DNA of 64,000 bases from Cirrosporium novae-zelandiae (taxonomy: Eukaryota). Each line of letters begins with the position of its first letter. Position 1 is the stretch's first letter. Positions 1 through 64,000 of the stretch are shown piece after piece. The stretch is from contig JAPETS010000001.1 of assembly GCA_026023565.1 (NCBI GenBank), positions 1,178,001-1,242,000 of the forward strand, given 5' to 3'. The notes under the pieces were generated by a model that saw only the letters and a list, made by a program, of their open reading frames with translations, did not search any database and was not told the origin of the DNA. Made by a program: the position numbers and the translations under genes.

Positions 1-1421
1 CAACTCCCCTCTTCGAGCATGCTCCCGCAACATTAAAATTATTTAATCAAAAAATTGAAACGGGAAGAGAGCTTGTTGTACGACGTAACGATGTAATGAT
101 GTACAAATTATCAAGTCTTTGTTTTTGTTTTTTGTAGTATTGAGGTTTTTTGGAAGTTGGGATTGGGATTGGGGCTTGGGGATTTTTTTCATATATGGGG
201 ATGGGGGTGACGGGTTTTGGGCGTTTGTTTTGAAGTTTGGGTGGGGGGAAAGGAGGAAGGGAGGGCGGGTATATATATATATATATTGGTGTGTTGTTGT
301 ATTATATATAATAATAATTATCCCAAGTCAAGTCAAGCTATTGCTATCAAAGGAAGGGCGGTCATGCATAATGTAAGTGTAAGGTGTAAGGTGAACTGCA
401 AAAAAAAAGAAAAAAAGAGCAGACGAAAAAAATATGAAAAGGAACATAGTGAACGGTGAATAATAAAAAATGTACGGTTTGTGGAACGGAAGGTTTGAGG
501 CGAGGGAAGTACATGTACAGTACAATTAGTTGAGTGAGTGAGATTAAGATCGGATGGGTTTGAGCAACAGTAGCTATATGAAATATATCTTCGTCTATTA
601 ACTTCATCTCGTGAATTAGAGCAGCACAGCAACCGAGTGCGAGCTGGGGAGAGTGGTAGCCGAATTCATCTGATCTAAGATAAGGGGATAAAGGAACTCA
701 CACTTATGAAGAAGTATACTACCAATGGGATATTCCTCTTCCTACCTTGCATCTAGATAGCTTGAACATACACACATACAGCAACCATCAATGGAATCCA
801 GGGCGCTATCCTAAAAGGGCGATACCAAGCTCTCTCTCATAGGTATGTGCGTGATTCTGGCACTCTCAACCTCCCTTCCCCACCCCTTTGGCCTATTGTG
901 GTAAACCCTAACAGTCAACCCCATATTGTGACTGGCTCCCTAGCATTGCGTCTCAAGCCCTCAGTGCTCGCAACCTGCTGAAAGGAAATGTGATGTAGCA
1001 ACTGATGATTGAAATGTGGGCAAGGGAGAGGCTAAATAAGAATGGCGCACGGACCAGATCCTCGCCAATTTAGACTTTCTTTTATCACAAAGCTGCAAGC
1101 GAGCAAGTTTCGTTCACGTTCATCAGAAACTTTCCCTTGACTTCTTCACTCGGTCACCCATTCAATTAAAGATTTCTTTTTTATTCTAGCATATTACATA
1201 CACGTATTATAGTCAAATATTATATCGCTATAAGATTGTGACCACCCGAAATCCCCACCAAGACTCCAATACTATTCATTACCCTTGAAAAGATCATAGA
1301 TATAACAATGCAGATCGAGAAAACATTACATTTCTTCCCTTATTAGATCATTAATCATGGTAGTTCAGTCGGGTATTGCGATGACCCAGAAAGCTCAATC
1401 ACGTTTCGCAGAGGTGAACCA

Positions 1422-4051
1422 CTAAATACCTAGCCTAACGACGTGTTGCTGGTATATACCTCGAGGACGATGCTTTGCTGCGTCAAGCATGATGCAGCTT
1501 CCAATCATACCACTCAAAAGCACAAAAATATCTGCGACGTTAGTAGCTGGGTTGCATCTATGAACTGAGAGGGCCAGCTTCAGAATATTCCCTCCAAAGT
1601 CCAATGGGATGGGATTGTTGGCGAAGGATGCCTGAACAAAATCGAAAGGAGTGTCAAGATCCGAGGTAAAGTGATCAAAGGCATACTGCAGATATGGCTG
1701 CAATTTATTGCCATCCAGTAACATTCTCAATGACTTCTTTTGGCTCAAAGAGCTTTCAGCTGCAACCCTTATAGTTCTATAAAGTTTATCGATCTGATCA
1801 TCCATCAGATTTGGACGGCCGTTCTGCGGAACACAGACCACTTTAACATCGCTATAGTAACAAAATAAAAGCGATGCCAGTGAGTCGATTTTTTGTCCTT
1901 TAGATCTCCAAAAATCCGCATAAGGCTTTAACTTTGGATCTTGATCGATAGCCTTGTTGACAGATGTCATTAACATATCCGTAGCAGAGTCTACATCCCA
2001 CCACTCGCTACGAGAACAATTGTTCCATCCGTTCAGGGCAATAACTGCATGTGGTAGAACAGGCTGGTTTGACGATTTTTCCAAGGCTTCATCAGCCCAA
2101 CGGAGAAGCGTCTCGAAAACGCTTTCGATCACACTTGCAATGGCATTAGTATCTGATATATAGGTAGCTTTGAGGAGGACGCCAGAGTTATAGGTTTGGA
2201 AGTGCAAAGGCCCACGCCAACGGTTTCTCCGTCATGGTAGGAGATTTCAAGAGGTAAGTGATAGACTTACTTCGGATTCTTTAGTACGAATACAATGACA
2301 TCAGAGAATGTGAACAGCAGACGAGGATAAAGATTTCCAACAAAAAATTCTCTTGTTCGTTTTTCTGGGGTTATAGCCCAACTGATCTCTCGCTCCGCTG
2401 TTTGGTGAAGTTTTCGGATACGCTTCTGGAATGAATTTGACCTATGTGCTTCCGATCGATGCTTGCGTCGGCTTTTTGCCTCTAGAGGTTCTCGCTCACC
2501 GCCATCCAGACCTTCGCAATCAGCATAGAGAATTGGATATTGTGTGCTGTAGGTATGTGGATCCCCGTATAAGTGAACATCTCCGGATGTGGGAAGATCT
2601 TGACTAGAAATCGCTGATGCAACTACGGGAGAAGGAAAAGGATCGCTATCGCCATATTGAAGATCTATGAGGAGTTTGATCAAGGTACTTTTTCCTGAGC
2701 CCGTCTGGCCAACGAAAGACACTAGTCCCGGAAAGCACCTTTGGCTGTTCCCCAAAGAGTTTCCAGCGATAAGTGCAGCATATTTCCCGTAATCCTGGAA
2801 GACCGGATCATTGAAGTCGTCTCGGACAACACCAAACCAAGTTGCATCTTCGTCGTCCTTGTGAAGCCGAGCTTGCTCGTCAGTTTTTCGCTTCGGCTCG
2901 AGGATATTCCGTACTTTCTCCGCGACTTCAACATCGGTTCGTTCGTGGGGAATATTCCCGGTATTATTCTGATGAAAAATGAAGGAGCTCCAGCAATTGA
3001 TGCATAGGTTCACAGCACATACGTTGCAGAAATACCTTTGCATACCTATGCGCAAACATTGATTACACTGTCGTTCTATCTGAACTCTCTGATCTCGGCC
3101 CTTTTTATACTCTACAGGGGGGGTTATAAGAGGGCTTGGAGGAGGTAGAGGGTTCCAATATAGGAGTTGTCTCTACCTTGATAGCGGATCATTCGCTTGT
3201 GTAGCTTTCTCTCCCTGTTCATGACTTGACCGCTGCAAGCCCTCACGACACGATGCTGGTAACTGATCTCCACTCATACCGAGAGGGCTCGTGTTAGATC
3301 CAAGATTCGAAGATCCAGATGGACCGGTAAATGGTATGAATGTAGCTTGTTCCGAATCTGCTGAAGTTGAGCTGGTATTGTAGTTGACATTGGTATTTAC
3401 AGCGATTCGGGGTCTCAAGGAACTTTTGGTTTCGTTGGCTTTTGCCTATTGATTTATTAACACCACATTCAAAAACGCATAAATAAATGTTGGAAATAAG
3501 GCCCTTCAATCTTGAAGGTTACTCGCGACTGTATATTCAGAGATCGTGAATACACCATTACTGGTCCTGGCTCGTATCTGATCTCACCTAGTTTTTTTTT
3601 TTTGAAATTGCGAGAGGTGGCGAATATATTGTTTCTTACATTCTCATGATTATCAACATTGTAATTGTCCTGACATTGTGTGTTTTCAATTCGAAATTTT
3701 GACAGCGGAGTATTCTCGTTCTTCCCGTCTCCACACACCTTCTTGGATGAGCCGATTGTTGGTAATGATTTCGTATCCTCTGAAGATACATCTGTGGGAA
3801 AGGTGCTCGTGGATAGTGGATTGACACTAGTCGGCGCAATGTTATAATTTTGTTTCAAGCAAGCAATTGGCTAAAACGTACGACCTAGGGGTCTGAACGA
3901 GCTCATCGGCTGTATCACCCTGCCCATCTTCTGTTAATAGGCCACCCGAAGCTGTATCTCTTAGACTCGATATTCGCCGGACCAGTCCACTATCCAATTC
4001 GATCTTGACAGGAGTTTCAAACCCGAGCCAATCCAAGTTCGGCGACCCCAT
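1422..4051 (-). CDS. Multi-exon protein with a Cys/His zinc-finger-like motif and a GBP/atlastin-like P-loop NTPase domain; appears C-terminally truncated
   Basis: ORFs 2267-3055 and 1422-2207 join through an intron (GTAAGT ~2271, CTAAT branch, AAG acceptor ~2134) giving VLKNP-N-VIESVFETLL. Motifs: CNQC..FCNVCAVNLCINCW..H, Walker A GQTGSGKS, PTSGDVHL, ADCEG. Probable upstream low-complexity exons from ATG 4051 (GTACGT and GTAACC donors). An in-frame TAG at 3173-3175 must be spliced out or is a lesion, so the 5' structure is uncertain. Confidence 0.6.
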
Positions 4052-5276
4052 GAAGTCTTCTCAAGATGTTTGGTTGGTTGGTGAATTTTTTATGAATGCA
4101 GGTGTAAGTCAAAACGAATTAACTAAAACCATAGCGAAAAAGCGAATAATAATAATAATAATAATAAAAAGAATAAATGAGCAACCAATGAATAATTAAG
4201 TAGAAGGGAAAAAAATGCATAGCATGAAATATCCATCATAGAAAAGCTGAGATGCTCAACCAGCATAATCCTTCGTCAGAGGTGCTCGGAATGGGCTTCA
4301 CCTAAGCCCTTGTATAGTACAATCATTGAAAAAAAAGCCGAAGGCTGGAATAGAAAAACCATATTAAAGGGCACAAGTATGTATTTTCCTCCTCATTTCC
4401 ATCTCCATCTACAAAGAAGTGTTCATGGTTCTTTTTTGCTTCGCTTCGCTTCTTGGTTGTTCTATCTATCCGTCCGTCTATCTGGTCGAGTTTAGGGTTA
4501 ACACACACACATATGTGGGGGAATGGGGGAATTAAACCTCAACATCAAAGCAAAAAGCCAGGAGAAAGAAAGCAAGTGCACATTCAAACATGCGAATCAC
4601 CCTCGGCTAATTAACTGATGAATAGCCTGCCCTCTTAGTTGCATGAACAATCAGGAACACCAGGAACCCGTCCTACGTACTCGAGTACAGGTACGACGGG
4701 ATGAGGCTGAGCTGAAAAGGGCGGTACCGCATCCTCAGTGGTGTGCGTCAGCAAGCCCATTAATAATAATAATAATTAACAACTCTCGCTCTCGCTCTCG
4801 TCTGTCTGTGTGGTCTGAAATTATTTCTGTGACTTTGAGAATTTCAAGAAGTTAAATAACAAACAAACAACATTAGCTATGGATAGGAAAGTTAGATTTT
4901 GAATAATAGATAATTCAATAGATTTAGATGCAGTAGGCTGGTTGATTGGTTGGTTGGTACCTCAAACCAAATAGAGGGATGAAGGGCGTAAAAGGTCTAT
5001 ATGTACATGTACATATCAATTCACATGGATGGGGGGTTTCTTCTAATTTAGATAATTATAACAACTAATTTTCCAATATCGATAAAATTCAGTCGTCAGA
5101 TTCATTTGGGTATCATAGGTTCTCTCCGAATTATTATACAACCGTCAGTTTTAGGATATCACAAACACAAAGAAATTATCAAACACAAAGTCATGGCCAG
5201 TTCGTCATCTCTCTTAAGTCAGTGATCACCATATCTCGCCCCCCCCTGAGATTGACGGTTGTCCTTCTTGCGTCGT

Positions 5277-6524
5277 CTATGATCCTAACGAATTCCTACG
5301 TGTTGATGAGTTTCTTCGTTTTGAAGATATCGCATCCTCTTCCTCGAAGCTGGTAGCTAGGACTCCCCCTGAAGCCGCGCCCGTGGAAATTGTCTCGGAA
5401 TGTACCTCAACAGTCGTTTCCTGCTTCACCCCATGCATGCCCTCCATATCAATGACCAGATTTTCCTGGCTGCCTTGTTTAGACCCTCCTTTGTTGTATG
5501 TTGAACTCTTGCGGCCTCCTTCAATTGCCGTGACGGTGCCATGACCGCTTGCGATATCCCAGCGGAATTGAGCCAATCCACATGTTCTCGGAGGGTCAAT
5601 ACTCAAAAGAAGGCCACGACGAGTCAGTGAATAGATGGTGCAATTTAACCAGCCAGCCGAGGCGATCATAGCACCAACTACACAATATACATCGTAGTTT
5701 ATGTGCTTCCCCGTCATGCCTGCCATACGACTGGCAGCGAGAGGAAGCGTACATATGGTGTAGATGAGTGGATAAATAACCATGTATCGCATAGCACGGG
5801 ACGCATCTATGGCAAGGGTGGATGTAGAGGCCCAGTAGTTGGTGCGGATGCGTTGATGAAGCAAGAAGAATATGAGAGCGTAAATAGCCACGGTACCAAA
5901 CATGAAGACAAATATCCACAGATAATGGAGATAGAGTCGTTCATGGATGAATTGCGGGTTGATCCAGCACCAAGCGCCAGCCCGAGCCCAAATGTTAGTG
6001 GGATGCATAGCAACACCAATTATAGCGAGGCCGTAAGAAAATAACCAGATGCATGCTATACATACACAGAAGGTGGTAAATCCCAGCTCCAGGCCCAGGA
6101 TGACAGACCCCAGTGTATGAACAGCAATTGCAAAGATCCAGGCACTTGAAGCGACATCACCAATCTGAATGAACCAGCCTTGGGCCCAGCAGGCACACGA
6201 GCCTACTCGAATCGCATCTTCAGCCCGCCAAATCAGGGTAATGCCAAAGCCGATAGATTGTTGAAGGTCTGCTATTACAAGATTGTAAATAAGGAGGATG
6301 AACTGGTTCTGCTTGTGGCCATTCTTTCGCCAAACGTAGAAAATACGATAAGTGATGAAGCTGAAGAGGGATAATGTTGCAATGAAGGAAAGAATGGCGA
6401 AGAATGCTACCGCTATAAGGCCGTCGTGAAGAACTGGCGGAAGGGGGGAGAGAGTGAAGGGTAGCTGAGGATGAGGACCTGTCCCAAGTGCTGGTGGCGC
6501 GTCGGCTGGAACGGTAATTGACAT
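5277..6524 (-). CDS. 7-TM G-protein-coupled receptor, Git3/Gpr1-like (fungal GprC/D-type carbon-sensing class)
   Basis: Single-exon 415 aa ORF with seven hydrophobic segments; motifs LIYNLVIADLQQS, CWAQGWFIQIGD, AGAWCWI, MVIYPLIYTICTLPLA, GWLNCTIYSLTR. Confidence 0.85.
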   Translation of the reverse strand: MSITVPADAPPALGTGPHPQLPFTLSPLPPVLHDGLIAVAFFAILSFIATLSLFSFITYRIFYVWRKNGHKQNQFILLIYNLVIADLQQSIGFGITLIWRAEDAIRVGSCACWAQGWFIQIGDVASSAWIFAIAVHTLGSVILGLELGFTTFCVCIACIWLFSYGLAIIGVAMHPTNIWARAGAWCWINPQFIHERLYLHYLWIFVFMFGTVAIYALIFFLLHQRIRTNYWASTSTLAIDASRAMRYMVIYPLIYTICTLPLAASRMAGMTGKHINYDVYCVVGAMIASAGWLNCTIYSLTRRGLLLSIDPPRTCGLAQFRWDIASGHGTVTAIEGGRKSSTYNKGGSKQGSQENLVIDMEGMHGVKQETTVEVHSETISTGAASGGVLATSFEEEDAISSKRRNSSTRRNSLGS

Positions 6525-9500
6525 AGTGAGAGTAAAGGAAGAGGAGTAGAGACTGGACCTGTCAAGAATTCATGGGGAATATTAAGGTATGCAGAGTAAG
6601 AAGACATATGGGTTTTAGATATGCGGGGGATCCTTTCAGAGGATCTAAAATATGACAATAAGGGTAAAGGCAAAGAGTATATAGATCCAAGGATGATTAG
6701 CTGGTAGAAGCGGAGAAGGTGGTTTAGAAGGGAAAGAAGAAGCAAGTCTCGAATGCTAGTTGTTTCCAAAAACTGGATAATTCATGTACTCGAGTATTCT
6801 AGGGATTCTAGATAAGTTAGTTAGCTGACAACCAGGCCCTATGGATTTTTATTATGGCTATATTATTAATGATTGGTGAATTTAGCTGGGTGAAGGAAGG
6901 AAACTAATGCGGATAATTATCCCAATCCACTTACCAATGAGCAAGCAATAATTAATTAATAGTCTAATGAATGGGGTCACATCGATCTTGTGTGAAGAAT
7001 TAAACTTTTATCCAGGAACATGGGGGACTCCCAAGACCCCCAAGACTCCCACAACCCACCCACCCAATACACCCAACCCATACCCACTACACCATCCATC
7101 TATGTGCTAATCATTAATTTAGTCAACTTGGATGCAATTCCACCTTGGATTTAAAATTATCTGTCAAACATGATGATGAGAGATGTCAAGCCACAAAAAA
7201 CATATCATCCGAACAATTGCCGTCCACACACCTCTCTCTCTCGTGCCGAACGGTTTTATATGGCTTTTTATATGAGAAAGTCGGCTCCACCATCAAAACT
7301 TCCTCGGATGAATTTTCTCCCGCTATTCTCGGTTGGAATTTATAGTTCGACGTTTGGAAATTCATAACTAAAACAAAAAAGGTACAAATAGCCAACAAGA
7401 AGGAAAACCGAATGAAACGAGAACTCCCCTCATGAATCGACTCGACTCTCTTCCCGTAGAGGATGATACACCGAATAATAACTCTCTGAGCTTGAAGCGT
7501 TGCACTAGATGATCCTTCTCACGACCATGGAAAAAAAAAATGGTGAGAAGGAACAATATCTGGCCTGATATAATCCTTGGATTTCAGCTTCCCGTTGTCA
7601 TACCATATCATTTGCCACAGAGATAACTGCCTTGCTCTCCACCCCCCTTTTCAATGCATAGTAGAAGAAATCTCTGAAGTTGGCCTCAGCTTTTATCACT
7701 ATACTCCCTGCCCAGACGCCCTAAGTGCTTTTAACAGCACCAACACATTAACCATTTAACCAACTTTTTTTTCTTTTTTTTTTCTCTGGATACCTTTATA
7801 ATGCAGTGATGTTTAGGTTTGAATTAATATCACACAGTTGCCCTGGTCCGTGATGTAGAACTTATTCTCCATTTTAGTGTACTAAAGTGCAGACCCAGAT
7901 ACTCGAGTACACCACCACTGCCGACTAACGAGATCAAAGGAACCATCAACTACAATAAGGCTGAAAGTGAATCCTATCCCCGATTAAAACCGCCTGTGGC
8001 ACATTCAGTATCCAAGGGTCATTCCACCATACCATCTCCGCTCGACCCAACAAACCCAAGCCAAAAAGGAAAGAAAAAATAAAAAAAGGAAAATAAAATA
8101 AAATAAAATCATCTCACCCATTAGCTGCATCCCATTACCCTCCCGTACTGTATCGTGGCGTACCCGTCCCCAAGCAACCAAGCAACTAAGTGAGCAAGAT
8201 GATCTATAAGTTGTGAGCCGTGAATTATGGAAGCTAGGACCCCTCTACTCTTGACTTATTTTGACTTGCCCTGATATTTACCGGGGAACATGTGTAAACC
8301 AGTAACCAACTACATTACATGTAACATTATACATTCAATATGTCACAACTCCTTTTACTTCTTGCAATTCGGACTCCCTCCCTAACATTAAATAGGCATA
8401 GCAATGCAATACTACTAAAGGAGATATATAAAACTCCATCTACTCCATCTCCCTTCTCAATCTTATTCTCAATCTCAATCTCAATCTCGTACCAACCGAA
8501 CGGGTCATCGATTACTTAATTGATTCGATATCATCTAGATAGATACATAGATTATTTCCACCATCACCCACCGCCACCGCCACTACTACCACCACCACCG
8601 TGATCTCGATCTCGACTTCGATTTGAATATACTATAAATGCACTCGATGCTCAATCCACTACATCCCAATCCCAACAGCAGAAAAAGACAAAGACAAAGG
8701 AGAGGTATCATCACAACAGGGGACTAAGAAGTCCAGATAGGGGTACAAGAAAGCGAAAGTGAATACGAGTACTACTACTGCAGTTACAGCTCCTCATCCG
8801 CATCGTCAAATATCCATGAAAGGGGGGATGGGAATAGGATCCGGTATCAAAAGTTTCATTTTCCCTCTTCCTTTCCTTTCCTTAAGCTCCAGATTAGATA
8901 CCATCGCAAAAGCAAATTAAAAAAAAAAGGAAGGAAAGGTAAAAAGAATATTCCTATTTCATATACAAACAAGCCTATTTCTTATTTTCCACCATCGCTA
9001 TCCACCCTCGTACCTCTCCCTCTTCTTCAACGCTGAGAGGAATGCAACTGACTTTGTTTGCGATATAATTAATAGTTATAATTTTGTGGGGTTGGAGGTT
9101 GGTGGATGGATGATCTATTCATTTTATTTAGGGATGGGTGGGTGGGTTTGATGGGAGGAGGTGAAGAAGGTGAGGTGGGAGGGACTGCAAATCCCACCCC
9201 ACTTGGCCCTGGACCAGACAGAAGGCCAGCTACACAAACGCCCAAACAGTCAGTTGACTGGGCATTAAGAACCCGTCACTCTTAAAAAAAAGGATCCTCG
9301 GTTCGTGTGAGTCCCTAAGGGGTCCACACGCTCACGTCCTGATCCTAGTGTCCAAAGTTATATATATATACCCTACGCTGAGGCAATCTCCTTTCTCGAA
9401 ATCAAACGCAACGCAGTGCTATTACTTCCCATACTGGAGAATGTCGACTTCCATTGGCAAAGGGTGGCTGGTACGGTGGGAAACTGGTGAGTCATGTGGG

Positions 9501-10388
9501 TGCTTAGACTCATATAAAACTTATTGTTGTATTTGTACTGTATGTGTTTCGGTAGAGATCGATGACGGGAACTTCTAGAAGGTGGTGGAGAGAGTGGCGG
9601 AAGGAAGGAAGGAGTGTCTTGTCAAATACACTTCTTTCGCTAGCTAGCCCAAGTAAAGCTGGTATGCATATTGGAGCCATATGACAAAATATATCTATTC
9701 GTTTTATCTAGACCATGGGACTTCAATATGATGGCCTAAACGAACTATAGAGGGTGGTGGAATTGGATCGTGGGACGAATGCAAAGTGGATGAGGTTGTA
9801 TGAGGCTATCCTTGTGAAGGTCATGTGTGTGTGAGTATTGGAGAGGGACACAAGAGGGAATGGTTGAAAGAGATATGGATGATGGCTGCAGTGAGAGAAG
9901 GGGGGCCGGAAATGCGTGGTTTGGTCTATCCCGTCGAACTATCTGATAAAGCCAATTAGAGTCAATGGGTCCTTAGGAATGGATTCTCCATTTTTGATTG
10001 AGAAAAAGAAGGCCTAAAATACGCGACATGGGTTAGACGTGTCTCCTAGAACAACAAACATATTAGTAGAACAATGTCAACATTCTCGTAATTAGAATTA
10101 CGTATGTCTCAAAAAATATATATAATGCGCAGATAAGACTGTAGAGTGTCAAAGTAAATCATTAACATGAAAATTTCATTGCAAAAAAAAGAAGATACAG
10201 GATATCAATATACTGGAGTTCGAATCTACATCCCTTGCACATGAAAAGAGAGATGCATTATTCTTTTCCAAACCCAGTATGTCACGGAATAAAGGAGAGC
10301 TATAATCTCTCCAAATCCAATGAAAGTCCCCAATGAGCTTTTCCTAAAGTATTCCATTCCAATTCAACCGCAAATTTATCACCTAAAT

Positions 10389-11292
10389 TTAGTAATCGCG
10401 CCGGGGATAATCTTCTTTCCCTCTAGGGTAATCGTCTGTTCGGCCGGAAGTACTCCTACGGTCATCACCGTAATGCTAAGAATAGTCAATAAAATAATCC
10501 CAAAAAGGAGTTCGAAAATTAACTTACCTTCCGTCTCAATGCAGCAAGCCTCTTCTTCTTGGTGTGTGCATTAACATAGGTCCCAATAACAAATCCAACA
10601 ACATTGAAAAATGGGACCCATGTTGGTTCTGGGAGGAATTTTTGCGCAAATGCAAGCGCAATTGGAGAAGTGATCCAGCTCACTTTCATGACCGGCATAA
10701 AACCGGCCTTGATTGTCGCACGAACTTGGTGAATCGTGCGTGCTCCTGCAATTACGGCCATCGAGGCCAGATAGACAGTATTCTGAATCGGTGAAACAAC
10801 CAAATTACTAATGAGTATTTGGAGGATCTTCGCCTTAAGACTGGTTCGGCCAGAGAATAGTTTCTGAAGGACGTGGATCAGGAAATGGCCCAATGGTGCA
10901 CTGATAAAGGCTCCATATACTGCCATTTTCGGTACGCGTGAACCAAAGTAGTGGCCATGTTTACTACGATCATGTGCAATCCAAGAAGCAAGAACTTCTT
11001 GAAGGCCAGCGAGAACTCCCGAAGTGAGCATTTTCGTTCGGAGAGGGTTCGACTGAAGTTGTTGGAGATAGGCCTAGAGGATAACAGTTAAATCCTAAAA
11101 TCTTTTTTGTAAGGTTCAAGATCATCAACATACAGCCAGATATCCGGATTGAACCCTTCCACTAGTCAGCTGCCCCCCAAACGAATGGCTGACATGTGCG
11201 ATTTCATGTCTGACCGTATCGACTTGTTGAGGAATTGGAGGAGCTTGAATCTGAGACTGCTTGATAGTCTCTTTTTCGAATCTGACCGACAT
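10389..11292 (-). CDS. Mpv17/PMP22 (PXMP2) family peroxisomal membrane protein
   Basis: Three exons: 11292-11134 (MSVRFEKE..SGYLA), 11073-10528 (AYLQQLQSNPLRTKMLTSG..KKKRLAALRRK), then a last exon ending DYPRRDY-TAA at 10389. PLRTKMLTSG and YGAFISAPLGH are family signatures. Confidence 0.9.
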
Positions 11293-11496
11293 TTTGAATG
11301 CGAGAGTGGACCAAGTTGAAGAGGTGATTGATGTTCAGGAGGCGGAGTCGGTCGCAGTGTAGGTATCGACGCGAATTTCAACGGGATAGTTTTAATGATT
11401 ATGATAATGGAGATGAGAGTAGTATATCTATCCAACTCGAGAAATATTCGATGACGACTGTCGCGTTCCGACGTTGATGAGGGGTATCGAAATGCG

Positions 11497-11600
11497 CCGA
11501 GGTGAAGCAATTTAAAAGAAGCCCAGGTATAGTTGGATTTAGGATTTCAGGTACCAGCGACGGAAGGGTGTGAGGGCGGGATCGTTAGAAGAACCCGAGG
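11497..11600. promoter_or_regulatory. Two CCGAGG (=CCTCGG) FarA/FarB-type sites upstream of PXMP2
   Basis: CCGAGG at 11497-11502 and 11595-11600, about 200-300 bp upstream of the ATG at 11292. Confidence 0.55.
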
Positions 11601-11930
11601 AGACAATAGCTGTTCCTTGGGTTGGTGGATGGATAAATTAAATCATGGAGGGAAAGATGAAAATTGATGATGAAGAGATACAGAGCCTTGGGTGGCTGGA
11701 GTAAAAACAACGAGCTGTGACTGGTGATTGACTGGGGGTAAGAAGAGGCTTTTGGGGGGGGGAGATTGAGACAAAAGAGGACTTTGAGGTGAGGAGGAGT
11801 TGGTTAAGGTGTGTGGTTCTGGGTTGCTGTGCTGGACCTAGGTAGAGCTGGTTTGGCTGGTTTGGTTGGTTTGATTTGGCTGGGTAGCTGGGCAAGACGA
11901 CACGGAGGACAAGGATTATAGCCGGGACTG

Positions 11931-11972
11931 CAAATACACAACAAATACACAGCAAATACACAGCAAATACAT
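11931..11972. repeat. 11-bp tandem repeat (CAAATACACAG) x~3.8
   Basis: caaatacacaa caaatacacag caaatacacag caaatacat read directly. Confidence 0.85.
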
Positions 11973-13491
11973 CAAAAGCTGAGTCTAGAGTTACAGATGG
12001 GACAGAATTACTGTAACTAAACAATGTCTTGAACGACCACTGACCTTAGAAGGGAACTTTACTGCTACACACTCACCACTACTCACCACCCTACAAGCAA
12101 TCGCCCACTAGAGGTTACTAATTACGAAGGTCGGCACTATCGGCATCCACTAATCGCCAGGGTCGCCTTAAAAAACAAGGATTAGGGCCAAGGGCAGCCT
12201 TCCTATTTGTTTATTTATCGCCTAGCGCCATAGATTAAATGCGCAACAGTCAATGCCCTTACGAAATATGCCAAGTTGGTGTGGTTGGTTGCTTAGATCT
12301 ACACCGTACTCCATCTCTCCTCCACAATCATTTAAATTATGAATGCCCTTTAATGTCCTTTAATGCCCTCTAATGCTCTATTCACGCAAGAAATTCAACA
12401 ATCGCTTATCTTCGCTTTTCTCCAGTTTGGTCTGTTCTCGGTCTGCTCGGTCTGTTTTGAGGCGACGCTTGGATCGGAGAAACACACCCTCTGATACCTT
12501 ACCCATCTACAACGTCTGAGCCAACCAGCCCAGTCAACCCGTCAAACTATCGAGTTTACTATGAGTCTATGCATGGCGCAAAGGTGGATAACACCAACTC
12601 ACCAGTCCCAGAACCGACATCTCATCTATCAAAAGAAAAAGATATCTAGAAAGAATGAATGAATTAATGAAATCATGAAAGATCGAAAATATGGTCACAA
12701 ATCATTCATTTAGTCGTTCCTTATTTTATTGCAAACTTGCGGTATTGAAACAAAAATGCCTCCTGTAAATCCTTCACCTCGATACAGTCGGTCAGTCACT
12801 TGAATAACCACCTCAGCATGTCTATTGTATGACTGGCAAACAGGGGATTTTGTATGTAGCTTTCCACCTAAATTAATAATGAATGAATGAACAAAAATGT
12901 CATTTCCTTTCTTTTTCTCTCTTACACCTTGTCTTACATTATCTAAAAGGGAATAGCATCCATATCTCATCTCTCGACAAAAGTATCTCAAGAGAAGCTT
13001 CTTTAAATGTTGTAAAAAAAAATTGAACATTTGCAATTATTTCCTACAATTTTGGGTCTTGTATATTTTCAAATACAATCATCTTTCCATCTACAATCTA
13101 TCTTGAGGCTAGATTCCTCTTATGCTCACGTTGACTCCTATAGAGATAACAAATAGAGCTCTCTTATCGCTTTATCTTAGATTTAATATGTTCTATTAAC
13201 CTTTAATAGATTCGCCTATGCTCGGAGTATGTAGTAAAGGTAATGTAGATGGTATTAGATGATGTGGTGTTGATATATGAACCTCTTGCAACATACCTAG
13301 GTACCTAGGTAAATAATCGCAATGGCAACGACTACCGCAGCAGTAACTCCATTCACTTTTTCACCAAAGTTATGCATCTTCTAGCTTGTTCTAAAGAATA
13401 TCTCATCCTACAGATTCACTCAGTCTACCTCACTTTTTTTATTTCATTTATTGTCCTCTTGAGCTACAGATTCGCCCCTTCCTTAATCAAC

Positions 13492-14754
13492 ATGTCCAGA
13501 CCCTTTGGACGAAAGGCTGTCTGCACCCACACAATGGTGACACGTTTGTACGGCGACAATGTACAATGCCAACTCTGCTTCCTGACACCGCGAGTTGGAT
13601 GGGTCTATCGGTGCACCCAAGACCACGATGGATACTTACCTGAATCTGAATGGCTAGGTACAATGAAGAGCGAATATACAAGTCTACTAGCTCGAAAGAA
13701 AGAGCTTGAAGCTCTTAATCAAATCTCCCCTTGGATCTCTAAAGCCATTGATGAGGGCCAGTATACGCCTGAGCAAGTTGACCATATTAAGCGACAAAAG
13801 ACTCACGTTAAAGAGTCGATTGAGCAATTTGAAGAGACTTACCAAGGACTAAAGAAAGGCTATGATGCCTGTATGAGTCTTATGATCGGTTCTAATGAAG
13901 CCACAACGTTACCTTATGCAGATGCCGAAACTGTGTTTACGATGAATGAGGTCGAGGAGGTCGTTAAGAAGCTTGCTGAACCAAACAACCCCCCTCCACA
14001 ACTCAAAGCCCGAGTCTTCCCACATTGCCGCTACAAAGCATGCCATCTATGCCGGGCTACCTACCGTGACCGAGCATGGCTATCTTTAGATGCTGCCGTT
14101 GATGGTAAAATTGATTTGCCTCCAAGTTGGGAACTCGAAAACCGCCTAATATCTAATGTCAATATTGTAAAGACTATCGGGCTTCCTAAATCTTCTCGCC
14201 TTGAAAGAGCATACCGGGAGCTAGGGTTATACTCACGTCTCAGCGAGTTCGAGACTTTGAGCGATTATGGCTGGAGTGACTGGGACGAATCAAGTTCTTC
14301 AACTTCAGCATCATCATACATAGATACCCCCGAGGCAAGAGGTATAAGAATCCTTGGAGTATTGTCGGAACAATACAACGAGGAGAATGATGCCAAGTCT
14401 TCAGAAGGTTTCAAGGATAGCATCATCCGTGATTACCATAGTTTATTAATGACACAAAGACCTCCCTCCAGTGTTGAAGGTAAACGTTCAAATGATAAAA
14501 AGAACTCGCATGAGATTGATCTATACGAGTTAGATCTAGGTCTATGGCGAAATATGAAAAATGAGTTGTTGGAGGAGGCATCCAACATTGAGCTCCCTTC
14601 AGACGATACTGGGCTGGAGGCGGATGGATATTGTTCGAAAACAAGGGACACTCAACACAATGATGCCGATGAAGATATTGAGGTTGATGGGGGCGTCGCA
14701 TTGACTGAAGAGGCGATCGAGATACACGAAGCAGATGTTATCACACAGGCTTGA
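13492..14754 (+). CDS. Uncharacterised protein with two Cys/His clusters (putative Zn-binding) and an acidic C-terminus
   Basis: Uninterrupted ORF, best-context ATG at 13492 (caacATG; the ORF track starts at 13372). Motifs CTH..CQLC..WVYRCTQD and CRYKACHLCRATYRDRAWLSL. Confidence 0.75.
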   Translation: MSRPFGRKAVCTHTMVTRLYGDNVQCQLCFLTPRVGWVYRCTQDHDGYLPESEWLGTMKSEYTSLLARKKELEALNQISPWISKAIDEGQYTPEQVDHIKRQKTHVKESIEQFEETYQGLKKGYDACMSLMIGSNEATTLPYADAETVFTMNEVEEVVKKLAEPNNPPPQLKARVFPHCRYKACHLCRATYRDRAWLSLDAAVDGKIDLPPSWELENRLISNVNIVKTIGLPKSSRLERAYRELGLYSRLSEFETLSDYGWSDWDESSSSTSASSYIDTPEARGIRILGVLSEQYNEENDAKSSEGFKDSIIRDYHSLLMTQRPPSSVEGKRSNDKKNSHEIDLYELDLGLWRNMKNELLEEASNIELPSDDTGLEADGYCSKTRDTQHNDADEDIEVDGGVALTEEAIEIHEADVITQA

Positions 14755-15134
14755 AAGCAAACAATGAGATCATGGGATGTCACATGGAATGAGCATGAAT
14801 CTTGACAACGAAAACATTTGGACGAAGGGACATAGGGCTAGATCAAGAAGTTATTTTGGACGCTTGACTAGCTATTTTGCTTGTGCTTGTAATAAAAAAT
14901 ATCAAGTCGTGTGAAATGAAATGGGAAACTATTGCTCGCTAGAGGTTACTTTTTTTTTTCGTCGTAAATACTTTTTTATTCACATGGACAAGGTGTTATT
15001 AGTGTAGAATTGAGAATAATCTTATCAGGAAAAAAGGATAATTAGTAATTAACCAAACCACTCTGGCATGTCTAGTAAGATTCGGCGAAATTATTCAGGA
15101 GCTGTTGATCCGTGGGTCATCTATACCCATCCGA

Positions 15135-15140
15135 CCTCGG
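15135..15140. promoter_or_regulatory. CCTCGG FarA/FarB-type site upstream of the PEX11-family gene
   Basis: CCTCGG ~175 bp upstream of ATG 15315. Confidence 0.5.
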
Positions 15141-15314
15141 CAGCATGGAAATCTTTTTGTTGGAACATCTGAAATTTAGTCGCAACAAGTCAACGACGAC
15201 AACCCATCTCTCTCTTGGGCTTTTGTTATCATATATCGGAATCCTTCACACTGTCACACAATTTACCTTCTGAATAGCCTTCTTAATACTTATTCTTATA
15301 CCATTCTGATAAAG

Positions 15315-16280
15315 ATGACGACTACAGAAGGAAGTGTAGGCGCAGGCGCAGACACTTCATCCGACTCAGCTCCTACTCCAGCGAGCTCTGTCTCTGCTAA
15401 AGGGCAGCAAATACGCTATAGACTCCCCGAGTATCTTGGTAAAGCTGATGATACGATTGCGCACTTCAATCGGTACATTTATATTTGTCACCTACAACCA
15501 TATATTGTATGAAACTAAGAAACAAGCAGCCTCCTTTCTTCCAGCGCTGGTACAGGCACCACCCTTCTCACTCTCAACTATACTGCCCTCCTCCTATCTA
15601 CATATCTTGCGCGCCTATCTCAACTTCAACTGAAGCCCCTAACTTCGCGTCTCACGAAAGCCGCAATACTTCTCCCCGGCGATAATGCTACGCTCCTCGC
15701 TATCATTACATCTTCTCCCCACTCCAACGCCTTGCTCCACGCATCCAAAACCCTCCGAGCGCTGGCAGACATGATATCTGATCACCGCAACTTTAGGCGG
15801 TTGTTTGGACTGTTGGGCATATACTCTTGGGCTGTGTCTACATATCGTTACCCGCCTAAGGATCGGGTGCTCAAGTCCATTTCCTGGATCCAAGTCTTTG
15901 CCAATGTGCTTTATCAATACCTCGAGAATGCTGCTTACCTTACCCGATGGAATGTTGTTAAGCTCTCCAAGGCTCAAACATCTAGCTATTGGCTCTGGAG
16001 CTCACGCTGGTGGATGCTCCATGTTGTCCTCGATATTGGTCGATTGCTTCGCGAACGACAGCTTCGGGCTCGGGAAGAGGGCACGTCCGAGAAGGATGTT
16101 TCGTTGACAGAGCAAGAAAACGCGAGGTGGTGGAAAGAGTGGTGGGTCAATATTGCGTACTTGCCGTTGACGGTGCATTGGAGTTTGGAAGAAGGGTGTG
16201 TGAGTGAAGATGCAGTGGGGGCTCTAGGAAGTGTAGCGGGAATTCTAGGCTTTAGACAGGCGTGGCGAGAAACCGCTTAG
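15315..16280 (+). CDS. PEX11: PEX11-family peroxin (Pex11C-like)
   Basis: Exon 1 15315-15472, intron GTACAT..CTAAG..CAG, exon 2 to TAG 16280. Motifs DHRNFRRLFGLL, YQYLENAAYL, LWSSRWWMLHVVLD, AYLPLTVHWS. Confidence 0.85.
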
Positions 16281-16555
16281 AGATTGATGTAGTGAATCTT
16301 AGGCGCTCTGGTGGGATAGATGAAGAGTTTTAAGACTTGTGGATGGTCTTTTATATCCTATACTGGTCTATTTAGACATTTCTGCTAGCAACCGCAAAGG
16401 CTAGCGGGACATTCGTTTTCTTGCAAAGTATAGACATTCGCAGAAATATGTTCTTAATGCCATGGAGAGGAGAGATAGAAGTGGTAGATGCTCATTTCTT
16501 GTAAGTGTCATTATTGTGTATAGACTTCGCACCAGATTTTGTCCTTCAGAGGCCT

Positions 16556-17155
16556 TCAGCGTCTTCTGCGAGTTGTTTTGCCATCATACAAGATACTATA
16601 GAATACACTTATTAATATCTCATCCGGTAAGCATGAGAGCCCTGTGCTTGAGCTATTCAATAACCATGTCGTTCTAGTGTTCAGGCTACTTCTATATGGG
16701 GGCCTTCCTCGTACCACCACAACAAATAATATGGAACACAACAAATAATATGGAACACAACGACCGGGACGAAGATAAACAAACCCCTCTTCCCAACGAG
16801 CCCCAATATGTGAGTAAAAATATTCTGACAAGACCTCCTTTGTTTTGTGCAATGTCGAATCCACAAATTGTTGCAAGCATTGTTCGTCGAAGAAGGCGAT
16901 AAAATGGGGATATGTAAATGGTGGAATATGACCTTTTAATTCATCATTGATTTGGTGGCAGGTCTGGCGAAAACTCTTGATAGTCTTACGTCGTTGAAGC
17001 GCCCATCCAGCGTTACAGCCATCGATTTGTGACTTGGCTGAACAAGAATGGAAAAAGTAATTGTATCCGGACAAATGGTGGGTGACATGTTGATATATCT
17101 TGTTTCGAGGTTCTGGAGGGAGAGAAAGAAAAGGGAATGGGGTCTGGGTTGGCAT
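16556..17155 (-). CDS. Small orphan-like protein with an N-terminal F-box-like/2EXR-type motif; C-terminus probably frameshifted
   Basis: Starts MPTQTPFPFLSLPPEPRNKIY (the common fungal FLxLPxExRxxIY motif). A 19-bp tandem duplication at 16718-16761 shifts the frame near the end. Confidence 0.5.
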   Translation of the reverse strand: MPTQTPFPFLSLPPEPRNKIYQHVTHHLSGYNYFFHSCSAKSQIDGCNAGWALQRRKTIKSFRQTCHQINDELKGHIPPFTYPHFIAFFDEQCLQQFVDSTLHKTKEVLSEYFYSHIGARWEEGFVYLRPGRCVPYYLLCSILFVVVVRGRPPYRSSLNTRTTWLLNSSSTGLSCLPDEILISVFYSILYDGKTTRRRR

Positions 17156-17903
17156 ACTATTTCCTTGGCTATGGTTTTTTTTCTCTCTTCTTCTTCTTCT
17201 TATCTCTTCACTTTAACTTCTACATTAAAAAGTGGTTTCTCTAGACTTTTAGAGAAGATCTGTCAGGGTTGATCTTGAAAATAGACTAGAGGAAGAATAA
17301 TCTCGAACCAACTGCAACAATAATAGTAGGAAATACTTCATAAAGACAGAATAAAAAAAGTGAGGATGTACCTGAAGCTAAGCTTTATCTAGAGTTGATT
17401 GTGGTGGGAAAAATTCTCTAAATGAATGATGGTGACAATGGAGCGGTGTTACGAATGGATGCTGATGCCTTGAAAGTTGGAGCATTGATTGTGTTTGAAT
17501 AAGCGTGGTAAGCATAAATTCTATGATCTTCTCCCAGGATCTATTTTGTTGTTAGAAGAGAAGGAAGAATAACACATCTCGCCTGTGTCGCCTCTCGTAA
17601 CTCTTTCGCCTAGATTCTGGTCCTGGCCAGTGACAGCACTAAGACCGAGATCCGTTCGCGACGTACTTTGGAAAGTCTACCTCGTAATGAAGCTGCGACC
17701 TTCACATTCTATTTAACTTCATCCAACTTTCATCTTCCCATTCACTACCTCGCCAAACCTCAACACCATCAATTTTCCCTACCATATATTTCCTTGGAAC
17801 GAGGAGCAGCTGTATCTACTTCTCATCCCACTTCCTCCACCTTTCTTGATACCTAAGACATTTAGACTTGCCAATAGCGTCAGAAACGAAATAGTTGGTC
17901 AAA

Positions 17904-20697
<2,794 letters not shown>

Positions 20698-21270
20698 ACA
20701 GCTTATGGGATCCTATGATGTGTCTATCTGAGAAAGGAAAGTGGCCTAATAACTACAACTACAACTAGACTATGATTCTCGCATGGAATGGAGCAACTTT
20801 GTCTCCTGAGGGATGGCATTCACTCAATTGCTTTACAGTCAGATGAACTAGGGTGTTGCATACCATGGCCTTTTCCCTTCTGATATTTCTTGACGTTTTC
20901 GGAAGATGATCATACGAACTTAACAAGGGGAATGAATGAACTGTAGCCCGAGGTCCAATGAAATAGAAAATTTCTTGTTTTTAAAATAGACTTATGCATA
21001 CCGTATAGTCTTTGTATATGTCTTTGAAACTTTGTTAATAGTCTCCGGTCTTGACTCCTACTAAGAGCCTAACCTATAGGTACAAATCCTTTTCATACTT
21101 AACTGTCTTTTCATCCAGGATAATGACTCCGAACTCAAAAGCCCCAGACTCGTTTGTAACCACATGTACCAAAGGTAAACATCACTAACTCCCCATCCAT
21201 GCAAGAAACCCGTCTTAGATCCATCATGAGGATTTTATCCCCGTACTGTAGTCAGCGTCCTTGTAAATAT

Positions 21271-21714
21271 TCATTCTATGTCCACCACCTCTTCCAACGC
21301 CTCCTTCACAACTCTAATCCCATCCTTAACAACCTTCTCGGGTATTTTGATATCAACTTTGCCGCTTGAATTATTGTTTTCCCCACCGTTTCCATTCATG
21401 CTTTGCCTCCTTTGTTTCATTTGCGAGCCAGTTCCATCTAGCTCTCCTCTAACCTCCTCGCAAACCCGACTCATGACTTCTCCATAATTTGTACACTCCC
21501 CGCTCCTGAGCAACTGTAACGCACGAGCACGGACCCGCTCAGCCCAGCCAGTTTGCTGGAGGGACGTCAGAAGCGTAATTTGCAGAGTGTCGATGGTATG
21601 GGTTGTGAGAAGCGCTGTGTTGAGTTGGGTGCGGAGGGCGGGGGGGAGAGATGTGCCTTGTGGGAAGCTTGATGAGGCGGGGAGGGGAATACTGGGGGCG
21701 GTGGAGGGAGCCAT
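21271..21714 (-). CDS. SUS1: Sus1/ENY2 (transcription factor e(y)2) domain protein, SAGA-DUB/TREX-2 subunit
   Basis: 147 aa single exon; LLTSLQQTGWAERVRARALQLLR and IPEKVVKDGIRVVKEALEEV fit the ENY2 GW-x2-V helix pattern. Confidence 0.7.
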   Translation of the reverse strand: MAPSTAPSIPLPASSSFPQGTSLPPALRTQLNTALLTTHTIDTLQITLLTSLQQTGWAERVRARALQLLRSGECTNYGEVMSRVCEEVRGELDGTGSQMKQRRQSMNGNGGENNNSSGKVDIKIPEKVVKDGIRVVKEALEEVVDIE

Positions 21715-22566
21715 TCTTGTAGATAATGTTGAAATGGGTTATGAGGATGGGAGGTATTGGTGGGGTGGTAGGATCCGTATACGCTACCTGAAGGTGAGAA
21801 CTGGTAATGAGGATATTATAGATCGGTAGAAAGGTCTGTACCAGCAAGCGATTGTAGTTTATGTAGTAGTAATCGTATAGATTCGTTGATAGAGGAGGAA
21901 ACCCTTTGTCGCTTAGTCAAGCTGATAGAGAAAACCGGATAGAGGAGATGACGATCTCTCAAAAAGAGGAGGAACGAAAGGTCGGTGCAGGGATAATAAG
22001 ACTGCTGTGTATCTGTGGTGAGGTCGTCGTAGACAAAATCCAATAAAAAGCTCAAAGAAAGAAAGCGTTGAATTGTGACCTTCAACAGCTCTTGTTCCTG
22101 TTCCTGATTATCGCTTGAGGCTCTTCTCCAGTTAAAGTTAGAACTAGTGCGCGTGGTCGTACCGCTCTACCGGGACGGGCCGTAAACGAAAGAGCTGAAA
22201 AGTTTATTTACATCATTTGCGGATTTGTTGCTAAGGGAACCTCAAGAGACCATAACAGAGAGGAAACTTGAGTATGTCTTGGAATAAACTGCAAAGAGCT
22301 TTGGTGTGCTTGTTTCAAAAATTAGTTCATGGAGGGGGGTCTCAGCTCAATGGATAGGCTTATCGGAGTAAGGTGGATATGTCGGTCTACAATGTGCTAA
22401 CCATAATTCGCTACAACTATAACCATAGTAGCTCGGTTCGAAGCTTCCGTAGTTATTTGTTTACTTATTTAAAGATGCAGTTTTTACTCTAACCATCCTT
22501 CACAACTAAATCCTCTGCTGTATATATTTTCTTCTTCAAGACAACCATACTCCTAGGTCACGAATC

Positions 22567-23049
22567 ATGATGGACAGCTTCCACCCTGACAGTCCGTCCT
22601 TACAACCTATCAAATCTGCTAAACTACGAGACATTACCTTCAAAGATGTCATTGACTTTTCGAAATCTACCTTCCAATCTGCAACAGGCTTCGCCAGCCG
22701 AAATGGCATCGACGGTATCTGGTCTATCACCGCGGTATCGTTCGCTGGCATTATTCTTAGCAGTGTCATCATCGAAGTGTTAGTCTGGGTTAGGAGAGCC
22801 CTGGGAGTCTTGGTGGTATCCAGTGTTGTGCCGATCGCATGGAACTGGTGGACCTCTCAGACATCTATAAAGGTTCGGAGCAATAGGCTTCAAAGGAGCG
22901 AGTTACATAGGGCCGAATTCCCAAAGAGCGAGTTGCAAAGGACCGAATTTCCAAAGAGCGAGTTTCTGAAGAATGAGTTCCTGAAGAGTGAGCTGCAAAG
23001 GCCCGAACTGAAAAGGACCGAGCTGAAATGGATCGATCTCAATCGATAA
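22567..23049 (+). CDS. Hypothetical membrane protein with a C-terminal 5-residue repeat
   Basis: 160 aa ORF with two hydrophobic segments, then ~9 copies of (S/T/A/N/P)E(L/F)x(R/K) encoded by a 15-nt repeat at ~22890-23030. Confidence 0.5.
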   Translation: MMDSFHPDSPSLQPIKSAKLRDITFKDVIDFSKSTFQSATGFASRNGIDGIWSITAVSFAGIILSSVIIEVLVWVRRALGVLVVSSVVPIAWNWWTSQTSIKVRSNRLQRSELHRAEFPKSELQRTEFPKSEFLKNEFLKSELQRPELKRTELKWIDLNR

Positions 23050-23847
23050 ATAGTGGCAAATACTGTATATACTGCACCTCAGGAGATATATACCAGACAG
23101 GTATATACACCACGGTCATCGACAATAGGATATTAAGGAGTCATTTATTGATTAACATTAAAAGACAGCATCAAGTCTGACAAGCTATTATAATAATAGG
23201 AGAAGTGGCAATGGAATGAAGGATTATGGGATCTGTGTGACGTTAAAAGGTTGAAATTGGATAAATGTGGTTAGATGTGAAGTAATTTCTTTGGAGATTA
23301 AATCTGTATATTGAGATTCTATTGAGATTCTATTGAGATTATGATAGGTTTGGGTGATACAAGTTCGGGTACAAGGGATAGATTGATTGTATGGATTGCC
23401 TGGTGGTGGATGACTGTACTGTACTAGTGTGATACTGTTCATAATAGTTTGTGGATGCCAAGCCAAGCCAAGTCAGGCCAAGTTTTTGCAGTCAAATCAT
23501 AAATTGTGCCTGGAACTAATACTGCATTAGGGTTAGTGGGTAACAATGCCACTTTTCGGGCAGGCCCTTGGGGTTTTGGGCAAAGACTGACAGAGAAAGA
23601 GAGAGAGAGGCAGGTTTGACTTGCCGAGCCTCAACATCAGCCAACTAAAAGAAACTTGGACATCCTCCATCGCATCTCAGCCCACTCGTTAGAATTGTTA
23701 CGTTAACTAGACGTTTGATTTATTATTCTTCCTCTACCTTTTTCTCAACATCTTGGTCCTACACAACAAACAATACAGAAAATACTACAATCTCTCTGCT
23801 TCATCCTAGACCCTAGACCCCCTCCAATTGCTTCAACGTCTTTGAAT

Positions 23848-23873
23848 CCCCCCCCCCCCCCCCCCCCCCCCCC
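23848..23873. repeat. Poly(C) tract, C26
   Basis: 26 consecutive C about 320 bp upstream of the STE50 ATG. Confidence 0.95.
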
Positions 23874-24192
23874 AAAACCCTCCTTGAAAGACTACTAGAA
23901 ATAGTGACTTTTCCAATAATCCCACTTTCGCTACCCGAGACCAGGTCGAGACATCGAAGAGGCCCCTTTAGGAGAAGAATTCTCCATCGGACATCCATTT
24001 CCCATACCGGAACCAGGAACCGGACCCGCAAACCATTTCCACGCCGAGCACAAACCATCAAGCGGTAGCTCTCTACCGATTTATTGATGCGCATCAATCA
24101 TCAAGGCTCCTATCGATGTCGAGGAAAATCTAGCAGCCGAACGCTTGGACCATAATTTGCAACTTTTATATCCACTCCAATCTTCGAATAAT

Positions 24193-25843
24193 ATGACGAT
24201 GGCTTTTCAAACTTCAACCTTTCATGCGGACTCGGACGCCGATGACGAGTACGAGCGAAGCGTCATGACTTCTCCCCAATTACCAACAGATTCAGAGGCA
24301 TCGCCCACCGATTCTGATCCACCTTCTGCCGAGCATACCCCTACCACGTATGGAAATCCCGCCGAGGACAGAGGGACCCCGAAGACAATGATAACAGACT
24401 GGACCGCAAAAGAGAGTGCAGGATTCATTGCTAGCCTGGGATTATCTCAGTACTCTGATGCATTTATCGGTGCGAACATTCTTCTTTGAATCTTGACGGT
24501 CATGTCACTAATGACCCCATAGAGCAGGATATTGTTGGTGCAGCTTTAGTGGTCATAAATCATGATAACCTAAAAGAGATGGGAGTACCGAGTTTTGGTC
24601 ATCGATTAACAATACTCAAAGCAATCTACGAGGTCAAGGTTAAGCAAGATATTCCTATAGGACCAGATCATTATGTGCCGATAAGTATGTTTTCGAAGCA
24701 GCTATTACATTATATGGAGACTAACACAACTTAGCTGCCGACAGGAGCAAAGAAGATGAAAAGGCCACCCAAGAGGACATTTCTCGCATAGTGCACCTCC
24801 TCCAAAAACGAGATGAGCATATAGGATCGGTGGAAGCAGAGTTACGAAGAGTACAAGAAGATTACCGGAAATTACGAGAAGACTTACTACCCATCTTCCG
24901 ACTGGCCAAGGACCGATCACAACCTTTACCACCCCCATATACGCTTAGCCCAGACTTGGGCAATGAGTACCAACCAAGTATATCCTCCCCGGCACCGGTG
25001 CAACAGCAAGAACAAAAGAGTGGTGGACTTCATCGGAAATTTTCTACTAAGAAGTTATTACTAGGATCTACCCCCAAGAACAACTCCCCTACTCATATTC
25101 CCCAATCGATACCTCAAGGCCGATCTCTTCAAGATGGTAATCTTGATCCATCAGCGGCAGCCCTGGCTGCTTCCTCTCATCTCACCGCATCTGTTACTGG
25201 AAATTCTTTATCCTCAACATCTCCCAATGCACTTAGCGCTCCCTCACCAACCTCACCTGCTAGCTATGCACCCACCTTGGGTTCTAGGTCATACCGGGAA
25301 GGCACAACTCCATCTACGAACCGGTCTATGTACACTCACGCTGAAGAAGCGCTAGCTACTCACGCCTACGCTCCTAGTACCCGTCGTGAAAATCCCACAC
25401 CAACTCCTGTCAATAATTCTCGTCGGCAAGAACAAGAACCACCAGCCGCGCCACCTAATCGGGAGAACACTCAATCCGCTGCACCCAACCTGGAAATATT
25501 CAAATCTTTCCGTGTCTCGATGGACGATCCCTGTTATAAGGTTCTTCCCGCGGCACTCAAAAAATATAATATCCAGGCAGACTGGACACAATATGCATTG
25601 TACATTGTGTATGGTGATCAAGAGCGGTGTTTAGGACTGGAGGAAAAACCACTCATCCTGTTTAAACAGCTGGATAGGGAGGGAAAGAAACCAATGTTCA
25701 TGTTGAGGAAATTGGTTGCCAATCCTGGAGAGGGGACCGCATATCCTAACCAAGGTGGAGTGGGACAGCTTGGAGAAGGGGCATACACAGGTCCTAAACC
25801 GGGAGGAGGTGGGCAGATACAGTTGCCTGGCGGAGTACTGTGA
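24193..25843 (+). CDS. STE50: MAPK adaptor Ste50 (SAM plus Ras-association domain)
   Basis: Three exons (introns ~24470-24522 and ~24685-24734). SAM: WTAKESAGFIASLGLSQY..LKEMGVPSFGHRLTILKAIY. Coiled coil. RA: FKSFRVSMDDPCYKVLPAALKKYNI..LYIVYGDQERCL..KPMFMLRK. Ends LPGGVL. Confidence 0.95.
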
Positions 25844-28800
25844 TAACAAAGAGGAAAAGGATTTGACGATTATAATGATATCAAGGCAGTCGGGAATACT
25901 GAACTGACAACTTCTTCAAAAAGTTGGATTCGACATGTATTCCGAGAACCAGTGAAACAGTGGTTTAATGGGCCTAGCTTGAACCGAGTCGAGGGATGTC
26001 ATCGAGCATAGAAGACTGTATCGGGTTCGTTCAGTCACGGTATGGACGACAATACTAGGGTTTCGATGGACAACAGGTCCGATTTTGGTTTTATCGCCTC
26101 GCTTATTTTTATCTTCTACTGCCTACGTTTATTTGCTTTGCTTGTATTACCCTTCATCATTGACTTGCCTTTATCTCAAGCGTGGGTGTTAAGCTTCTTT
26201 GTGCCATTGCAAAATTGTTAGAACCTTTTATTTCTGGGAACGGAATCAAATGGACAGGTGGGGGGGGATATGAATGGATGGAATGGATGGAAATGTCTTT
26301 CTAACCTAAACCAATAGGGTTTGCTTGTCATCTGGATCTTCAAACTTCAAACTTCAAACTTCGGCTTATTTTTGGTTCGTGTACTTTATTCATGTTTGAG
26401 TACTTATATTCTGATGAAGAGTGATCTTTGATTTGACTTGAGAACTTGGAGTTTGGTCAGGATAGTGTTTCCGGGGGGTTAGCTTAGTACTGTGGAGTTG
26501 AGGGATTGGAGGGACGGAGAGGGGCTCCTTTTTTGCTTTATTGGTAGTTTGCTTACTTGTGCTGGTTGTTGTTGTGCGGATGGAATGGAAGGGAATGGAA
26601 TGGCTATCACAAATAGGTATGCAGGAAGGATTCGTGTGATTTGTGATTCTGGTGATTCAGATGAATTGCTTATCTATTCTATCCAACATGAGAAGAACTA
26701 CGCAGGACATATGATGGAAGGAGAGGATGGTGTTGAGTTTGATTTGATCTAAGAGAGGCCTTTGAAATTGAGCGAGCTAAATGAGTGAAGTAAGTGGGTT
26801 GAAGTGGATTGTGTATGAAAATATAGTTGAAAACAAATATCACTATTTATGACCGTCGATGGATGATGCTATCTATTGCCTATGTGCTTTATTTTTGTTT
26901 TATCAGTTTGGTAAGCGTACGTGAGATCATTCGGAGCTATTTATCTGCAGTACAAGCAGCACTAGAGCATCCTACCTCTCTCTATTATCCCTCATTCTCA
27001 TTCCAGCTTCTAACTCTCTAAACATTATTCTAGTCTAGGGAGTCAGCCTTACCTTTCCTTTGAAAAAAGAAAGCTTGAACAAAAAAAAACTAATTAGAGC
27101 CCCCTCATTCTCATTCCCTATTCTCCACTATCTTCTTCTTCTTCTTCTAAGCTTCTAGGCTTCTAAGCTTCTAGTATATATACATATATACATGTCCGAA
27201 ATCCGGATCGGATAAATCGGAGAATTGGTATGGTATGTATTTCGCTTCAACAGTAGGGATTATTGTTTTTTATAGCAAATTATATATACGGTAGGAGGGG
27301 TTTTTGGATTGAAGAAAGAAAGGGAGAAAGAAAGAGGGGTAGTGTATATATATAGCTCATTCATGTTATTCATTCATTATTAGTCCAGTCTAGTCTAGAA
27401 TACAAGTACCAAAAGGCAAGAGAATCTTTCATCCAAGTCTTAATAAGTTTAAGTCCTTCAAGGTTTGATTGTGTTGTGTTGGTTGTATTGGAGATAATAT
27501 ATCTATCCAGCTAATTAGCCTACGACGACGATGAGAAACGAAACGAGATGAAACGAAAATTGGAAGTTTTAATATAGACCATATGATTCTTAGTTAGCCC
27601 TCTTCTTTAAAGGGCTTGAGTTTTTTTTTGTAGTGAGTGGGTCAGCGGACTTTGGTGTATGTTTGGTTGTGTATTGTATTTTACTCTTATATTTTGCCCG
27701 CAGTAATTCGGACTGATTGACTTTAGTTGGTTGCTAAGATTTTTTGAATATAGATAGATAGAAATGGTATTAGAGGTTATGTGTTGGGTGGTGCTGAGTA
27801 GAGTAGAGTAGAGTAGAATCTAGGTACCTGGTATTTGGGTATTTGGATATGAGTAAAGATGAGGACGTTCTTTGAATCAGAAACAGAGAAGGATTCTTCC
27901 GACACAAATATAAATATAAATATCTCCTTCTTCTAACCCCCCCGGGATGAATATGGGTTTCATCGATAAGCACTTGAAGAAAAGAAGGTCTTTACTTCGG
28001 AAAAAATGGACTACTTTTGAAGAAAGAAAGAAAGAAGCTAATTATTATATATGTTTTTAATTTGTTTTGTGTTAATATTAAGCCCATAGTTAAAAACAAA
28101 AATAAGTATTTGCGGAAAAGAGAAATGGGATAAGAATATAAAATATTAAAAAAACAACAACGTAAAGGCGTAAGGTAAAGGGGGTTGAGTAAATACTCAC
28201 TAATTAGTACTGGGAGTAAGTAGGAGAAGGGGGACCCGTACTTTCTTTTAGCTAATTCGTGCAGAAGATGTCAGGTTGAAAAAAATGTGCATGTACTGTA
28301 CATGTTACTGTGAAGACGGACAGCCAGCTTCCATTCATTGCAGGAGGGATGATATTGATCATGCTTACTTAACTTCGGACATCAACACCCACAAGTTTCT
28401 TTCTTCAGCCAGGTCCCTTCGAGAGAGGGTCGAGCCATTGATTGATAAAAATGTCTGTAGTTAGTCAAATGGAGCTTACATTTTTCTTTGTTGTCAAGTG
28501 CATTCTCATAATAAAAAAATATCTTTGGACACCTCGCTCGGATAGCCAGTGTTGGATGGATGGTGAATTTGACTTTGATTCTTTCTGCATTCAATCATTA
28601 TCCAAGGTTCTTTTTTGAGCAATGGGGGGGGAGGGGGCATACCTTTGCTAGGCATAGATGTGATTCTACAGTTCTGCATAAATTTGGTTGTGTTTCCACC
28701 CCCCCCACTGAGTGGTATGTCGAATTCTTATTTTTATTTTTTGCATATGGACTTGCTGTGGGCTGGATGAAATATGTTGTTCCAAGCGATTGTGCTCCTC

Positions 28801-29129
28801 ATTGAGCAAGGGGAGATATTTTGGAGGGGATATTCGATCCAGACAGAGGTACTCTATAAGATTCCCTGGAGCTCAGATGATTCCATTGTAGTTGATGAAG
28901 ACCCATAGGCTTCTCCTGTTCCCATTGAAATAAGCCAGCATGACATTGGTAGTCATAAGGAAAGAAGACGGGTTATCATCAATGGCGTTCTTCTTCATAG
29001 TTCTGATCGCCAGAGACTCCCGAGTGAGGAGTTCCAATAGGCAATAATGTCAAAAGGGGTTTTCTTAGCTATTGTAATTCATCCGTTGTCGTCTTTTGCA
29101 CTAGAACCAAGCTCTCCAGGATCATAATT

Positions 29130-29656
29130 TCATCACAGCCGCCAACAGTAATATTTTTAGCCATCAGCAAAGAGAACCTTTCGACACAGTTTGGTACGGC
29201 AAGTTCGAGTATAATCGTACTCTATTTTCCTTGAACAACCAGAGGAATCTGTCTGAACGGGACACAGAAATGGTTTCATTTTCGAGGTGATTTTCATTTT
29301 TAGTGACCTTATTCAAGATACCATCAACCTCGCCGAAAACCCTTCCTGCACTCTTCGAAGATCTTAACGCCTGTATCAAATGCATCTTAGCGGAGTTACT
29401 AGATGTTGCGGCCTTTCTCAAGAGCCTTTGCTAAGGTTCTTGAGAAATGTCGAGAAAAGGGGAATATCTCAAGTAGTCTGCCAAACACCTTACGCACAAT
29501 GAGATTAACATTTTCTATCCTTGATAGAAGTTTATGGAAAGGAATTATATATACCTTGATTGCATTACCAACCCTTTCTTCAATCTGGTAAAGAGAGAGG
29601 GGTATTTCAGCACTGAATTAAGCAACTTAGACAACGCTGGCGATTGCACTGAGCTA
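29130..29656 (-). pseudogene. Decayed fungal N-terminal-domain (HeLo-like/STAND-associated) gene
   Basis: Reads LSAIASVV*VA*FSAEIPLSLYQIEERVGNAIK, then an intron (GTATAT 29554), then frameshifted fragments LAKALEKG..DAFDTGVKIFEECRK / VFGEVDGILNKV..SRSDRFLWLFKENRVRL. Several stops and frameshifts. Confidence 0.65.
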
Positions 29657-30012
29657 CGAAGCATCCATAAATTAGCTATCAGTAACACATTTCCTTCGTC
29701 GAATAACAACTACGCAGCCTTCCGCCTCTATTCTGGATTTCTTATACTCATTTGATCACGACCTATCTATCTGCACTACGATAATCTCAAAGCTATTATT
29801 TCCTTAAAACTAACCATGTTCTCATCAGTTAGCAAAGCTAAGATGAAAGGCTAACCCTTTCCTATAAATATGCATATCAAATACAAAAGCTAGTTTCTAT
29901 TAGAAACTAGTTCTGACTAAAGTCTCATTTTTCTTGAAGAGAATATTATTGGCACGGTGTCCATTCTTTCTAACAATAATACAAATAAGCTCAGGGTTGC
30001 CTCTCTTCATCT

Positions 30013-32029
30013 CTATGATTGCGTGTCCAGTTCACCCACCCTCTGTCCTATCTCTTTTAGAGCTTCAGGTCCATCAAGCTTGTCCAAAAACATCTCAATT
30101 AACTGCTCCTCAGTCAGCAATTGTTTAGCAAGCCGAATAATTCTCCAATATAGAGTAGCTTACAGTAGGTTGCTTAGGAAATTTTAGCTCCGAACTGTTC
30201 ATGATCAAGTCAAGTTCCCCTACTGTGTGCGCTTCGTATGATTGAGACTTGATATCTGGACCGAGTGCTTCAAGGAGCGATGTGTATTTCCAGTTTGGAA
30301 GATCATTGTATGGAGCACGAGGGCCGTGAATGAGACGTTCAATGGTATAGCCGGCATTATTTAGTACGAAGCTTACAATAACGAAATCACGTTATCTCAT
30401 GGACTTCTTGGTCCCAATTGCAGGATAGAGTGGGCTGAACTTACATGATAGGATTTGTTCCCTGTCTGATCAATATGGAGAGGCTTTGGACCGTCATTTG
30501 CAAGCTGCCTTCCCCGGTCACTAGAACTATTCTCTTACAGTTACCCCTTTCCTTTGCTGCGATGGTGGCTCCAACTGCAGCGCCTGTCGCCATCCCAATA
30601 CTCCCAAATACCAGTTGTGTGAACATAGCACAGCCTTCTGGGAGATGAGTTGTATTCATTCCTGCCTGCGATGTCCCCGTTTCAGGTATGACAATGTCAG
30701 ATGAGCGGAGGAAGTGGGCAAACCTAGGCCAAAGATATTTGTGGGTGATGGGAGAGGACGGAGATAAATAGGCAGGTTGAGAATAGGCAGGATATGGTGT
30801 GCACGGCATCGACTTCAAAGCCTGTCTCTTTAATGGGGACAGCTTTATGGATTTAATAAGATGCTGTAGTACCCATTTCATTCTTACATCAAACTTCTCC
30901 TCTCCAATCTTACACCAGAATCTCTCTAAACCAATGACAGCTTCAGGCTTGAAACTTTCCGTGAATGCACCCGTGTTCAGATCGCTGGGGAAATTACCGA
31001 TCCAGAGGATGCAGTCAGAGGCTTCTACAGTTTCCCTTACGTCGGGCTTGCTTGCTATGCCGGCGTATATGCCTCCAAATCTGGGGTGGTGCTCGTTAAC
31101 GCTGCCTTTGGACATTGGGCAGGTAAATACAGGGATGTCCAAAATGGACATTAGCTCTTGGGCTTCTTGGATAACTCCGTGGCGGACGGCACCTATAATT
31201 CATTAACTTCAGCTTCTTCGGTATAACCAATCCAGCCACTGAACACAAGAACAATCTAAGCGTAAAGCGGAAAGAGCGAAAGGACAGATGAATACCTCCG
31301 TCAACTACCATCACTGCATTATCATAACTCTCAAGGTTTTCTCGGATTTGATACACTAGCTTTTCTTCTAGGGTAGCATTGTTGGGGGGAAGAGTTGTGA
31401 CAAGAGGTTTTGCATCGAGATTGAGAGATGGGATTTGGTGCATTGCGATATCCCTAGGAATTCCTATATACACCGGCTTTGAATAATACAACATCGCATT
31501 GAGGACTCTGTCAATCTCTGAGGTTGCCGTATTGGGATCGGTGAGAACAGTCGTGGCACAGGATATTTGTTTGGACATTTGATGGAAGTGTCTGGATAAA
31601 TAAAATTAAACAGGCCATGCTGATGCAGGTTTATACTCGATCTACTAACTCATAATCCAGATCTCCGAGAGTGTGATGCAATATCCCTGTTCCTTTCTGC
31701 TGCTCGAGACTTGGATATCCTACAATATGCACGATAGGTACAAATTCGCAGTACGACCCCGCGACACCACATACGGCAGATAGTTCGCCAGGCCCAAATG
31801 TCGTTATTAAAGCCCCAGGAAGGCTGGAGGTACGACTATAGCCATCGGCAGAGTATGCTGCTACAAGTTCGGATGGAGATCCAAGCCATTGGAGATCGGA
31901 TTTAGGAATAAGGTCCAAGAGTGCGAGTTCGTAGTCTCCAGGAACACCAAAGATAGTCTTAATACCAAGGGAGCGGATACGGTCGAAAAGGTACGTTCCG
32001 ATTGGAATCGTGGGCATGGTAGATTTCAT
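30013..32029 (-). CDS. ThDP-dependent 2-oxo-acid decarboxylase (pyruvate/indolepyruvate/phenylpyruvate decarboxylase family)
   Basis: Five exons. Motifs FGVPGDYEL, ELVAAYSADGYSR, TTFGPGELSA, HHTLGD, ETGTS, ThDP motif GEGSLQMT..FVLNNAGYTIERLIHG. Last exon LIEMFLDKLDGP..TAG at 30013. Confidence 0.92.
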
Positions 32030-33211
32030 CGCCGGTTTTGTGTTCAGCCCTATAAACGGAACTGCTCAAGTCGAGAGTTGCTCCTAGACTAAAGGGGATT
32101 CTGTTCGCTGGGCCAAGTGGGTTGAAAGATAAAAAATCAATAAATATTGGAAATTCAAGGGGGGAAATAATAAGAAGGGATCAACTGCAGTAAACTTGAA
32201 GCATACTAGCCCTTGAAACTAGATTTCAAAAATGATGCTCAGCTGGAAATATTGAAAAGGCCTTGGACCAGCTTTAAGAACAACATAAGGGCCACAACAA
32301 GGCGGTATCCGGATCCTGATGGAAAGGAATGGGGCATAAGACTCCATCAGGAGATGCATCGTATTGAGAAATTGAAAGGATATCAGTTAGCTAACAGGAT
32401 GTGCAGGATATTCGAAGCGGAAGCAGCCGATCATGATATCTGGCAAAGTGTTGTTTACCCAAGGAGATAGAGAGGACCTTCCCAACTTATCCAAGCATGG
32501 AGTCATTAGAAATATTCTTACAAGGATTTGGAAGAATTGTGGAAACATAATTAATGATATTGCTGAGATGCCGTGGGGATGTTGATAGATAGCCGTCTCT
32601 AACCGACTATTTGAACTCCCCCTAAAAGCATTCTTACTCCCTCCTTCACCTCCCCACTTTAACCCCCAACTGCCCCCATATTTTTGGGAAGGGGAATTTA
32701 AAGGTGAAGCAATTGTTGTTTATCGTATGATTAAGTAGGAAACCGAATTAGTATCCAGTAGTTTCCCACAAAGGAAACTTCTAAGAGTTTAGACATTCTG
32801 TTTAGCAATTTAATTTACACCTCCAATGCAAATGATATCCACATTCTAGTAAGATTCGAAACCCCATCCAACGTTTCCTTGGCAATTTATCTTTCTCGAA
32901 TGGGTACTACGCCCTCACAACCCTTTATTGTACGACTTTAGGGAATCATGTAGTATGGTAAACTTGTTGGTAACCTTTTTATTAAGTAAGAGTCCATGTG
33001 ATAAGGTAAAGAATGTCTAAAGCTGATGTTTTGATCGTCGACAGAACATAGGAACTGCAAAAGCAATACCCAAAGAGCAAAAATAATAAGGCCCGTCGAT
33101 TGAGAAATATCACTGCTTCAAGGTTCTGGACCAGTGTACTGCTCTTGTGTTCCCCATTTCCCCACTCGTTCTGATAAAGTGAAGGGGGGCCGAGAACCGT
33201 TGGAATCAGGA

Positions 33212-33823
33212 TTAGCACTTTGTGTTGTACCTATAATCATTAAGTATCAATATTAAAGCTGCCACGTGAACGTGTAGAACGAGATATGAATAACTTACAC
33301 ACATGTACACCTAAAAAAGTACTCACACTTGCCTTTGTACGGTCGGATTTTCTTTCCGTTGGGACATTTATGGTATACATCGTTCACGCACTATTGTTAA
33401 AAGCCAGAATCAGTCTCACGAATTATATTTAATTCATGACAGGCCAGTAAACATGTAGATAGTAGACATGTAAATATGTCCATATCAGAGGCCCATATTC
33501 AAAACAAATCAGACAATGGAGTATCATACATGAAAATTGCACATCTCTTCATCCAAGGGGCAGTTATCCTGGAACGTTGACGTCGGAGCCAGCCCGCTAC
33601 TTGTATTGGTGGGCGTGATGGTTGCTGTAACTGGTCTCTGAGTTATACTATTACTCAATGTGGTAGAAGTTGTGGTTGACCCACTGGTTGATATAGTGAT
33701 AGTGCTGGAGGTGAGTTCGGCTGAAGAGCTTGCGCCGATGGCCGTTTCAGAAGCGGAAGATATAGCGATAGCTAGAGTAGTGATTGGGAAGATAAGGAAG
33801 GATGAAAAGTGCGAAAACTTCAT
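33212..33823 (-). CDS. Secreted protein (134 aa): signal peptide, Ser/Thr-rich stalk and C-terminal 8-Cys CSab defensin-like domain
   Basis: Exons 33823-33530, 33390-33299 and 33230-33212 with GTATGA..TAG (139 nt) and GTAAGT..TAG (68 nt) introns. Spliced C-terminus DNCPLDEEMCNFHCVNDVYHKCPNGKKIRPYKGKCEYFFRCTCVYNTKC* contains CxxxC, GxC and CxC. Confidence 0.8.
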
Positions 33824-36496
33824 CTTGAGGAATTAGTAATAGCGAAGGATAGCTTCTTTGTGACTATCTTTAGTTTCTCGTTGAACAATGTGACGATGCT
33901 GTAAGATTCTGCTGAAGATTCAGAGAGTTGTTTTTATATCCGGTCATTATATTAAATACATTCTGCAAATATTCGTAACTGATGGAGCGTTTGGAATTTT
34001 TGTCTGTCCTTTGCATGCCCAATTTGCTCTTTTGCTTGGCATAAAGTCTCGATTTCGTATCAAGGCCATACATGCCATGTTGAAGACAACAGGATTGGAA
34101 TGACAGGAGAGATCCATCGAGCAAAATTTTTGAGTTGCCCTGTCAACAAAATGGTCTGAACCGTGCGCTAACTAGTTTGTTACGGTATGCCACCGACTAT
34201 TTCGATGATTGTACCGTTCGAATTTGAATACCTTGTTTTCTCCCGGGATGCTATTAGATGTTTTTGGCTTGTTCGTATGCCTTTTCGTATGCCAAGCCTA
34301 AAAAATATCTGGATCCATGGAGAATCAAGATAGCCATAGATGGGCTCGGAAAATGTTTTGACCAGTATAGTTGGCCCATGTAACATTAACTCGCTTTGCG
34401 AATGCCTTCCACGTCAAAGAGAGCTGGGCTAGTAATATGTCTAAATCTTATTATCTATCAAAGTTAATAAAGTCTTCCCTTTTAGCTAACCGAGCCAAGG
34501 TAGGGACAAGAAAAAGTTTAGAACAGTGGTAGTCTTAATATTAATAGAGATACCTAGGACCACATTAGAATTAGTGTACATTCCATGCGTTATAAAATTA
34601 GGAATCCTTAGAATGGCAATCTAGGATAGGAATGAGATAGAGCAAGATCTGATCGTTCGTTAGCCTTCTGTTATTGCAACCAGATTCTTTCCACAAGTTT
34701 CCGTTTAGGTATTTTGAGAGTGTGAATTGTCTAGACTATGTAGTTAGATAAATTATTTGGGATATATGTGTAGGGACGATTTAGAGTGAGGCATGAGAGG
34801 TTGGCAACTCCAGAGATTGATTTAAGGTTGCCGATACTAAGGATTTATATTTTGGACAAGCGATGTGCACAGACCATGCTATGAAACCACAATATTACGG
34901 CAGTTCAATATTTACAGGGAGCTACTTGACAAGCATATTTCTAATTTTGGCAGATCTAGGAACTTTATGGATACGATGACCGTTCTTTCGTCTTATAAGA
35001 ATTAAGGTAATCGAACTCTTTTATTATCCTACATCCAACTTCCATTCAACATCATTAAGTCTTAATACTTGTACAACATGCGTCAAGCAGTGGCCCCGTT
35101 GCCGGATCCAATTCCTCTATCATATGTTTCTTGATCGAGATAGGTAGCCAAGATTCCAGTTTCTTCACATATCATCATATTTCATCAGTGATAAATGCGT
35201 TTAGTGCCCAGAAGATGGACAACAACACGGTTTTCAGTGACTCGAATTTTCTAATAAAATAGCGAATTCTGCTAAGAATACGTCAAAAGAAGGAACCCGG
35301 CTCAAACCTCACATTTTCACATCTTCCATTGTCTTTGCCGTGGGGGCTCCCTGAAAAATCTAGGGTTTCTCTTTGACATCACTTACACCGATAGTGCGTC
35401 CCATATAGCTCTACTCTAAATCAGGTGATCTCTTCAGCTACGATACACACATCATCATATCCCTAAATATAATGTCGCGGCCACAATATAGGTTGCCAGA
35501 AATAGCTACCAGGCTGCCTATTCTGCGCTTTCAGTTATCGTAGCTGCGCAGATGATCCCAGCTCTTGAGGTAACGACTCGAGCGCAGGCAAAAGCGGAAC
35601 ATGCCAGCGCTTATATTTATAATTCTACCATCAATGCCTTACTTTCTCTCTCCCTCACTATGGAATCCGGGCCTGGCCTCAAGATTTCAAACTGGGCCTC
35701 CAACGCGATTCCTATGCTGACAATGCTTTCGTTTCGAGTATACGACTCTAACGCAACCAAAGCGAGAATATCTCATTAAGATTGAGGACAGATGGAGTCT
35801 TTAGGTTGAGAGGGCAAAAACTTTATCAAGCGATGATAGTGCTGAAGGGGCAGCGAGTCATGCGTTTGCTAGATGTTCGACATGGTTTGATATTGACTCG
35901 TTACCTTATGGAGGGCTACCGCTTGATGGTTTGATTTCGTTAGTGGGAAAGGCGAGAAGCGAGTGGCGAAGAATCCCACACTTAGAGGTGAGATGTTCAA
36001 GATTTAGTGGAAGTAAGAGATTTACGTGTATTGAGATGCAGAAGATGCGATTTTCTTTTAATAGGAGTGGTGTATGTGAGTGGTTACACAAGATTAATGC
36101 AAACCGAACAAACAACGATATTTACCCGCACGTGAGACATTACCCGCAAAGCCGACTTTTCACACCAGTGACTTTCCAATGTCACTCTACTACATTTTTG
36201 TGACTAAAGTCCGTCCACTTGACTGGCTTACGGCGATTAAATAGCTTTCTCTTGAAAATAAATTTGATTCCAAAGCACGCAATTTTGTCGCACTCTGTTG
36301 CCATCGTTATGTTGGGAAAAATCATATTATCATACCTGATATGAGCTTGGGCCAAAAGCTTCAAAACCATGGCTGTGGGACCTTTCTCCGGATTTCCTTG
36401 TTTCAGGTTCCTATCAGAATTCCCCCCTCTACTTTTGTTATCTCTTCTTGCGTCATTTCTTTTGATTGAACTTGGGCCTTCTTAAGATAGGTAACA

Positions 36497-38515
36497 ATGG
36501 AGGAACATACTTGGCCTAAGGCCGATGTTAATATCAACAATCGAGGAACGATCTCCTCTAAAATAGCTAAAGAGCAAGACGCAATTGCCCAAGGTAGTAC
36601 CGGGCTCAATGACACCGAACCTCAGTATGCAGACGATGAATACGAGCCGCACATTATCGCTGATCGGCTTGCCCGGAAACTTTCAGCCCGCCAGGTTCAG
36701 ATGATAGCAATTGGCGGGACAATAGGGACAGGTCTATTCCTCGGGACCGGGAAATCCCTCGCAACAGGCGGACCGGCTTCGATATTGATTGCGTATGCGA
36801 TTGTGGGAGCTATTGTCTTCACAACTATGCTGAGCTTGGGCGAGATGGCCGCTTACATGCCAATTGCAGGCTCATTTTGCACGTTTGCTGGGTACGGTTC
36901 CTCGATAAATTAGTTGCTACTTTTACGACTGGGATGAGGCTACTGAGACATTGTGATTATATAGACGCTTCGTGGACGACGCCTTTGGGTTTGCCTTGAC
37001 CTGGAATTACTGGTTCAATGATGCCGTGTCTACTGCGTCGGACTTGGTTGCGTTACAATTGGTCCTACAATACTGGACTGACAATTTTCCCGGTTGGGCC
37101 TTGAGCTTGATCTTTTGGGTCGTTTTGATCGGGGCAAACATCATAACAGTGAGAGCTTATGGTGAAGTATGCAATACCAGCCTCACCCAGCTTCACAGCC
37201 GTGCTAATATAAAATCCGGTCTAGGTCGAGTATTGGTTGAGCCTGCTGAAAGTCGTGACTATCATTGTAAGCCTTTTAGACATGACTTCTTAGCCCGGTA
37301 ACTATATCAACTCTTACATCTTGTGACTGCAGATATTCATCATCCTCGGTGTCGTAGTTAACTGTGGCGGGAATACCGATCATCAGTATATTGGCGGCCA
37401 GAACTGGTTCATAGGGGATGCACCTTTCGTCGGAGGCATAGGGGGTTTTGCGTCTGTATTCGTAACCGCCTCATTTGCCTGTTTGTTCCCCTCAACATAT
37501 CCATACCACCCCCCTCCACTACATGACTTCAATACTGATGACTTACTTTTTGACTAGACGGAGGCACAGAATCCATAGCGATTACCGCAGGAGAGACGAA
37601 GAACCCTGCGCGTAACCTGCCTCGTGTCGTGAAAAATGTCTTTTGGCGAATCCTTCTCTTCTATATCCTCTCTGTTCTTCTTATCGGCCTAAACGTCCCC
37701 TACACATATCCAAACCTTAGCACGAAAACTACAGCCACATCCCCATTCACAATTGTCTTCCAACAAGCTGGCTCAAAAGCAGCTGGTAGCTTCATCAATG
37801 CGGTTATCATGACTAGTGTACTCAGCGCTGGCAACCATGCCTTATTTGCAGGGACTAGATTGCTTTATACCCTTGCCGTTGATGGACATGCTCCTATGCT
37901 TTTCGCAAAATTAAATCGACACCAGGTACCTTGGATTGCTGTGCTATCTACATCCATCATCACCGGACTATGTTTTGGAAGCAGCTTCATCGGCGCCGGG
38001 ACATTATGGACTTGGTTACAAAAGTAAGTTCTCACAATGATTTACTGGCTTTGTATTTTTCTGGAAGGGGCTTAGAATGCTATTAATCTAATACAACGGA
38101 CCTTAGCATCGTCGGCGTATCCAACCAACTCGCATGGATAGCCATCGGAATTACGTCCCTTCGTTTCCGGAGTGCCATCCACATGCAAGGCAAGTCGCAC
38201 CTCCTCCCATTCAGGAATTGGACATACCCGGTTGGACCATGGCTCTGTGTGGTTTTTAACATAGTGATCGTGCTCGTGCAAGGCTGGAGCTGTTTCTCCC
38301 CGAAATTTGACGTTGCTAGTTTCTTCAGTTATTATATTGAGCTGCCTATCATGCTAGTGATGTATGTTGTTTGGAAATTGGTTAGGGGAACGAAGATTGT
38401 CAAATTAAGCGAGATGGACCTCGATACAGATGCATATCAAGATAGAGAGGAGGTTTTCGAGAAGGAAACTGGCTGGAAAGGGCATCTCACGGCTGCTTTC
38501 AGGTGGTTACTATAA
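36497..38515 (+). CDS. APC-superfamily (YAT) amino-acid permease
   Basis: Six exons. Motifs LSARQVQMIAIGGTIGTGLFLGTG, LGEMAAY, FGFALTWNYW, GGTESIAITAGE, VFWRILLFY, SPFTIVF. Confidence 0.95.
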
Positions 38516-39605
38516 CAAGCTAGTATGCTCAAGTTCTTGGAAGTGGCGTAAAGTTCTTAAAAGACATACATAGCCCTTTCAACTGCAACGATGCAACCCA
38601 CTTGAGGGCTAAGGGTAAGCACGCCCTTGGAAGATTATTCTACGGAACTATAAGCAGATAGCAACGCTTTTATGAAGAACAAAACCATTTAATGTCTTTG
38701 TGCAGTCTGGGGGGTACTGTAGTTCGTCTCTAGCTAGAGAAGCACCGACTTGTTTTATTACAAAGCATGAGGAAACCCTTGCCGTTCTAGCTGGGTCATC
38801 CTCGGGGGGTCAATCGACCCTCTAGATCCATATATATGTTGAAGGCAGGCAGATCTAAATTCCTCATCGCAAAAGCTATAAGAGGAGTGTCAACAAATTA
38901 TGCCTGCATAAAGTAACAAGGGCATACTCAAGCACCTTAAACCAACCCTAGTATTGTGGTAGATATCTCCGTTATTGCTTGACTGCGACTTTCCACAAGG
39001 CTATCTGATCTAGTTTGTTGTGAATAAGCTCAGAGACAAGCTCCCAGCGGTGACCGATATAGTGAAATCTCGTGTTCAGAGATGAATTTGCTGGGCTCAT
39101 CACTGGGACTAGCACTATCATGTGTAAGGTTTTTTCACAAGTAAATATAGGTAAATTGATTTAGGATGGTTGAAAAAACTTGCTAGAAATTAGAATTGAC
39201 TTACTTCATTTGGCATAAAATAAAGAAAGAATACGTGTATAACGAGGCGTCAGGTTGTTTCCAGGCTGCAGTTATATTATTCTAAGGTCTTCCTAAGGTG
39301 TATATGTAATTGTAGCGTCACTTTACTATTACGTAGGTGTCGGCCCCGCTAGCCTTCTGTCCGTAAACGGACCTTGTGGCTGTGAACCTCCCCCGCTATT
39401 GGGGAGGTCTAGAGGCCATTGCTATCCGCAGCTTCGACGGCGACTTACTCTCCTAACAGGCAGCCATATCAAAGAACTTCTAAAGAATATCCCATTTCTA
39501 TTAAAATAAATCATTTTTTTAATTATTTTCCAGTGATATAAAGAGAATACCGCTATTAATTTCTTCCCCTCTCAGGCGTCAACCGCCTAAACCCTCGATT
39601 AAGAG

Positions 39606-42363
39606 ATGACGTCCTCTAAAGCTCCCATAGAAACCCCTCCAGCCACGCCCCCTTCTCCTACAGCTTCATTCTATGACCTCAGCGATAATGAAGAAGGGGG
39701 ATATAATACAATCATGCATGCTACTACCGGGAGGGGTGTGAAGCTTCTATATTCAAAGAGCAAAGTAAGTAAAAATTCAACGAACCAGTACAGCTACTTA
39801 AGGTTAGGAATCTAGAAAGGCTAACTGAACTTATTAAAGGTCTATGTTCATCCTACGCCTTCTGCAAAGGACAACATTTCAGGTTTCATAGCCCTTTTAC
39901 AGCAAAAGCCACCTGCCAACTCCTCTACCTCTGCCCGACCTTCGTCGTCCTCTTCCTCTCGAAGCGTGAACGCCGCCTCATTTCTCCTCGCATGGGTTCC
40001 AGAATCCTCCCTCGGCGATGCCCGTGATACATATGTCAAGGTGGACCTTTCAGATTCCACGTCTCCTCCAAAGCAGTCATACCTCGTACCTCCTTTGCCT
40101 ACTACAAGCCGTCTGAATGATCCAGTCGGTACCTATGCATTTGCTATACCAGTCAACGAAATATACTCACTGCTCGTCCGCCCACCAAGTTTAGGGTGGT
40201 GGTTCGGTAGTGTCGTGGTCAATACAAGAGCAGGCGATACCTTCCCCGCTTTGTTCTTCCATGATAGTGAATGCCAATCTACAATCCTGCAAAAGAAGAA
40301 AAGGGCCCGAGAGAATTTTGATCCATTTGATGCCGATGGTAGTCTTTTTTGGGGTGGAGACGAGGTGTTAAGATGGCTCAGAAGATACGTAGACGTGGAA
40401 CGCTCCTCGGCGGACCCAAGTGTCTATCTGATTGAACCAAGTGAAGAGGATCGGAAAGGCTTCGGAGCCAAGCCTGAAAGTCCCAAAGCACAAAAGACAC
40501 AGGATGAAAGGTCTAAGCAAAAAAATAAAGACGGAGGGATGGACCCGTTCACAAAAGCCCTAAAGGAAACGAGGTGGAAGGTCCTGGAGAGCTTCAGCAA
40601 GATTACAACGTTCACGAGGCGAACTGCAAATGATATCGCAGAGAATCCCAAGGTGCCACCTCAAATTAGAAAGCTGATGAAGAACCCTGAAATTCAGACG
40701 CTCCAAGAAGAATTTGATAGTGCAAGGCTGTATCTGGCAAGATGGGCCATGGGGATTGCAGAACAAAGCGAACGAGAACGCAGCCAGAGAATATGGACAG
40801 CTCAAGATGTCTTGGAAATGGAAGATAGCTCCGTTGGAGAATTTGAAATTCTTGATGTCGAAACTGGGAACATGTCTGTTAATGACCGGCGTAAGCCGGT
40901 AACATTAATGGAATGGAATGGCTGGTTTGATAAATTTGGAAGATTGGAAATCACCCCTGATGAAGTCAAAGAGCAGATCTTTCATGGCGGTCTTGATCCA
41001 AATGACGGTGTTCGAAAGGAAGCATGGCTTTTCTTGCTTGGCGTCTACGAATGGCAAAGCACGACTGAAGAAAGAAAAGCTGTAATGAACAGCAAAAGGG
41101 ACGAGTTTGTAAGACTAAAAGGTGCATGGTGGGAAAGGATGGTTGAGGGAACCTCCACCCCCGAGCAATACGAATGGTGGAAAGAGCAGAGAATGCGCAT
41201 AGGTACATCTCCCCATTGACATGTCATGAAATTAGTAGAGAGGCTGACTTGGCCCATTCCTTGGGGTCCGTGCTGTAGAGAAAGATGTCCACAGAACAGA
41301 TCGTAATATCCCATTATTTGCTGGGGAGGATATTCCACATCCAGATCCGGATTCGCCATTTGCAGAAACCGGCACCAATGTTCATTTGGAGCAGATGAAA
41401 GATATGCTTCTAACTTACAACGAGTATAACCCAGATCTTGGCTATGTTCAGGGTATGAGTGACCTACTTGCTCCAATCTACGCTGTGATGCAGGATGACG
41501 CTATTGCATTCTGGGGGTTTGTCCACTTTATGGACCGCATGGTAAGCCAGTCCCCAACCATACCTTCAGATACTCTTTGCTGTCTCTAACTTCCCTGACA
41601 GGAACGTAACTTTCTCCGTGATCAATCCGGCATGCGTGCTCAACTCCTGACTCTTGACCACCTCGTACAACTCATGGATCCTCTACTATACATGCACCTA
41701 CAATCTGCTGATTCCACAAATTTTTTCTTTTTCTTCCGTATGCTCCTTGTATGGTATAAACGCGAATTCGAATGGGCAGATGTTCTCCACCTGTGGGAGA
41801 TTCTATGGTCTGATTGGATGAGCAGCCAGTTCCATCTTTTCATTGCGCTGGCTATCTTAGAAAAGCATCGCGAGATCATTATCCAGCATCTGAAACATTT
41901 TGACGAGGTGCTGAAATATATCAACGAACTCTCTGGAACGATTGATCTGAACTCTACCCTCATCCGTGCCGAGGCGCTCTTTCGTCGCTTCCAACGTACC
42001 GTCGAAGCCATCGATAAAAAACATAATTTTCCTGCCCCGCCATCGCCTATTCGATCCCGCAGCGGAAGCCACAAGAACGACAGCACAGAAAGCAGCGGTA
42101 GTAATACCAATAAAAACAAGTCCCATTCCCCGACTTCTCCCATAAGTCCTCGACCCCAGTTTTCCTCTCAATACGCGCACGCGACTCTTCAGTCCGTCGC
42201 AAGAGGTCTAAGAGAGCAGAGGGAACAACAGCAACAACGAAATCAGCAGGAAAGGTCAAAAGCAAAGATTATTAGCCCTGAGCTGCGAGGCTTACTTAGC
42301 AGGAAGGTCATTGTTCTTGACAAAAGTGAAGTCGTTGAACATGGGGGCGGTGTGGGAAAATAA
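39606..42363 (+). CDS. GYP7: Rab-GAP TBC domain protein Gyp7
   Basis: Four exons. KLLYSKSKVYVHP N-terminus, IFHGGLD..VRKEAWLFLLG, EKDVHRTDR, GYVQGMSDLLAPI, FFFRMLLVWYKREF. Confidence 0.95.
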
Positions 42364-44759
42364 AGTAATGGGAAGGATAAAATAAAATAGAGCGAGTAGG
42401 ATATGTGGGTGGGCATTATATAGCATAGCACATCTATAGCCTTCAAGATTGCTGTGCACCGCCGCTCCAGCTTGCTTGCTTGGATGTGAGAGTACTTTTA
42501 GTTACCATTGAAAATGTTTAGGCGCTGGTGGATCTGGGGATCAACGGATAGGAACTCCGATGTATGTTTTTTTCTCTAGGGGTTAAAACATGAGGCAGGA
42601 TTGGGTTGGGGGAGGGGATAGCTATCTAGACCGATTTTGCTGTTCCTTAACGAGCATCAAGAAGGTCTTTCAAGCAAAATGAACATTTTGATTCAAATCG
42701 ATCTATGGCCCGGATTTGGCTTTTTCCCATTTAAAACGCTCGGGATCCCTTTTATTAGGCAAAATGAACAAATCTCTAGACTTGTTGTTCATCGAAAAGG
42801 CCCAAATACTGACAGACTAGACTAATCTAACCCAAACCCGAAAAAAGTAGACTAGGTCTTTGAATTTAGATATCCATTCTCATTGAATCGACTACTTAAC
42901 CAGTGCTTTCAGATCAGTTCAACTTCCGATTAACTAGTCTATGTCTCTAACTTTTTCGTAATGTTTTGAATTGTTGCCTTCCTTCCATATATATAAAACC
43001 AATTCCTACGCCTGTGGCTTGTCGTTTCGATAAATAACTATAGGGTAATTAACCTATCAATGTTGTTTGTTAAAAGGGAGGAGGCTCTCTCTAATTTCAG
43101 ATCGTTTTAACTCACTCTGATGATGCCACCCCATAGCGATTATGTTCGAGGGTTGAGCAGGGAAGGGGAGTAGACATAATTAGCAAAAATTCAACATCAA
43201 ACACAAAATCTAGCACATGATGGCTGTCTGCTGTGCTTATCAAATAAACAAGTAGAAAGCGTTGTTGTATTGTACTAGAAGTTAGGATCTAACCAGCCCT
43301 TGAGCGTGTCTTATGTATGGGGCAGGCAGGCAGACTGGGAAGAAGAAGAAGGCCTACAAAAGTCGGATATATGTCAAAATTATAATCATAGATAGCTATT
43401 TATCGATAATTAAATGCTAGCCAGCTTAAGAGTTTGGTCTGAAAAAAAGTGATAATATATTCGTTCTTCATAGAGAAGGTCATACTGGTTACTTTTTTTT
43501 CTTCACAAGGGTCTATCTCCCTAGAGTATGGAAAGCAAAAAATTAATTTTTATTGAAACCTGGTTTTGCTTGCGGACCTGCCCAAGATGGATTGGTGAAT
43601 GATATCTCTTCATGCCGACCCCTTTTCTTCTGAACTTGGTGAATGTGTTCAAGAATTTATTTAATACCTAGTTACTATACCGTTAGCTAGGTCACCTGTT
43701 CAAAAAATTGATCGCCAGTTACTTGAGATAGGATATTTGCATTTGGTAAGAAGCTCACCACTGCCTCCCATATGTGGGGGTTTGAAAACTTTTAGGGAAG
43801 TGAGCACCGAGAGAGACTTTTTTTTGTAAATTGTGGATAATGGATGTGTAGATCGTAATGCTGGAATATGATATAGGGCGAGTTATTAGACATGTACTGT
43901 GTATGTACAAGGCCAAGTCAAAGAAGGAAGGGTCTATATATCCTACTAGGAAGTAGGAAAGCCCTCCATTTGTATCCAGAATTGTAGGTACTAGCTAGAA
44001 TAGTTGGTGTTGGTTTTTTATATCAAAGTTGGACGTAAAAGAAAAGGATATCAGACGCGTGACGGATACCCTTTTTCTGAATTAGCGGTGGGGTAAACTG
44101 ACCTAATATATACTTGGGTGGAATATCTCGCTCCATGTGAACTCATCAAGAGCCATGGCTCGTCGACATCTCGTCATGGAGAGTATGGATGATACCGTTG
44201 GCGGGAGATTCAACGTGTGGGGATTCCCACTGAAGTAGGAGTGATCACGATGCCTTTACGGAATCATTCAGCAGTATCCTGTTGTTTAGCTTTTCATTCT
44301 GGACTCCTTCCCAGCTGAAACCTGTTCTGTACCTTCTTGATATATTTTTCGGAGCGTTCTATTGTCGTTGGATGAATAGCGAGCATGTACTGTACTTAAT
44401 GTATCAAATGTTAGTAGGGAACCCCTGCTTGTTCGGGAAGTTTAAGAACTCCGAGGCACCGAGATCGATGAGAGAAGAGAGATTGTGAGATGTGGATTTG
44501 AAACAGGCCCGGAGCATTCCACTCACTTTGATGTCGTTATGCTTAAATCTCGATGATACATATGAACGGATTAGATGGTTCACATGCTAAATGCCGTTTC
44601 GTATCCTGGACACTTGCACTATGTGTGTGCACGCACTTGTCAATGGACGGACACACTTTTCAAGTATATCGTTCCCTCCTTCTGATACTGTCTTTGGGAT
44701 ATAGCGAACGCCCCTTGCACAATCAATGTATGAGACTGCGTAAATTCCGGTTCTTTAGC

Positions 44760-45272
44760 TCAGCTCGTAGGACCATTGTCTCGACTCTCGTTTTCATCCT
44801 TTTCCCCCTCCTTTACTTCCGGCTCTTCTTCCAGCTTCTCTTTAGCCTCTTCCAACGCTCTATATTTCCTCCGTTTTTTCTTATCCGCACTGGCCTTCCT
44901 CTTTTGCTTCACCTTGGTCTTTACACCAACCCTACTCTCCTCTCCTTTCTCCATCTGCTCAACCTTCTCTGCCAGTATCCGTCTCGCAATCTTGCGATTC
45001 TGTGTGCGCGAGCGAGTTGCTTGAGACTTTATGACGATGCCGGTGGGGAGGTGCTTCAACTGGACGGCAGAAGAGGTTTTGTTAATTTTCTGACCGCCTG
45101 GGCCTGAGCCTTTGAGGAAGGCTTCGGTGATGTCGGACTCGTCTATTTTGGGGCGAGGGGGCATCTGTTTGATAAGAGGAATCGGGGTGTACGTCAACAG
45201 GCGAGTTTGTTGACGAAGAGAAGAAAGGAAGGCATGCTGTAGGCGTTGATGGAAGCGGATATGGGGAAGCAT
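44760..45272 (-). CDS. Mitochondrial RF-1-domain peptidyl-tRNA hydrolase/ribosome-rescue factor (C12orf65/MTRFR, Rso55-like)
   Basis: 170 aa. Basic presequence-like N-terminus, EAFLKGSGPGGQKINKTSSAVQLKH..SQATRSRTQNR, Lys/Arg-rich tail. Confidence 0.9.
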   Translation of the reverse strand: MLPHIRFHQRLQHAFLSSLRQQTRLLTYTPIPLIKQMPPRPKIDESDITEAFLKGSGPGGQKINKTSSAVQLKHLPTGIVIKSQATRSRTQNRKIARRILAEKVEQMEKGEESRVGVKTKVKQKRKASADKKKRRKYRALEEAKEKLEEEPEVKEGEKDENESRDNGPTS

Positions 45273-45384
45273 TGTGAATGAGAAATTCTGGCGGCTGCTT
45301 CAAGGTGGTTCATCAATTAATGTGAGCTGAGAGTGGAACCTGTAGAGTGGAGACGTTGCATCTGTACAATTCCGTAAATAATTT

Positions 45385-45420
45385 TCAGGGTCAGGGTCGG
45401 GGTCAGGGTCAGGGTCAAGG
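45385..45420 (+). repeat. (TCAGGG)x6 telomere-variant-like hexamer repeat
   Basis: tcaggg tcaggg tcgggg tcaggg tcaggg tcaagg in the divergent promoter. Confidence 0.85.
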
Positions 45421-45794
45421 TCTGGATTGGTGAAAGCTTGGGATCAGTTCATTATCAGAAATGCCAGAGTCAAATGAATTAAACCAACTAAAGAATTGCC
45501 TAAGTGGTCATTTAGTTAGCAACTCAGCAACATTGAGATAGTCAGTCGGTGCACGGCCCCGGGACCTCTTCTAGATTCAATCAATCAATACCTTCCTGCC
45601 TCACTGGAACCTGTCGTACTCCCTGTTTCTAAATTGTCTTGCACCTAAACAATCATCATTCAACTTCTTCTTCTTCCACTACTACCTTAAAGCCTCTTTT
45701 TATATCCCCGAGTACTTGCAACTGATAATAATTGCCCTTCTTGCTCATCGCCGCCGCCATCTCCACGAACCTCACCTTGTCCACCGGGGACAGC

Positions 45795-46134
45795 ATGCTC
45801 GAAATGTTCCCCTCCGTTCTTCCATACCTGCGACGGAAACGCTACCAATATGAAGTTACCTACTCTCTCTACATGTTAACACCGACCGAAAAGTTCATTT
45901 TCAGTAAGTCAAACCATATGAACAGACCCCTTTCCCCCCTCCCCTCTTCCCAAAAATGAATTCAATCTCTAATCTCCACCAGACTCCTTCGTCTTCCTCA
46001 TCTTCTCCATGATCTTCATCGCATGCGTGCTCTACCTACCAGAACATATCTCAAAGCTAGCCGGCCGTGCCTGGTTCTACTATGCCGGTGATGACGAGGT
46101 CCCTGTCGCTCAGCTCCGGCATGCCGAGCTATAA
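45795..46134 (+). CDS. Serine palmitoyltransferase small regulatory subunit (SPTss/Tsc3-like), 86 aa
   Basis: Exons 45795-45903 and 45983-46134 (GTAAGT..CTAAT..CAG) give MLEMFPSVLPYLRRKRYQYEVTYSLYMLTPTEKFIFNSFVFLIFSMIFIACVLYLPEHISKLAGRAWFYYAG. YQYEVT..LYML.P.EK.IFN and YLP.H are family motifs. Confidence 0.85.
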
Positions 46135-47912
46135 TACTTCCACTCCACACTCTGCGCGTTATACTGCATATTCTAAGACATTGGACCTAACTTAGAGTTA
46201 CTCGGAATTATTGTGAGCAACGGTTGTGCCTGCATGCTTTCCGAAAACTTTAAGCCAAAAAAAAAAACACTGAGAGGAGCAAGCTATCAAACATGGTCGT
46301 GGATATAGATATGTATATATGCAAGGGATTGAGACTAGAGCCCCAACAACTTGGGAGAACATCGCAATGGGAATTGCCGGCTTAAGGTTCTAAGAGCGGG
46401 CATATATGCATATTTTCCTCACCTAGCAATGGCGGCCTTGTGATATGGATATAGAAAGAACAATTTTAGAAGATGAAGCGGGGCCGAATAATTATGTGAT
46501 ACCCCCACCTTATACACCCAACGATGGCGTTTTTATATGATTTTACTTCTATTTAATGGAAGGGGGCCGTCAAAGGGACACGACCCTAAGAGGGGGTGGA
46601 AATTAATCTATTTATGGAGAGCCCCTCGAGATATTCATCAAGGCTTGCTAGAAGTTTTCGGTGTTGGATCTTTTGATAATATGGAATCGGAGCAATAAAT
46701 TCGCATCATATAGCCCCTAAGGGGGCCCATACTAATTATCCTAAATTCTTATCACATCTTCTCCAACACCTCGCGCCGCTGCTGAAACGCTGGGACAATT
46801 TGTATAGATGTAAAATAGACCAAAAATGGCAAGCAAGATAATGGTATTTCATTGCATAAATTTCTATCTGATGCTCATGGGGTTTGGGTTTACCCATTTT
46901 TACCTGTATCTATCCAACCCAATCCAATCAGTCAATCAATCGATCAACCCCACTAACTAACAGCAGCTAGCTAGGCTTCTTAAAAACATAAAATTAAATA
47001 AATCCATCATGTCGAGGGCAAGACAAGGTACGAAAAAAGCCCAGTCCAATAAATGAGCGAGTGATAAAAGGACTGCGTTTTAGTTTGGTTGGTTTGACCC
47101 TCAAAGTACACCCTGCCCTAGCCACGTCCATAGTAATAAGAATAAATCATCTTGGCCCCTTTTACCCCATTCTCTCGACTTTTTTGTAAAATATTTGAAG
47201 CCATGCATAAATAAGCTAGATCAGACCAGTCAACAACAAAAAAGAAAAAAATTGCCCCTTCAAACTAGAAGTAGATACGTTCCAAGAAAGCCTGGTACAA
47301 CAGAGCCGTAATGTAATCAGAATCATAGGGGAAACAGAGTAGGTAGGTAGCATCATCTCCATTATAACAAAAAAAATCAATTTAGCGCATGTAACGCCAC
47401 CAGAAATTAACATCAATCCTAGAAAGCAAGCCGTTTCCCATATAATAGCCCTAGAAAGCAAGCCAGACATATTTTTTGATATCTTAGCACCCATAGTCAT
47501 GATATGAAAAAAACTTATTTCCCGAAAGTTGTGCTAATAGAACATTTTTGTGAAATTTTCGCCATCGTCATTCATCACACAGCCCTAATGTGGTGTATCA
47601 ATGAAAAAGAGGGGCGAAGGACAAAAAGGTTGATAATGCAGGGTAGCTGGGGGTAAAGAAACGAACGGAGTTGATAATTAGAGCCACTCAAATTGTGAGA
47701 TCAGGGGGACCCCCTCTCATGAATGACCACATATGTTACCGAAAAAGCATTTGTGGTTTCACAAATTAAACCTGATTTGTAATGCCATCATACTAATGGA
47801 GCACCCCTCATAGGTTCGATCGTTTCAACAGTAACACCAAAGTTACCGACATTAAATTATCGAAACAATGTCGAGCGCTTTCACGATAAGTAGAATAGCC
47901 AATAGTCAGTGC

Positions 47913-50900
47913 CTAAGGTGCCTCCCCAGTGTCGACTTCAGGCTGGATAATCCTAGTACCTTTGAGATGGTTCTCGATCGATGGGCTCATGTAGCTGTTT
48001 GTTGCGCTTGGCAAAGAACTGCTTTGTGGGCTTTGTGTATCCGCGGTAAGCAAAGGCGGTGTAGACGTGGGAGGAAACTCGGCTTGCGGTGAGGTCGCGC
48101 CCGATGGTTGTGCCGAGCTGAGAGATGGCGTTAGATTATTGATGATTTTGTCAATTGCAGCAACTTGTTTGCCCATACTAAACTTCCTCATCTCGAGCAT
48201 TGGCTGTTGAATTTGACCAATAAGTTTCGAACGGTCTTCCCCCTTGAGTTGAGTCAAAAGTTTCTCTGCCAAAAGTTAGAGCGAAATATGACTAGATGTA
48301 TGGAATAACTTACGGATCACATAGTTGCCGTACTGATCTCGCACTAATATTTGCGAGGGGCTCTCTCCACGTTCATTGACTGCCGTCACCATGGAGAAGA
48401 TCCGAGCCCTATGCTCGTTCGTGCCGAACTGGATGCTTTTCTCAACCACATTGCTGGCAAATTTATGTTTCGAATAGACTAGTAATTGTGCCGTAACAAG
48501 GGCGATGATTTTCACCCGATCCTCTTCTTCACCATGCTCAATTACATGTTGAATGACATAGTTTCCATATTGATCTGCAATAAGGTTTGAAGCAAATGAG
48601 TGCAGCTCACAAAGAACTGATTTTCGAGCGCCATCTTCACAATGCTCTAACATGCGTTGAATAACCCGGCAGCCATATGGATGTTGAGCAAGACGAGGTA
48701 CTTGAGTAGTGAATTCATTAATTATGAACTGAATGTGTTCGGCCGGGACCCGCTCGATTGCCTTTTGAATGACATGGTTGCCGTTCTGATCCTTGACACA
48801 CTTGATGACATGTTCATCAAGCTCCTTCACCAAGGCGGCCTGTTGATCTACTAGAATATGTTCTAAAGCCTGAGATATTATTAGTCACCAGCCATCATGG
48901 GAGATGAGTGTAGCGGATTATTACCTTTTGTACAACTCTGCATCCATACATTTGCAAGGACAGGGCTACTATATGACCCTTCATTTGGTTTGCAAGTATC
49001 TTTTTTTGAGACTGGTTGCCATGCTCAAATATCTTTTGGATAACATAGTTACCAAATACGTCGGTCATCAGTTGAAGTGAATTGGGTTGGATCTCCGCGA
49101 AAACCTGATCCTTTTCATCACTATTGGCAGTCTCAAGTTTCTGCTGGATAAACCGGGAGCCGTGTTGATCGCCACTGAACTCGACGATATGGTTGTAGAT
49201 ATCCTGAGCGCAAGAATAAGCTGCGAACGTCATGAAACTAGAGTAGATTTTGCATACCTTAAGTTCGTATTTCCTTGTAGCCTTACCATGGGACCTAAAC
49301 TCCTCTAACAAAGCGCTCCGAATGCTATGAACATCGTGGTCACGCGATGAGGTTCTTGCCGCGGCTGGGGGGACAAAAGCCCCTGCCGGTAAAGGGTAGA
49401 GGAATCTCATTCCGCTAATATTGTTATAGTCTTGGGGACTTGCATAAGGCGGTCTAGTCTGGATAGCGGGTTGTTGGTGCTGGGGTTGGAAATATGGCTG
49501 CTGTTCAAGTTGTAGTCTATTCAATTTCCGATCAAGCAGAGCAGCTTGGCCGTTCGGCATTCGTCCTGGAAAGTTCCCATTTGATGGGGTACGAACGCCT
49601 ACGGGAGGTGTTCCACCATTGGAGTAAAATATACCGTTTTGATCTCGCCGGTAATCGCTTCGTGGAGAAATGGAATCACGATTAGCAAGTTGAAAATTAC
49701 GGAACGAGCCAAATTGCTGGGAAAAAGTGCCTTCAGGTAGACCATCGGGGATGAAATTTCCAAGGTTTTGCGGATAGTTGACACTTTCAAAGTTTGTGAG
49801 GCTGTTCATAAGTACTAGATTATTTTGGGAGGCGACCTCGGCATCACTAAGGCCAATGTTTGAAGAAGGGGTCATTATAGGGGCAGATGACTGTACATAG
49901 TATGGCTCAGCATCGGTTATACTCAGTCTTCCCAAAGCCCCCTGCCAATCGGTCCCTTCTCGGAATCGAGCGTTAGAGGAATCAGAATTCGACCTGGGAT
50001 TCTCATTCTTCTGAACTTGGGACTGCGACGAGAAAGTAGATTGTATGGAAAGATTTGGTCGATGGGACATCAAATCCGTATTGGCCTGGGATTGAGAGCT
50101 ATATGTTGGGCTATTAAGTGACATCGACTCTGGTCCATCCCTGAAAGGTGGAAGATGGCCATTTGAAGGCAGACCATTAGGATTCATATACTTAGTATCG
50201 AAAGAGGGCGCTGGGAAACTCTGGGGACCCGAAATGGAGGAATTATGTGAAAATGTTGTAGGCTGAGATTGCAGTCGAATATTATGTTCAGGGTTGGAGT
50301 AGTTTGGGAATGTGCTGAAGGGAATGTCCTGATCATGAGCAGCGCATGGTACCGAAGAAGAGACATCTAGGAATGACTTCGGCGCTGTTGTGCTAGGTGT
50401 CGCCGAATTGACAGTAGCAAATTTTGATGGCGTAAAATAAGGAGAAGTGCTTCGGGGTTGGCTAATAAAGGGTTGGGATGCTGTATTTGGAGCACCATTT
50501 CGAGGCCGGAGTGGAGAGTTGTTTAGCGTAGGAGCTGGTCTACCTGAAGTAGAGGATGAAGTGGATCTCGCCTGGTTCCATGACATGCTTTGTCGATTAC
50601 TCCAACCATCAGATTCTGAAGTTGATAGCAGGGAGCTGGACCCTGTTTTGCCTTCAAATCCATCATCTTGTAATGGAAACTCTTTGATATTGTCCACTGT
50701 TGGTAGTTTGTTAATAATAACCTTGAGCCGGCTAACTAGACTTCTACTCACCTTTTTGGCGGCTGTAGTCGCTGGAAGAAGCTGTAAACCTACTTCTCAA
50801 GCTACCAGTGCCCCAGATCGAGTTGTTGTTCCAAACGTTTGGATTTCCAAAAGTAGATGAAGGTTGCTGAGAGGAGCGGGCTTGTTCTCCATTATTGGTG

Positions 50901-51046
50901 CTGGAAGTGTCGAAATTTCCTAGACGAGGATTTCGGCCCTATATTCGACGAAAACCATCAGCATCAAAATTCCCTCGCCATTTTTTTAATTGAAAAGTAC
51001 ACACATTCGTGGCCGCCAAAGTACTGTTTGCCAAAGCTGTCGCCAT
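47913..51046 (-). CDS. PUF3: Pumilio/PUF RNA-binding protein (Puf3-like)
   Basis: Probable ATG 51046 ([14 protein letters not shown]), next exon with NSIWG, long low-complexity region, then eight Pum repeats (SRFIQ, NYVIQ, CRVVQ, NHVIQ, CRVIQ, NYVIQ, SNVVE, NYVIQ). Stop at 47913. The 5' exons are less certain. Confidence 0.92.
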
Positions 51047-52800
51047 TGTAAATCTCTGTCGCGAACGCCTTGACTAGAAGTCTCTAGAGAGGGGATATTG
51101 AGAAGTGTAAGGTGAAGGTGGGTTTTAGCCGAGTCAGCTGAGGAGATGCAGAATGCAGTGTCTATACCGTCGAGTATATGCAAGGGAGAACGGAAATCAC
51201 TGGACCAGCACCGGCAATCAGCATAGGAAATTCAATAGAGAGTGCCAGCACCCTCGATTCAGCAAGGACTCACCATCACGATCAACCATGAGCGGCGGAA
51301 AATATGTGCCCAGGAAAATTCATATACAGCAAGGTGGTGAAGGAGAGAAAGAAGGAGGTCGTGGAGAAGGTGGGGAGAGAATCAGAGAACGCAAGGCAGA
51401 TGGTATGTATGAGTGGTACGACGGGATGACAGTCACACCCTTCGTTTGCTGGCGCTGTGTATCGGCAGGCAGCCGTAAATTGGCTGCAGCATTTACTTTC
51501 CTTTGCGCATTGGTAGTGGACCAGAATTGCCAGTCATTTCTTTCCTCAAAACTCCCGACGGAGAGGATTGCGGCGTCCTACGCTCGTATGCCTAGGCTCA
51601 GAAGAAGGTCGATGCAAGGGGGCTGCAGGCTATGGGTTTGGAATGAAGTGCTCTTAGGGCGCTCCCTGGTATGGAATGCCGATGATGGCGGATGGAGGAG
51701 CAAAAGAAATGGGGTAGTTACACAGGCTATAAGTATGAAATCCTAGGAGCCTTGCGACAGGAGTAGAAAGTGAGAGGGAAAAGTATAGGTAAAGTGTTTT
51801 TTGGGGGGGTGTGTGAGAAAAGAATCAAGGAAAGAGGTGTAAGGTATCCTTTTATTATTATTATTTTTTCTTTTCAACCTGAGAGAGTAGAAAGGCTGCG
51901 GTTTTGTTTTCGCTTGGAATTTGGAATGGGTTATGTCACTTGGGGGGGTTATACTGAAGGAGAATTGGGAATTGAGACTTTTGACAGGGTCATTTAACGG
52001 AGCCTTACCTATTTCGCCCTTAAGTCACGGTTAAGGCTTATCGAAATGTATTGTCACCGAGAAACACTATCTACCTAAGGGAAGAGTGCTGGCTAAGCCT
52101 ATTTTTTTCATCCAAGTGACATCTTCGTACCAAAGTTTACCGAGTTTACCCAAATTTACCATTAATGAAAGGGGTGGCAACTTTCACTAAAGCCCCGGGA
52201 ACTGGTCTCTGAACTTTCCGAGGGGGGATGGGGGTTATGTGTCATTTACTACATTTACTAAACTTCTCAATGAACCGCCGCTCGTTTCAAGCCATTCCCC
52301 AGAGCGTTGGTGGCATTTGGGGAAGGAGGGCGTTGGGGCCAGCTCGCTTCAGATACACATCTTTAACAACCATAATAAAACTTAAATATATCAATCTCTC
52401 AAGGGGTCAAACACAATATAATATAAACTTATAATTCATCGAACTGTCCTTTTTTCTATCCCCAATTCAAAATCTTTCAATCCTTTCATTTGAAAAATCC
52501 CGGACCACTCTTTTTTTTCTTTTTCTTTTTTTTACCTTTTTTCCTTTTGATTCCAGGAGAAGTTCATAGATCCTTCATCTTCATATCATCATTTCCACAG
52601 CCTCATCAAAATATAACCGCATTAGCATGGATCAGATCCGAGAGCTCATCGAACCAGATGGCTGGAGCTGGCTGGTCATTGTGGTCTTGAAGTTCCTTGT
52701 ACCTGGTTGTGGAGAAATGACTGGAGCCAGCGGCCATAGCAGCTCAAAGTGTTCTCAGATCTGCTGGAGACAAATCCCGAAGGTTGAAACTTGATTACAG

Positions 52801-52846
52801 TACATACACACACACATACATACATACATACATAAATACACACATT

Positions 52847-52880
<34 letters not shown>
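52801..52880. repeat. Compound (CA)n/(CATA)n microsatellite
   Basis: tacatacacacacacatacatacatacata...cacacacaca read directly. Confidence 0.9.
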
Positions 52881-52883
<3 letters not shown>

Positions 52884-54412
52884 CCAAGGTAATAATGAGA
52901 TAACCTGAGAGCTTTCCACGTCTCACATTTTAATATTTTCTTTATATATCTTTGATTTTTGCTCCTATTATTATTATTGTTGTTGTCATCTTAATAGGAA
53001 TACTATGAGTTCTTTCGACCACAGCTGAGTTGGATAGATAATTCAAGTGAATTTCTTGCCCAGCCCTATCTCTTAGGGCTGACCTTTCTTGGCGGTTTCG
53101 TTATTTGCTCCCCTCTTTTTAAATGGCTCATTGTTAGTTACATGACCCCCCGTCACCACCATCATCTACCATCATCCCGATATTAAAATATCGCCGAGTT
53201 AGGCAAGGTCAGTCATCTACCAATGCAGATCATATTGAATCATATTGGTCAAGCTGAGTGGGTTAGTTGAATCGGATATTCTCTGTGTCCGTGTTGTTCG
53301 TGTTTGCTGAATTAATTCCCTAGGCATCATGTACACCCTCTCTTCCCTAGGGCAAGTGAAGAGAGTGCCTTGGAACTGAACTTGTTTATGCCAACACCGC
53401 CAACTCACTCCTTTTCCTCATCCCCTCTACCCTAAATTTAATTCAGAGTCGAAAATGGTCCAAGCTAGCTGATAGAATAAAGCTGCTATTGATTTCAACT
53501 ATGCCCTCATTCTGTTCTTCATGCCAACCATCGTTACAGACCCAGTTGACAAAGTTTGTTGTTGAAACTGACATCGAGTTGCAAAAAAGCCTGCTATCTA
53601 TCTATCCATCGCCCTGTTCATTCCTCGGACAACCCGAAATCGAATATTGTTTGATTTTACAGTTTAGGTTATCCAGGAGCTCTACAGCACACATTGAATA
53701 ATCGGGCTCTGCTTTTCCAGATGGGCGAATGCAGTTCAGCCATGCTGCACCTTGGAAGCGCAACGTCCCGTCCGAATCTACACCGACTGCCCTCAATGTC
53801 CAATTCTGATGCCAGAATACTGCTTTCCTACTCAACATATCCTCGTATAGAATAGTAGCCTCGAAATATGTCGAGATCGTTTTCTAGAGAATACAATAAA
53901 TAGTGCCCAATACTGCTTGGGTAGACCGCCGTGAATTATCGTAGTCGACACGTCGCATCATTTCTGAGTTGTTAAATCTAAGACAAGGCTATTGGCAGGG
54001 TAATCCAGGCCCAAGAACGGAGACTGAATTCTACTCCAATGTGTAACGAGATATGCTGAGGTCGTCTTCAAGCAAATCAAACAGTCCTTTATGCTCGCCG
54101 TATCAAGAGATAAAATTTACTTCTGTATACGACACTCGCTGCTGTACTATGACTTATGACTTATGACTTCTACTTGTCACAATAACCCCGAGATTGTGAC
54201 CGGCCGGTGTGTTTTTGACAAGTTCTAATAATTTTGAACATGAAATCCATTTCTCTGCATCGTCGCAATACAGCGTAACTATCAAGGCCTTCATACTTCA
54301 GCAGGACCAGTTCATGCTTCATCTGCCTTGAAGTAGAATACAAAGTCCCTAATTTTCACCACTAGCATCCCAGAGTCTAATCCATGAATCACGCCACAAC
54401 CATTCTCATTGT

Positions 54413-55132
54413 TTATGACTCTGTGGTGACTCTAGCCTTAGCATTTGTAACCTTAACACCGAGCGCCTTCGCCTTCGCAATGATCTCAACTCTCTTTCTT
54501 GAAGAAACTGCGTGACCAATCCTTTACCCGAATAATTAGTTTTCTTGTCTTCGTAGGAGTGGTGAAGATGTATCTTACTCGGCAGCATAGATTCTGTTGT
54601 GCATGAGGAGCAGTTCGACATCTCGGGAATTCTGGACGAGGAATGCCTTGTGACCAGAGGGCATCATGTGGCGGGTCCTCTTGTTGGAGCCATAACCAAT
54701 CTAGATTTCATTCCAATTAGTTTCCTGTTGCTCATGTATTTAGGCAAAAATGTTTCCGGTATCTAAAGGGTAGGCTATTTCGGAGTACAGGACTTCGTTA
54801 TAGCATCCTAGTGTTCCAAGTTGTTTCCGAACGAATCGTAGGTGTAGTAATATATACCTTTGGCATGGCAATGTTTCCCTTAAACCGTCTCCGCACTCGA
54901 TTATCAATACCCTTCGGTTTCCTCCATGATTCAGGGACGCATTTGAAGCGATCACTTTGATGGCGGTTGAATTTTGTCGTCTCTATACGGAGAAAAGGTT
55001 AGAAATGCAAGGCGTAGATAGAGGAGGATCAACGTCGTTCGAGCAGCTATAGCTACTCTATCATTTAGATCTGAGCTCGTGGAGGAACTTACTCTTCTTG
55101 ACGATCGGGACGTGGGATTTTGCGGCAACCAT
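54413..55132 (-). CDS. RPL32: 60S ribosomal protein eL32
   Basis: Not in the ORF track. Exons 55132-55093, 54982-54858, 54700-54579 and 54521-54413 give [93 protein letters not shown]. Confidence 0.97.
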
Positions 55133-55334
55133 CTTCAAAGTTCAAATTAGCGATTATTCTTTGGTGCTTGGGATCTTATCTCAAGATCGAGACCAGAGAG
55201 ATGAACGTACTTTGACGGTGTTATGTTGTCGCAATTATTTATCGGGCGCGGGATGCTTCAAATTTCTCGAATTGTCGGCTCGCCGTTCGTTGTGGACACT
55301 AGGCCTTGGCAATGCAGTAAACTAGATATGGTTA

Positions 55335-55379
55335 TAGGGTTTTCATGTCACGTGCTAACTCCGAGTGACGATTAGGTTT
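55335..55379. promoter_or_regulatory. Candidate ribosomal-protein promoter elements: TAGGGTTT (telobox/Tbf1-like) and GTCACGTG (Cbf1-like E-box)
   Basis: TAGGGTTT at 55335-55342, GTCACGTG at 55347-55354 and TTAGGTTT at ~55372, about 200-250 bp upstream of the RPL32 ATG. Confidence 0.5.
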
Positions 55380-55637
55380 CTATCGATACCCTTATAGATA
55401 GAAATCTAGTTCAGCGTGCTCAATTACTGCTAAAGGTGATCTGTTGTCTCATACATGATGGCCTACATTGAAACGTCTAATTTACATGCTGAAAATTCTT
55501 TCGATTTCCCATACAGCAAAGAGAAAAGTCTTGCGATCTATCCCGGCGCCACCACGATGTCCACAGATGTCTGTATAATCGTCAACGTTCCCTAACTCCA
55601 TGTGATGCGATTCTTATTTGGACAATGCACTCGTAGA

Positions 55638-57167
55638 TTATTGTTGAGCACACTGAGGATGCCCTTCCTCCTCCTCATCATCCTCCTCATCCTCCCAGTC
55701 ATCAGATTCCCCAGCAGCAAAATCTTCGGCCTTCGCATCCTCGTATTCTACTTCATCTGCCTCAGTTGTGGTGATAGGGGGGGCTGGCTTTGGTAGGAGC
55801 TCTTGTAGTTGAGATTTAACAGTATCCTCGTTGAAATAGCCGTTCTCTGGGAATTTGACATCGATCTCTAGAAATAGATCCCCTTTCATGTCGCTTTTCT
55901 TGTGGGGCATTCCTTCCCCGGGAATTTTGATGACTTGACCAGGCCGCATTATCTCTCCAGCCTTTTGAGGGTGAGCAAGGTGTATTCCCCTTCCATCAAG
56001 GTGCTTGAGCACCACTCGTGAAAACCCACACAGCGCTTCAGCTAAGGTTATCTCTATCGTTGCTGCAAGATTGGCACCTGCACGCCGGAAGGTTTCATGC
56101 TCTTGTTCAACCAGCTGGAAGACAATATCGCCAGGTTCTTGATCAGGGGCTTGATCGGCTTCACCTTCCAAAACAATCCTTTCTCCTTCTCTATTGATTT
56201 ATGAGTCTTTATGTCTCCTCAAGGTGAACAATAAATCTTACTTTGCGCCTCTCGGAATATAGATTTCCAAAACCTTCTTCTCTTCGGTCACCTGGCTTCC
56301 CTTACATTTCTTACAGCGATCTTTTGAGTTGAAAACCGAACCCGAGCCTTTGCAGCTGCTACACCTGATGGTTTCATGGGCTACCACCAACCCAGGGCCG
56401 ATTTGTCGCAATACCGTAGTTTCCCCTGTAGAAATGATTTGGCTTCGCCATTAGAGAGTATGGGGCGGCTTGCTGACCTTGACCTCTGCAAGTCGCACAT
56501 TGCTTTGGTTTCGCCTTTTCCTTGCCTCCACTGCCTTTGCAATTTGAGCAGATGACATTCTTTGAGCTTGCAAATTTAACTGTTTTTCCTTTATACAGCT
56601 CTTCCAGAGTGACTTCGTACTTTTGTTCCACGCTAGCACCTTTTTTTGGTCGTTTTGACTGCCCTCCAGGTCCCCCAAAGCCCGGCGGCATTGCTCCACC
56701 CATTCCGAACATTGACGCTAGGATATCATCCAAATCCACTTCCCCCCCTGGTCCCATACCGTTTCGCTTACTAGGATCAAAAGCAGCCATGCCTTGGGTA
56801 TCGTAAAGATGTCGTTTATCGTCATCGTAAAGTATTTCGTAAGCCTGACTGACTACCTTAAATTTTATCTCTGCTTCGTCACGCTCTTCTTCCGAGACTT
56901 TGTCTGGATGACTTGAGAGGGCTGCCTAAGAAGAAAGCCAGTGAGAGATTGAAACGCAAGCTGAGGACAGTCCATACCTTGTGGTATGCCTTCTTGATCT
57001 CCGTTTTAGTTGCTCCATGTGAGATACCTAGGATCTCTGGAAAATGGATTAATAAATGTGGGACAGATCAAGATGATGAGATATTACCATAGAGGTCGAT
57101 TTCTTCCTCTTGAGGATTCACTAACTAAATCAGCAATACATCCTAACAGAGAAGATATCGACCAACT
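55638..57167 (-). CDS. Type I DnaJ co-chaperone (Ydj1/Mas5 paralog, Xdj1-like) with CaaX tail
   Basis: J domain IDLYEILGI..IKKAYHKAALSSHPDK, G/F region, CxxCxGxG repeats, C-terminal domain, ends CAQQ. Start codon inferred as A(57167) plus TG(57120-57119) across a 46-nt intron. Confidence 0.92.
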
Positions 57168-57467
57168 CTTTGCAGGCTTTAATTCAATGCGACAAAGGAT
57201 TTAATAACTTGAGCGCCCTTCGATCGGCCAGGCTTGTTTAATTTTTTGTGGACGTTCAGCAGCGGTGATAATGTAAATGGAAAAGATTAAGCTTGATTAC
57301 CCAAGAGGGAACCTTTGCCGAAACTTTAGCTCACAAAAAGATCTTTCCGAGGGCTCGAGTGACAGTTGAAAAGCTTCAAGACTTTTACATGCCTGCAACG
57401 AATCACGCTTCACCTTTTCACAATGCGCTAATAATATCGGAAGTCAGAGAATCTGTGCAATATCTAA

Positions 57468-59605
<2,138 letters not shown>

Positions 59606-60008
59606 ATAAGGTAGTAGTGGGTGTTTCAAGTACCATACAATGTGCGTTGTAGTTTTGATAGGAAGTAGTCCATGTAAGCGGAAGTTTCCAAATGGTTTGA
59701 TCGCTCGCAATACATTCGCGTCTCTTGCTTGGGTGATCAAAGTCAAAGTCTCTTGTATCTAACAAACTGTTATGTCTACGGCATGTTATATCCCTTGCAC
59801 TACAAAAAGTTCCCTGTTTCACACTATTCACAAAGTAGTTGCTAAACCGTTTTATTGCTTATCTATTCTGATATCTCAGAATGTGCTTTGCCTCTCCTAC
59901 CAACCCCTGCGTCGCATCATGAAATCTAGCTTAAACCAGGGTAGCCACCTATATAGGCCCAGCCAACGCCGTAAGTTATGCAATCAAGATCCGTATCAAA
60001 GCATACCG

Positions 60009-61081
60009 TTATGTCTGAGCTTTCCCCGAAGAGACAGCTCCGACCCCACTGAACAGCTTGCTCTTGACCAAGGCAGCCATAAGCCCCGTAGCCTCCTCCT
60101 TAGCAATCTTTTCCCCATCCCGAACTACTTTGTCCAAATGAGGATCATGCAGGGTCTTTTGCCCCACCTGTGGACGACTCCCGGAAATGGCTTTCTCGGC
60201 CTGGCGTATCTTTTGGCTGAGGTCCATCATCTGCTTGGTAGTGTAATCTCGATTGGTCAGCAAGGGACTGCGACTCAAGGTTGAGACCCAATATTTATTC
60301 CAAAGAAGTTCGAGCAAATGGGAATCGAGCGTGCTTCTAAAATGTGAGACCTCGAGGGAGTAGTATGAGTTTGCGTGGGCACCGAATTCTTCGATCTTTG
60401 CCAGTGGAATCGATTGATATTCATCATCTTCACCTCTGGATTTTGGCAGATGATAGTCCTCAGGGAATGTACGAAAGGCACCAATCTCAACCTTTCCCGC
60501 CGAGATGGTGCGTTCTGGGTCTATGACCACAGCGAGAAATGGATCTTGATATTTCTGTTGGTCCTTCTGGGTTCCCACATCAATCCCGCTTAACCAGCAT
60601 CCGTATCCTGGATGGCTGTGATACCACCCTACTGCATTCTCCATCCTTCCAGATTCTCGCGCTTGCTGGAGATAGTTGACCATATACTCATTTGCTTCAT
60701 CCTGGGCATTCACCCTGGTTTCTGTACCTGTAACTGGCAATCTGAAAGCATCGGTAACAATGAAAGTGCCATCAGTTACTTTACCCTGCATCAAGCCCAT
60801 GATCTCAAGGGAGCCTCCTGAGCGAGCATGCATGACCATTTTGAGGAGGGCGATTGCGGAAATGCGGACATGTTTGAAGTAATGGGGATCTTTGGCCCAT
60901 GGCTTTGCCGCATTAAAGGATTTTTGCTCCTCACCATCGAATCCATATAGCGCATCTCGGTGGGGGTTTACGAGTTCCACGGAGTTTTCCAGCTCTGTGT
61001 AAATGTTAGTTAGCAGATGTGATATAAAGAGGGGCAAAGTTGAGATAAAGGCTTACCCCAGCTCTTCAGAGCCGAATTCAT
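60009..61081 (-). CDS. CSN5: COP9 signalosome subunit 5 (JAMM deneddylase)
   Basis: Exon 1 MNSALKSW from ATG 61081, GTAAGC intron, then [34 protein letters not shown] (JAMM), LLWNKYWV. Confidence 0.97.
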
Positions 61082-62302
61082 CTCAAAGAGTGTTTAGAAA
61101 AATCATAGATTGCGTACGGTCAGTATGATAAGGTAGGCCCTGCAGGATATGTGACGTTTTCGGAGAAATCTTGACGAGAAGATGCATCTGACTATGAGAC
61201 TACTAGAAATATTGTGCCTGAGGACACAAATGTGCCATCATCCAGGAGCTTTGACCAGCACTTTATCGGGATCGGAAACGCCTCGCCAATCAACATTTGA
61301 AGGTTTAATACCACAGGAAGTACCACAGTACTGTAATAATAAATTATCTTTAAATTCTATCATGACATACTAGGCTAATACAGTTGACTGCTTTTCTTAT
61401 CGAATTGTTAAATGTATCCTGTGTAACAGCACAAGCCTTGGATAACTGCCGGTATTTTTCCTATGTATACACCGCCCTGTGTATGTAATTATTGTAGCGT
61501 GCAAAATGACATGTAAGGATGTCCGGGAGATCATCTCGCAAAAGGCGGCAAACTAAGAAGTGGCCATCAAATGGTCCGGCTCATACGTCTAAAGTAGTTG
61601 CATTCTCACATTAACGATACCTCGGAAGTTGGGGAGACGTTGAAATAAATCGGTTAATAATTCAAATCAATTTTCAAATAAAAATAGATTTCTATATTTT
61701 TTGATTTTAGGAAGGCTTTTGGATAAAATCAGGTTAAATACCTAGGTACTGTACTTACCTCGGTGTCATGTTTATCTTATCGCCCATAATACAGCAGATA
61801 AGATCAATTTAGGAAAGTAAAGTAGACATCTGGGTAGCCATTCACGCCATTCCAACTTCCAAGCTTGCAACGTCTACCCGATCTGGCAGGTCTTAGCTAA
61901 TTAATTAATAATGGCTGTCACGTCTGTCTATCTTTAGTTTGCTATCCTTCCTGTTGTGATATGCCATCGAATTGAGTTGGGTGTTAACTCGATCTGGTTA
62001 GCTTGCAAACGGGTGTCCCCTGGCAACTGAAGTTAAAATCAACAAACGCATTTTCCCCAAATCCCAAATCTACATATACATAGAAAAGACTTCGATTCCT
62101 TCTCGTATCATCTACTTGAGCATTCTCACCGCTTAACAACTTTTCTCTTTCGTTTACTATCAATTAGTTATTTGCCATTGGATTGACCTTACTGCGCTCT
62201 AACCAATATCTCCTAGACTGGCTGTCCCGACTCCCTAGAGCGTAGACTCGAAATCAATTTTGGCCGGCTGAGCATATTGCTGGGAGTCCAGCTTTTGTCA
62301 CA

Positions 62303-64000
62303 ATGGATACTTCATACCTAACAACACAAATTGGCAATATCATCGACCAGCTTCATGGATTATTTGACGACATTGGAGTTCCTAATCATGAACGAAACAC
62401 ACGAGAAACAGAGGTAGTCCTCTAAATCACGCTTCCAAGATGGGCATAAACTAATGCGACCAACAGTTATATAAAGCTCTATCAGATGCTTTACAGAATC
62501 ACCTACGCCATGTGACATCGTGAGTACTTCTTTTGCCCCTAATGTTTAACAATTGGGCTGACTCTATACAGAGAGAAGAATGATATGATTGAAGAAGTAA
62601 ACAACATTATAAAAACCATAAAACAAATGGCAACATCCCTAAATGACAACAAGAATGGCAAATACGACCTTAACGATGATGAACTAAAAGTTTCATTTCC
62701 TCTAACCCAATGTTTACAATCATTGAAAGAGAAGCACAACAGCATTAGCAGAATACATCGCGAACGATATGAGCAAGTTAAAAGTAGGTGAAGGCTAATT
62801 AGACACCTTTATAATTCTAATCATTTATAGAACTCGTCGAAGCGCTCCAGTCATACTCATCACACCTTGAGCCATCTTTTGTGAAAATCCCACTTCCTCC
62901 TACTTCAACGAATGGCTCTTGCCCCCCAACATTTGACCTCTCACCTTCTTATGTTGAAGCCCTTGACAATGAATTTACGTCTGTCTATGAAGAGTATATG
63001 CGCCGTGTCGACGTGACCAAGAAGGTCGCCGAAGAAATTGTAAAGCTATGGGCCGAACTCGGCACACCACAAGCTCAGACAGATGGCGCAATCGTCAAAA
63101 ATTGGCGCGACACTCCAGAGCAGCTTGGGCTGCATGAGGATGATATTATTAGACTACAAAGTAAAAGAGACAGGCTTTCGGACGAAAAGAAGTCTCGCGA
63201 ACGAAAACTAAAAGACTTGAAGACCACAATTGAAGGCCTCTGGGATCGCCTTGGAGTGGAAGAAAGGGATAGAAAGGCATTCCTCGCTGCCAACCGCGGC
63301 TGTGGTCTTCGCAACTTGAACGAATTTGACCGTGAATTAAACAGACTCAATGAACTCAAGAGACAAAATCTCCACTTGTTTGTGGAAGACGCAAGGTGCA
63401 AATTGCAAGAACTTTGGGATGCTCTGTATTTCTCTGAGGAAGAGATGCTCGACTTCACTCCTGCCTTTTCCGATGTTTGCAGTGACGCTCTCTTGTCCGC
63501 TCATGAAGCTGAAATTGAACGGCTTGAAGCTTTGAAAGAACAACGCACTCCCACGCTCCACCTAATCGACCGCCATCGCTCTATACTCCAGGACAAGGAA
63601 GCATTAGCCGCATCGAGCCAGGATGCCTCTCGCTTGACGGCTCGTGGTGCCAAGGGCGAGAGACGGGATCCAACGCGTCTATTGCGTGAGGAGAAGATGC
63701 GAAAAAGGATTACCAAGGAGCTACCGAAGGTGGAAGCCGAACTGCGGAAGGCTCTAGAACGCTGGGAAGATGAATACGGCAGGCCATTTCTCGTACATGG
63801 AGAAAGATATCTTGATGAATTAACCGCTCCTACTTCCAGGGCCCCTCCTCCAAGGCCCAAGACCGCGGCCGGCCATCGTCCTCCAACTCGAATGGGAACT
63901 ACAACTACAACTACAACAGTGCCAACAAAAACCGGGTCGCCTACGAAACGCCCTGGTCACTCGTCCTCAAACTCTGTACCCTCACGTGCAAACTCTGTGC
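62303..64000 (+). CDS. ASE1: Ase1/PRC1/MAP65 spindle-midzone microtubule bundler (5' part; continues past the window)
   Basis: MDTSYLTTQIGNIIDQLHGLFDDIGVP, three short introns, then LWAELG, LWDRLGV, ELKRQNLHLFVEDARCKLQELWDALYFS, DASRL..RDPTRLLREEKMRKRITKELPK..WEDEYGRPFLVHGE. Confidence 0.93.

Follow-up and report, generated by a model that had tools for sequence, protein, structure and literature searches.

Which protein is encoded on the minus strand between positions 33823 and 33212 of the DNA analyzed here, and what does it do? The whole stretch analyzed, hereafter the window, has a length of 64 kb and belongs to Cirrosporium novae-zelandiae, a fungus of the Pezizomycotina, class Xylobotryomycetes. 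As neighbors in the window, the locus has common eukaryotic genes, which encode a Cdc48-type AAA ATPase, a PUF protein, CSN5, Ase1/MAP65, a Gpa2-type receptor and a thiamine-pyrophosphate enzyme. Read without splicing, the locus gives an ORF of 99 aa (33524..33823, minus strand), which ends in ...CNFHV before a TGA at 33524. The public gene model is spliced and has 156 aa. A sequence-only reading had proposed yet another product, from a three-exon gene with a phase 0 intron at 33529-33391 and a phase 2 intron at 33298-33231, ending in a CSαβ defensin-like domain with eight cysteines.

Gene structure and spliced product

The gene (33823..33212, minus strand, as all features below) consists of a 98-codon exon joined to two small exons via two canonical GT..AG introns. 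Its ATG is at 33823. About 108 nt upstream of the ATG a TATA-like element, TATAAAAA (33931..33938), can be read from the sequence. It may act as a promoter element; at the homologous locus L001, TATATAAG occurs ~135 nt before the ATG.

Exon 1 (33823..33530) ends with ...CNFH in phase 0. It encodes a signal-peptide-like start (codons 1–24, 33752..33823; MKF..., a hydrophobic core and ..SSA), a Ser/Thr-rich segment recognized by composition count (codons 25–84, 33572..33751), and the start of the Cys domain, with Cys1, the n-loop, Cys2 and the first three residues of CxxxC (codons 85–98, 33530..33571). Intron 1 (33391..33529, 139 nt, phase 0) lies inside the CxxxC motif, begins with GTATGA and closes with AACAATAG, ending in TAG. 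Exon 2 (33299..33390, 92 nt) encodes CVND...RCTC and contributes the first two bases of a Val codon. It covers Cys3 to Cys7, including the loop with the extra Cys4, GxC, the c-loop and CxC, and was the sole significant tblastn match in the window for four homologs. Within it there is a competing GTGAGT donor (33321..33326), used by the deposited model. Intron 2 (33231..33298, 68 nt, phase 2) runs from GTAAGT to GATTATAG and also ends in TAG. Exon 3 (33212..33230) supplies the last base of the Val codon, YNTKC with Cys8, and the TAA.

The spliced protein had 134 aa. Residues 1–24 were signal-like, combining a basic residue and a hydrophobic core (~16 residues) with small residues at ..SSA; over residues 7–21 the 9-residue Kyte-Doolittle means reached up to 2.0. 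The MKF/MR start lined up with the starts of the homologs. Such a start would take the protein into the secretory route, with a putative cleavage site. Residues 25–84 contained 33 Ser/Thr out of 60 (55%), one Arg, two acidic residues, one N-x-S/T sequon (N73) and no dibasic pair. A repeat search of this stretch found no tandem DNA repeat under it. The sole dibasic pair of the protein, KK at 111, was located within the Cys domain.

The Cys domain comprised residues 85–134 (50 residues), with 8 K/R and 6 D/E. Up to Cys1 the protein reads ..T-F-Q-D-N-C, with Asn directly before Cys1. The eight cysteines had the spacing 6-3-7-12-5-1-5, or C-x6-C-x3-C-x7-[C]-x12-C-x5-C-x-C-x5-[C]. All six canonical cysteines of the framework C...CxxxC...GxC...CxC were present, plus two extra ones (in brackets above). 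The CSαβ framework is defined as Cys1...Cys2-x3-Cys3...Cys4...Cys5-x-Cys6 in PMC5234102, which also names a Gly at −2 of the canonical fourth Cys as a feature of fungal defensin-like peptides. This Gly was found in the window gene (..K-G-K-C..), and the His preceding Cys3 was kept as well. Since the protein terminates with the Cys domain, it has no C-terminal anchor signal.

Everything that the sequence-only reading stated about the sequence itself proved correct. Coordinates, splice sites and homologs agreed with its two introns, and the 99-aa Ser/Thr-rich peptide with its TGA at 33524 was recovered on the ORF track. The Cys spacing, the charge count of the domain and the lack of KR or RR in the Ser/Thr-rich segment were likewise as described. 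The competing donor, given as ~33327, starts at 33326.

Fungal relatives and the deposited gene model

A HMMER profile of 45 positions (A1), made from the overlap alignment of two window-encoded pieces only, was searched exhaustively against 1,835,955,588 representative proteins. Eight proteins were found at E ≤ 0.001: the deposited protein of the locus itself, two repeat proteins, and five small fungal proteins (P0005–P0009). The repeat proteins, P0004 and P0010, were rejected as homologs; they gave several matches to a short piece of the profile. The five small proteins were found at E-values from 1.8e-9 to 1e-4 (profile A1, 1.84 billion proteins). They came from Macrophomina phaseolina, Trematosphaeria pertusa, Clohesyomyces aquaticus, a Phaeosphaeriaceae species and a Piccolia ochrophora MAG, and all are annotated as ‘hypothetical proteins’. 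A second profile, built on these five, added P0012 and P0013, a cluster look-up added P0011, and a single genomic locus, L001, came from a metagenome scan with alignment A5. The set thus has nine relatives (P0005–P0009, P0011–P0013 and L001), with the window gene as the tenth member.

The spliced domain was 63% identical to P0005 (46 columns), 50–52% to P0007, P0008 and P0011, and 43% to P0009. All eight cysteines lined up between the domain and its relatives, both in the alignment and by blastp. The core of the group, ..C-x-F-H-C-x-N-x-V..K-C..G..P..G-x-C..C-x-C-x5-C, was present in the window gene. The Gly of GxC was invariant in the five-member alignment A2 (G86), and the C-x-C-x5-C end was found in all six relatives with a complete C-terminus. 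Together, these comparisons indicate that the window gene is a member of a small, so far unnamed eight-Cys group of Dothideomycetes and lichen-associated MAGs.

Several differences set the window gene apart within the group. The pro-peptide of the relatives ends in KR (eight relatives) or AR (one), followed by x-x-G-Cys1 in 9/9. This (K/A)R-x-x-G-C junction is absent from the window gene, alone among the ten family members, and the place of the pro-peptide is taken by the Ser/Thr-rich segment. The Gly before Cys1 (9/9 relatives) is an Asn in the window gene, the GG after the GxC Cys (7/7 relatives) is absent, and the c-loop is two residues shorter than in the relatives. The changes at the Cys1 Gly, the GG and the c-loop, as well as the place of intron 2 (see below), affect sites of possible importance and could reflect relaxed constraint.

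Within the 64-kb window, tblastn found no second copy of the gene. A recurring weak match at 52838-52942 was rejected as a paralog; it is a (TG)n/(TATG)n microsatellite translating to CVCVCV. Longer, fused forms of the family (236–2000 aa) were not found at E up to 1, which is weak evidence on their existence.

The deposited model of the locus is the 156-aa NCBI entry ‘MAG: hypothetical protein M1834_000389 [Cirrosporium novae-zelandiae]’ (P0003), to which exon 1 is 100% identical. It has the same intron 1, but leaves exon 2 at the GTGAGT donor at 33326 and joins the same acceptor; a scripted splice with these sites reproduced P0003 letter for letter. The resulting frame shift leaves five cysteines and adds a C-terminal tail of 36 residues. 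No homolog of this tail was found among the 1,835,955,588 proteins, the profile having matched P0003 over residues 84–120 only. The last seven residues of P0005 are those of the three-exon product, and five of the seven come from exon 3. This exon-3 pentapeptide was absent from the search profile, yet it equals the last five residues of P0005, the best homolog.

It is very improbable that the deposited model is the true product, which would be a secreted Ser/Thr-rich protein with five cysteines and a 36-residue tail. GTGAGT is a good fungal donor that was picked by an automatic pipeline, and use of both donors in vivo is possible. Counts of donor hexamers across the window (GTAAGT, 29 observed vs 38 expected; GTGAGT, 30 vs 30) are uninformative, so the two donors cannot be ranked by them. 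The deposited protein, however, has an odd number of cysteines and has lost the CxC kept in 6/6 relatives with a complete C-terminus. Its tail is uncovered by any match, while the alternative splice gives the last seven residues of P0005 exactly, and its ESM Atlas model was poor (pLDDT 0.38, pTM 0.11). The identity of 43–63%, the eight aligned cysteines, the C-x-C-x5-C ends, the P0005 C-terminus and the lack of any match to the P0003 tail together argue that the three-exon model is right, and that the deposited 156-aa model is mis-spliced at intron 2.

Fold and intron positions

Pfam gave no match for the window pieces (P0001 and P0002) or for P0003, even at E up to 10. Of five relatives scanned, only P0009 touched a family, PF01097 Defensin_2, with E 0.79 and 10.1 bits vs a cut-off of 20.4. 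A HMMER comparison with defensin families, a check put forward in the sequence-only reading, therefore gave nothing above the Pfam cut-off for the window pieces, P0003 or the five relatives. PDB sequence and profile searches (P0003, A1, A3) returned only low-complexity or signal-peptide matches. ESM Atlas had no usable feature match for P0003 residues 84–120 or P0005 residues 49–104, and the structural neighbors of its low-confidence models were unrelated. No sequence method ties the eight-Cys group to known defensins.

The fold was predicted for two relatives. AlphaFold was run on the mature parts of P0005 and P0009, with a shallow family alignment of eight rows. The P0005 model (56 aa) had a pLDDT of 78.5 and a pTM of 0.57 (H11-22/E35-40/E48-52), and the P0009 model (53 aa) a pLDDT of 78.9 and a pTM of 0.51 (H8-17/E31-36/E44-48). 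Both have one helix, then a beta-sheet. In Foldseek searches against the PDB, copsin came first for P0005 (prob 0.96, E 0.067) and for P0009 (prob 0.80, E 0.21), and the next matches of both models were micasin, eurocin, actinomycesin, MGD-1 and plectasin derivatives. MGD-1 (PDB 1fjn) was at ranks 6 and 4, with a TM by target of 0.69 and 0.68.

VIA, an aligner independent of Foldseek, was run against 48,161 chains. CSαβ/defensin-type proteins filled ranks 1–13 for P0005 and 1–12 for P0009, among them FS50, brazzein, termicin, drosomycin and Ah-AMP1, which we take to be CSαβ proteins. The first unrelated rows came at rank 14 (Z 2.9) and rank 13 (Z 3.1). Copsin had a Z of 3.4 (50 residues aligned) and 4.0 (48 aligned). 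All these scores are low in absolute terms, with no Foldseek E-value < 0.001 (best 0.067) and Z ≤ 4.0, and a VIA Z under 8 may mean merely a common arrangement. Low scores are expected for proteins of ~50 residues, and they still fall short of proof. By proxy, the models of the relatives point to a CSαβ helix/sheet fold for the Cys domain.

Intron positions were compared across the relatives. Intron 1 of L001 is in phase 0 after CNFH, at the same codon as in the window gene. P0012, an unspliced ORF, reads through intron 1 starting at this same codon and resumes at the next Cys, and P0013 also breaks there. The position of intron 1 is thus common to three relatives (L001, P0012 and P0013). Micasin-type fungal defensin genes have a phase 0 intron in the helix and a phase 2 intron in the c-loop, as described by Wu, Gao and Zhu 2014 (PMC4165938). 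Intron 1 of the window gene, between CNFH and C, is a phase 0 intron in the alpha-helical region, as in these genes. In L001, intron 2 is in phase 2 and lies within the c-loop, at the sixth codon after the GxC Cys, and its start is the point at which P0006 and P0012 end. Intron 2 of the window gene is also in phase 2, but follows CxC at the ninth codon after the GxC Cys, outside the c-loop. Its distance from the GxC Cys exceeds that in L001 by three codons, or by five columns of the alignment.

The CSαβ defensin-like domain proposed in the sequence-only reading is therefore supported by family homology, the AlphaFold models of two relatives, matched best by defensins of fungi, plants and insects, and the micasin-type intron in the CxxxC helix. 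The structural comparison that it had called for, carried out on relatives, placed defensins as the best matches, with modest scores (E 0.067 at best). The extra loop Cys and the terminal Cys that it described are present, but they are not special to this gene, as both occur in 6/6 relatives with a complete C-terminus. A fourth bridge of the kind it thought possible, from a loop Cys to a C-terminal Cys, is no novelty, being known as Cys21-Cys38 of MGD-1 according to PMC5484132. The two extra cysteines are traits of the family, and what sets the window gene apart is its precursor.

Proposed function and comparison with known systems

We consider it likely that the locus is a genuine three-exon Pezizomycotina gene, encoding the precursor of a secreted eight-Cys CSαβ defensin-like peptide. 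The N-terminal signal sequence would bring the precursor into the ER. The 50-residue C-terminal domain would fold into a helix packed on a beta-sheet, as predicted in the models of the two relatives. Four disulfides would form, most likely Cys1-Cys5, Cys2-Cys6, Cys3-Cys7 and Cys4-Cys8, by analogy with MGD-1. Where the relatives have an acidic pro-peptide and a KR site, the precursor would carry the 60-residue Ser/Thr-rich segment. Ser/Thr segments of fungal secretory proteins are common ground for O-mannosylation, and the segment is probably O-mannosylated. It probably also stays attached to the Cys domain, since it has no dibasic (Kex2-type) site.

By analogy with plectasin, eurocin, micasin and copsin, the most likely role would be to defend against bacteria by binding a cell-wall precursor. 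According to PMC6272156, lipid II is the target of all these four characterized fungal CSαβ defensins. The contacts of plectasin with lipid II are given in PMC10771296 as Phe2, Gly3, Cys4, His18 and Cys37. By the Cys framework, the His and Cys of these positions are kept in the window gene, the Gly is replaced by Asn, and no new N-terminus arises beside Cys1. Target or potency may differ, because the Cys1-adjacent Gly and the free N-terminus, both parts of the lipid II pocket of plectasin, are missing. A plectasin-like pocket in the window product is doubtful.

The features that make the window gene unusual would also fit an eight-Cys defensin gene in decay or drift. In that case a low-complexity Ser/Thr run would have replaced the pro-peptide and KR site, and either the product would have ceased to work as an antimicrobial or the gene would be silent. 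The window gene is alone of ten without the (K/A)R-x-x-G-C junction, and lacks the invariant GG and two c-loop residues as well. There is also a precedent in the Zymoseptoria fDLPs, for which Wu et al. 2017 (PMC5234102) report probable loss of antimicrobial activity, and pseudogenes. We regard a drifting, weakened copy as a real alternative, though an unlikely one. The reading frame is intact over three exons with two canonical introns, the eight cysteines, GxC and the His before Cys3 are kept, a signal-like start and a TATA-like element are present, and the domain is still 63% identical to P0005. Even less probable in our judgment is that the domain is a small disulfide-rich module with a different fold or another role (effector or channel blocker, for example) and has only the CxxxC/CxC spacing in common with defensins. 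In its favor are the low fold-match scores, the missing sequence-profile link to any defensin family, and the presence in the fold lists of scorpion toxins and of channel blockers sharing the fold. Two separately modeled relatives, however, gave the same helix/sheet order with fungal defensins on top (copsin, micasin, eurocin and plectasin), the introns are of the micasin type, and the G-x-G-C of the relatives after KR resembles a plectasin-type N-terminus.

Beyond the secreted defensin-like peptide that we favor, a bolder reading may be sketched, to which we give little weight: a ‘glyco-defensin’, whose four-disulfide CSαβ domain is never released, whose heavily O-mannosylated, mucin-like stalk holds it in the wall or matrix, and whose target, given the altered N-terminal pocket, is other than the plectasin-type lipid II site. 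It would then serve as a standing surface shield, or as an adhesion/recognition module, of a lichen-associated fungus, rather than as a diffusible antibiotic. Judging only by the composition of the segment, stalk display in the wall might occur; the protein has no C-terminal anchor signal.

Plectasin, copsin and other fungal CSαβ defensins serve as templates for antibiotics against Gram-positive bacteria. The three-exon structure corrects a public gene model that hides a defensin domain. It also draws attention to a small eight-Cys group of Dothideomycetes and lichen-associated fungi, all named ‘hypothetical protein’ and with no Pfam family, and to one member in which a cleavable pro-peptide was replaced by a long Ser/Thr-rich segment. 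Should this segment stay attached and be glycosylated, the defensin fold would be deployed in an unusual manner. The results extend a known family and do not overturn current understanding. In the literature within our limited reach, we found no report of a Ser/Thr-rich N-terminal extension on a fungal defensin-like peptide, and a full-text search for the CNFHC, CKFHC and CRFHC motifs returned nothing on defensins by title. The eight-Cys group may have been described earlier among the long fDEF1 members. Table 1 of PMC4165938 lists beauvesin1, pyrelysin and risin as fDEF1 members of 52–55 residues; likened by residue length only, these may belong to the eight-Cys group.

From the known systems, plectasin, eurocin and micasin share with the window gene the six-Cys framework C...CxxxC...GxC...CxC, and with its relatives a precursor made up of signal, acidic pro-peptide and basic site. 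The G-x-G-C start of the relatives after KR resembles the plectasin-type N-terminus, and His18 of plectasin corresponds to the His before the third Cys kept in the window gene. The genes have micasin-type introns in common as well, one of phase 0 within the helix and one of phase 2 close to the c-loop (positions as in PMC4165938). The models of the relatives matched these three defensins with Z 3.2–3.8 and 28–41% identity over 36–39 aligned residues. Relative to them, the group has two extra cysteines, one in a helix-to-strand loop of 20 residues and one at the C-terminus. The window gene differs further by the lack of a pro-peptide cleavage site, Asn for Gly before Cys1, the 60-residue Ser/Thr-rich segment, and intron 2 after CxC.

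Copsin (Coprinopsis cinerea, PDB 2mn5), the best structural match of both modeled relatives, is likewise a secreted fungal CSαβ peptide with more than three disulfides. Its mature peptide has 57 residues, vs 53–56 in the relatives and 50 in the window domain. It binds lipid II and has six disulfide bridges, according to PMC6272156, vs the four that analogy suggests for the eight-Cys group. It also comes from a basidiomycete, its structural-alignment identity is only 24–32%, and no similarity was found at the HMMER level.

For the disulfide pattern, the closest parallel is the mussel defensin MGD-1 (PDB 1fjn), which has eight cysteines in the same order as the window domain. Its bridges are given in PMC5484132 as Cys4-25, 10-33, 14-35 and 21-38, the fourth joining a loop Cys to the C-terminal Cys. 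MGD-1 is of animal origin, has 39 residues and contains a much shorter loop; the extra bridge probably arose independently in MGD-1 and in the fungal group.

With respect to the precursor, micaDLP and the N-terminally extended malpisins are fungal defensin-like peptides whose mature form has an N-terminal extension. They belong to another fDLP family (fDEF8), and the extension is Gly-rich and cationic, not Ser/Thr-rich; in micaDLP it has 38 residues and is Gly-rich, according to PMC4165938. Art v 1 of mugwort (PDB 2kpy) was a fold match of the modeled relatives in VIA, with Z 2.5. It joins a defensin-fold domain to a heavily glycosylated low-complexity region. Art v 1 is a plant protein with no sequence relation to the window gene, and its glycosylated region is Pro/Hyp-rich and C-terminal to the defensin-fold domain, whereas the Ser/Thr-rich segment of the window gene precedes it.

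Genomic neighbourhood

The defensin-like gene stands alone in ~4.4 kb of the window (32100-36490), with no second long ORF. On one side it is flanked by a minus-strand thiamine-pyrophosphate enzyme gene (30441-32065, with the Pfam match spanning 30441-31199), and on the other by plus-strand ORFs from 36491 onward, which look like a membrane transporter. The enzyme gene and the more distant neighbours were identified by applying Pfam to the raw ORFs of the window. Further away we recognized a Gpa2-type GPCR C-terminal domain (5277-6569), a Cdc48-type AAA ATPase (18540-20697), an RA-domain protein (24725-25843), a PUF RNA-binding protein (48895-50796), a CSN5/JAB protein (60009-61052) and a MAP65/Ase1 protein (62821-63999). 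By these assignments the more distant neighbours are housekeeping genes; the region has the character of a normal chromosome arm of a fungus and not that of an effector island.

Cys-rich queries repeatedly gave weak tblastn matches to a (TG)n/(TATG)n microsatellite (52800-52885), whose minus-strand reading translates to CVCVCV.... These matches are an artefact and do not mark a paralogue.

Gene models of the fungal relatives

The deposited models of three relatives from the eight-Cys group look faulty too. In Trematosphaeria pertusa (P0006) the model ends at the intron-2 donor and is missing the final three Cys. The Clohesyomyces aquaticus model (P0007) carries 49 additional residues ahead of a signal-like MRSF start, and the model from the Piccolia ochrophora MAG (P0009) begins within the signal region.

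P0011, a 107-aa homologue almost identical to the relative P0008, was found uninterrupted on a short Logan contig (1747 nt). Either the gene is intronless or the contig was assembled from a transcript, and in the second case P0011 would be evidence that the eight-Cys family is expressed.

Intron length and position

We compared the introns of the window gene with those of L001, a genomic locus of the eight-Cys group. Intron 1 was 139 nt long in the window gene, versus 85 nt for its counterpart in L001. The former contains a 15-nt tandem unit in 2.1 copies (33446-33476), which may account for the greater length. Intron 2 was in phase 2 in both the window gene (33231-33298) and L001 (2584-2646 of the locus), but its codon position differed. 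Counted from the Cys of the GxC motif, it lies at the ninth codon in the window gene, past the CxC motif, and at the sixth in L001, within the c-loop between the two motifs. For the source genes of P0006 and of another relative, P0012, we infer an intron 2 within the c-loop, as in L001. The differing codon between the window gene and L001 could reflect intron sliding, or loss followed by regain.
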